Part shown: positions 1 through 32,000 of the stretch, in pieces
Position numbering within the stretch: position 1 is the stretch's first letter
Layout of the letters: the number at the start of each line of letters is the position of its first letter
DNA from: Planctomycetales bacterium
Lineage (GTDB): Bacteria > 4484-113 > JAFGCY01
Assembly (NCBI GenBank): GCA_022646745.1
Contig: CP060262.1
Location: 3,900,001 to 3,932,000, forward strand
DNA: 32,000 nt
Direction of reading: 5' to 3'
Made by a program: the position numbers and the translations under genes
Notes under the pieces: model-generated
Databases searched by the model: none
Told to the model about the DNA's origin: nothing
The model's input: only the letters and a program-made list of their open reading frames with translations

Positions 1-3000
1 ATGACGACTTCGGCACCACCACCGTCAAAAGCCACAGCTACGCCGAGACCGGGCAGTACACGGCACGGCTGCGGGTGACTGACAACAAGGATCGAACGGC
101 TGAAGCAACACTGAACATCCTGGCATACCTGCCAAACGGCCCGAATGCGCAGCTGGTCGCCACGCCGTTCAACGGGCAGGAACCCCTCCCGGTGGACCTC
201 GACGCCTCAGGCAGCACGCCGAAGCCCGATACGGAGATCGTGGAGTTCCAGTTCGACTTCGACAACGACTTCGCCTTTGACGACGGCACCAACAGCACGG
301 GACTGCTGTCCACCGTGTTCGAGACCGCGGGGGTGATCCCGGCGCGCGTCAAGGTGATCGATGACAACGGGCTGTTCACGGTGGCCGAGCGCAAGGTCAC
401 CGTCAGTGCGAATGCGCCGCCGACTGCACTGCTGGCACTCGACCCTGAGGCACCGTACTACCTGCCGGCCACGATTGACATCGATGCATCTGGCAGCTCC
501 GATATTGACGGCAACATCATCGGCTACAGCTTCGACTTCGACGGTGATGGTGAATTTGACTACGAAGGACTGGATGCGAACCACCAGTACACCTACGACG
601 TGGCCGGTGACTACACGATCACCCTCAAGGTGACTGACAACGGCCAGAAGACCGGCATGCAGAGCATCCCGATCTCAGTGTTCGAGGATGACCGGCCGGT
701 GGCTGAGCTGGTGGCGGACGTGACGAGCGGGCTCAACCCGCTGACGGTCAACTTCGATGCGACGGGCAGCACTGACCCGGAGAATATGATCGTGGCCTAC
801 GAGTGGGACTTCAACGGCGACGGCGACTTCTCCGACCTGAGCGAAACGACAGGCGTGGCGCAGTTCGACTACATCAGCGCCGGCAACTTCGAGGCCGGCG
901 TACGGGTGCGGGATGCGGATGACAACACATCGATCGCCACGGTCACGATCGCGGTCACCGAGAACAAGGCACCGAATGCGGACGTGCGGGCGGACAAGCT
1001 CAGCGGCTTCACCCCGGTCACGGTCGAGTTCGACGGCAGCAACAGCACGGACCTGGATGGCACGATTGAGCTGTACGAATGGGACGTGGACGGCGATGAC
1101 GACTTCGATGACGGCTATGGCAACGTGGATACGATCAGCATCTTCTACGACAACACCGGCGGAGCCTTCACGATCAAGCTGCGCGTGACGGATGACAAAT
1201 TCAAGAGCAGCACGGACAGCGTGACCGTGAACATCACGAACAACCTCCCGCCGGTGGCTGACATCCAGGCTGATGTGACGAGCGGCTTCAGGCCCCTGCA
1301 TGTGAACTTCGACGCCACGGCTTCGATTGACCCGGACGGCACGATCGCCAACTACCGCTGGGACTTCGATTACGACGGTGTGAGCCCGAGCTTTGAGCTG
1401 GAAGGCGCTGAGGACCAGCCGCAGTGGATTTTCAATGATGCAGGCGGTAGCCCGTTTACAGTGCTGCTGGAAGTGATTGACAATGGCGGCAAGAGCAGCC
1501 AGGCAACGATCGAGATCACAGTGATGGACAATGATGACCCGGAAGCAAGCCTGACTGCTAATGGCATGGTATTCGACCTTAACACTCCTACGCCAATCGA
1601 ATTCGACGCATCAGGCAGTATGGACGTCAACGGTGATGTCATCACGGCGGACTGGGACTTTGACGGCGATGGGACCTTTGAGATTGAAGATGCTGACAAG
1701 GAAGTTCCACAGCAGTATTCCGGATGGAGCCTACCCGGCATGTACCTGGCGACGGTGATCATCACTGATGAGCATGGCGCGAGCGACTCCGCCATCTGGC
1801 CTGTGACGGTCACCGGCGGACAGCCGCCCCCGACCGTGACGATGAGCTCCCCCTGCGTGCAGGGTGAAGCCCCGCTGGCGGTGTACTTCGATGCCGACGG
1901 TTCCGATTCCAACGGCGTGATTGAGAAGTACGAGTTTGACTACGACGGCCCGGTCGGCGGCTGGAACTGGCAGGAGAGCGGCAAGGCGGACAAGGCCAGT
2001 GCGCTGTACACGAATACAGGCACCTACTTCGCCTGGGTGCGCGTGACCGATGACGACGGCGCCTACGGGCTGGCCAGCCTTGAGATCACGGTGGATGACC
2101 AGTACGACCTGGTGATCGTGGACCCGACGGTGAACAGCTCAGACTGGATGGATGCGGCAATCGTGGATGGCCGGCCGGCGATCGCCTATGCCAGCAGCAC
2201 GAGCCAGCTGCGCTTCGTGATCGCCAATGATGCGCAGGGCACCAGCTGGCAGGATCCGCAGGTGCTGAACACTGACAACGCCTCGCACATCAACATCGTC
2301 GAACTGGGCAACGGCCGCGCCGGGATCATGTACTACACCTCACTGGCCGGGATGAAGTTCCTGCGTGCGACGGACAGCACCAACAGTGCCTGGACAAGCC
2401 CGGTGGTGGTCGAGGCATCCGCTGACAACAAGGACATGCGGATGATCATGCTGGAGGATGACCACCCGGCGGTGGCCTACTTCGTCGGCACCAACCTGAA
2501 GTACAAGCGCTGCCTGGATGTGGATGGCGACCTGCCGGCCAGCTGGCCGGCCGCCGCGGTGACGATTGACACCACTGCCAGCCAGCCGATGGAGATGGAG
2601 CTGGTTTTCCTGCACCCGGCGATCGCCTACCGTGACGGCTATGCCCGCAGCGCGGACCAGGTCGGCACAAGCTGGCCGGACCTGTACAGCACCGGCATCA
2701 CCGGCGGCAGCTACTACAGCCTGCTGGACGTCGGCAACCAGCCGCGCATCCTACATGACCAGGGCGGCTATTCGCTGGTGGGCTCGAATGACAGCGGGGC
2801 GACCTGGCCGGTGGACGTCGAGATTGACGGCGGCACCAGCGGCGGGCGTTTCAACACTGGCCTGCACAGCGGTACGCAGTACATCACGGCAGCCAGCCGC
2901 ACGATCAGCGCCAGCAACTTCACGGTGCCGATCTCGCGCCAGTTCTACCTGTTCGATTCGCTGGATGCCGCCGGGAACACATGGAACACGGCATACGCGC

Positions 3001-3137
3001 TGGACAGCCTGCTGGAGCAGGGGCTGGGGGCCGAGATGCTGGATATCGGCGGCGGCGAGATCGGTGTGGCCTACCGCGGCAGCCATAACGGGAACAGCAA
3101 GATTCTCAAGTGGCAGGTCACGGCGCAGAACCCCTAG
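1..3137 (+). CDS. Large secreted/surface protein, 5'-truncated by the window edge: tandem PKD-like domains followed by a C-terminal Asp-box (BNR/sialidase-like) beta-propeller
   Basis: The frame is open from nt 3 (DDFGTTTVKSHSYAETGQYTARLRVTDN...), so the GTG at 75 in the ORF track is internal. Repeated ~90-aa units carry PKD hallmarks (F[DN]A[ST]GS.D.DG.I..Y.WDFDGDG ... G.Y.[IV].L.VTD..G). From about nt 2100 there are repeated strands of the P[AR]IAY type with Asp-box-like motifs (SNDSGATW, DAQGTSW, DSTNSAW, DQVGTSW, DAAGNTW). TAG stop at 3135-3137, followed by a terminator hairpin. Confidence 0.8.
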   Translation, partial: DDFGTTTVKSHSYAETGQYTARLRVTDNKDRTAEATLNILAYLPNGPNAQLVATPFNGQEPLPVDLDASGSTPKPDTEIVEFQFDFDNDFAFDDGTNSTGLLSTVFETAGVIPARVKVIDDNGLFTVAERKVTVSANAPPTALLALDPEAPYYLPATIDIDASGSSDIDGNIIGYSFDFDGDGEFDYEGLDANHQYTYDVAGDYTITLKVTDNGQKTGMQSIPISVFEDDRPVAELVADVTSGLNPLTVNFDATGSTDPENMIVAYEWDFNGDGDFSDLSETTGVAQFDYISAGNFEAGVRVRDADDNTSIATVTIAVTENKAPNADVRADKLSGFTPVTVEFDGSNSTDLDGTIELYEWDVDGDDDFDDGYGNVDTISIFYDNTGGAFTIKLRVTDDKFKSSTDSVTVNITNNLPPVADIQADVTSGFRPLHVNFDATASIDPDGTIANYRWDFDYDGVSPSFELEGAEDQPQWIFNDAGGSPFTVLLEVIDNGGKSSQATIEITVMDNDDPEASLTANGMVFDLNTPTPIEFDASGSMDVNGDVITADWDFDGDGTFEIEDADKEVPQQYSGWSLPGMYLATVIITDEHGASDSAIWPVTVTGGQPPPTVTMSSPCVQGEAPLAVYFDADGSDSNGVIEKYEFDYDGPVGGWNWQESGKADKASALYTNTGTYFAWVRVTDDDGAYGLASLEITVDDQYDLVIVDPTVNSSDWMDAAIVDGRPAIAYASSTSQLRFVIANDAQGTSWQDPQVLNTDNASHINIVELGNGRAGIMYYTSLAGMKFLRATDSTNSAWTSPVVVEASADNKDMRMIMLEDDHPAVAYFVGTNLKYKRCLDVDGDLPASWPAAAVTIDTTASQPMEMELVFLHPAIAYRDGYARSADQVGTSWPDLYSTGITGGSYYSLLDVGNQPRILHDQGGYSLVGSNDSGATWPVDVEIDGGTSGGRFNTGLHSGTQYITAASRTISASNFTVPISRQFYLFDSLDAAGNTWNTAYALDSLLEQGLGAEMLDIGGGEIGVAYRGSHNGNSKILKWQVTAQNP
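3..2100 (+). repeat. Protein-level tandem array: one partial plus seven complete PKD domains (period about 90-95 codons)
   Basis: The motif block [DN]A[ST]GS.D..G.I..Y.[WF]DFD.DG recurs eight times in the translated frame. The units are diverged at the DNA level, so this is a domain array and not a recent nucleotide repeat. Confidence 0.7.
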
Positions 3138-3162
3138 GCCGGTCGCAACGAAGGAATAACAG

Positions 3163-3206
3163 GCTCCCCGTGCTCCGGATAACCAGCCGGATGCGGGGAG
3201 CTTTTT
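3163..3206 (+). terminator. Rho-independent terminator downstream of the PKD/BNR gene
   Basis: GCTCCCCG (3163-3170) pairs with CGGGGAGC (3194-3201). An inner TCCGG/CCGGA stem is also present. A TTTTT tract follows at 3202-3206, 26 nt after the TAG stop. Confidence 0.75.
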
Positions 3207-3390
3207 CCTGTCCGGCTGAGACAGTCTGCGATTATGTGGGTATTATGTACTTCGCCACGCGGCACAGGGAGCGCGTGCTATGCGTCAATACCGCCGTCCG
3301 GCGGCACACACGGCCTGTATGGGAGCAGGCCCGGCAGAGCGGGGACCGGCAATAGCCTGAGTCCACTGCGGATCAGGAGTCAGCAGCTAC

Positions 3391-5220
3391 ATGAAGCACT
3401 TCAAGTCCACTGAAGAAGCGGTGCGCTCCCAGAGCGTGCGCGAGCTGCTGCCCAAGATCATCCCGCTGTTCGCCGGCCAGAAGCGCCTGTTCTTCATCAG
3501 CGTCTCCCTGCTGGCCCTGACCACGACCACAGCGCTCGTCGGCCCGCTGGTGCTGCAGCACATCATTGACGTGGCGATCCCCAAGTCGGACACCAATGAG
3601 CTGTGGCTGGCGGCCGGGATCTACCTCGCGGTGATCGCGCTGGGCAGCGTCGTGAGCTACTACCAGGCGATCACCCTGTTCAGCATGGGAATCCGCATCA
3701 TCACGGACCTGAAGGAACGGCTGTTCCGGCACGTGCTGTACCTCGGGCTGGGCTTCCACGGCGGCCATCCGCCGGGCAAGCTGATCAGCCGCGTTGAAAA
3801 CGACACAGAGACACTAAAGGAACTGTTCGGCGATGTCAGCGTCAACCTGCTGCGCAACTTCGTGCTGTTCTTCGGGATCCTCACCGTGATGCTGCTGAAG
3901 GACCTGCGCATCGCCAGCTACGTGCTGATCATGATCCCGCTCCTGTTCGGCGCCACCTTCTGGTACCTGAACTTCATGAAGAAGTACTGGCGCGAGACCC
4001 GCGCCCAGGTGGCGATCGTGATCGGCTACATCGCCGAGTACATGCAGGGCATGGATGTCATCCAGCAGTTCAACTACCAGAGGCGCGCCCGTGAGCGGAT
4101 GGCGGATGTCAACATGGGCAAGTACCGGATTGACACCCTCAGCCAGTACATCGAGTACGGCTTCTGGGCCGGCTTCATCTTCGGCGAGATCATCGCGATC
4201 TGCGTGGTGCTGGTGGTCGCGATCCAGGGCGTGGTGGACGGCACGGTCAGCCTCGGCATCCTCGTGATGTTCATCGAGTTCATCCGCCAGATGTTCCAGC
4301 CGATCATGGAGCTTTCGGGCCAGCTCAATTTCGTGCAGCGCGGCCTGATCTCAGTCGAGCGCGTGTTTGGCATCCTCGAGACGGAGATCTCGATCAAGGA
4401 CGGCCCGCGCGACCCATCCGAACTGAAGTTCGAACGGGAGATCCGCTTTGAGAATGTCTGGTTCGCCTATGAGGACAATGCTGAGGGCGAGCCGGAGTGG
4501 ATCCTGAAGGATGTGTCATTCACGGTCCAGAAGGGCCAGAAGATCGCATTCGTCGGCCCGTCCGGTGGTGGCAAGAGCACGACCATCAACCTGCTGCTGC
4601 GTTTCTATGACCCGCAGCAGGGACGCGTGACAGTGGACGGCATTGACATCCGCGAATTCCCGGTGAAGGCCTGGCGCGAGCTGCTCGGCCTGGTGCTGCA
4701 GGACATCTACCTGTTCCCCGGCAGCGTGAAGGACAACATCCGCGTATTTGACAACAGCATCAGCGATGAACAGGTGCAGAACGTGGCGCAGATCGCGCGG
4801 GCGGACGAGATCGTCGGCAAGCTGAAGGACGGCTATGACGGCGAGCTGGCGGAGCGCGGTGCCAACCTGTCGGTCGGCGAGCGCCAGCTGCTGAGCTTCG
4901 CCCGGGCGCTGGCCTATGATCCGCCGGTGCTTGTGCTGGATGAAGCCACAAGCAGCGTGGACCCGCACACTGAGCAGATGGTGCAGGAGGCGATCGACCG
5001 CCTGCTGGAGGGCCGCACCGCGATGATCGTGGCGCACCGCCTGAGCACGATCCTCAACAGTGACCGGATCCTCGTGATCAAGGGCGGGCAGCTGGTGGAA
5101 AGCGGCACGCATGAGGAGCTGTACCACACTGATGGTGTGTACACCCGGCTCGTCAAGCTGCAGTTCGGCGACAAGAGTGACCAGATCACGGCCAACCTGG
5201 CGAAGGCGGCAGGGCGATGA
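3391..5220 (+). CDS. ABC exporter, fused permease/ATPase half-transporter (MsbA/multidrug-type), subunit 1 of a heterodimer
   Basis: 609 aa. N-terminal part has six hydrophobic segments. Walker A GPSGGGKST, signature LSVGERQ (non-canonical), Walker B VLVLDEAT, H-loop AHRLST. AGGAG lies 12 nt upstream of the ATG. The stop overlaps the next start (ATGA, 5217-5220). Confidence 0.92.
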   Translation: MKHFKSTEEAVRSQSVRELLPKIIPLFAGQKRLFFISVSLLALTTTTALVGPLVLQHIIDVAIPKSDTNELWLAAGIYLAVIALGSVVSYYQAITLFSMGIRIITDLKERLFRHVLYLGLGFHGGHPPGKLISRVENDTETLKELFGDVSVNLLRNFVLFFGILTVMLLKDLRIASYVLIMIPLLFGATFWYLNFMKKYWRETRAQVAIVIGYIAEYMQGMDVIQQFNYQRRARERMADVNMGKYRIDTLSQYIEYGFWAGFIFGEIIAICVVLVVAIQGVVDGTVSLGILVMFIEFIRQMFQPIMELSGQLNFVQRGLISVERVFGILETEISIKDGPRDPSELKFEREIRFENVWFAYEDNAEGEPEWILKDVSFTVQKGQKIAFVGPSGGGKSTTINLLLRFYDPQQGRVTVDGIDIREFPVKAWRELLGLVLQDIYLFPGSVKDNIRVFDNSISDEQVQNVAQIARADEIVGKLKDGYDGELAERGANLSVGERQLLSFARALAYDPPVLVLDEATSSVDPHTEQMVQEAIDRLLEGRTAMIVAHRLSTILNSDRILVIKGGQLVESGTHEELYHTDGVYTRLVKLQFGDKSDQITANLAKAAGR

Positions 5221-6998
5221 AGCATATCCGCTGGATCTGGCGCTTCTGGCAGCCGCACCGCCCCTGGCTGTACGTGCTGGGTTTCCTCACACTGCTGAGC
5301 AGCGCGGCGACGATCGGCTTCCCGCTGGTGCTCAAGTTCGTGATTGACAACCTCGACGAGAACCTGAAGGACAACCCGAGCCTAGACGCCACCGAGCTGA
5401 CCTACAAGCTGGTGATGATGATCGTGATCGTCGGGCTGGTGCGCAGTGCCTCATGGATCTACCCCGGTGTGCGCGCGCAGGTGAACAACCTGCTGGAGAA
5501 GGACGTACGCGAGTACTACTTCGGCCAGATCGTGCAGAAGGGCTACCGTTTCTTCCAGAAGTTCCGCACCGGCGACCTGGTGACCCGGCTCAGTGACGAC
5601 ATCTTCGGTTTCCCGAAGATCGCCTGGTTCTGCTGCTCGGGCATCTTCCGCGCGGTGGAAAGCAGCAGCAAGTTCGTGTTCTGCATGGCATTCATGTTCT
5701 ACATGAACTGGCAGCTGGCGCTGTTGGCAATCATCCCGCTGCCGGTGATGCTGATGATCTTCTACCGCATCCGCATGGCGCTGACCAAGGCCAGTGCGGA
5801 CCGCCAGCAGATCTTCAGCCGTACGAATGACGAACTGGAAGCCAGCTTCAGCGGGATCCGGATCCTGAAGGCCTTCTGCGGGGAGATGCACCAGGTGCGC
5901 AACCTGCGCGGCATCCTGGACGAGCGCATCGCCGTCGAGCTGCGCCTGCAGCGATTGTGGATGGGCGTGCGCATGCTCTACCAGGGTGTGCAGTTCACCG
6001 GGCAGATCATCGTGATCGTGGCCGGCGGCTACATGGTGCTCAACGACCAGCTGAAGATCGGTGAGTTCTACGCGTTCTACGTCTACCTCTCGATCCTGCT
6101 GGCACCGCTGATGGACATCCCCAACCTGTTCGTCACCAGCCGCCAGGCCTTCGCCTGCATCGACCGCGAGATCGAGATCGAGGAGACGCGTGGCGGCACC
6201 GAGGACATCTACACTGGCAGGGACACCGTCGGCCGCATCGAGCGCCTCGCGCTGGAGCGGGCCTCGTTCTGCTTCGACCCCGGCCTGCCGAATGCGGTTG
6301 ACAATGTGGACCTCGAACTGGGTAGCGGGCGCAAGATCGCGATCGTCGGCCGCGTCGGCAGCGGCAAGAGCACGCTGCTCAAGGTGGTGGCCGGGCTGCT
6401 GCCGCCGCAGGAAGGGGCGCTGCTTGTCAACGGCAGGCCGCTGACGGAATACGCTCTGGATGACTACCGCCGCCATGTAGGCTACATCCCGCAGGAGGCC
6501 ACGCTGTTCAGCGAAAGTGTCAGTGACAACGTCAGCTTCGGCCGCGAGACTGATGCGGAGATCGTGATCCGCTCACTGGAGATGGCCCGCGTGCGCACTG
6601 AGCTTGAGGCCCTGCCGAAGGGACTGGAGACCGTGCTCGGGCAGAAGGGCCTGACGATCTCCGGCGGGCAGAAGCAGCGCCTGGCGATTGCGCGTGCACT
6701 GGCCGGGCAGCCGGATGTGCTGCTGATGGACGACTGCACCGCCAGCCTGGATGCGGAGAATGAAAAGGCCTTCTGGGAGCTGCTGCGTGAGCATTACCCG
6801 CAGACCGCCTGCCTGATCGTGACGCACCGCCTGGCAACGGCCCAGGTGGCGGACCTGATCCACGTGATGGAGGACGGGCGGATCGTCGGCAGCGGTTCGC
6901 ACATGCAGCTGCTGGCGGAGTGTGAGGCCTACCGCAATTTCCTCAGCCGGGAGGAGATGAAGGCGGACCTGGAGCTGGCGGGTAATGAAGCAGGCTGA
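5217..6998 (+). CDS. ABC exporter, fused permease/ATPase half-transporter, subunit 2 of a heterodimer (degenerate Walker B)
   Basis: 593 aa. Walker A GRVGSGKST, canonical signature ISGGQKQR, Walker B VLLMDDCT (Asp in place of the catalytic Glu), H-loop THRLAT. 4-nt overlap with the upstream gene. Confidence 0.92.
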   Translation: MKHIRWIWRFWQPHRPWLYVLGFLTLLSSAATIGFPLVLKFVIDNLDENLKDNPSLDATELTYKLVMMIVIVGLVRSASWIYPGVRAQVNNLLEKDVREYYFGQIVQKGYRFFQKFRTGDLVTRLSDDIFGFPKIAWFCCSGIFRAVESSSKFVFCMAFMFYMNWQLALLAIIPLPVMLMIFYRIRMALTKASADRQQIFSRTNDELEASFSGIRILKAFCGEMHQVRNLRGILDERIAVELRLQRLWMGVRMLYQGVQFTGQIIVIVAGGYMVLNDQLKIGEFYAFYVYLSILLAPLMDIPNLFVTSRQAFACIDREIEIEETRGGTEDIYTGRDTVGRIERLALERASFCFDPGLPNAVDNVDLELGSGRKIAIVGRVGSGKSTLLKVVAGLLPPQEGALLVNGRPLTEYALDDYRRHVGYIPQEATLFSESVSDNVSFGRETDAEIVIRSLEMARVRTELEALPKGLETVLGQKGLTISGGQKQRLAIARALAGQPDVLLMDDCTASLDAENEKAFWELLREHYPQTACLIVTHRLATAQVADLIHVMEDGRIVGSGSHMQLLAECEAYRNFLSREEMKADLELAGNEAG

Positions 6999-7665
6999 CA
7001 CCCGCCTGCGCCTGCAGGCCGTGATCTTTGACATGGACGGCCTGTTGATTGACAGCGAACCCTTCTGGCGCGATGCCGAGGTGGCGGTGCTCAACCCGCT
7101 CGGCGTGCCGATCAGCCATGATGACTGCGCCCAGTTCGCCGGCCTTCGCATCCGCGAGGTTGTCGCGAACTGGCGCGAGCTATACCCCTGGGACGGTGAG
7201 TCCACGGAGAGTGTGGCGGACAGGATCCAGCAGCAGCTCTGCGATAGCATCCGCGAGCGCGGGCAGCTGCTGCCCGGTGCACAGGAACTGGTCAGGGAGC
7301 TGCACGGGCGCGGCTACCCACTGGCGATTGCCACCAGCAGCGCACCGGACGTCGTCGACGCCGTGATGGCGGTCAGCGGACTGCGGGACTGCTTCAGGGT
7401 GATTGCCAGCGCATCGGACGAGCAGTATGGCAAGCCCCACCCTGCCGTATATCTCAGTGCAGCCGGCCGGCTCGGCGTCGAGCCGCAGCACTGCCTGGTG
7501 TTCGAGGATGCCCTGCTGGGGATCATCTCCGCCAAGGCGGCGCGGATGACCGTTGTCGCCGTGCCTGAGGAGCTGAACCATGGCGATGTTCGCTTCCAGC
7601 TGGCTGACCGGGTGATTGAAAGTCTCAGGGATTTCTGGGAAGATGCAGGGGAGCTGCTGGGCTGA
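6985..7665 (+). CDS. HAD-superfamily sugar-phosphatase (beta-phosphoglucomutase / YniC-HxpB-like subfamily)
   Basis: 226 aa. Motif I is VIFDMDGLLIDSEPFW (DxDG), motif II is IATSS, motif III is KPHP...VFEDALLG. Overlaps the ABC subunit 2 stop by 14 nt. Confidence 0.8.
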   Translation: MKQADTRLRLQAVIFDMDGLLIDSEPFWRDAEVAVLNPLGVPISHDDCAQFAGLRIREVVANWRELYPWDGESTESVADRIQQQLCDSIRERGQLLPGAQELVRELHGRGYPLAIATSSAPDVVDAVMAVSGLRDCFRVIASASDEQYGKPHPAVYLSAAGRLGVEPQHCLVFEDALLGIISAKAARMTVVAVPEELNHGDVRFQLADRVIESLRDFWEDAGELLG

Positions 7666-7688
7666 ACCTCCGGCAGTGGAGGACCAGC

Positions 7689-8165
7689 ATGACTGACAAC
7701 GCCAATCCAGATGCCAGGCCACAGGCCCGCATCAACTTCATCTACCTGCACGCGACTGACATGGAGGCGATGCGTGCCTTCTACAAGGATGCGCTGGGCT
7801 GCAGCGAGATCCACTACCGGCCGGTGGATGAGCATGGCTACGGCTGGTCGGTGATCGACATGGGCTGCTTCCAGTTCATGATCCATCCTGACAAGTCAGC
7901 CGTGAAGCTGGAGGGCTGGAGCATGCAGCCGGGCTGGGACGGCGGGACGGTACCGGGGATTTCCTGGAGCGTCGTTGTCAGGAATGAGGACATGCCGCAG
8001 GTGATTGTCAGGCTGCGTGAGATGCGCGCCCCGGCCTTCGATGAGGAACCGCAGTGGTGCCAGGACAGTTACTGGAGCTACCCGGTGCAGGACCCGATGG
8101 GCAACACGGTGGAAGTGCACAGCATACCGGATGAAAGGCCGGAGAGCACTGTGTGGACTGATTAG
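7689..8165 (+). CDS. VOC (glyoxalase/bleomycin-resistance/dioxygenase fold) family protein
   Basis: 158 aa. N-terminal INFIYLHATDMEAMRAFYKDALG is typical of the first beta-alpha-beta-beta-beta module of VOC proteins. GGAGGA Shine-Dalgarno at 7678-7683. Confidence 0.6.
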   Translation: MTDNANPDARPQARINFIYLHATDMEAMRAFYKDALGCSEIHYRPVDEHGYGWSVIDMGCFQFMIHPDKSAVKLEGWSMQPGWDGGTVPGISWSVVVRNEDMPQVIVRLREMRAPAFDEEPQWCQDSYWSYPVQDPMGNTVEVHSIPDERPESTVWTD

Positions 8166-8172
8166 GTTGGAG

Positions 8173-8228
8173 GTTTGAGTTGGGAGGTTGGAGAGTAAGA
8201 CAACATCTCCAAAGTCCCCACTCCAAAC
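8173..8228. terminator. Long imperfect inverted repeat between convergent genes; likely a bidirectional terminator
   Basis: GTTTGAGTTGGGAGGTTGGAGA (8173-8194) is roughly the reverse complement of TCTCCAAAGTCCCCACTCCAAAC (8206-8228), with an 11-nt loop. It fills the 72-nt gap between the VOC stop (8165) and the lpdA stop (8238). No clean T-tract. Confidence 0.5.
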
Positions 8229-8237
8229 GCAAAACGC

Positions 8238-9635
8238 CTACAGGCCGTGGATCGCGCGGCCGTCCACCGCAAACGCCGCTTCCTTCACCGCTTCGCTCAG
8301 CGTCGGGTGAGCATGGCAGGTGCGCGCGATATCCTCAGCGCTGGCCTTGAACTCCATCGCCGTGGCGCATTCCGCGATCAGGTCGCCGGCCTGTGGGCCG
8401 ATGATGTGCACACCGAGTACGCGGTCCGTCTTCGCATCCGCGAGGATCTTCACGCTGCCATCCGTTTCGTTCATTGAGTGCGCACGGCCATTGGCCTTGA
8501 AGATGAACTTGCCGGCCTTGAACTCGATGCCGGCCTCCTTAAGCTCCTCCTCGGTCTTGCCAACCGTGGCGATCTCAGGGTGCGTGTAGACGATGCCGGG
8601 AATCACGTCGTAGTTCACGTGGCCATAGCCTGTGGCGATCAGCTCCACGCAGGCGATGCCTTCCTCCTCAGCCTTGTGTGCGAGCATCGGGCCGTGGATC
8701 ACGTCGCCGATCGCGAAAATGCCGTCGACATTCGTACGGTAGTGGTCGTCAACCACCACCTGGCCACGCTCATTGAGCTTGACACCGGCTTCCTCGGCCC
8801 CGAGACCGTCCGTGTTGGCCCAGCGGCCGACCACGCTCAGCAGGCGGTCGCATTCCACCGGGTCCTGGCCCTCGATCTCGACGATCACCTTCTTGCCCTT
8901 GACCTTGGCACCGGTGACCTTGGTCCCGAGGCGGAACTCGAGTCCCTGCTTCTTCATCACGCGCAGGCTCTCGCGGGCCAGGCCGCTGTCCATGCCGGGC
9001 AGGATGCGGTCGAGGTACTCAAGCACGATCACCTTGCTGCCGAGCCGGTGCCAGACACTGCCAAGCTCCAGGCCGATGTAGCCGGCACCGATCACGACGA
9101 GGGTCTCCGGCACATCCGGGAAGCTCAGGCCGCCCTTCGAACCGCAGATGCGGTCGTTGTCAATTTCCACGCCCCTGAGCTGGGCCGGCTTGGAGCCGGT
9201 GGCGATCATGATGCGCGCGGTCTCGTAGACCTGCTTGTTGCCATCGAAGTCCGTCACCTCGACCTTGCCCGCCGACACAATCCGTCCGCTGCCACGCAGC
9301 CCGGTGACGCCGTTCTTCTTGAACAGGCCGTCAATCCCGCCGGCGTTGATCTGCACAACCTTGTCCTTGCGTGCCATCATCTGCGCCAGGTTGAGCTTGA
9401 CGCCCTTGACCTCGATGCCGTGGTCGCCCAGCAGGTCCTTCGCCTGGTGGTAGCGGTAGCTGCTCTCCAGCAGCGCCTTGCTCGGGATGCAGCCCACGCG
9501 CAGGCAGGTGCCGCCGAACAGCTCGTTCTTGTCAACGCAGGCCGTCTTCAGGCCGAGCTGGCCGGCACGGATCGCGGCGACGTAGCCGCCCGGGCCGCCG
9601 CCGATGACAATCAGGTCGAATTTCTCGTTGCTCAT
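8238..9635 (-). CDS. lpdA: Dihydrolipoyl dehydrogenase (E3 component)
   Basis: FAD-binding fold DLIVIGGGPGGY, redox-active disulfide GGTCLRVGCIPSK, NAD-binding fold VVIGAGYIGLE, C-terminal interface HAHPTLSE. I chose the ATG at 9635 (MSNEKFDL...) preceded by GGGGAATGAG. The track's GTG at 9647 lies inside a hairpin. Confidence 0.95.
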   Translation of the reverse strand: MSNEKFDLIVIGGGPGGYVAAIRAGQLGLKTACVDKNELFGGTCLRVGCIPSKALLESSYRYHQAKDLLGDHGIEVKGVKLNLAQMMARKDKVVQINAGGIDGLFKKNGVTGLRGSGRIVSAGKVEVTDFDGNKQVYETARIMIATGSKPAQLRGVEIDNDRICGSKGGLSFPDVPETLVVIGAGYIGLELGSVWHRLGSKVIVLEYLDRILPGMDSGLARESLRVMKKQGLEFRLGTKVTGAKVKGKKVIVEIEGQDPVECDRLLSVVGRWANTDGLGAEEAGVKLNERGQVVVDDHYRTNVDGIFAIGDVIHGPMLAHKAEEEGIACVELIATGYGHVNYDVIPGIVYTHPEIATVGKTEEELKEAGIEFKAGKFIFKANGRAHSMNETDGSVKILADAKTDRVLGVHIIGPQAGDLIAECATAMEFKASAEDIARTCHAHPTLSEAVKEAAFAVDGRAIHGL

Positions 9636-9645
9636 CTCATTCCCC

Positions 9646-9664
9646 ACAGCAGGCGAACTGCTGT
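9646..9664 (-). other. Intercistronic hairpin immediately upstream of the lpdA ribosome-binding site
   Basis: On the minus strand, ACAGCAG-TTCGC-CTGCTGT forms a perfect 7-bp stem with a 5-nt loop. It is followed directly by GGGGAATGAGATG, the lpdA SD and start. Confidence 0.4.
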
Positions 9665-9709
9665 CTGCGCATTGCGCCGGTGTTGATTAATCAGGTGATG
9701 GAACGCAGC

Positions 9710-10021
9710 TCAGCCCTTGTGGGCATTCCAGGCGTCGAAGCCGCCCTTGAGCACGTATGCGTTGTTCCAGCCTTCCCTCGTGTACTTGACTGCCCGACCG
9801 ACAGCTGACGAATCGCCATGTCAATCTCAATAGAAGACGATTTCGCGGTCGCGGTCCAGCTCGTCCTGGATCTTGACGAACTCGTACATCGGGATCGCCG
9901 GCTCGATGCGTGTCGCATTGTAGCCAGCCTCCATCATGTACGTGTTGATCACGAGGATGTCAGGGTTCTCGGCAAGCCGCTGTTTCAGCTCGCTGACCGT
10001 CATATGCTTCAGGTCTGACAT
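9710..10021 (-). CDS. Single-domain rhodanese-like sulfurtransferase interrupted by two in-frame TGA codons (9827-9829 and 9821-9823) in the active-site loop; candidate selenoprotein, alternatively a pseudogene
   Basis: One continuous frame reads MSDLKHMTVSELKQRLAENPDILV...DRDREIVFY-TGA-D-TGA-HGDSSAVGRAVKYTREGWNNAYVLKGGFDAWNAHKG-TGA, about 103 codons, which is normal rhodanese size. The HGDSS...GGFDAW spacing resembles E. coli GlpE (CYHGNSS...GGFEAW). A strong SD, AAGGAGGA, lies 6 nt upstream of the ATG at 10021. The gene sits 14 nt after the sucB stop. Confidence 0.5.
9790..9804 (-). promoter_or_regulatory. Short mRNA hairpin downstream of the two TGAs; weak SECIS-like candidate
   Basis: On the minus strand, CUGUC-GGUCG-GGCAG forms 5 bp (6 with a flanking G-U). 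It starts 16 nt after the second UGA and 22 nt after the first. The loop contains GGUC. The stem is short compared with characterised bacterial SECIS elements. Confidence 0.25.
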
Positions 10022-10035
10022 GCGGTTCCTCCTTG

Positions 10036-11253
10036 CTAGATTTCCAGTAGCATGCGTGACGGGTCCTCGATGCAGTCCTTGATGCGCCTGAGGAATGTCA
10101 CGCTTTCACGTCCGTCGATCACGCGGTGGTCATAGGTCAGCGCCACGTACATGATCGGCCGGATCTTCACCTCGCCATTGATGGCGACGGGTCGCTCGAC
10201 GATGTTGTGCAGCCCGAGGATGCCGGACTGTGGCGGGTTGAGGATAGGCGTTGACATCATTGAGCCGTACACACCACCGTTTGAGATGGTGAAGGTACCG
10301 CCCTCCAGCTCTTCGAGCTCGATGTCATTGGCCTGGGCCCGCTTCGCGAAGTCGGCGATTGCCAATTCAGTCTGGGCGAAGCTGAGCAGCTCGGCATTGC
10401 GGATCACGGGTACCACGAGGCCCTTGCCACCACCGATCGCCACGCCGATGTCGTAGTAATTGTGGTAGACCAGGTGGCCGTCATCGGTGATTTCCGCATT
10501 GACCTGCGGGAACTCCTTGAGGGCGTCGATCGCGGCCTTGGCGAAGAAGCTCATGAAGCCGAGCTTGATGCCGTACTTCTTCTCGAAGCTGTCCTTGTAG
10601 CGGTTGCGCAGTTCCATCACCGCGCTCATGTCAATCTCGTTGAAGGTCGTCAGCTGGGCGGTACCCTGCTTGCTTTCCACCAGGCGGCGCGCGATGGTCT
10701 TGCGCATCGGGCTCATGCGCACCTTCTCGACACTGCGCGGTCCCTGCGGGGCAGAGCTATCGCGGGCGGCCTCGGTGTACTTCGCCGGTGTCGCGGCCTC
10801 GGCATCCTCCTTGAGGATGCGGCCGTCCTTGCCATTGCCCTTCACATCCGCGGCATCGATGCCCTTCTGGGCAAGGATGCGCTGGGCGGAGGGCATTGCC
10901 ACTCCGGCGGAACCGTTGTCAGACTTTGATGCAGCCGGGGCTTCCTGCTTCGGAGCTTCAGCCCTGGGAGCCTCCTGCTTCGGCTGCTCCTGCGGCTTCT
11001 CGTCCGCCGGGGCCTCGGCCTCCTCCATCGTGGCAATCACCTCGCCGATCTCGCAGGGCTCGCCGGCCGGCTTGAGGATCTTCGTGATGATGCCGGAGAT
11101 CGGAGCCGGCAGCTCCATCGAGGCCTTGTCTGACTCCAGTTCACAGATGAAGTCATCCTCCTCGACGTAGTCACCTTCCTTCTTCATCCATTCAGAGACG
11201 ATCACCTCGGTCACCGACTCTCCGGCGCTCGGGATCCTGATTTCCACAGCCAT
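10036..11253 (-). CDS. sucB: Dihydrolipoyllysine-residue succinyltransferase (E2 of 2-oxoglutarate dehydrogenase)
   Basis: 405 aa. N-terminal lipoyl domain with [12 protein letters not shown], an Ala/Pro/Glu-rich linker, an E3-binding segment ([13 protein letters not shown]), and a catalytic domain ending in [18 protein letters not shown] upstream of the ATG at 11253. Confidence 0.95.
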
Positions 11254-11274
11254 TGCCTTTTTCTCCTTGCTTGA

Positions 11275-14100
11275 CTAGGAACCGGCCTCTTCAGCCTGCT
11301 CCCCGGTGATGGCGAAGCTGATCAGTCGCTTCTGCTCCGCCTTGTGCACGGTCTCCGATCCGCTGGCCGGGCTCGGGCTGGCCGGCCGGCTGACAACGCT
11401 GAACGGATGGCCCGCGAATTCATTGCCCCACTTAACGCGCAGGAAGCGCCAGGCACCGAAGTTCTCCGGCTCCTCCTGTACCCAGACCAGCGGGGTGCCG
11501 GCCTTGTACTTCTTCAGTTCCTTCTTGAGGCTGGCATCCGGCAGTGGATAGATCTGCTCCAGGCGCAGGATCGCCACATTGCTCAGGCCGCGTGCCTCAC
11601 GCTCGGCCTCCAGCTCGTAGTACACCTTGCCGCTGCACAGCAGGATGCGTGAGACATCACGGTCCTGGTCGGGCAGGATATCGGGCAGCACTCGCTGGAA
11701 GCGCCGCTCGGACAGGTCATCCCAGTCAGACACCACGCGCGGGTGGCGGAACAGGCTCTTCGGTGACATCACGATCAGCGGCTTGCGCCAGATGCCCTTC
11801 ACCTGGCGGCGCAGCAGGTGGAAGATCTGCGCCGGGGTAGTCACGTTGACGACCTGCATGTTGTCATTCGCACACAGGGTCAGGAAGCGCTCAAGCCTTG
11901 CGCTGGAGTGCTCACTGCCCATTCCCTCACTGCCGTGCGGCAGCAGCATCACGAGGCCGGTGAGGTACTCCCACTTCTCCTCGCAGCTTGAGATGAACTG
12001 GTCGATGATCACCTGGGCCGTGTTGACGAAGTCGCCGAACTGGGCCTCCCAGATCACGAGCGCATCCGGGTAGTCCAGGCTGTAGCCAAACTCGAAGCCG
12101 AGCACGCCGGCCTCTGACAACGGGCTGTTGTAGATCCGCACCGGGGCCTGGCCCGTCGAGACATGCTGCAAGGGGCGGTACATCTCGCCGGTCTCCTGGT
12201 CGTGGATCACGGCATAGCGGTGGGCGAAGGTGCCGCGCTCGCAGTCCTGGCCGCTCATGCGCACCGGGATGCCCTCATCCGCCAGGCTGGCGTAGGCCAG
12301 CGCCTCGGCGGCGCTCCAGTCCAGCGGGGCCTCGCCATCCAGCATCTGCTGGCGCTTGGCATTGTGCTTCACCACGTTGTCATGCGGATGGAAGCCCTCC
12401 GGCAGCCTGATGGTGGCCGCCAGCAGCTCACGCAGGCGCGGTTCCGGCACACGGGTGTCAACCTTGAACAGGTCGCTGTCCAGCCCGCCCTTGTAGTGCG
12501 CCCAGACTTCGGCCAGCGTGCCGTGAGGGCTTTCGACTTCAGGCTTCTCGTCATTCTTGAGGAGATTCAGGTCCTCGCTGAGGGTGCTGCGGCGCTCCTT
12601 GGCAATCGCCTGCGCTTCTGCGCGGGTGATGCCGTTGAGCTTGAGCAGCTTCTCCTGGTAGTTGTCCTTCACCGAGGGGTGCGCCTTGATCTGCTTGTAC
12701 ATCAGCGGCTGGGTGAGCATCGGCTCATCCTGCTCGTTGTGCCCCCAGTAGCGGAAGCAGTACATGTCGATCACCACGTCGGTCTGGAAGCGCTGGCGGT
12801 AGTCCATCGCAACGTTGACGACCTGGGCCACGGCCTCCGGGTCCTCACCGTTGACGTGGAAGATCGGCACCTCGAGCATCTTGGCGATGTCGGAGGCGTA
12901 GGTCGTCGAGCGGGAGTCCGCCGGGTCAGTGGTGAAGCCGAGCTGGTTGTTGACGATGATGTGCAGGGTGCCGCCGGTGCGGTAGCCCTTGAGCTGGCTC
13001 AGGTTGAGCGTCTCCTGCACGATGCCCTCGCCGATGAAGGCCGCGTCGCCGTGGATCATGATGCCCAGCCCGTTGCGGCGCTCGTTGTCTCCATGGCGGT
13101 CCATGTTGGCACGGACGCGGCCACTGACGACGGGATTGACAAATTCAAGGTGGCTCGGGTTGAAGCACAGTGACAGGTGCATCTCCCTGCCGTTGTCACA
13201 TTGATACTTCGTGCCGTAACCAAGGTGGTACTTCACGTCACCGCGCTTGTTCTCGTAATGCGGGTGCGTGCCCAGGAACTCCTGGAAGATCTCATAGGGG
13301 CGCTTGCCCAGCAGGTTGATCAGCACGTTCATGCGGCCGCGGTGCGACATGCCGATTATCACGCCGTTCATGTCGTTCTCGCCGGCCTTCTCGAGCGCCA
13401 TGTAGAGCAGCGGCATCAGGGTCTCGCCGCCCGAGAGCGAGAAGCTCTTCTTGCCCATGAATTTCTTGAAGATGAAGTCCTCAAGGATGGTGGCGTCGAT
13501 CAGGATCTGCAGGATCTTGCGCTGCATGGTGGCGCTCATCTCGAGCCTGTTGCGTGTGCTTTCCATGCGCTGCTCGAGCCAGTCCTGCTTCTCCGTCGAG
13601 TTGATGTGCATGAACTGCACACCGATGCTGCGACAGTAGGTCTCGCGCATCGCCTCGATGATCTCGCGCAGGGTGAGCGTATCCGGACCCGCGATCGTCT
13701 TGGAGCTGAAGCGCTTCTCCATGTCGGCTTCGGTGAAGCCGTAGTAGTCCGGGTCGAGCTCTTCGAAGTGCGGGCGCGGGCGGCCCAGCGGGTCCAGCTT
13801 GGCGATCATGTGCCCACGGACACGGAACAGGCGGACCAGCTGGTCCACGCGATCCTGCAGGTCCGCAGCCGCCATGCTGGCGCCGTTGCTGCCATGGCCA
13901 TTGCCGTTGAAGATGCTGCGCGCGGGAAAGCTCGGTCCGAGCTGGAATTCCCTGGCGCCGCTGTCCCCGTTACCCTCGAAGGACGCAAAGTACCTGCGCC
14001 AGCTCTCGGAAACGCTCTGAGGATCCCTCAGGTAGTCCTCATACAGGCCTTCCATGAAGGCCAGGCTCTGAACATCCAATGATTGGTCAGGATTATCCAT
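11275..14100 (-). CDS. sucA: 2-oxoglutarate dehydrogenase E1 component
   Basis: About 941 aa from the ATG at 14100 (MDNPDQSLDVQSLAFMEGLYEDYLRDPQSVSESWRRYF, a typical E1o N-terminus). ThDP-binding region GDAAFIGEGIVQETLNLS, and conserved blocks throughout. The upstream GTG at 14160 would add an AT-rich, atypical 20-aa extension. Confidence 0.95.
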   Translation of the reverse strand: MDNPDQSLDVQSLAFMEGLYEDYLRDPQSVSESWRRYFASFEGNGDSGAREFQLGPSFPARSIFNGNGHGSNGASMAAADLQDRVDQLVRLFRVRGHMIAKLDPLGRPRPHFEELDPDYYGFTEADMEKRFSSKTIAGPDTLTLREIIEAMRETYCRSIGVQFMHINSTEKQDWLEQRMESTRNRLEMSATMQRKILQILIDATILEDFIFKKFMGKKSFSLSGGETLMPLLYMALEKAGENDMNGVIIGMSHRGRMNVLINLLGKRPYEIFQEFLGTHPHYENKRGDVKYHLGYGTKYQCDNGREMHLSLCFNPSHLEFVNPVVSGRVRANMDRHGDNERRNGLGIMIHGDAAFIGEGIVQETLNLSQLKGYRTGGTLHIIVNNQLGFTTDPADSRSTTYASDIAKMLEVPIFHVNGEDPEAVAQVVNVAMDYRQRFQTDVVIDMYCFRYWGHNEQDEPMLTQPLMYKQIKAHPSVKDNYQEKLLKLNGITRAEAQAIAKERRSTLSEDLNLLKNDEKPEVESPHGTLAEVWAHYKGGLDSDLFKVDTRVPEPRLRELLAATIRLPEGFHPHDNVVKHNAKRQQMLDGEAPLDWSAAEALAYASLADEGIPVRMSGQDCERGTFAHRYAVIHDQETGEMYRPLQHVSTGQAPVRIYNSPLSEAGVLGFEFGYSLDYPDALVIWEAQFGDFVNTAQVIIDQFISSCEEKWEYLTGLVMLLPHGSEGMGSEHSSARLERFLTLCANDNMQVVNVTTPAQIFHLLRRQVKGIWRKPLIVMSPKSLFRHPRVVSDWDDLSERRFQRVLPDILPDQDRDVSRILLCSGKVYYELEAEREARGLSNVAILRLEQIYPLPDASLKKELKKYKAGTPLVWVQEEPENFGAWRFLRVKWGNEFAGHPFSVVSRPASPSPASGSETVHKAEQKRLISFAITGEQAEEAGS

Positions 14101-14263
14101 ATCCCGATAAGGCCAAATTCCTGATTTCCCGGCAGACAATATAAACAAAACAGCCCTCACCCGACCCTGCGGAAACAGTGTGGGTGAAGGTCAAACCTCA
14201 CCGGGATGCATACCTCTGGCTTCTGAAGTGTACCATCGGTATAAGGTGCGATATCGTGCCTTA

Positions 14264-14321
14264 GGCTAATTTAGCCAGCGTTTTTCCCTGATTGGATCTA
14301 ATGCTTAGCCAGTCTGCTAAT
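14264..14321. promoter_or_regulatory. Pair of TTAGC/GCTAA inverted repeats in the AT-rich sucA upstream region; possible operator sites
   Basis: GGCTAAtTTAGCC at 14264-14276 and TTAGCcagtctGCTAA at 14305-14320. TTAGCCAG occurs twice, at 14271-14278 and 14305-14312. Located between the hemW stop and the sucA start. Confidence 0.25.
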
Positions 14322-14339
14322 TAAAACCAGCGGGAGCCT

Positions 14340-15542
14340 TTACTCCATCTCAAGTGAGTACTGTTCACTCAGATTCAGACCCTTTGAGCGAATTTCCAGG
14401 CGGCCGGCATGGATTTCCATCAATCCACCGGTAATCCAGCGTGGATTGACCGACTGGCCGCTTAGTTCGTGGCCCAGCCGGTTGCGCAGCTGCAGGAAAC
14501 TGTCCGCCGGCGGGGCACTGGCTTTTGGATCGAGCTCCGCCATAGCCTGCCCCAGAGGATCGTCCGCACTACCGATGGATTCAATTGCGGTGTTCCAGAC
14601 GATATGGCTTTTGGGGTTGCTCACTACCGCCGTTCCAAGGCGCGAGGCACTGCCCAGTCCGAGTCCGATGTAGTCCCCGCCCTGCCAATAGCGGATGTTG
14701 TGCATGCTTTCATGACCTGGCATGGCATAGTTGTTGACTTCATAGCGGTAGTGGCCATAGCCGCGCAGCAGGCATTCCACGGCGTGCTGCTGGTACAGCA
14801 CATCCCGGTCTGAAGGGATCTGCTGCGGGTAGCGCATGGCCCAGCGTGTGTAGGCGGTATGCGGCTCAGGTACCAGCCAATAGGCGGAGAAATGCGGCGG
14901 GCGGAATTCAAGCAGCCTGCGGCCACTTTCCAGCAATGTGCCGACACTCTGGTTGGGCAGGCCGTAGATCAGGTCGAAGCTGTAGTTGCGGATCGGACCA
15001 TCCGCCACCATCTCCAGCACCGGAACCGTCTCGGCCCAGCGGTGGGTGCGCCCCATGAACTTCAGCAGGCGGTCGTTTGAGGACTGGATGCCGATTGACA
15101 GCCGGTTAACGCCGGACTCGTGCATCGCTGCCAGTTTCTCCTGGTCAAGTGTGTCCGGATTGGCTTCGCAGGAGAATTCGACAGGGCCCCCTGCGGTAGG
15201 GAAACTGCTCATCAGTTCGCTGGCAATCCGTGCCAGGTCTGCCGCCGGGAGCATTGTCGGAGTACCGCCACCGATGAAGATGCTGTCCACGCGACGGCCA
15301 GTGCCTGCCAGTCTTGCCGTCAACCAGGCCCCGCGCGCTTCGATCTCGCGCAGCAGGCTGGATTCGTAACTGGCCTCGTCCAATCCCCTGGGGCGCTTCG
15401 GGCCGAACTTGAGGAAGTCGCAGTAGGTACAGATCGCCGGACAGAACGGGATGTGAACGTACACACCGAGGTTGCGTCTGAGCGCGGTGATGTCCCAGTT
15501 GCGCCACGGCCGGCGGATGCGCACGAATCTTGCCACCCGCAT
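14340..15542 (-). CDS. hemW: Radical SAM heme chaperone HemW / oxygen-independent coproporphyrinogen-III oxidase-like protein
   Basis: 400 aa. VYVHIPFCPAICTYCDF contains the CxxxCxxC radical-SAM cluster motif. IFIGGGTP and RLSIGIQS are characteristic of the HemN/HemW family. C-terminal HemN_C-like region. Confidence 0.8.
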   Translation of the reverse strand: MRVARFVRIRRPWRNWDITALRRNLGVYVHIPFCPAICTYCDFLKFGPKRPRGLDEASYESSLLREIEARGAWLTARLAGTGRRVDSIFIGGGTPTMLPAADLARIASELMSSFPTAGGPVEFSCEANPDTLDQEKLAAMHESGVNRLSIGIQSSNDRLLKFMGRTHRWAETVPVLEMVADGPIRNYSFDLIYGLPNQSVGTLLESGRRLLEFRPPHFSAYWLVPEPHTAYTRWAMRYPQQIPSDRDVLYQQHAVECLLRGYGHYRYEVNNYAMPGHESMHNIRYWQGGDYIGLGLGSASRLGTAVVSNPKSHIVWNTAIESIGSADDPLGQAMAELDPKASAPPADSFLQLRNRLGHELSGQSVNPRWITGGLMEIHAGRLEIRSKGLNLSEQYSLEME

Positions 15543-16281
15543 GTATTACCATACTGCCATGCGCTGGCTGGTGCTTTGCACGCTGCTCCTGCTTGTCCCG
15601 GTCAGGTCCGAGGCCCGTTCCGAGCGCGTGAAATTCACCCTGACTGAAATCTGGCCACGGGACTGGATTGGCGAGGAAGTGGCTGACTACCGCACTGAGC
15701 GCTTCTTCGAAGGCATCGACTGGCAACTCGGGACTGTGTCCCGTGGGGACGGGGACGTGATGAACGGCGGATTCACCGTGGTGCATCCCTACCAGGTCCA
15801 GCCCTTCTCTCTGCGCCACTGCTTCGTGCTGGCAGCCTTCGAGCTTAATCCGCGCGGCTACATGCTCGTGACGATCCGGGATCCCGAATATTACTGGCCT
15901 GAATACAACGTTGCTGATTCCATCGTGGACCCGATTGAGCTTGTCTGGTATGACGAGGACTGGCAGGAGGAGTCGCATACGGTGCTCAGTTTCCCGGAGG
16001 GCTCCTATCCCGACAACTTCGTGCTGAGCCCGGACCGCCGCAGCCTGCTGGCCATCACCCATCCGATCACCGCTGAAGGCGAGCTGGCCGGCGAGGGCCA
16101 GGGCATCCGCCTGATCGACCTGCGCAGTGGCGTGGTGGATGATGTCTGGTTGCCCGAGGTGGATGGCTTTGGCAACCTGCCGACCGGCTGGTGGCCGGTG
16201 AAGATGCGCTGGGGCCGCAACAACAGCCTCGAGGTGCAGGCCGGCGCTGAGCTGCGCGTGTACCATATGCGCTGGGAGTGA
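15541..16281 (+). CDS. Hypothetical secreted protein (signal peptide), coupled to the downstream SpoIID-domain gene
   Basis: MYYHTAMRWLVLCTLLLLVPVRSEA is a Sec-type signal peptide. An alternative start is the ATG at 15559. The track's 15472 start would overlap hemW by 71 nt. The stop at 16279-16281 lies 1 nt before the next ATG. I recognised no family. Confidence 0.6.
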   Translation: MYYHTAMRWLVLCTLLLLVPVRSEARSERVKFTLTEIWPRDWIGEEVADYRTERFFEGIDWQLGTVSRGDGDVMNGGFTVVHPYQVQPFSLRHCFVLAAFELNPRGYMLVTIRDPEYYWPEYNVADSIVDPIELVWYDEDWQEESHTVLSFPEGSYPDNFVLSPDRRSLLAITHPITAEGELAGEGQGIRLIDLRSGVVDDVWLPEVDGFGNLPTGWWPVKMRWGRNNSLEVQAGAELRVYHMRWE

Positions 16282-16282
16282 G

Positions 16283-17878
16283 ATGAAGCTTCGGACCACA
16301 GCCTGCCTGCTCTTTGCCCTGGCGCTGCTTGCCAGCGGCGGCCTGCCGGCCAGCGCCCAGTCCGAACAGATGATCCGCGTGGTGATCGACGACACTGCGG
16401 CCAGCGCCGGGATCAAGGGAGACATGGGCTGGAGCACCGTGAATGGCCCGGTCAGGTCCAGTGCCAATCCCGCTGAAGTGAAGGTCAATGCCGGCAAGCT
16501 GCGGCTGGTGCTCGATGGCGGCAGCTACGACTCGACCCGCTTCATTGCCATGCCGCAGTCCGGGTATGTGCAGTACGGAGGACGGGGCTACCGCGGCCAT
16601 ATTGAGCTGTTCGTCGGCAAGAATGGCAACGTGGTCGTGCTCAACGTGCTGCCGCTGGAGGAGTACCTCTACGGGGTCGTGCCATCGGAGATGTCCCCGA
16701 GCTGGCCGTTTGAAGCCTTGAAGAGCCAGGCCGTCGCCGCACGAACCTATGCCCTGAGCCGGATCATGGCCAACATGGAACGGACCTACGACGTGTACGG
16801 CAATGTCAGCGACCAGGCCTACAAGGGCGTCAGTGGCGAGCATGACACCAGCACGCGCGCCGTGCAGGAGACCACAGGCCAGGTGATTGACTACCACGGC
16901 CAGGTGATCACGGCCTTCTACTGCGCCTGCGCCGGCGGCATGACCAAGCAGGGCACCGAGCCCTACCTGCGCAGTGTGCCGACTGACCACCCGGACTCCC
17001 CGCACCATGGCTGGGAAGTGACGATCAGCCTTGAGGACCTGAGCCGGATGGTGAAGGACAGCGGGGCCGACATCGGCCCGATCAAGGACGTGACGGCTGA
17101 GTATGATGCCAACAGCGGGCACCTGCTGTCCCTGATCGTGCATGGGGCAAATGACAGTAAGCAGCTGTTCGGAACCACCCTGCGCAAGCTGGTGGGACGC
17201 AGCCGGATGAAGAGCACGCGTTGCCGGATCTACCCCGCCGGCGGCACTCCGCAGCCTGTGATCGCGAGTGCTCCACAAGGCCAGGTACACCATGCACCGG
17301 AGAGCAGCGTCGTCAATGTAGCTACTGAAGTCAGCGTCAGCGGTGCCTCCTATACTGACAGTGACGGCAACTACGCCACACAGGAGAGCTTCGGCTGGCT
17401 CAAGCCCTGGGTGGCAAGCGCGGACATGCAGGTCATGGTGAAGATGCGCAACATGTTCGCCTACGACGGCAGCTCGCTGATGCAGTGCAACCGCGACATG
17501 CACATGCTCAGCGCGCAGGATGGTGGAGCCGTTGCCACGATGGCTTCAGCCGGTGGAGCCCCGGCAGCCACAGTGCCCGCTGAACCTTTGCCCGCAGTCG
17601 AGGTTGTCAATGCGCGCATGAGCCGTAGTGAACTGTCTGGCGGGCTGGTGATCAGGGGTGACGGCTATGGTCATGGTCTGGGGATGAGCCAGTGGGGTGC
17701 ACGCAAGCTGGCAGAGGACGGGCTGGACTACCAGGCGATCCTGAAGTACTTCTACACCGGAGTTGACATAGTCAGCCTGCAGGCGACGCCCCTGATGCCA
17801 GGTGAACAGCCGGACATCGATGAGGTGGAGGACCAGGGTGGCTTCTACGATGCCTTCACAGCGGTAGAGCTTGACTGA
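16283..17878 (+). CDS. SpoIID/LytB-domain protein (lytic transglycosylase / amidase-enhancer family), secreted
   Basis: 531 aa. Signal peptide MKLRTTACLLFALALLASGGLPASA. LEEYLYGVVPSEMSPSWPFEALKSQAVAARTYAL and GDGYGHGLGMSQWGARKLAEDGLDYQAILKYFYTG are the two hallmark SpoIID blocks. Confidence 0.85.
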   Translation: MKLRTTACLLFALALLASGGLPASAQSEQMIRVVIDDTAASAGIKGDMGWSTVNGPVRSSANPAEVKVNAGKLRLVLDGGSYDSTRFIAMPQSGYVQYGGRGYRGHIELFVGKNGNVVVLNVLPLEEYLYGVVPSEMSPSWPFEALKSQAVAARTYALSRIMANMERTYDVYGNVSDQAYKGVSGEHDTSTRAVQETTGQVIDYHGQVITAFYCACAGGMTKQGTEPYLRSVPTDHPDSPHHGWEVTISLEDLSRMVKDSGADIGPIKDVTAEYDANSGHLLSLIVHGANDSKQLFGTTLRKLVGRSRMKSTRCRIYPAGGTPQPVIASAPQGQVHHAPESSVVNVATEVSVSGASYTDSDGNYATQESFGWLKPWVASADMQVMVKMRNMFAYDGSSLMQCNRDMHMLSAQDGGAVATMASAGGAPAATVPAEPLPAVEVVNARMSRSELSGGLVIRGDGYGHGLGMSQWGARKLAEDGLDYQAILKYFYTGVDIVSLQATPLMPGEQPDIDEVEDQGGFYDAFTAVELD

Positions 17879-17880
17879 AC

Positions 17881-17897
17881 TCAGGCGCTGCGCCTGA
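17881..17897. other. Perfect palindrome at the junction of convergent genes
   Basis: TCAGGCGC-T-GCGCCTGA starts 2 nt after the SpoIID-domain gene stop and overlaps the last codons of the minus-strand gene. Possible terminator stem, but there is no T-tract. Confidence 0.3.
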
Positions 17898-18579
17898 AGG
17901 CCATCGCTTCCACCAGTTCGATCTCGCTGCGGCTGACATTCAGGTTGCGGCAGATGTCGGCGAAGTCTGCGTTGCGGATCATCATCTGAGCGATCTGTTC
18001 ATACTTCTCATTGCTCAGCAGGAACTGGGAGGCGGCGGGAGAGATGCTGCGCCCGGCTGCCACTGCAGCCAGGTCCTCCTGGTCAGCAGTAAACTGGGGA
18101 TCGATCCGCCTGAGGTGGTCCTCAAGCAGTTCCACCCGTTGCACCAGCCGGCGCTTGGTGTCCTGCTCGGCGGCAAGGCTGATGTCAAGCTCCTGCAGCT
18201 GCTCACGTGTCTCAAGCAGGGCATCCCTCACCACAGTGGTATCCCCATTGCCACCGTAGCGCTCAAGCTCAGACAGCCTGGCTGACAATGTTGCCAGCTG
18301 GGACTGCATCAGGCTGCTGGTGCGCTCAAGGGCCACACGGCCCTGGCTCTGGAATTCACGCAACTCACCGGCCAGCCGTTCAGCAAGTTCCGGATCCGGC
18401 CGGGCAGCCTGCTGCATTGCCTGCTCCAGGCGCCGTAGGCGATGCTCGAAATGCTCGCGCTGCTCGTCCTCGCGGTTGAGGCGGGTATGGTCCAGTCGCT
18501 GGAATGAGCGCTGGTTGAGGAGCATGTACAGGATGATCCCGGACATGATCGCCAGAAGAACTATTATCAAACCTTCCAC
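17881..18579 (-). CDS. Membrane-anchored coiled-coil protein with a C-terminal helix-turn-helix-like tail (hypothetical)
   Basis: 232 aa. N-terminal TM helix GLIIVLLAIMSGIILYMLL. Long Glu/Arg/Leu/Gln-rich heptad-like region. C-terminus YEQIAQMMIRNADFADICRNLNVSRSEIELVEAM. Same strand as nth and 39 nt downstream of it. Confidence 0.6.
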   Translation of the reverse strand: MEGLIIVLLAIMSGIILYMLLNQRSFQRLDHTRLNREDEQREHFEHRLRRLEQAMQQAARPDPELAERLAGELREFQSQGRVALERTSSLMQSQLATLSARLSELERYGGNGDTTVVRDALLETREQLQELDISLAAEQDTKRRLVQRVELLEDHLRRIDPQFTADQEDLAAVAAGRSISPAASQFLLSNEKYEQIAQMMIRNADFADICRNLNVSRSEIELVEAMAFRRSA

Positions 18580-18618
18580 TTGTCAGGAATATACCGACCG
18601 AAGGTCAGATTGTCATCA

Positions 18619-19281
18619 TCATCTGGATGTTTTCACGCCGATTTTAGGACATTGAGCACTGATTAAACAGCGGCTGCACCAGGGGCTGACCGGGTTGCAG
18701 ACCTGCTGGCCGTGGTTGACAAGCACACGGTTCAGGGTGGCCCAGTGCTTCTCGTCGATGATATCCATCAGGGCGAACTCGCTCTGCTCCGGGGTCTCAG
18801 TCTCGATCCAGCCGAGCCGGTTGCAGATCCGGTGCACGTGCGTGTCAACGCAGATCGCCGGGATGTCAAAGCAGATGTTCAGCACGAGGTTGGCAACCTT
18901 GCGGCCGACTCCGGGCAGCATGAGCAGCTCATCACGGGTGCGCGGAATCTCCCCGCCGAAGTCATTGATCAGCATCTCGCACATGGAATGCAGGTTTTTC
19001 GCCTTCGCATTGTAGAAGCCGACCGGCTTGAGCAGCAGGGCCAGCTGGGTCTCCGGGATTGCCAGGATTCCCTCCGGAGTCCTGGCAACGGCCCACAGCC
19101 TGGCAATCGCATCATTGGTGACCGGGTCCTTTGTGCGCGCGGACAGGATCGTGCCGACGAGCACCCGGAATGGGTCATCAGGTGTCACATCCAGTGGATG
19201 GGTGGTGTAGAGCTTCGACAGCTTGTTGAAGAATGCGGTCGCAGCCTGTTTGCTGGGAGCTTTGGGGTAGTCGCCTGACAC
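18619..19281 (-). CDS. nth: Endonuclease III (DNA-(apurinic/apyrimidinic site) lyase / glycosylase)
   Basis: 220 aa. HhH-GPD motif LLMLPGVGRKVANLVL, then VDTHVHRICNRLGW. The C-terminal 4Fe-4S loop CNPVSPWCSRCLISAQC has the spacing C-x6-C-x2-C-x5-C. GTG start at 19281. Confidence 0.9.
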   Translation of the reverse strand: MSGDYPKAPSKQAATAFFNKLSKLYTTHPLDVTPDDPFRVLVGTILSARTKDPVTNDAIARLWAVARTPEGILAIPETQLALLLKPVGFYNAKAKNLHSMCEMLINDFGGEIPRTRDELLMLPGVGRKVANLVLNICFDIPAICVDTHVHRICNRLGWIETETPEQSEFALMDIIDEKHWATLNRVLVNHGQQVCNPVSPWCSRCLISAQCPKIGVKTSR

Positions 19282-19469
19282 CGGGAAATGCTATCAGATG
19301 CCCCTGTTCATCTGTTTTTAACTTCATTTGTTAAATAGATGTCAAAACCGGGTTAACAGTCCAAATCAGCAAAGTTTCACGCCTATACTGCGCAACGAAC
19401 TGCCTCAGGCAGGGCTCGATAGACCACACAGGTTCAATTGACTGAATTCGAAAGTGACCAAGACTGTAG

Positions 19470-21122
19470 ATGTTCAAACAAGCTGAACAGGATGGCCGGT
19501 TCTCCGAGGCAACCAAGGCATCACCGAATGTGCTGCCAGTCGACGCACGCATGTGTCCGGTTCCTGACAGCGCTGAACTGCTTTCGCAGACCGCCTCAAG
19601 TTTGGATGAAGGCCTGTGCATCATTGACAGTGATGGACGGCTGATCTTTGCAAATGAATCACTGCGCAAAATGGTCCATGAACAGCACTCGATCGAAGGT
19701 CGCTTGCTTCCCGATGTGATTCCGCACCATGAGCGCTTCAAGCTGCAGGTCCATATGAAGCGGATCTGCCGTGGTGAACGTCAGAGCCTTGAACTGACCC
19801 TGTCTGACATCAGCGGCCAGACACGCAATGTGCTGGTCAGCACCGGTCCGTGCCAGGATGCCGGAAGTGTATACAACTTCGTGATGTTCACTGACATCAC
19901 TTCCATCAGGCGCGCTGAGCAGGAAAAGCTCTACCTGATGGAACAGGTCCTCGGTTCCCGCCACATGGACCGGATCGGGACCCTTGCCGGCGGCCTGAGC
20001 CACGAGATGAACAATATCCTGCAGGTAATCCGCGCCAACGCCGAGTATTGCCAGCTGCTGGCTTCCGAGCCTGGAATGCCGCGGGAAAAACTGCAGGACA
20101 TCATTGCCAGCACCCAGCGGGCCGAACGGATCCTCAAGCAGTTGCTGAGCTTCAGCAAGGACGAGCAGCCGGATGGCAGCGAGTTCAGGATGTCTGAGCT
20201 TGTGCGTCGCGTGATAGGTGTTGCTGCCCTGAGGAAATCAATTCCAGCCGGATGCAGCCTCGAGCTACTTACCCAGAATGACCTGTTGAAGGCTGACGAG
20301 CAGCAGATTGAACAAGTACTGGTACAGCTGATCCGCAATGCGATGCAGTACCTCCCTGAAGAGTCCGGGATACTGCGGATCAGGCTGGCTGACCCGACTG
20401 AGAGCATGCTCGACCGCCTGCCGGTGGCTGACTGCCGGCTTGAGAACTACCTGCTGATTGAGGTCCAGGACAATGGTGCCGGGATCCCCGGTGAGTACAT
20501 CGACCGTATTTTCGACCCCTTCTTCACTACGCGGTCCGTTGGCCAGGGATTCGGCCTTGGTCTGACCATGGTGATGGGCATCGTAAGCTCCCTGGGTGGT
20601 GCAATCTGGGCCAGCCCAGTCCATGGAGGTGGAACATGCATCAGGATCATGCTGCGCCGGGTGCCTGCCAAGAGCACGGTTGAGCCTGTCGCACATGCAC
20701 TCGCACCAGAGTTCCGGGTGATGCTCGTCGATGATGAGGAGATGATACTGCGCCTTGGACGCCGCATGCTTATGAAATCCGGCATGGATGTTTTTGCAAC
20801 AACTGACCCGCATGAAGCACTGCATGAGCTGCAGACCAATGCAGGTTCGTATGCACTGCTAGTCACGGACCAGAACATGCCTGAATTCAATGGAATGGAC
20901 CTGGCTGAGGCTGCGCGCTATGCCAATCCCGAGATCAAGGTAGTGCTGTGCACGGGCTACACGCCGGACCTGGATGAGGAAAGAATATCCGAACTGGAGA
21001 TTGACGCAGTGCTGGCCAAGCCTTTTGACATCCACGAGCTAAGCAGGCTGGCACAGAAGTTGCTTGAAGCCGGGGCTGTGAACAGTGGCAGCTGTCCCGA
21101 TTCCGTTTACCGATCAGCCTGA
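19470..21122 (+). CDS. Cytoplasmic hybrid sensor histidine kinase (PAS - HisKA - HATPase_c - receiver)
   Basis: 550 aa with no TM segments. PAS-like region LDEGLCIIDSDGRLIFANESL. H-box GGLSHEMNNILQVI, N-box LIRNAMQY, G1 VQDNGAGIP, G2 GQGFGLGL. Receiver VMLVDDEEMI...LLVTDQNMPEFNGMDL...KPF. The start codon is uncertain because no clear SD is present. Confidence 0.88.
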   Translation: MFKQAEQDGRFSEATKASPNVLPVDARMCPVPDSAELLSQTASSLDEGLCIIDSDGRLIFANESLRKMVHEQHSIEGRLLPDVIPHHERFKLQVHMKRICRGERQSLELTLSDISGQTRNVLVSTGPCQDAGSVYNFVMFTDITSIRRAEQEKLYLMEQVLGSRHMDRIGTLAGGLSHEMNNILQVIRANAEYCQLLASEPGMPREKLQDIIASTQRAERILKQLLSFSKDEQPDGSEFRMSELVRRVIGVAALRKSIPAGCSLELLTQNDLLKADEQQIEQVLVQLIRNAMQYLPEESGILRIRLADPTESMLDRLPVADCRLENYLLIEVQDNGAGIPGEYIDRIFDPFFTTRSVGQGFGLGLTMVMGIVSSLGGAIWASPVHGGGTCIRIMLRRVPAKSTVEPVAHALAPEFRVMLVDDEEMILRLGRRMLMKSGMDVFATTDPHEALHELQTNAGSYALLVTDQNMPEFNGMDLAEAARYANPEIKVVLCTGYTPDLDEERISELEIDAVLAKPFDIHELSRLAQKLLEAGAVNSGSCPDSVYRSA

Positions 21123-21458
21123 AATCGAATTGTCACGAACAAAATCCACCAGCCGCGCGAATTCCTCGCGGAGTTCGGTGAATTTACGTTCTGCGCCGTC
21201 CAGGCTGTCCTCCCGTCCCATATGCTCTAGGTCCGCTGACAGTGCAGCCATCCTTGATGCAAGCAATTCTGCGCTGCTGCCCTTCACTGCGTGGGAATCC
21301 TGCCTGAGCTTCTGTGCATCCCCTGCTGCAATGCTGTTGCCGATTTCAGTGATCAGCCCTTCGCATACATCTATGTAGTCCTGCACGATCTCCTGCCAGA
21401 TCTCGGCATCCCCAAGACGTGCTATTCCTCCGGCAACATCAAGCGGTGACTGCTCCAC
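21114..21458 (-). CDS. Hpt (histidine phosphotransfer) domain protein
   Basis: 114 aa. The HAVKGSSAELLA motif matches HxxKG of Hpt four-helix bundles. GTG start with GGAG 6 nt upstream. The 3' end overlaps the convergent kinase gene by 9 nt (21114-21122). Confidence 0.75.
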   Translation of the reverse strand: MEQSPLDVAGGIARLGDAEIWQEIVQDYIDVCEGLITEIGNSIAAGDAQKLRQDSHAVKGSSAELLASRMAALSADLEHMGREDSLDGAERKFTELREEFARLVDFVRDNSISG

Positions 21459-21659
21459 GGTTCACTCCAATTCGCTACAAGCAAGTAATACGCCTCAGGC
21501 GCATGATAGTGCGTAGAGCCTACAGTCAGGACTTTTCCGGCGGGTACATATATAATGTTAACTGGGTGAAATCCAGGTCTGCCAGGGTTCCCCCTACTCC
21601 AGGGCCACAATCCTTCCAACGGCAGCCTTCTGGTTTGGCACATTCAGCGAGGTACTTCT

Positions 21660-22292
21660 ATGCTCAGACGCCGACTGGCATACATCATTCCCAGCCTGAC
21701 GCTGGTCATGACCGCGATGCTGTTCATCGCATGCGGTGGTAACGGTGGACCGATCCAGCAGGAGCAACTGAATGCCGCTCCCCAGGTGGACCGCCAGCTT
21801 CCGCAGCAGGAACAGCTTGCCGATGGGGCCGGCCTGCCCTTCGCAAATGGCGATGCGGGTTCAAACCTTGTCACCCTGCGTACACCGTCACTTGCTGAAC
21901 TGGGTGCCGGTGATGAATTCACGGTCCGGCTGGACGTGGACCTCCGTGAGGAAGTACACCAGGGTGTACTGCGACTGATGTTTGACAGCCAGGACATGCA
22001 GCCCGTCGAGGTTGTGCCGGGGTCCATGCTGCCCTCCGGCATGGTCCGGATTGCCGACCTCGACAAGCCGGGATTCATTCCGCTGGCCTTCACGGCCCTG
22101 CCGGGTGGCACTGACGTGGCCGCCGGCAGCGGTGAGCTGTTCAGCATTCGCTTCCGCCTGCTGAAGGCCGGCAATGAAGCCGGACGGATTTCCTTCATCA
22201 GTGACAACGACTTCCTGCAGCTGCGAGACCGCGATGGCGAGCGCCTGCGCTTCAACCTCGGAACCGAGGCGGGAGGCAGTGATGTCAATTAA
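21660..22292 (+). CDS. Lipoprotein with a cohesin-like domain
   Basis: 210 aa. Signal peptide plus lipobox LFIAC-GG. The remainder follows the cohesin pattern (GDEFTVRLDVDL...GVLRLMFDSQDMQPVEVVPGSML...GSGELFSIRFRLLKAG..GRISF). GAGG SD lies 7 nt upstream. Overlaps the next gene by 11 nt. Confidence 0.6.
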   Translation: MLRRRLAYIIPSLTLVMTAMLFIACGGNGGPIQQEQLNAAPQVDRQLPQQEQLADGAGLPFANGDAGSNLVTLRTPSLAELGAGDEFTVRLDVDLREEVHQGVLRLMFDSQDMQPVEVVPGSMLPSGMVRIADLDKPGFIPLAFTALPGGTDVAAGSGELFSIRFRLLKAGNEAGRISFISDNDFLQLRDRDGERLRFNLGTEAGGSDVN

Positions 22293-25200
22293 GCACATCC
22301 TCCTTCTCAGCATCCTTGCCATCCTGCTTGGCAGCAATGCCGCGCTTGCCACCTACCCGCCCCCGGAAGGCATGCTTGAGCGCATGGCGCAGGAAGGCAC
22401 CCTGGCCGATGCCCAGGAGTTTGCCCGCCAGCTTGGCAACCATGAAATGAAGCGTCCAAAGCGCGGAGCGCTGGACATTGACCAGTACAGCCCGCAGCAG
22501 GTCGCGGACCTGATTTCCGCAAACCTCGGTCGCAGCCTCGATGAGCGCACCACGAGCGAAGTCGGTAAGATGACCAGCACTGAGCTGGCCTGGGTCGAAC
22601 TGGACCTGAACCACGACGGGATGGTTGATGAGCGTGACCTGCTGGTGCTCGGCCATCCGCAACCGAAACAGACAGCCACGATCCCAAGCCTCGGCTACAA
22701 CAAGATGCTGACGATCCTGATCGAGTTCCCGGACTACCCGCAGTATTTCGATCCGCAGTCAATCCATGACGTCTGCTACAGCCCGACCCCGCTGCCGAAC
22801 TACCACCTTGGCAGCATGCGCTGGTTCTACGACCAGGCCAGCTATGGTGCATGCACCCTCGATGGCGACACCTTCGGCTGGTATATGGCACAGAACCCCC
22901 GCACCTACTACCATCCCGATGACAACAGCGGCGGAGGCAAGCGCGAGGAGCTGATCCTCGAGGCCTGTGACGCGGCCGATGCTGCGGGACTCGACTTCAA
23001 TGACTACGATAACGATGGCGACGGTGTAGTGGACGAATTCATCGTGATCTGGACCGGCCCGCATGGCGACTGGGCAACCTTCTGGTGGGGCTACCACACC
23101 GGGATGGGCAACGGCAAGACCTACGACGGCGTGCGCCTCGGCAGCTATTCCTGGCAGTGGGAGCGCGGCTACTACTTCAACAACGAACCCCCGACTCCCG
23201 ACATCTGGAGTGCGGACGTAGTGATCCACGAGACTGGCCACGGCTTCGGCCTGCCGGACTACTACGACTATGACGGCAGTGTCGGACCGGACGGCGGTGT
23301 TGGCTCAATGGACCGCATGGATGGTTACCGCGGTGAACATGGCTGCTTCTCCAAGTACATCCTCGGCTGGCTGCAACCGACGATCGCATACACGAACCTC
23401 GATGACGAAGCATTGGATGTGGCGGATGCCAACCCGGACTGCGTGCTGTTCATGCCGGGCTATGACCCGGCCACGCCCTGGGACGAATATTTCATGGCCC
23501 AGAACCGCGGGCGCGGCGGGATCGACTACCAGATGCCAACGGACGGCGTGCTGATCTGGCATGCTGATGCCCGCCTGAATGCAGGTGGTGGCTTCCTGTT
23601 CAACAACAGCTATACCGACCACAAGCTGATCCGCCTGATGGAAGCTGACGGACTCGAGGAGATCGAGAACGGCCCGAACCACAGCGGTGATGCAGGCGAC
23701 TACTATGACCTCGGCGAAAGCCTCGCTCCCGGCACGACTCCCAGCAGTGACGGATACGATGCCCCGACCGGCATGGTGGTGGACGACATCTCGGCTGACG
23801 GCGCCACGATGACGGCGGACTTCACGCTTTACCCGACCGCCCCGCCGACGGTGACCCTCAGTGGAATCACACCGGGCAGCACGGTCAGTGGCAACGTTCC
23901 GCTGACGATCACGACGACCTCAGCTGCGGGTATAGCGGAGATCCAGCTCTGGGTGGATGGAGTACTGGTGGACGTGAAGACCGGTTCCGGCAGCTCCACT
24001 CCGCTGTGGAACACGCTGGTGGACTTCAACAAGACGATGGACGTGATGGCCCGGGCCTACGATGTGAATGGCCAGAGCGCCACTGACACCGTGAGCGTCA
24101 CTGTCAGCAACAGCGGCGTGGTGAGCTTTGCCGACTACTTCAACATCGGCTTCAAGCTGTGGCGCAGCATCAACTTCCCGGACGTGCGCCGCGGCACCTG
24201 GACACAGTGGGAGACCCGGGCCTGCCCGGCCAGCCCGCCGCCGATCTCCGGTGGCAACGAGGCCTACGTGGCCCCGATGCTGAATGACAATGAGTGGCAC
24301 AACGCGCTGGACAACCTGCGCAGCCAGCGTGTCAACGCGGTGGACTTCGAATACCTCGTGAGCATCAGCTTCGAGTACCGCGCCCGTGACGGATTCTCCC
24401 TGTGGTACACGACTGACGAGGGGCAGAACTGGACCCTGCTTGACAACCTCACGCAGACGAACGACTGGTCCACCTACAACCGGGTGGTGGACCTGCGCGG
24501 CAGCCAGTTCTACCTGGAGTTCCGCTACAGCGGCAACGTGCGCGGTGATAACCAGAGCGGCCGTGGGGCGAACATCGACAACATCAGCGTGCATGAGGCT
24601 CCGAGTGACCCGCCGACCGTGCAGATCACGAGCCACGTTGATGGCGACCACATCAGCAACAGTACACTGTTCACGGCGGACGCGAACGACGACTTCGGCA
24701 TCGATCACGTGGATTTCTACGTGAATGGCGGACTGGCCTTCACTGACAGCGAGGCGCCGTATGAATACGAACGCAATCTGGTCAACGATGACAACCGCCC
24801 GGACATCCCGGTCAGGGTGGTCGCCACCGACAGTGACGGCCTGACCAGTGTGCCGGACGAGGTCGCGATCAGCTGGGACACGGAGCGCCCGTTCCCACTG
24901 TTTGACGACTGTGAGATCAGCGATGACACAGGCCCGAACGCCTGGTCATTCCAGAATGGCGGAAGCTCAGTACCGAACTGGCAGTGGAGCACGGCGGACG
25001 CTTTCAGCGGCGTGCAGTCGATGGCCTGGACCGGCGACGGCAGCTTCTCCGGTGACAGTGAGGGCGTCTGGTTCTGGGGCAGCCGCGGGGTGAGCGAGGG
25101 CCGGATCTGCGTCGACCTTGCCAACCCGAAGGTCGTGGATCCGGTGCTGCGCTACAAGATGACAGGAAACTTCCCGGATGGCAGCGGCCGCGGCCTGTAC

Positions 25201-25680
25201 CTCTACACCACATGGTATGGCTGGGAGCAGATCGGTGGCTGGGGTGACAACTGGGCTGAGTGGACCGATGTTGAGTTCGACCTGTCAGGCCGCATCGGCC
25301 ACAGTGGCCGCATCGTCTGGTGGGTGTTCGGCTCCAGTGGCGACGCAGCCGGCATCTGGCTTGATGATGTTGAGGTCACGAATGCCACTCCGGTGATTGA
25401 CAGCATCAGCCCAGGCATCGCGATTGACGGCGAGATCATCACCCTGAGCGGACTGGGCTTCAGCAGCTGCGACATCTCGAAGCAGCTCAACTTCACCGAG
25501 GGAACCGTGCTGATGCCGCTGGACGTCGTGAGCTGGACCGATGAGGAGATCCAGTTCGCCGTACCTGCCGGGGCGCGCGGTGGCAACCTGAGCGTGACCG
25601 TCAACGGCCGCCAGAGCAATGAGGTGAGCCTTGTTGTCAGGCTGGCCAGCCCGCAGCTGACGGAGATCGGCGGACTGTAA
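22282..25680 (+). CDS. Secreted multidomain M6-family (immune inhibitor A-like) zinc metalloprotease with an N-terminal dockerin/EF-hand repeat and C-terminal Ig-like, jelly-roll (MAM/CBM-like) and IPT/TIG modules
   Basis: I chose the ATG at 22282 (MSIKHILLLSILAILLGSNAALA signal peptide, GGAGG 5 nt upstream). The 22174 track start adds a non-signal extension overlapping the previous gene. Dockerin-like loop DLNHDGMVDERD at 22603-22638. Zinc site VIHETGHGFGLPDYYD (HETGH at 23227-23241). LIRLMEADGLEEIENG block. Two units of the PPTV...G..ATD.V.V Ig-like type. C-terminal IPT/TIG-like segment ISPGIAIDGEIITLSGLGF...LSVTVNGRQSNEVSLVV. Confidence 0.85.
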   Translation: MSIKHILLLSILAILLGSNAALATYPPPEGMLERMAQEGTLADAQEFARQLGNHEMKRPKRGALDIDQYSPQQVADLISANLGRSLDERTTSEVGKMTSTELAWVELDLNHDGMVDERDLLVLGHPQPKQTATIPSLGYNKMLTILIEFPDYPQYFDPQSIHDVCYSPTPLPNYHLGSMRWFYDQASYGACTLDGDTFGWYMAQNPRTYYHPDDNSGGGKREELILEACDAADAAGLDFNDYDNDGDGVVDEFIVIWTGPHGDWATFWWGYHTGMGNGKTYDGVRLGSYSWQWERGYYFNNEPPTPDIWSADVVIHETGHGFGLPDYYDYDGSVGPDGGVGSMDRMDGYRGEHGCFSKYILGWLQPTIAYTNLDDEALDVADANPDCVLFMPGYDPATPWDEYFMAQNRGRGGIDYQMPTDGVLIWHADARLNAGGGFLFNNSYTDHKLIRLMEADGLEEIENGPNHSGDAGDYYDLGESLAPGTTPSSDGYDAPTGMVVDDISADGATMTADFTLYPTAPPTVTLSGITPGSTVSGNVPLTITTTSAAGIAEIQLWVDGVLVDVKTGSGSSTPLWNTLVDFNKTMDVMARAYDVNGQSATDTVSVTVSNSGVVSFADYFNIGFKLWRSINFPDVRRGTWTQWETRACPASPPPISGGNEAYVAPMLNDNEWHNALDNLRSQRVNAVDFEYLVSISFEYRARDGFSLWYTTDEGQNWTLLDNLTQTNDWSTYNRVVDLRGSQFYLEFRYSGNVRGDNQSGRGANIDNISVHEAPSDPPTVQITSHVDGDHISNSTLFTADANDDFGIDHVDFYVNGGLAFTDSEAPYEYERNLVNDDNRPDIPVRVVATDSDGLTSVPDEVAISWDTERPFPLFDDCEISDDTGPNAWSFQNGGSSVPNWQWSTADAFSGVQSMAWTGDGSFSGDSEGVWFWGSRGVSEGRICVDLANPKVVDPVLRYKMTGNFPDGSGRGLYLYTTWYGWEQIGGWGDNWAEWTDVEFDLSGRIGHSGRIVWWVFGSSGDAAGIWLDDVEVTNATPVIDSISPGIAIDGEIITLSGLGFSSCDISKQLNFTEGTVLMPLDVVSWTDEEIQFAVPAGARGGNLSVTVNGRQSNEVSLVVRLASPQLTEIGGL

Positions 25681-25690
25681 GCAGGAAGGG

Positions 25691-26875
25691 TCAGGCGCCC
25701 TGGCTTGTGATCGGCAGTCCTACACGCCACAGCGTGACCGGCAGGTTGGTCTGCACACTGAGGTCGACGAGCCAGCACTGGCGGTCGTGCGCCGGGATTA
25801 TACGCATGCCTGTCTGCAAGCCCTGGTACAGCCAGAGCCGGTTGCCTGCGGAGTCATAACAGAACAGCAGTCCGGTGACGGGGGTTGCCACCATTGATGT
25901 TGCATTTGGAGATCCGGCAGTGGGATCCGGATACTCCGCCGGGAAACCGCTTACGAATGTCTCACCGTTGAGGCCAGCCACGATGTCACGCACGACGAGA
26001 TCATCCGGCCACCGGAGTGCAAGCGACTGCCCATCAGCATCGAGGCCCTGCAAGCCATCGCCGATCCGCAGCCACAGGTTGCCTCCGCTGCTGCGCAATT
26101 CCCTGATCTCTGCTCCTGGCAATGCATTCCAAAGCACTTCGCCGGATGGATCCGCGCACTCCACACCGCCGTCAATTGCGGGATAGGCAATCCTCCCCGC
26201 ATCCAGCAGGCCGGCATGGTGGCTGGCACTGTACTTCTTCCAGCGCAGTTCACCCTCCAAGTCCAGGCAGTACAGGAACCCGTCGTCACTTGCCGCATAG
26301 GCATTGCCATCATCCAGCAGCAGGCGGGCCGGCGCTCCCATCAGGAAATTCCATTGCTCCTGCCCTTCGTAACTGAAACAGGTCACGGACTGTTCAAGGA
26401 TCGTCGTCAACAGCACATCATCCAGCAATATACATGTGTCGGCAGCGGGATACTGCGAACCGGGCCAGAATGGCTCCGGTGTCCAGAGTTCACCGCTGCG
26501 GGCGAAGCCGGTATCCGGGACATCGTTGCGCCAGACCTCGAGGTAGCCGTCTCGCCGGGTTGTTGCCAGCCAGCCGTCCGGTCCCAGCAGCAGTTCACGG
26601 TCGGCCAGCACCTCCTGGTCGGGCAGCATCATCGGCCGGCTGCCGTAGTAGTTCCAGCCACCCAGTGAGGCATCGTCCTCAATCAGTCCATCGTTGAAGT
26701 TCATCATCACTCGCAGCCGGTTGCCGGCCTGCAGCTGGTAATGGCCGCCGGGGTAATCGCCACTGGCCAGCTCCATCGCCTTTGGCACGCGGCTCTTGCC
26801 AGCCTGCCCGCTGCAGCCTGTAAGCAGGCTGATTGAAATGAGAACTGCGAACGAAAAACTTGCCAGCCGGCTCAT
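25691..26875 (-). CDS. Lipoprotein, PQQ-like (BamB-type) beta-propeller repeat protein; paralog P1
   Basis: 394 aa. Lipobox SLLTGC-SG. Repeated blades such as CFSYEGQEQWNF, LYCLDLEGELRWKK, VECADPSGEVLWNA, LFCYDSAGNRLWLY. The start overlaps the P2 stop by 4 nt. Confidence 0.7.
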   Translation of the reverse strand: MSRLASFSFAVLISISLLTGCSGQAGKSRVPKAMELASGDYPGGHYQLQAGNRLRVMMNFNDGLIEDDASLGGWNYYGSRPMMLPDQEVLADRELLLGPDGWLATTRRDGYLEVWRNDVPDTGFARSGELWTPEPFWPGSQYPAADTCILLDDVLLTTILEQSVTCFSYEGQEQWNFLMGAPARLLLDDGNAYAASDDGFLYCLDLEGELRWKKYSASHHAGLLDAGRIAYPAIDGGVECADPSGEVLWNALPGAEIRELRSSGGNLWLRIGDGLQGLDADGQSLALRWPDDLVVRDIVAGLNGETFVSGFPAEYPDPTAGSPNATSMVATPVTGLLFCYDSAGNRLWLYQGLQTGMRIIPAHDRQCWLVDLSVQTNLPVTLWRVGLPITSQGA

Positions 26876-28098
26876 CGCGCACCTCCCAGCCTGCAGATGC
26901 GGTCAGGCCCGTCATCGCTGACAAGCAGCAGCTTGTCCTCGCCAAAACCGTAGATGCGGTCGCAGTGCAGTTCCAGCCAGACCGGCACATTGACCGGCAC
27001 GCTGAGGGCCGCGGTTTCAAGCTGCAACTGCAGAGTCCCCGCGCTGGATGAAGATACGTAAGCGAACTCGAAGTCCGGCAACTCGCCACGCATCATCCCG
27101 CTGAGCATGCCTGGCAGGCCTGCCAGCAGCGGATACTGCGCGCGGCCGGCATACATCAGCAGCTGGTCATCCTGGATCGCCGTGCCATCCAGCAGGTACA
27201 GCTCGCTCAGTTCAGTGCTGCGTGTCTCGGTCCCATCCACGCTGTAGCGTGCATACTTGCCATCCCGGAAGCGGGCGATGCCATCCTCTGTCAGCCAGCA
27301 GTACCTGCTTGGTCCGGCGCTGTAACTGCTGAGCTGGCCCAGCTGACTGGCAACAAGCTTCCCGTCCAGCCTGCTGAGGCTGGTGCTCCTGCCCCGCTCC
27401 AGCACCATGCCACTTTCGGCCAGCTCAATCCCGGAGACATCCCAGATGTTGCCACCTCCGACCAGCTCCATCTGCCCGTCCCGACTGACCCGCACACGTC
27501 CGCCATTGGAGACAGTCTGCAGGTTTCCCTCACTGTCCACCTCCATCCAGGGCCGGCTGGCCAGAATAGATGTCGCATTGGGTATCCTGCGGACCCAGAG
27601 CTTCTTGCCATTGGCATCAAGCCCGTAAACCAGGGCGGTTGCCATAGTGAAGAATGTCGCCTGCGCTTCGTTGCCTCGACGCACGCGAGTATGCATTTCA
27701 TTGTGTACAGGCTCGTAACGCCAGGATTCCGATCCCTCTGCATCGATTGCGATAGCCCTGCCATAGCGACCGGTCAGCACCATCAGGCCATCCCCTGCCT
27801 GCACGCTGCTGAGTGTGAAATGGGCCGGTGCCGCGAATTGCCAGTCCAGCCTGCCTTCCGTGCTGATCCGCGTTATTCGGCCGGAACGCTCCTGCAGTAC
27901 CAGGCCGCCCAGTCCATCGTCAATCGGTTCAAGCAGCAGCTCGCCGAAATCCGGATCGCCAAGTGTATGCAGGCTCAGCAGTTCATTCGGACTGAACAGG
28001 CGGGATGCAAGCATCATCAGCATGCCGGCCAACCAGCAAAGCAGCAGCGCGGCACTCACCATCACGGCCCTGCGTTGCCAGCGCTGCATTGTATCCAT
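26872..28098 (-). CDS. N-terminally membrane-anchored beta-propeller repeat protein; paralog P2
   Basis: 408 aa. Signal-anchor AVMVSAALLLCWLAGMLMMLA. Blades ISTEGRLDWQF, AIAIDAEGSESWRY, VYGLDANGKKLWVR. The C-terminal block LHCDRIYGFGEDKLLLVSDDGPDRICRL is shared with P4. Confidence 0.7.
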   Translation of the reverse strand: MDTMQRWQRRAVMVSAALLLCWLAGMLMMLASRLFSPNELLSLHTLGDPDFGELLLEPIDDGLGGLVLQERSGRITRISTEGRLDWQFAAPAHFTLSSVQAGDGLMVLTGRYGRAIAIDAEGSESWRYEPVHNEMHTRVRRGNEAQATFFTMATALVYGLDANGKKLWVRRIPNATSILASRPWMEVDSEGNLQTVSNGGRVRVSRDGQMELVGGGNIWDVSGIELAESGMVLERGRSTSLSRLDGKLVASQLGQLSSYSAGPSRYCWLTEDGIARFRDGKYARYSVDGTETRSTELSELYLLDGTAIQDDQLLMYAGRAQYPLLAGLPGMLSGMMRGELPDFEFAYVSSSSAGTLQLQLETAALSVPVNVPVWLELHCDRIYGFGEDKLLLVSDDGPDRICRLGGAR

Positions 28099-28109
28099 GA
28101 CCTGATTCT

Positions 28110-28136
28110 AGCTCAGCGGGGCACTGTCCCTGAGCT
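28110..28136 (-). other. Strong intercistronic hairpin between propeller modules
   Basis: On the minus strand, AGCTCAGGG-ACAGTG-CCC(G)CTGAGCT forms 10 bp with one bulge. It lies between the P3 stop (28172) and the P2 start (28098). No T-tract. Confidence 0.45.
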
Positions 28137-28171
28137 TTCCCTCCCATTACATGACTGGATCACCAACAGTG

Positions 28172-29311
28172 TTACTCGGGTGCGGAAAGCAGGACGAGGC
28201 CCTGCTTATCCTGCGTTGCGGTAAACAAGGTGCCATTGCTTCCGGTATGGGCAAAATAGGGGTAACCTTCCATCTTTTCACCGCGCCAGAGTACCTTTCC
28301 CTGTGGATTGATGCACAGCCAGTGGAAGGGAGTATTCACACGGTTTGCTATCCGGCCCCCAAACCAGCTGTTGCGGAAATCCCTGTCATAGATCCTCAAA
28401 AAGGTGTATCCATCCCTGGAAAGCTCCAAACTGGACCAGCCAATTGATTCCAGCCTGCAGCGCCAGAGCCGCTTTCCATCCGCATCGTAGCAATCAACCC
28501 CCCAGCTCCGCTGGATCGCAAATCGATTTCCGGCATCATCGACTTTTGCATACACGTGGCCCAGCTTCTCACCGGAGTGATCCTGGATCCAGAGTTCCGT
28601 TCCTTCCCAATCCAGGCATACGAGGTTCAGTGAATCAGATCCCGTGACAAGTATCCTGTCACCGAAGGCCTGAGCCTGCTGCACACCCTTGCGGGTCCAG
28701 CTGACCCGCCCCTGGCTGTCCAGGCAGGCAAGCTCCCCGTCCCGCCCGAACACCAGCAGGTGCTGGTAGTCCTGCGACTGGCTGAAGCTGATCATGTATC
28801 CGCCCATGTATTCCCAGCTGGGATTGCCCTGCTGGTCAAATCCGACAATCTGCTGCTGGTCATACATCACGAACGGATCCGTTCCGAGGAAGCCCATGCT
28901 GCCATCCTGGCCGGAGTACCTGACAAAGTTGCCAGAACTTCCATCAGATGCGGTATCCGGCCGACTCAGCAATACTGAGTCATTGCCACGGTCGCTGAAA
29001 ACGAGCCGCACCCCGCCACTGGGCCCGTTGTCGGGGAAGAGGTACTGTCCGTCCGGCCCCGCTACCATCTCGGTCAGCTGGCTCGAATAGACCGGGTAGC
29101 CCTGTTGCGATGCCTGGCTGGCGGTTGGCTTGTCACCTGCCTCCTTCTCCGCATCGATGCTGAGCATGCCGCTGCCCTGCCAGTTGAGCACAGTATTGTC
29201 ATCTGAAACAAGCATCGGCCCGAGCACATTCAGTTCACGCTCCATGGCAACAGGAACCCTGCCGCAGGATACCAGTAGCAGCAATGCCATCAACAGGACA
29301 GCGCTATACAT
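28172..29311 (-). CDS. Lipoprotein, PQQ-like beta-propeller repeat protein; paralog P3
   Basis: 379 aa. Lipobox LLLVSC-GR. Blades IVGFDQQGNPSWEY, LACLDSQGRVSWTR, LVCLDWEGTELWIQ, VDCYDADGKRLWRC, LCINPQGKVLWRG. The start overlaps the P4 stop by 8 nt. Confidence 0.7.
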   Translation of the reverse strand: MYSAVLLMALLLLVSCGRVPVAMERELNVLGPMLVSDDNTVLNWQGSGMLSIDAEKEAGDKPTASQASQQGYPVYSSQLTEMVAGPDGQYLFPDNGPSGGVRLVFSDRGNDSVLLSRPDTASDGSSGNFVRYSGQDGSMGFLGTDPFVMYDQQQIVGFDQQGNPSWEYMGGYMISFSQSQDYQHLLVFGRDGELACLDSQGRVSWTRKGVQQAQAFGDRILVTGSDSLNLVCLDWEGTELWIQDHSGEKLGHVYAKVDDAGNRFAIQRSWGVDCYDADGKRLWRCRLESIGWSSLELSRDGYTFLRIYDRDFRNSWFGGRIANRVNTPFHWLCINPQGKVLWRGEKMEGYPYFAHTGSNGTLFTATQDKQGLVLLSAPE

Positions 29312-30599
29312 CGGCAGCCTCCAGCGCCAGGCACCTGAGCTGCTTGTCGTTGCTGATCAGGTAGATCCGGTCCTTGCTGCAGTGCATCGCCGAGAAGCCG
29401 TTGAAGTTCTGCCCGCTGCCGATATCCAGTGCAGCCAGCCTCTCCCCTTCGCGGATCACTTCCAAGCGGAACACCTGGGACTGCTGCAGCCTCGGATTCA
29501 GCTGGCCGGCAGCCGGCGAAGCGAAAGGCAGGGCTGCAGAGACCATGGGAAACAAGGCGGACAGGTGTTCCAGTGCGGTCAGCAGGTTGTCAGTCCTGCC
29601 CGTCACCAGTGCGAATGCATCCCCCAGGTCCTGGGCATCCGAAACACTGCCGGCTTCAAGTGGAATGCTCCATTGCTCCTCAAGCTGGTAGTCCAGCGCA
29701 CGCACCACGGCATCACTGGTCGGCACGAGGATCAGCCCGGCTGAACTGGCAACCTGGTTGGGACTGATGTAGAAACCGGGCGATGTACCCAGCTGATTGA
29801 TCTTCTTGTGGATCTGCTCCCCGTCCCTGACCAGGCAGAGCTGGTTGCCACCGGAGTACAGCAGTTCGCCGTTGCCGACAACTCCACGCAGGTCCAGTAT
29901 CTCCCCGCTGAAGTAGATCTGCTGTCCACCGGCCGTCTTCGCGGGAGTTTTCGGCTTGCTGGGACGTTCGAGCGGAATGCGCTCGCCACTAATTGTGTAA
30001 ATGCTCACGCTGGAGAAATCGTTGCACAGGAAGCTGTAGCTGCCGGCGTACTCGAAATAGCTTGGCAGCCCAAACGGGTCATACATCTGCCTGGTATTGA
30101 CAACCCAGCATGGCTCGCCGGCCGCGCTGATTCCGTAGAGCAGGATGCCCTGCTTGAGGAAGGCGACCGCCTGGCTGCCTTCCCGTGGCTCAAGCAATTC
30201 ACGGTACCGCTGCGGATCGGGCCGGCAGTTCCACAGTTCCTGTCCCTGTGCATCGAGGGCAAGCAGCTCACCCTTGCCTGTGGTCAGGTAGGTGATGGCA
30301 TCTACCCGCTGGATCGGTGAGCGGATACTGTCAATCGTGTGCTCCCGGCTCCATAACACCCTGCCATCGGGAGTGATCATCTGGAGCTGTCCGGCCAGCA
30401 TGTCCTGGGTGTAGACAAGGCAGCCATCTTCGGATGCATCCACTACGGCACACCATGTCGCATCAAGCTGCCTGCTCCAGAGCTGCGTGAGCCCACTGTC
30501 CCTGCCGATTGCCAGCCTGAGCGTAATCCAGCCAGCCGCCCACAGCACGGCGTAAACTGCAATTGCCAGCACCATTTTCCGGTGGATCCTGCTTGCCAT
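29304..30599 (-). CDS. N-terminally membrane-anchored beta-propeller repeat protein; paralog P4
   Basis: 431 aa. Signal-anchor MVLAIAVYAVLWAAGWITL. Blades MITPDGRVLWSR, LLALDAQGQELWNC. C-terminal block MHCSKDRIYLISNDKQLRCLALEAA. AGGGAA lies upstream of the ATG. Confidence 0.7.
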   Translation of the reverse strand: MASRIHRKMVLAIAVYAVLWAAGWITLRLAIGRDSGLTQLWSRQLDATWCAVVDASEDGCLVYTQDMLAGQLQMITPDGRVLWSREHTIDSIRSPIQRVDAITYLTTGKGELLALDAQGQELWNCRPDPQRYRELLEPREGSQAVAFLKQGILLYGISAAGEPCWVVNTRQMYDPFGLPSYFEYAGSYSFLCNDFSSVSIYTISGERIPLERPSKPKTPAKTAGGQQIYFSGEILDLRGVVGNGELLYSGGNQLCLVRDGEQIHKKINQLGTSPGFYISPNQVASSAGLILVPTSDAVVRALDYQLEEQWSIPLEAGSVSDAQDLGDAFALVTGRTDNLLTALEHLSALFPMVSAALPFASPAAGQLNPRLQQSQVFRLEVIREGERLAALDIGSGQNFNGFSAMHCSKDRIYLISNDKQLRCLALEAADV

Positions 30600-30697
30600 G
30601 TTTCCCTGCCAGTCCCTGCAAAGATGCCCGTTCAGTTATTGCTCCGGGCAAACAATGGTTCAATTGTAAATCAGGACGCTGCCGGACCGTCCCGGGT

Positions 30698-31879
30698 TCA
30701 GAAGCCACGCCACATGGAACCCGGCGGGCCATGGAAGGTGAGTACGCTGTTGTTCCCCACCTCGAACTGGCCGATCAGACCACCGGAGAAGGTCAGGGCT
30801 CCGTGGCTGCGCACCATCTCCCCATCGGCGGCCTGCCAGATGACCTGCCCGTCGGGATCCACACAGAACCCAAGCTCAGAGATGCGGAACGGGAACATCC
30901 CTTCGCGCTCGACAGAGCCGTTGTAGGCTTGCTGGTAACGGACAAAGGCAAACATATGACCGTCCGGCGCACCAACGAAGTAGGAGAAGCCGGTGTCGCC
31001 AACCGGCAGTTCGGTACGCCACAGCTCCTCACCTGCCGTGCTGATGCATAGTGCGGTCCTGCGATAATCGTGAGCAAAAATCCGTCCATTGGACACGGCG
31101 GTCGGCAGGCAGGTAATGTCCATCTCGAGCTCCCATAGCAGCTTGCCATCGCTGTCCAGGGCTCGAAGCCTGCCGTCAGTGCTGTAACCGTAGAAGCTGC
31201 TGCCATCCGTCACGCAGCTCTGCATTTCGGGATTGCTCCAGAGCAATTCTCCGTTCCCGTCCAGCGCAAGGATCATCCCGTAGAAGCAGCTGATATACAG
31301 CCTTTCCCCATTCGTACTCGATTGGAGTTGGGCATTGCTCCCTACATTGAATTCCCAAAGCGGATTGCCCTGCAGGTCGAATGCTCCGAGCATCTGTGCG
31401 TCATCGTCGGCAATCACCACCATCCCGTCCAGGAACGCCGCCTCATTGCCAAACTGGCAGTCAAAGGAACGGCCATAGGTTGACAGCGTAAGTTCGGTTT
31501 CCAGCGGCACCATCACGGACGGGTCCGCCCGCGACACAAGCAGGGGCCGGGAGTATGAATCAGTGATGGCCAACCAGTCGTCATTCCAGCCGCGGATCTC
31601 GAGTCGACCGGGATTGAATGTCATTTCCGAGCCATCCGGCCAGACGGCATCCATGCCTGTACCCTGTGCAATCAGCTGCTCCGGTTCACCGGGCACCATG
31701 CGATAAAGGCTGAAAGTCGGCATGTCCAGTGAAAGGATGCTGCCATCCTCCAGCTCGGCATAGTAGTAACCGGAGAGGGAGTAACTGCGCGTGTCTGATG
31801 CCGGCAGCACTTCAGGCTGGGCTTGCAACATAGCTGATGGGATGGCAACAAGCAGCAGTGCGATGACGAGCGCTTTCAT
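30698..31879 (-). CDS. Secreted PQQ-like beta-propeller repeat protein; paralog P5
   Basis: 393 aa. Sec signal MKALVIALLLVAIPSAMLQA with no lipobox Cys. Blades LGAFDLQGNPLWEF, ILALDGNGELLWSN, LRALDSDGKLLWEL, LCISTAGEELWRT, CVDPDGQVIWQA. GGAGG lies 8 nt upstream. The ATG overlaps the upstream stop (ATGA). Confidence 0.7.
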   Translation of the reverse strand: MKALVIALLLVAIPSAMLQAQPEVLPASDTRSYSLSGYYYAELEDGSILSLDMPTFSLYRMVPGEPEQLIAQGTGMDAVWPDGSEMTFNPGRLEIRGWNDDWLAITDSYSRPLLVSRADPSVMVPLETELTLSTYGRSFDCQFGNEAAFLDGMVVIADDDAQMLGAFDLQGNPLWEFNVGSNAQLQSSTNGERLYISCFYGMILALDGNGELLWSNPEMQSCVTDGSSFYGYSTDGRLRALDSDGKLLWELEMDITCLPTAVSNGRIFAHDYRRTALCISTAGEELWRTELPVGDTGFSYFVGAPDGHMFAFVRYQQAYNGSVEREGMFPFRISELGFCVDPDGQVIWQAADGEMVRSHGALTFSGGLIGQFEVGNNSVLTFHGPPGSMWRGF

Positions 31880-32000
31880 AGTCCCGCCTCCAGACCATAT
31901 ACCCAGACGCCTTGCCTCGCATGCCAGACCACTATGCCTCCTCCCGCAATCGCTGACATGTGATAGTCCTCGGAAAGTACGGGGCCAAACAGCGACTGCT
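31876..32000 (-). CDS. 3' end of a further paralog (P6), truncated by the window edge
   Basis: The minus-strand frame reads ...QSLFGPVLSEDYHMSAIAGGGIVVWHARQGVWVYGLEAGL-TGA. The ending GLEAG resembles the P4 ending ALEAA. The stop overlaps the P5 ATG by 4 nt. It is not in the ORF track because fewer than 60 codons are visible. Confidence 0.5.
   Translation of the reverse strand, partial: QSLFGPVLSEDYHMSAIAGGGIVVWHARQGVWVYGLEAGL

What the first reader, a model, noticed from the sequence alone, without database searches (positions are those of the whole stretch)
9710..10021. Rhodanese-like gene with two in-frame TGA codons inside its catalytic loop: candidate selenocysteine (possibly di-Sec) sulfurtransferase
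Read straight through, a single frame gives a normal-length (~103 codon) single-domain rhodanese: ...DRDREIVFY-[TGA]-D-[TGA]-HGDSSAVGRAVKYTREGWNNAYVLKGGFDAWNAHKG. The only two interruptions are both TGA. They lie two codons apart, where the catalytic Cys loop of rhodaneses belongs: after the hydrophobic strand ending in Tyr and just before HG[ND]SS (compare E. coli GlpE ...VMCYHGNSS...GGFEAW, recalled from memory). The downstream 36 codons keep family motifs and the correct spacing. The gene has the best Shine-Dalgarno in this operon (AAGGAGGA, 6 nt from the ATG). TGA is a genuine stop elsewhere in the window (both ABC genes, the HAD gene and the SpoIID-domain gene end in TGA), so global recoding does not explain it. 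Sec/Cys exchange at catalytic Cys positions is the classic signature of bacterial selenoproteins, and rhodanese-related selenoproteins have been predicted from metagenomes. Caveat on alignment: by eye, the loop is one residue longer than GlpE's if the first TGA is the nucleophile, and one residue shorter if it is the second. I cannot say which TGA (or both) would be Sec. The N-terminal half is divergent (NTY instead of the usual D[VI]R).
Basis: partly seen in the sequence, partly recalled or inferred. Interest (0 to 1): 0.78.

Follow-up and report, generated by a model that had tools for sequence, protein, structure and literature searches.

The report
Two-selenocysteine rhodanese gene in 2-oxoglutarate dehydrogenase operon
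The two in-frame TGA codons are real, conserved and followed by a selenocysteine-insertion hairpin, so this is very probably a small rhodanese-type selenoprotein with a Sec-Asp-Sec centre; the protein type was predicted in 2007, but its fixed place between the E2 and E3 genes of 2-oxoglutarate dehydrogenase seems not to have been described.

Summary
Window 10021..9710 (-) is a 103-codon single-domain rhodanese (Pfam PF00581). TGA occupies codons 65 and 67, and the gene lies between sucB and lpd.

- Both TGAs and the downstream frame are kept in seven distinct orthologues (59-98% identity) from independent assemblies, under purifying selection.
- The gene belongs to a large family (over 2,000 database clusters) whose gene calls stop at this spot. 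In 80 metagenome loci the motif is UxU (52) or CxU (27). True Cys forms (CxC) also exist, so each TGA has a Cys counterpart.
- A 6-bp hairpin with loop GGUC(G/A) lies 21 and 27 nt after the two UGAs. It is the same loop as in the E. coli fdhF SECIS. It is conserved, shows compensatory changes, and has near-frozen synonymous sites.
- TGA is an ordinary stop for other genes in the window.

The family, including its UxU form, is already published (Zhang & Gladyshev 2007; NCBIfam NF041203). This gene is therefore a new member of a known kind.

The apparently new point is the conserved order sucA-sucB-rhodanese-lpd, which holds across lineages whose SucB is only 55% identical. It suggests a lipoyl-linked redox role, which is inference only.

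Sec machinery could not be checked.

The parts
9710..10021 (-). Rhodanese-domain selenoprotein gene. It has 103 sense codons plus a TGA stop, Sec at codons 65 and 67, and no Cys anywhere in the protein.
   Evidence: Translation. Pfam PF00581 full-length match. Orthologues keep frame, length and stop.
10027..10034 (-). Shine-Dalgarno AAGGAGGA, 5 nt before the ATG and 2 nt after the sucB stop.
   Evidence: Read directly from the sequence.
9827..9829 (-). First in-frame UGA (codon 65). This is the canonical rhodanese catalytic-Cys position. Relatives have either Sec or Cys here.
   Evidence: UxU 52 loci, CxU 27 loci. Alignment to BH2092, NoxA-3 and 6mxv.
9821..9823 (-). Second in-frame UGA (codon 67). 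It is TGA in all 79 metagenome loci where the motif could be read, and Cys only in more distant CxC homologues.
9789..9805 (-). SECIS-type hairpin within the coding sequence. Stem GCUGUC/GGCAGU (6 pairs, 2 of them G-U). Loop GGUCG at 9799-9795. There are 21 nt between the second UGA and the loop, and 27 nt from the first.
   Evidence: It is the MFE hairpin: -7.6 kcal/mol, z -2.7. It sits in the same columns in 76 sequences, with compensatory changes. Synonymous sites are frozen. The loop matches the E. coli fdhF SECIS.
10036..11253 (-). sucB, the dihydrolipoyl succinyltransferase (E2). It lies immediately upstream in the same operon.
   Evidence: ORF list. The orthologous genes carry Biotin_lipoyl, E3_binding and 2-oxoacid_dh domains.
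11275..14160 (-). sucA, the 2-oxoglutarate dehydrogenase E1 component. The exact start codon is uncertain.
   Evidence: ORF list. Orthologues carry 2-oxogl_dehyd_N, E1_dh, Transket_pyr and OxoGdeHyase_C domains.
8238..9635 (-). lpd, the dihydrolipoyl dehydrogenase (E3). It lies immediately downstream with no terminator in between. The likely start is the ATG at 9635 (465 aa, as called in L009); the mechanical ORF starts at GTG 9647.

Best explanation
This is a functional selenoprotein gene. While the sucA-sucB-X-lpd mRNA is translated, the UGA codons at positions 65 and 67 are both read as selenocysteine. A single SECIS hairpin inside the coding sequence (6-bp stem, GGUCG loop, 21 and 27 nt downstream of the two UGAs) would recruit SelB carrying Sec-tRNA(Sec). 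The product is a 103-residue single-domain rhodanese with the active-site loop Y-U-D-U-H-G-D-S. The first Sec sits where rhodaneses have their catalytic Cys, and the second sits two residues further along a loop that is two residues longer than the classical one.

The protein has no cysteine, so the two Sec residues are its only redox-active centre. They most likely cycle between a diselenide and two selenols (or a perselenide/selenopersulfide). In other words, the protein would work as a CxC-type redox or sulfane-sulfur transfer centre rather than as a classical thiosulfate:cyanide sulfurtransferase.

The gene belongs to the already predicted [C/U]xU 'rhodanese-related sulfurtransferase' selenoprotein family.

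Inferred, not shown: because the gene is fixed between the E2 and E3 genes of 2-oxoglutarate dehydrogenase in divergent lineages, its redox partner is probably the dihydrolipoyl group of E2, recycled by Lpd and NADH. I put about 0.3 on this last step. The confidence given below applies to the selenoprotein reading.
For: 1. Conservation.
- Both TGAs and the downstream 36 codons are retained in seven distinct orthologues (59-98% amino-acid identity) from independent assemblies.
- dN/dS downstream of the TGAs is 0.08-0.50, while pS reaches 0.52 there.

2. Family pattern.
- 2,561 database clusters match the N-terminal profile. The top 121 end either at ...FY (51) or at ...FYCx (70).
- In 80 metagenome loci the motif is UxU in 52 and CxU in 27.
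- Full-length Cys forms exist: CxC in 9 and CxS in 17.
- So position 1 alternates between Sec and Cys. Position 3 is Sec, or Cys in distant relatives.

3. SECIS.
- The hairpin occupies the same columns in 76 sequences. 88% of cells pair over the 7 pairs tested, and each of the six core pairs is intact in 93-100% of sequences.
- Compensatory changes occur: G-C to U-A five times, and U-A to G-U or C-G three times. The covariation score exceeds all 500 shuffles.
- Third-base entropy at the five hairpin codons is 0.40, 0.11, 0.24, 0 and 0.77 bits, against mostly about 0.8-1.9 bits at other synonymous sites in the gene.
- The hairpin is the MFE fold in every representative tested.
- The GGUC loop equals that of the E. 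coli fdhF SECIS, where 18 nt lie between the UGA and the loop.

4. TGA is an ordinary stop for other genes in the window, for example both ABC transporters, the HAD hydrolase and the SpoIID-domain protein.

5. Literature. The rhodanese selenoprotein family and its UxU form are published and listed in reviews and NCBIfam as the CxU form.

6. Context.
- sucA-sucB-X-lpd holds in all UDU orthologues with enough flank, and in two CAU relatives whose SucB is only 55-56% identical.
- The main family has unrelated neighbours.
- Dihydrolipoate is a known sulfane-sulfur acceptor for rhodaneses (PMC6067878).
- NADH -> Lpd -> E2 -> AhpD -> AhpC is a precedent for E2-lipoyl feeding a small redox protein (PMC12028322).
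Against: - No selA, selB, selD or tRNA-Sec was found in the window or in the roughly 60 kb of related DNA held. This is uninformative, because only a small part of any genome was available.
- There is no protein-level evidence for any member of the family.
- Covariation in the hairpin is modest, because the stem is highly conserved and also encodes a conserved Ala-Ala/Val-Gly-Gln/Arg-Ala peptide.
- In E. coli, Sec insertion is sensitive to UGA-SECIS spacing (my own knowledge, not checked here). Whether one hairpin serves two UGAs 6 nt apart with useful efficiency is therefore unproven.
- The protein scores 54.7 bits against the curated NF041203 model, well under its cut-off of 115.
- The functional link to lipoyl-E2 rests on gene order alone.
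Confidence: 0.85

Rival explanations
1. Only one of the two UGAs (the invariant second one) is decoded as Sec. The first is passed by low-level near-cognate read-through, or mostly terminates, so the main products are a 64-residue fragment and a mono-Sec protein.
For: The SECIS position is fixed relative to the second UGA in both CxU and UxU forms. The first UGA therefore sits 6 nt further from the loop than the spacing used in single-Sec relatives. The second UGA is the invariant one.
Against: Position 1 alternates only between TGA and Cys codons in 79 loci, which is the classical Sec/Cys signature. TGA at position 1 is kept in seven distinct orthologues despite saturating synonymous divergence. 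It is also the majority state in the sampled metagenome loci (52 of 80). A spacing of 27 nt is within the 16-37 nt range used for bacterial SECIS prediction (my own knowledge of bSECISearch).
Confidence: 0.06
2. The 64-residue N-terminal fragment is the real product. The TGAs are genuine stops, in a decaying pseudogene or a regulatory short ORF, and the downstream similarity to rhodanese is a remnant.
For: All gene callers stop at codon 64. No Sec machinery was seen.
Against: The downstream 36 codons are under purifying selection and keep length, frame, family motifs and a conserved stop in all orthologues. The 64-aa part alone is not a complete rhodanese fold and gets no Pfam match. The same architecture recurs in thousands of sequences.
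Confidence: 0.04
3. TGA is read as a standard amino acid (Trp or Gly) in this lineage through an alternative genetic code or a suppressor tRNA.
For: Some database entries translate these codons as W. They are gene calls made with a TGA=Trp table.
Against: TGA terminates other genes in the window at the expected ends, including an ATGA stop/start overlap between the two ABC genes. This gene's own conserved stop is also TGA. Homologues have Cys at these positions, not Trp or Gly. A SECIS-type hairpin would not be needed under this reading.
Confidence: 0.03
4. The TGAs are sequencing or assembly errors in this window.
For: None.
Against: The same TGA-GAT-TGA occurs in more than 15 contigs from different samples and assemblers (ENA, NCBI, Logan).
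Confidence: 0.005

Closest known systems
Rhodanese-related sulfurtransferase selenoprotein family (COG0607 'form 2/3', CxU; UxU variant). Sources: Zhang & Gladyshev 2007, PMC1976440; reviews PMC9312934 and PMC13188914; NCBIfam NF041203 rhodanese_LYCAU.
   Same: Both are single-domain rhodaneses of about 105 aa, with Sec two residues after the catalytic-Cys position and an optional second Sec at that position (UxU). NF041203 is the best NCBIfam hit (E 8e-15). All members share the same SECIS position and GGUC loop.
   Different: The score of 54.7 bits is far below the NF041203 cut-off of 115. The motif is FY-U-D-U-H-G-D rather than LY-C-A-U-P. The N-terminal half is divergent (NTYMME instead of VCAYEDE) and contains no Cys. 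The protein is only 31-36% identical to the main metagenome family. The gene is embedded in the suc operon, which the literature I could search does not mention.
E. coli GlpE / PspE-type single-domain thiosulfate sulfurtransferases (PDB 1gmx)
   Same: Same fold family and size, with the same C-terminal GGxxAW motif.
   Different: GlpE has one catalytic Cys in a six-residue loop. Here the loop is two residues longer, carries two Sec, and lacks the closing Arg/Thr. The HGNSS/HGDSS resemblance is out of register with the rest of the alignment.
Bacillus halodurans BH2092 rhodanese-like protein (PDB 3nhv, 3o3w; function unknown)
   Same: It gives a gap-free alignment through the active site. Its loop has the same length (YCWGPAC...) and the same Pro at +3 as the main selenoprotein family ([U/C]xUP). 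A second Cys lies in the loop.
   Different: It has Gly where this family has the invariant Sec. Its second Cys is at +5, not +2. It contains no selenium.
E. coli fdhF SECIS element
   Same: Both are hairpins inside the coding region just downstream of the UGA, with apical loop GGUC. The UGA-to-loop spacing is 18 nt in fdhF and 21 or 27 nt here.
   Different: The stem here is shorter (6 bp), and no bulged U is evident. It would have to serve two UGAs.
Mycobacterium tuberculosis Lpd-DlaT(E2)-AhpD-AhpC relay (functional analogy only)
   Same: A small redox protein with a paired Cys centre is reduced by the dihydrolipoyl arm of an E2, which is recycled by Lpd and NADH (PMC12028322). AhpD-like proteins are also often selenoproteins.
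   Different: The fold is unrelated. No peroxiredoxin or other acceptor gene is seen next to this gene. The analogy rests on gene order alone.

Membership tests
Bacterial selenoprotein gene (UGA recoded as Sec) | In-frame UGA conserved among orthologues, with the coding frame and purifying selection continuing downstream | tested here: met
   Seven distinct orthologues keep both TGAs. dN/dS downstream is 0.08-0.50.
Bacterial selenoprotein gene (UGA recoded as Sec) | Homologues with Cys at the position aligned with the UGA | tested here: met
   Position 1 is Cys in 27 of 80 loci and in 70 of 121 truncated database proteins. Position 3 is Cys in 9 CxC homologues.
Bacterial selenoprotein gene (UGA recoded as Sec) | SECIS hairpin closely downstream of the UGA with G at the start of the apical loop | tested here: met
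   A 6-bp stem with loop GGUCG lies 21 and 27 nt after the UGAs. It is conserved in 76 sequences, shows compensatory pairs, and has suppressed synonymous variation. bSECISearch itself was not available.
Bacterial selenoprotein gene (UGA recoded as Sec) | selA, selB, selC (tRNA-Sec) and selD present in the same genome | not testable with these tools
   Only 32 kb plus about 60 kb of related contigs were available, with no tRNA and no Rfam hit.
Bacterial selenoprotein gene (UGA recoded as Sec) | Selenium shown in the protein (75Se labelling or mass spectrometry) | not testable with these tools
   This needs an experiment. The literature I could search lists this rhodanese form among selenoproteins that are predicted rather than experimentally verified.
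Rhodanese homology domain (Pfam PF00581) | Full-length match above the gathering score | tested here: met
   42.9 bits with U written as C and 38.0 bits with U written as X, against a cut-off of 22.2. Residues 9-100 match profile positions 2-101 of 102.
Rhodanese homology domain (Pfam PF00581) | Nucleophile at the first position of the active-site loop, after the central beta-strand | tested here: met
   Profile alignments place the first U/C column under the Cys of BH2092, NoxA-3 and 6mxv.
Classical thiosulfate sulfurtransferase (GlpE/Rhd type) | Six-residue loop C-R-x-G-x-[R/T] | tested here: not met
   The loop is U-D-U-H-G-D-S-S. It is two residues longer than those of GlpE, NoxA-3 and 6mxv (gaps), and it has no basic residue.
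NCBIfam NF041203 rhodanese_LYCAU (equivalog) | Score at or above the curated cut-off of 115 bits | tested here: not met
   The window protein scores 54.7 bits. The CAU relatives L014 and L098 score 64-69 bits, and main-family members 56-65 bits. NF041203 is the best hit for all of them, but none qualifies.
[C/U]xU rhodanese selenoprotein family as described by Zhang & Gladyshev 2007 | Rhodanese (COG0607-type) domain with a CxU or UxU motif at the active site | tested here: met
   The U-D-U motif is present. The family-wide pattern is [C/U]xU. The published sequences themselves were not available for a direct comparison.

The most novel reading that the evidence does not exclude
The Sec-Asp-Sec rhodanese is a dedicated fourth component of the 2-oxoglutarate dehydrogenase system in this uncultured lineage. 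It would be a diselenide relay that exchanges electrons or sulfane sulfur with the dihydrolipoyl arm of E2 (recycled by Lpd and NADH). It could repair persulfidated or over-oxidised lipoyl groups, or divert reducing power to another acceptor. That would give a first physiological role to a widespread selenoprotein family of unknown function, and a direct link between selenium and the TCA cycle.
Probability: 0.2. Interest if true: 0.65.

Novelty: new member of a known kind. Interest (0 to 1): 0.42.

Why it matters
- It confirms that a reader without tools can spot a true selenoprotein gene from raw sequence.
- It shows that public databases hold thousands of mis-called copies of this family. 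Some are truncated at 63-68 residues, and some are translated with TGA as Trp.
- It shows that the double-Sec (UxU) form is common rather than a curiosity.
- It gives a clean natural example of one SECIS hairpin placed to serve two UGA codons 6 nt apart.
- The conserved position between the E2 and E3 genes of 2-oxoglutarate dehydrogenase offers a concrete, testable clue to the function of a selenoprotein family that has had none: reduction by dihydrolipoamide or lipoyl-E2.

Tried and rejected
- Folding the whole 91-nt stretch after the TGAs gave no significant stability (z +0.35). The signal appeared only when the conserved 17-nt hairpin was isolated through comparison with relatives.
- Rfam at gathering thresholds found nothing in the window.
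- ARAGORN found no tRNA in the window or in related loci.
- The first homology search, with the full read-through sequence (U as X), found only 5 close truncated orthologues. Profiles were needed to reach the family.
- The first JGI metagenome scan, with the narrow clade alignment, found nothing.
No 3D model was made.
- Extending the window ends through exact-protein look-ups gave only more beta-propeller genes, or no record at all.
- A scan of the window for other ORFs with in-frame TGA and a coding signal on both sides gave only out-of-frame artefacts.
- I rejected the GlpE-based register (HGNSS = HGDSS), because it needs gaps on both sides, whereas BH2092 aligns without gaps.
- I rejected a possible long-range UUGAC/GUCAA lower stem that would include the second UGA. 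It exists only in the window clade and competes with the conserved hairpin (and my own reading).
- I considered whether the upstream radical-SAM gene might be the rSAM selenoprotein TIGR04167. It is a HemW-type protein ending in TAA.

Full report
**The observation**

On the minus strand, 10021..9710 reads as one 103-codon frame. It is interrupted only by TGA at codon 65 (9829-9827) and codon 67 (9823-9821), and it ends in TGA at 9712-9710.
- With the stops masked, the product matches Pfam Rhodanese from end to end (38-43 bits against a cut-off of 22.2). The 64-residue part before the first TGA gives no significant Pfam hit on its own.
- The gene starts 14 nt after the sucB stop, behind an AAGGAGGA ribosome-binding site. 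It is followed by lpd with no terminator-like site in between. The local order is a HemW-type radical SAM gene, sucA, sucB, the rhodanese gene, then lpd.
- TGA is an ordinary stop here. It ends 12 of the 22 large ORFs tabulated, including real genes with complete domains such as both ABC transporters, the HAD hydrolase and the SpoIID-domain protein. The two ABC genes overlap by ATGA.

**Orthologues**

A database search with the read-through sequence returned only five clusters. All are 64 residues long, meaning that gene callers stopped at the first TGA.
- Their contigs come from different samples and assemblers and show the same sucA-sucB-X-lpd order. Read-through translation shows Y-TGA-GAT-TGA-[H/N]-G-D-S in every one, followed by about 36 conserved codons and a stop at the same place.
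- A further orthologue at 59% identity (L095) has the same motif and extended synteny with the window.
- The one GTDB species representative that carries the gene is an unclassified MAG.
- Synonymous divergence between these sequences is large (pS up to 0.65 in the N-terminal part and 0.52 in the C-terminal part). dN/dS after the TGAs is 0.08-0.50, similar to the N-terminal part.
- Errors, pseudogene decay and a 64-residue end product are therefore not tenable.

**The family**

A profile of the N-terminal halves, searched against 1.84 billion representatives, found mostly 60-68-residue proteins. A word-indexed search found 2,561 clusters. The best 121 end either in ...FY (51) or in ...FYCx (70).
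- Eighty JGI metagenome loci were fetched and read through. The motif after the Tyr is UxU in 52 (UGU, UAU, URU, UHU, UTU) and CxU in 27. In the remaining locus the contig ends before the motif is complete. The rest of the domain is conserved in frame.
- A full-length profile then brought up 'complete' database proteins. Fifty-two of them show W at these positions. I checked one of them at the DNA level: its W codons are TGA, so it was called with a TGA=Trp table.
- Genuine Cys forms also exist: CxC in 9 and CxS in 17.
- The first position therefore alternates between Sec and Cys. The second is Sec in all sampled loci, and Cys in more distant homologues.

**SECIS**

In the window clade, a 20-nt stretch (GCUGUCGGUCGGGCAGUCAA) is identical in all sequences, synonymous sites included, while the flanks vary.
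- The region aligns without gaps across 76 sequences. Columns 28-33 pair with columns 39-44 around a loop GGUC(A/G).
- 88% of cells pair over the seven pairs tested. Each of the six core pairs is intact in 93-100% of sequences. G-C changes to U-A five times, and U-A changes to G-U or C-G three times. The covariation score beats all 500 shuffles and all slid controls.
- L014 and L098 add further compensatory pairs.
- Third-base entropy at the five codons of the hairpin is 0.40, 0.11, 0.24, 0 and 0.77 bits, against mostly about 0.8-1.9 bits at other synonymous sites in the gene.
- The hairpin is the minimum-energy fold in each representative tested.
- In the window, the stem is 9805-9800 paired with 9794-9789, and the loop is 9799-9795. 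There are 21 nt between the second UGA and the loop, and 27 nt from the first.
- The E. coli fdhF SECIS, whose sequence I verified against 5,419 genomes, has the same GGUC loop 18 nt after its UGA.
- The hairpin keeps the same position relative to the second UGA in CxU and UxU forms, and no second hairpin is seen. One element would therefore serve both codons. That it does so efficiently is inferred, not shown.

**Where the two Sec residues sit**

A profile of the family aligned to solved rhodaneses puts the first U/C column under the catalytic Cys of NoxA-3 (6pfz), of 6mxv and of BH2092 (3nhv).
- BH2092 (YCWGPAC...) aligns with no gap. GlpE, NoxA-3 and 6mxv need a two-residue gap.
- The first Sec therefore occupies the canonical nucleophile position. 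The second lies at +2 in a loop two residues longer than the classical CRxGx[R/T], and the closing basic residue is absent.
- The window protein has no Cys at all, so the U-D-U pair is its only redox-active centre. I infer a diselenide/diselenol, or perselenide-carrying, CxC-type centre.

**Comparison with what is known**

- Zhang and Gladyshev (2007, PMC1976440) list 'rhodanese-related sulfurtransferase' among known selenoprotein families. [quoted passage not shown]
- Later reviews list the CxU form and tie it to NCBIfam NF041203 'rhodanese_LYCAU'.
- NF041203 is the best NCBIfam hit for the window protein, but at 54.7 bits against a cut-off of 115. The CAU relatives and main-family members also fall below the cut-off.
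- The gene is thus a divergent new member of a known, so far purely predicted, selenoprotein family. It is not a new kind.

**What seems new**

The gene order sucA-sucB-rhodanese-lpd is kept in all UDU orthologues. It is also kept, once with a DUF3224 gene inserted, in two CAU relatives that share only 36-39% identity in the rhodanese and 55-56% in SucB.
- The bulk of the family sits next to unrelated genes: molybdopterin-binding subunits, pirin, HtrA-type proteases and aldo/keto reductases.
- A literature search for this link found nothing.
- Rhodaneses can use dihydrolipoate as a sulfane-sulfur acceptor (cited in PMC6067878). In M. tuberculosis, E2-bound lipoamide recycled by Lpd reduces the small redox protein AhpD (PMC12028322).
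- I therefore propose, as inference with about 0.3 confidence, that the diselenide centre exchanges with the dihydrolipoyl arm of E2.

**Limits**

- No sel genes or tRNA-Sec could be looked for in a whole genome of the lineage.
- No protein-level data exist.

**Verdict**

This is a new member of a known kind, of moderate interest mainly because of the operon context.

Noticed in passing
Database proteins P0001-P0239; loci L015-L094 and L102: Thousands of public gene calls for this selenoprotein family are wrong. Most are truncated at 63-68 residues. Others are 'full-length' only because TGA was translated as Trp (CxW or WxW); I verified this at the DNA level for L102. NCBI names some truncated halves 'ArsR family transcriptional regulator'.
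   Followed up: partly
window 9646-9664 (-): A 7-bp hairpin (ACAGCAG UUCGC CUGCUGU) lies in the 74-nt spacer between the rhodanese stop and the lpd start, directly before the lpd ribosome-binding region. It has no U-run, so it is not a terminator by the scan. The fold of the whole spacer is not significant. Conservation was not examined.
   Followed up: partly
window 9635-9647 (-): The mechanical ORF for lpd starts at GTG 9647. The orthologue in L009 is called 4 codons shorter (465 aa), which fits the ATG at 9635 (MSNEKFDL...).
   Followed up: no
window 25691-31879 (-), continuing in L101: There is a tandem array of at least five paralogous genes of about 380-430 aa. Three of the five have weak PQQ_2/BamB-like beta-propeller matches. 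The array extends beyond the window end by at least three more copies.
   Followed up: no
window 14340-15542 (-); also L009 and L095: A HemW-type radical SAM gene (TIGR00539, above its cut-off) is conserved directly upstream of sucA in this lineage. It has no obvious link to the selenoprotein.
   Followed up: no
L014 2685-3092: In one CAU-type relative, a DUF3224 gene is inserted between the Sec-rhodanese gene and lpd.
   Followed up: no
L015-L094 (main family): Main-family members carry two further conserved Cys (LLVCAY and VKCLAGG) that the window clade lacks. 17 of 64 sit directly downstream of a molybdopterin-binding (MoCoBD) subunit gene, and 17 of 51 sit upstream of an aldo/keto reductase with a Cys-rich tail.
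   Followed up: partly
window 7689-8165 (+): This 158-aa ORF has a strong coding signal (GC3 0.82), no Pfam match, and only a weak sub-threshold hit to methylmalonyl-CoA epimerase (VOC-like). An ORF of similar size (157 aa, no Pfam hit) lies in the corresponding place in L095.
   Followed up: no

What the first reader, a model, noticed from the sequence alone, without database searches (positions are those of the whole stretch)
25691..32000. Tandem array of at least 6 paralogous beta-propeller genes built from a triplicated, translationally coupled two-gene module (membrane-anchored propeller then lipoprotein or secreted propeller)
Six consecutive minus-strand genes (P6 partial, then P5 to P1) all carry PQQ/BamB-type blades, in which a hydrophobic strand is followed by D/N-x-x-G-x-x-x-W. 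They alternate in N-terminus. P4 and P2 have uncleaved-looking signal anchors. P3 and P1 have lipoboxes (LVSC, LTGC). P5 has a Sec signal. Each anchored gene overlaps its downstream partner (P6/P5 by 4 nt as ATGA, P4/P3 by 8 nt, P2/P1 by 4 nt), whereas modules are separated by gaps of 98 and 73 nt. The anchored members share a distinctive C-terminal block (P4 MHCSKDRIYLISNDKQLRCLALEAA; P2 LHCDRIYGFGEDKLLLVSDDGPDRICRL; P6 ends GLEAGL). P3 and P5 share blades (IVGFDQQGNPSWEY versus LGAFDLQGNPLWEF). This indicates duplication of a pair rather than of single genes, which argues that each pair acts as a unit, for example an inner-membrane-tethered partner plus an outer-leaflet or periplasmic partner. 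I know of no characterised system with this organisation. The array may continue beyond the window, and it looks somewhat lower in GC than the housekeeping genes by eye.
Basis: partly seen in the sequence, partly recalled or inferred. Interest (0 to 1): 0.68.

Follow-up and report, generated by a model that had tools for sequence, protein, structure and literature searches.

The report
Paired beta-propeller gene array, four modules
An uncultured bacterium carries eight exported BamB-like beta-propeller genes arranged as four two-gene modules (a membrane-anchored propeller followed by a lipoprotein propeller), an arrangement found so far in this lineage only, whose module number and content vary between relatives and whose function is unknown.

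Summary
P1 to P5 and the 3' end of P6 lie on the minus strand with the stated overlaps (4, 8 and 4 nt) and gaps.

All are PQQ-like (BamB-type) beta-propeller proteins. None is a BamB orthologue or a PQQ enzyme.

Public contigs of the same species show the array is exactly eight genes, in four modules. A highly conserved 115-aa orphan gene (UpX) precedes it.

Two classes are robust (94% bootstrap):
- **Class A** has an N-terminal transmembrane anchor with a conserved WxxG motif.
- **Class B** is a lipoprotein.
- **P6 and P5** are the exceptions; both have cleavable-type signals.

Relatives carry one, two, three or four A-to-B modules at the same syntenic site. Orthologous modules are inherited as pairs. 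Two strains differ by a swapped cassette, comprising the ectodomain of the head A gene plus its B gene.

Each B gene has a GGAGG inside the 3' end of its A gene. Most A genes have TA[GC]AAT exactly 6 nt before the ATG, as leaderless mRNAs do.

Pair duplication is therefore supported. Physical A-B interaction and function remain inferred. I rate this a new variant of a known kind, of moderate interest.

The parts
25691..26875 (-). P1, class B lipoprotein propeller (394 aa, lipobox LTGC, Cys21). It is the last gene of the array and converges on the M6 protease gene.
   Evidence: Orthologues are Q1 (49%), V1B and T1. NCBI name: 'PQQ-binding-like beta-propeller repeat protein'.
26872..28098 (-). 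P2, class A propeller (408 aa) with an N-terminal TM anchor carrying WLAG. With P1 it forms the module present in every relative with an intact locus.
   Evidence: Orthologues are Q2 (49%), V2A (38%), P0024 and P0120. NCBI name: 'hypothetical protein'.
28172..29311 (-). P3, class B lipoprotein propeller (379 aa, lipobox LVSC, Cys16).
   Evidence: Orthologue Q3 at 44%.
29304..30599 (-). P4, class A propeller (431 aa, or 423 aa from the ATG at 30575, where the orthologues start). The TM anchor carries WAAG.
   Evidence: PQQ_2 32.5 bits; helix 2-23 followed by beta-strands.
30698..31879 (-). P5, class B variant (393 aa) with a signal-peptidase-I type signal (LQA|QP) and no lipobox. The allele is divergent between strains.
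   Evidence: (PQQ_2 47.2 bits). It is 78% identical to R5, with dS 0.98.
31876..32000 (-). C-terminal 40 codons of P6 (class A variant; 390-399 aa in full, with a cleavable-type signal).
   Evidence: The full sequence is in L003 and L013.
26882..26886 (-). GGAGG Shine-Dalgarno for P1, inside the P2 3' end. The ATGA overlap lies at 26872-26875.
29318..29322 (-). GGAGG Shine-Dalgarno for P3, inside the P4 3' end (it encodes the L-E-A of P4). The 8-nt overlap lies at 29304-29311.
   Evidence: The 8-nt overlap is kept in L011.
31887..31891 (-). GGAGG Shine-Dalgarno for P5, inside the P6 3' end (it encodes the L-E-A of P6). The ATGA overlap lies at 31876-31879.
28105..28110 (-). TAGAAT, a -10-like hexamer exactly 6 nt before the P2 ATG, with no Shine-Dalgarno. 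It is a candidate leaderless-mRNA promoter.
   Evidence: The same GAGCTAGAATCAG..CATG is conserved before the P2 orthologues in L011 and L021.
30663..30668 (-). TACAAT, a -10-like hexamer in the P5-P4 gap, 64 nt before the P4 ATG at 30599. It is a candidate module promoter with a leader.
   Evidence: This is weak evidence: a consensus match only.

Best explanation
The region is the distal three-quarters of an eight-gene array that sits directly downstream of a small gene, UpX, on the same strand: UpX, then [P8/P7], [P6/P5], [P4/P3], [P2/P1].

It is built from a repeated, self-contained bicistronic module:
- **First gene (class A).** A BamB-sized PQQ-like beta-propeller held in the cytoplasmic membrane by an uncleaved N-terminal helix with a conserved WxxG motif. 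It is probably translated from a leaderless mRNA that starts at its own -10 element.
- **Second gene (class B).** A lipoprotein PQQ-like beta-propeller. Its ribosome-binding site and start codon are embedded in the end of the class A gene, so the two are made together.

**Shown:**
- gene structure, the two classes, the export signals and the coupling signals;
- purifying selection on P1 to P5;
- conservation of the module as a unit in relatives carrying one to four copies;
- a cassette swap of the A ectodomain plus its B gene between strains.

**Inferred:** each A and B pair forms a cognate 1:1 complex in the periplasm, tethered by the anchor helix and the lipid. The pairs act as non-catalytic binding or scaffold modules of the cell envelope, as BamB, YxaL and other PQQ-like propellers do. 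Paralogous modules would have diversified in what they bind. What they bind is unknown.
For: **Gene structure and coupling.** Coordinates and overlaps. PQQ-like propeller identity.

**Two classes.** (BLAST matrix; class B has an N-terminal extension of about 100-130 aa; class A has a central insertion of about 90 aa; 94% bootstrap; profiles alignable over only about 96 columns, probability 96%).

**Export signals.** In class A, 16 of 17 sequences have WxxG inside an uncharged N-terminal segment of 14-30 aa (19-25 aa in 14 of them). In class B, 12 of 13 intact sequences have a Cys at position 16-21 directly after the hydrophobic region; Q1's apparent position 35 reflects its uncertain start. 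Nine match the lipobox pattern I used and three (ATSC, SAAC, LPAC) I judged by eye.

**Expression signals.** GGAGG lies 7-8 nt before the P1, P3 and P5 start codons. In relatives the corresponding site is weaker (GGAG or G-rich) or absent. ATGA or 8-nt overlaps occur in 5 lineages. TA[GC]AAT lies at -12..-7 of 8 class A genes from 6 loci, while the hexamer occurs only 5 times in the 64 kb of both strands of the window. This geometry is typical of leaderless genes (PMC3160421, PMC3898074, PMC4007540).

**Selection.** dN/dS is 0.15-0.36 for P1 to P5.

**Comparative evidence.** The array is exactly 8 genes, by consecutive accessions UNM08293-08302 and by L013. Module counts are 1, 2, 3 and 4 at one syntenic site between UpX and the M6 protease gene. 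Orthologous A and B genes are co-inherited (Mantel r=0.69, p=0.0005). The cassette swap is bounded just after the TM-coding segment and about 35 nt before P6.
Against: - No direct evidence of an A-B interaction.
- Module P6/P5 has neither the WxxG anchor nor a lipobox.
- P5 was replaced by a 78%-identical allele while its partner P6 stayed 97.7% identical. Strict co-variation of partners is therefore not obligatory.
- The mirror-tree signal vanishes among non-orthologous modules (r=0.13, p=0.36).
- The two-hexamer sigma-70 scan found no promoter in 25000-32000.
- Leaderless-type hexamers also precede unrelated genes in the window, so that feature belongs to the organism and not to the array.
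- The envelope type is not verified. The taxonomy rests on a submitter's label, 'Planctomycetales bacterium', and on a contig label, '4484_113'.
Confidence: 0.55

Rival explanations
1. The pairing has no functional meaning. These are ordinary lineage-specific tandem paralogues of exported PQQ-like propellers that act independently. The alternation and the overlaps are inherited from one ancestral two-gene operon and kept by operon compaction.
For: - Large families of BamB-like paralogues are known in Planctomycetes (28 in Tuwongella immobilis, PMC8567305).
- There is no mirror-tree signal among deep paralogues.
- P5 was replaced without P6.
- P6/P5 breaks the anchor/lipoprotein rule.
Against: - Strict A-to-B order occurs in every module of 6 lineages, with retained 4- or 8-nt overlaps, at 30-50% protein identity.
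- No solitary A or B gene was seen at any intact locus.
- The cassette swap takes the A ectodomain and the B gene together.
Confidence: 0.17
2. It is a polymorphic envelope or surface recognition system. The head modules are exchangeable cognate cassettes under diversifying pressure from phages, competitors or kin discrimination. This is analogous in layout to toxin-immunity or receptor cassettes that follow a conserved N-terminal segment.
For: - Two strains with 98.9% identical UpX and 97.8% identical P6 carry head modules with about 40% DNA identity and about 27% protein identity. The breakpoint lies right after the shared TM-coding 97 nt.
- The P5 allele has dS 0.98, against about 0.1 for its neighbours.
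- Relatives have different head modules, and one has an IS30-like insertion there.
Against: - Only two alleles were seen.
- dN/dS is below 0.4 for every pair measured (P1 to P5); the swapped head-module alleles are too divergent to test.
- The P8/P7 type is old: it has orthologues in L021.
- No toxin, immunity or defence domain was found.
- Surface exposure is not shown.
Confidence: 0.12
3. The class B lipoproteins are BamB-type accessory subunits of the outer-membrane beta-barrel assembly machine, and class A proteins are their inner-membrane-tethered partners.
For: - The best structural matches are E. coli BamB chains (E 1e-10 to 1e-12).
- The size (379-394 aa), the lipoprotein signal and the PQQ_2 repeats are the same as in BamB.
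Against: - The TIGR03300 BamB equivalog model scores 14.7-27.8 bits against a cut-off of 285.2.
- Solved archaeal and designed PQQ propellers match much better than BamB by sequence.
- The genomic context lacks the TPR-protein/GTPase neighbourhood seen around the genuine BamB hit P0003.
- Four paralogous pairs, and variable copy number between strains, are unlike a core machine subunit.
Confidence: 0.08
4. They are enzymes: PQQ-dependent dehydrogenases, or propeller-type lyases or hydrolases acting on envelope or extracellular substrates.
For: - Weak hits to the lambda-carrageenase propeller (PF25292; 26.9 bits for P1, at its cut-off) and to PQQ dehydrogenase models.
- Distant Foldseek hits to virginiamycin B lyase and tetrathionate hydrolase.
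Against: - TIGR03075 scores 13.9 bits against a cut-off of 480, and PF01011 is below its cut-off.
- The proteins are about 200 aa shorter than quinoprotein dehydrogenases.
- No conserved candidate catalytic residues emerged: only Trp and Gly of the blade motif are invariant.
Confidence: 0.05

Closest known systems
BamB (YfgL), lipoprotein subunit of the BAM complex
   Same: Class B proteins are lipoproteins of about 380-395 aa built of PQQ_2-type blades. The best structural matches of both predicted models are BamB chains.
   Different: - They fail the BamB equivalog model by more than 250 bits.
- There are multiple divergent copies.
- Each is coupled to a membrane-anchored paralogue.
- The genomic context differs from that of the true BamB hit P0003.
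- BamA binding was not tested.
Expanded 'BamB-like' PQQ propeller families of Planctomycetes (for example 28 paralogues in Tuwongella immobilis, PMC8567305)
   Same: A lineage-specific multiplication of exported PQQ-like propellers of unknown function. GenBank already names P1, P3, P4, P5 and P7 'PQQ-binding-like beta-propeller repeat protein'.
   Different: - Here the copies are organised as alternating two-class bicistronic modules at one locus.
- Module number is variable.
- Class A is a distinct clade that NCBI's annotation leaves as 'hypothetical' for the two class A proteins checked other than P4 (P2 and R8).
- I found no description of such an organisation in four literature searches.
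Stand-alone PQQ-like propellers with solved structures: Methanococcus 3HXJ, the Cake/Scone/Bagel designs derived from such blades, and Bacillus YxaL
   Same: These are the closest by sequence profile (E 1e-58 to 1e-11). They share the blade motif and are non-catalytic or binding proteins.
   Different: Those are single soluble or secreted proteins. None is reported as an anchored-plus-lipoprotein pair.
Polymorphic toxin/immunity cassettes (CDI, Rhs; PMC3482391)
   Same: The layout of variation is alike. A conserved 5' segment is followed by a divergent remainder, plus a tightly coupled downstream partner gene, exchanged as one cassette between strains.
   Different: No toxin or immunity domain was found, and both partners are homologous propellers. 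The resemblance is one of evolutionary pattern only.

Membership tests
PQQ-like beta-propeller repeat proteins (Pfam PQQ_2 PF13360 and relatives) | Score above the family's gathering cut-off (27.6 bits) for single sequences | tested here: inconclusive
   P4 scores 32.5 and P5 47.2, so both pass. P1 scores 26.6, just below. P2 and P3 are not detected by PQQ_2.
PQQ-like beta-propeller repeat proteins (Pfam PQQ_2 PF13360 and relatives) | Profile-level homology of both classes to solved PQQ-like propellers, and the repeated strand-D/N-x-x-G-x-x-x-W blade motif | tested here: met
   The class B profile matches Cake9 at 2.7e-58, 3hxj at 8e-24, YxaL at 2e-14 and BamB at 3e-10. The class A profile matches Cake9 at 3e-32, 3hxj at 7e-17 and BamB at 5e-6. 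There are 3-5 canonical motifs per protein.
PQQ-like beta-propeller repeat proteins (Pfam PQQ_2 PF13360 and relatives) | Closed propeller fold of about 8 blades | tested here: inconclusive
   The AF2 models are all-beta with about 30 strands, and their top Foldseek hits are 8-bladed BamB and Cake8-10. However, mean pLDDT is 59 and 53 and TM-scores are 0.4-0.5. Only P4 residues 30-160 and P5 residues 150-310 are confident.
BamB (outer membrane protein assembly factor, TIGR03300 equivalog) | Score at or above 285.2 bits on the equivalog model | tested here: not met
   14.7-27.8 bits for P1 to P5.
BamB (outer membrane protein assembly factor, TIGR03300 equivalog) | Binding to BamA POTRA domains | not testable with these tools
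   No multimer prediction was available, and the genome's BamA is not in hand.
PQQ-dependent alcohol/glucose dehydrogenases | Match to TIGR03075 or PF01011 above cut-off, and a length of about 550-600 aa | tested here: not met
   TIGR03075 scores 13.9 against 480. PF01011 scores 10-15 against 26.7. Lengths are 379-431 aa.
Bacterial lipoproteins (class B) | Lipobox [LVI][ASTVI][GAS]C at the end of a signal peptide | tested here: met
   A pattern search found P1 LTGC (Cys21), P3 LVSC (Cys16) and P7 LSAC. In all, 12 of 13 intact class B N-termini have a lipoprotein-type Cys after the hydrophobic region: nine match the pattern and three were judged by eye. P5 is the exception. SignalP and LipoP were not available.
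Translationally coupled bicistronic unit | Stop/start overlap plus a ribosome-binding site inside the upstream gene | tested here: met
   ATGA, ATGTATAG and ATGA overlaps, with GGAGG 7-8 nt upstream of each class B start. Overlaps are conserved in L011, L013, L014, L015, L021 and L023. Actual coupling was not measured.
Leaderless mRNA genes (class A) | A -10 element TAnnnT ending about 6-8 nt before the start codon, with no Shine-Dalgarno | tested here: met
   TA[GC]AAT lies at -12..-7 for P2, P6, Q2, V4A, V2A and the class A genes of L015, L016 and L023. TATGCT lies at -14 for P8, R8 and Q6. P4 and Q4 have none. The criterion follows PMC3160421 and PMC3898074. Transcription starts are not testable here.
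Polymorphic toxin-immunity systems | A recognisable toxin domain with a cognate immunity gene | tested here: not met
   No toxin, immunity or defence family was found in Pfam, NCBIfam or PADLOC. Only the cassette-swap pattern resembles these systems.

The most novel reading that the evidence does not exclude
The locus is a modular, recombining set of cognate envelope receptor pairs. Each cassette, with its own promoter, encodes a membrane-anchored propeller and its lipoprotein partner, which recognise each other and a specific external or envelope ligand. New cassettes are added or swapped between the ultra-conserved UpX gene and the older modules, giving strains different recognition repertoires (phage or competitor avoidance, kin recognition or substrate capture). 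UpX would be the conserved cytoplasmic component, reached through the conserved WxxG anchor helices.
Probability: 0.12. Interest if true: 0.75.

Novelty: new variant of a known kind. Interest (0 to 1): 0.45.

Why it matters
Exported PQQ-like (BamB-like) propellers are among the most expanded protein families of unknown function in Planctomycetes-like and other uncultured bacteria. This locus offers two things.

1. It gives a clean, comparative handle on them: a defined two-class, two-gene unit with its own expression signals. Its copy number runs from 1 to 4 in related genomes, and its head cassette differs between strains. That makes testable the idea that these propellers work as anchored-plus-lipoprotein heterodimers.
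2. It identifies a new class A subfamily. NCBI's annotation left the two class A proteins checked other than P4 (P2 and R8) as 'hypothetical'. It also identifies an 80-95% conserved orphan protein, UpX, linked to the array.

It does not reveal a new mechanism by itself.

Tried and rejected
- **Genome-contig scan with P5.** It found no relative. The second scan, with a P4 alignment, found only MAG AC1.30.
- **Word-indexed homologue searches.** These returned very few relatives. P0002 (haloarchaeal locus) and P0003 (a true BamB beside a TPR protein and a GTPase gene) are generic PQQ propellers, not family members.
- **The 4.1-Mb genome.** The far end of the array was rebuilt from L003, L013 and L017 and from accession order.
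- **The apparent split of P2 in L002.** This is a run of N in a scaffold, not a pseudogene.
- **Mirror-tree test among non-orthologous modules.** No signal.
- **First bootstrap script.** It timed out and was redone.
- **Rfam on the conserved UpX leader.** Nothing found.
- **Sigma-70 two-hexamer scan.** No promoter, and only one weak terminator inside P5.
- **UpX.** No Pfam, NCBIfam, PDB or PADLOC match.
- **JGI metagenome scan with UpX.** Only one short locus.
- **Lower GC as a sign of foreign origin.** Rejected, because GC3 equals that of neighbouring non-housekeeping genes and synteny is conserved.
- **Fast evolution of the propellers.** Rejected. The HK neighbour is equally divergent (53% against 43-50%). 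It is UpX and the M6 protease that are unusually conserved.

Full report

Six-frame ORF listing confirms five complete minus-strand genes and the 3' end of a sixth, at exactly the stated positions:
- P1 25691-26875
- P2 26872-28098
- P3 28172-29311
- P4 29304-30599
- P5 30698-31879
- P6 (C-terminus) 31876-32000

The overlaps are ATGA, ATGTATAG and ATGA. The gaps are 73 and 98 nt.

Pfam PQQ_2 passes its cut-off for P4 (32.5 bits) and P5 (47.2). P1 is just below (26.6), and P2 and P3 are not detected by it. Profiles of both gene classes nevertheless match solved PQQ-like propellers strongly: Cake designs, Methanococcus 3HXJ, YxaL and BamB, at E 1e-58 to 1e-6. Each protein has 3-5 canonical D/N-x-x-G-x-x-x-W blades.

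AlphaFold models built on very shallow alignments are all-beta but of low confidence (mean pLDDT 59 and 53). Only about 130-160 residues of each are confident. Their best PDB matches are BamB and designed 8-10-bladed PQQ propellers.

The proteins are not BamB orthologues: TIGR03300 scores 15-28 bits against a cut-off of 285. They are not quinoprotein dehydrogenases either.

**2. Extent and source**

Public contigs carrying identical or near-identical proteins extend the locus beyond the window. GenBank accessions run consecutively: UNM08293 (M6 protease), UNM08294-08301 (P1 to P8) and UNM08302 (a 115-aa protein I call UpX). They lie on a 4,112,261-bp contig.

The array is therefore exactly eight genes in four modules, headed by UpX and ending convergent on the M6 metalloprotease gene.

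The submitter's label for the MAG is 'Planctomycetales bacterium'. A related contig is labelled with the candidate phylum name 4484-113. I could not verify either label.

GenBank already names P1, P3, P4, P5 and P7 'PQQ-binding-like beta-propeller repeat protein', and names P2 'hypothetical'.

**3. Two classes**

The all-against-all BLAST matrix, the 16-sequence alignment and a neighbour-joining tree of 26 sequences with 300 bootstraps agree.
- Class A (P2, P4, P6, P8 and relatives) separates from class B plus the BamB and archaeal outgroups in 94% of replicates.
- Class B alone is recovered in 50% of replicates, so it sits close to generic PQQ propellers.
- Class B has an N-terminal extension of about 100-130 residues.
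- Class A has a central insertion of about 90 residues.
- The two profiles align confidently over only about 96 columns.

The N-termini also follow the classes.
- 16 of 17 class A sequences have WxxG inside an uncharged N-terminal segment (19-25 aa in 14 of them). Conservation of this motif at 20-25% overall identity argues that the segment is a retained anchor.
- 12 of 13 intact class B sequences have a lipoprotein-type Cys at position 16-21 (Q1 once its uncertain start is allowed for).
- Module P6/P5 is the exception. P6 has VAMA|QDD and P5 has LQA|QP, which are cleavable-type signals.

**4. Expression signals**

P1, P3 and P5 each have GGAGG 7-8 nt upstream, inside the 3' end of the preceding class A gene. 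The site is weaker or absent before several class B genes of relatives.

Eight class A genes from six loci have TA[GC]AAT exactly 6 nt before the ATG and no Shine-Dalgarno. P8-type genes have TATGCT 8 nt before the ATG. P4-type genes have neither.

The hexamer occurs only five times in both strands of the window. Three of those are on the coding strand of the array.

This geometry is the recognised signature of leaderless mRNAs (PMC3160421, PMC3898074, PMC4007540). It also precedes hemW, nth and another gene in the window, so the organism probably uses leaderless mRNAs widely.

Each module thus looks like an autonomous cassette: a promoter, a leaderless A gene and a coupled B gene. This is inferred from sequence. 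The two-hexamer promoter scan found nothing.

**5. Comparative evidence**

The same locus, between UpX and the convergent M6 protease gene, was found in several lineages.

| Locus | Modules |
|---|---|
| L014 | 1 (P2/P1 type) |
| L021 / L022 | 2 (P8/P7 type and P2/P1 type) |
| MAG AC1.30 (L011) | 3, with an IS30-like insertion in the head module |
| Window species and strain L013 | 4 |

Fragments L015, L016 and L023 show the same A-to-B order.

Every A-to-B junction is a 4- or 8-nt overlap wherever the start is clear. Orthology is concordant for the partners:
- P2 to Q2 to V2A alongside P1 to Q1 to V1B;
- P4 to Q4 alongside P3 to Q3;
- P8 to V4A alongside P7 to V3B.

The similarity matrices of the A and B genes correlate (Mantel r=0.69, p=0.0005). 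That signal comes from the orthologous groups, and it vanishes among seven non-orthologous modules (r=0.13, p=0.36).

A profile search of 1.84 billion representatives found only about eight full-length class A relatives. The other hits are giant multi-repeat proteins matching two or three blades. Class A is therefore a narrow, lineage-specific subfamily.

**6. Dynamics within the species**

Window against L013 gives dN/dS of 0.15-0.36 for P1 to P5, so the genes are under purifying selection.

The identities along the locus are strikingly uneven.

| Region | Identity between the two strains |
|---|---|
| UpX | 98.9% DNA |
| First 97 nt of the head class A gene (N-terminus and TM) | shared |
| Rest of the head A gene plus its B gene | about 40% DNA, about 27% protein |
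| From about 35 nt before P6 | homology resumes |
| P6 | 97.8% DNA |
| Mature part of P5 | 77% DNA (dS 0.98) |
| P4 to P1 | 95-96% DNA |

So a cassette consisting of the A ectodomain plus the B gene has been exchanged. P5 has been exchanged on its own.

The apparent split of P2 in one scaffold is only a run of N.

**7. Interpretation**

*Shown:*
- a four-module array of exported PQQ-like propellers;
- two classes with distinct export signals;
- coupling signals;
- module-wise inheritance, gain and swap.

*Inferred:*
- A and B form a cognate complex in the periplasm, tethered by a membrane helix and a lipid anchor;
- the complex acts as a non-catalytic binding scaffold, by analogy with BamB, YxaL and other PQQ-like propellers;
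- paralogous modules differ in specificity.

I put about 0.55 on this. The rivals are:
- independent paralogues with no pairing function (0.17);
- a polymorphic recognition-cassette system (0.12);
- genuine BAM accessory subunits (0.08);
- enzymes (0.05).

**8. Novelty**

Expansions of BamB-like propellers in Planctomycetes are documented (PMC8567305), and several of these genes already carry generic names. Four literature searches turned up no description of any of the following:
- the alternating anchored/lipoprotein bicistronic module;
- its variable copy number;
- the class A subfamily;
- the link to UpX.

I rate it a new variant of a known kind, of moderate interest.

Noticed in passing
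Outside the window, about 3.7 kb beyond its end: L013 1011-1358, L011 5954-6301, L014 9560-9907, L021 3800-4147, L016 683-1027: UpX is a 115-aa cytoplasmic orphan protein (MQIVYIEPHYYAVDRGTG...CWEMIHDYC...WLEQWPH...VWEEH). It lies directly upstream of the first class A gene in every locus. It is 80-95% identical between lineages whose propellers are 30-50% identical, and about 50 nt of its upstream leader are identical between L013 and L011. It has no Pfam, NCBIfam, PDB, PADLOC or Rfam match.
   Followed up: partly
window 21660-22292 (+) and 22282-25680 (+): A 210-aa protein with a near-threshold Cohesin match (22.4 bits against 24.1) overlaps the start of the M6 (InhA-like) metalloprotease gene. 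The protease's N-terminal region has a dockerin/EF-hand-like loop (DLNHDGMVDERDLL). The two could be a cohesin-dockerin pair. The pair sits beside the array in all relatives examined.
   Followed up: partly
L013 1382-3744 against L017 3699-5773 plus L003 1-2381: There is a strain-level cassette replacement of the head module (P8/P7 against R8/R7, about 27% protein identity). The breakpoints lie just after the shared TM-coding segment and about 35 nt before P6.
   Followed up: yes
window 30698-31779 (mature part of P5): The P5 allele is 77% identical in DNA to that of strain L013 (dS 0.98), while the flanking genes are 95-98% identical. Divergence starts after the signal-peptide codons. This points to homeologous recombination affecting P5 alone.
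   Followed up: yes
L011 7853-8821: An IS30-like transposase gene (HTH_38 + rve) is inserted between Q6 and Q5 in MAG AC1.30. Q5 appears N-terminally truncated.
   Followed up: no
window: upstream of hemW (15542, -), nth (19281, -) and the 232-aa gene (18579, -): TAnnnT hexamers lie 5-8 nt before these start codons, with no Shine-Dalgarno. This suggests that leaderless mRNAs are common in this organism.
   Followed up: partly
window 21114-21458 (-) and 19470-21122 (+): A small Hpt-domain gene converges on, and overlaps by 9 nt, the 3' end of a hybrid PAS histidine kinase/receiver gene. Both are syntenic in the relatives.
   Followed up: no
window 28111-28137 (-), in the P3-P2 gap: An inverted repeat, AGCTCAG-N13-CTGAGCT, abuts the TAGAAT hexamer before P2. 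The 3' arm plus hexamer (TGAGCTAGAATCAG) is conserved in L011 and L021, but the 5' arm is not obviously conserved.
   Followed up: no
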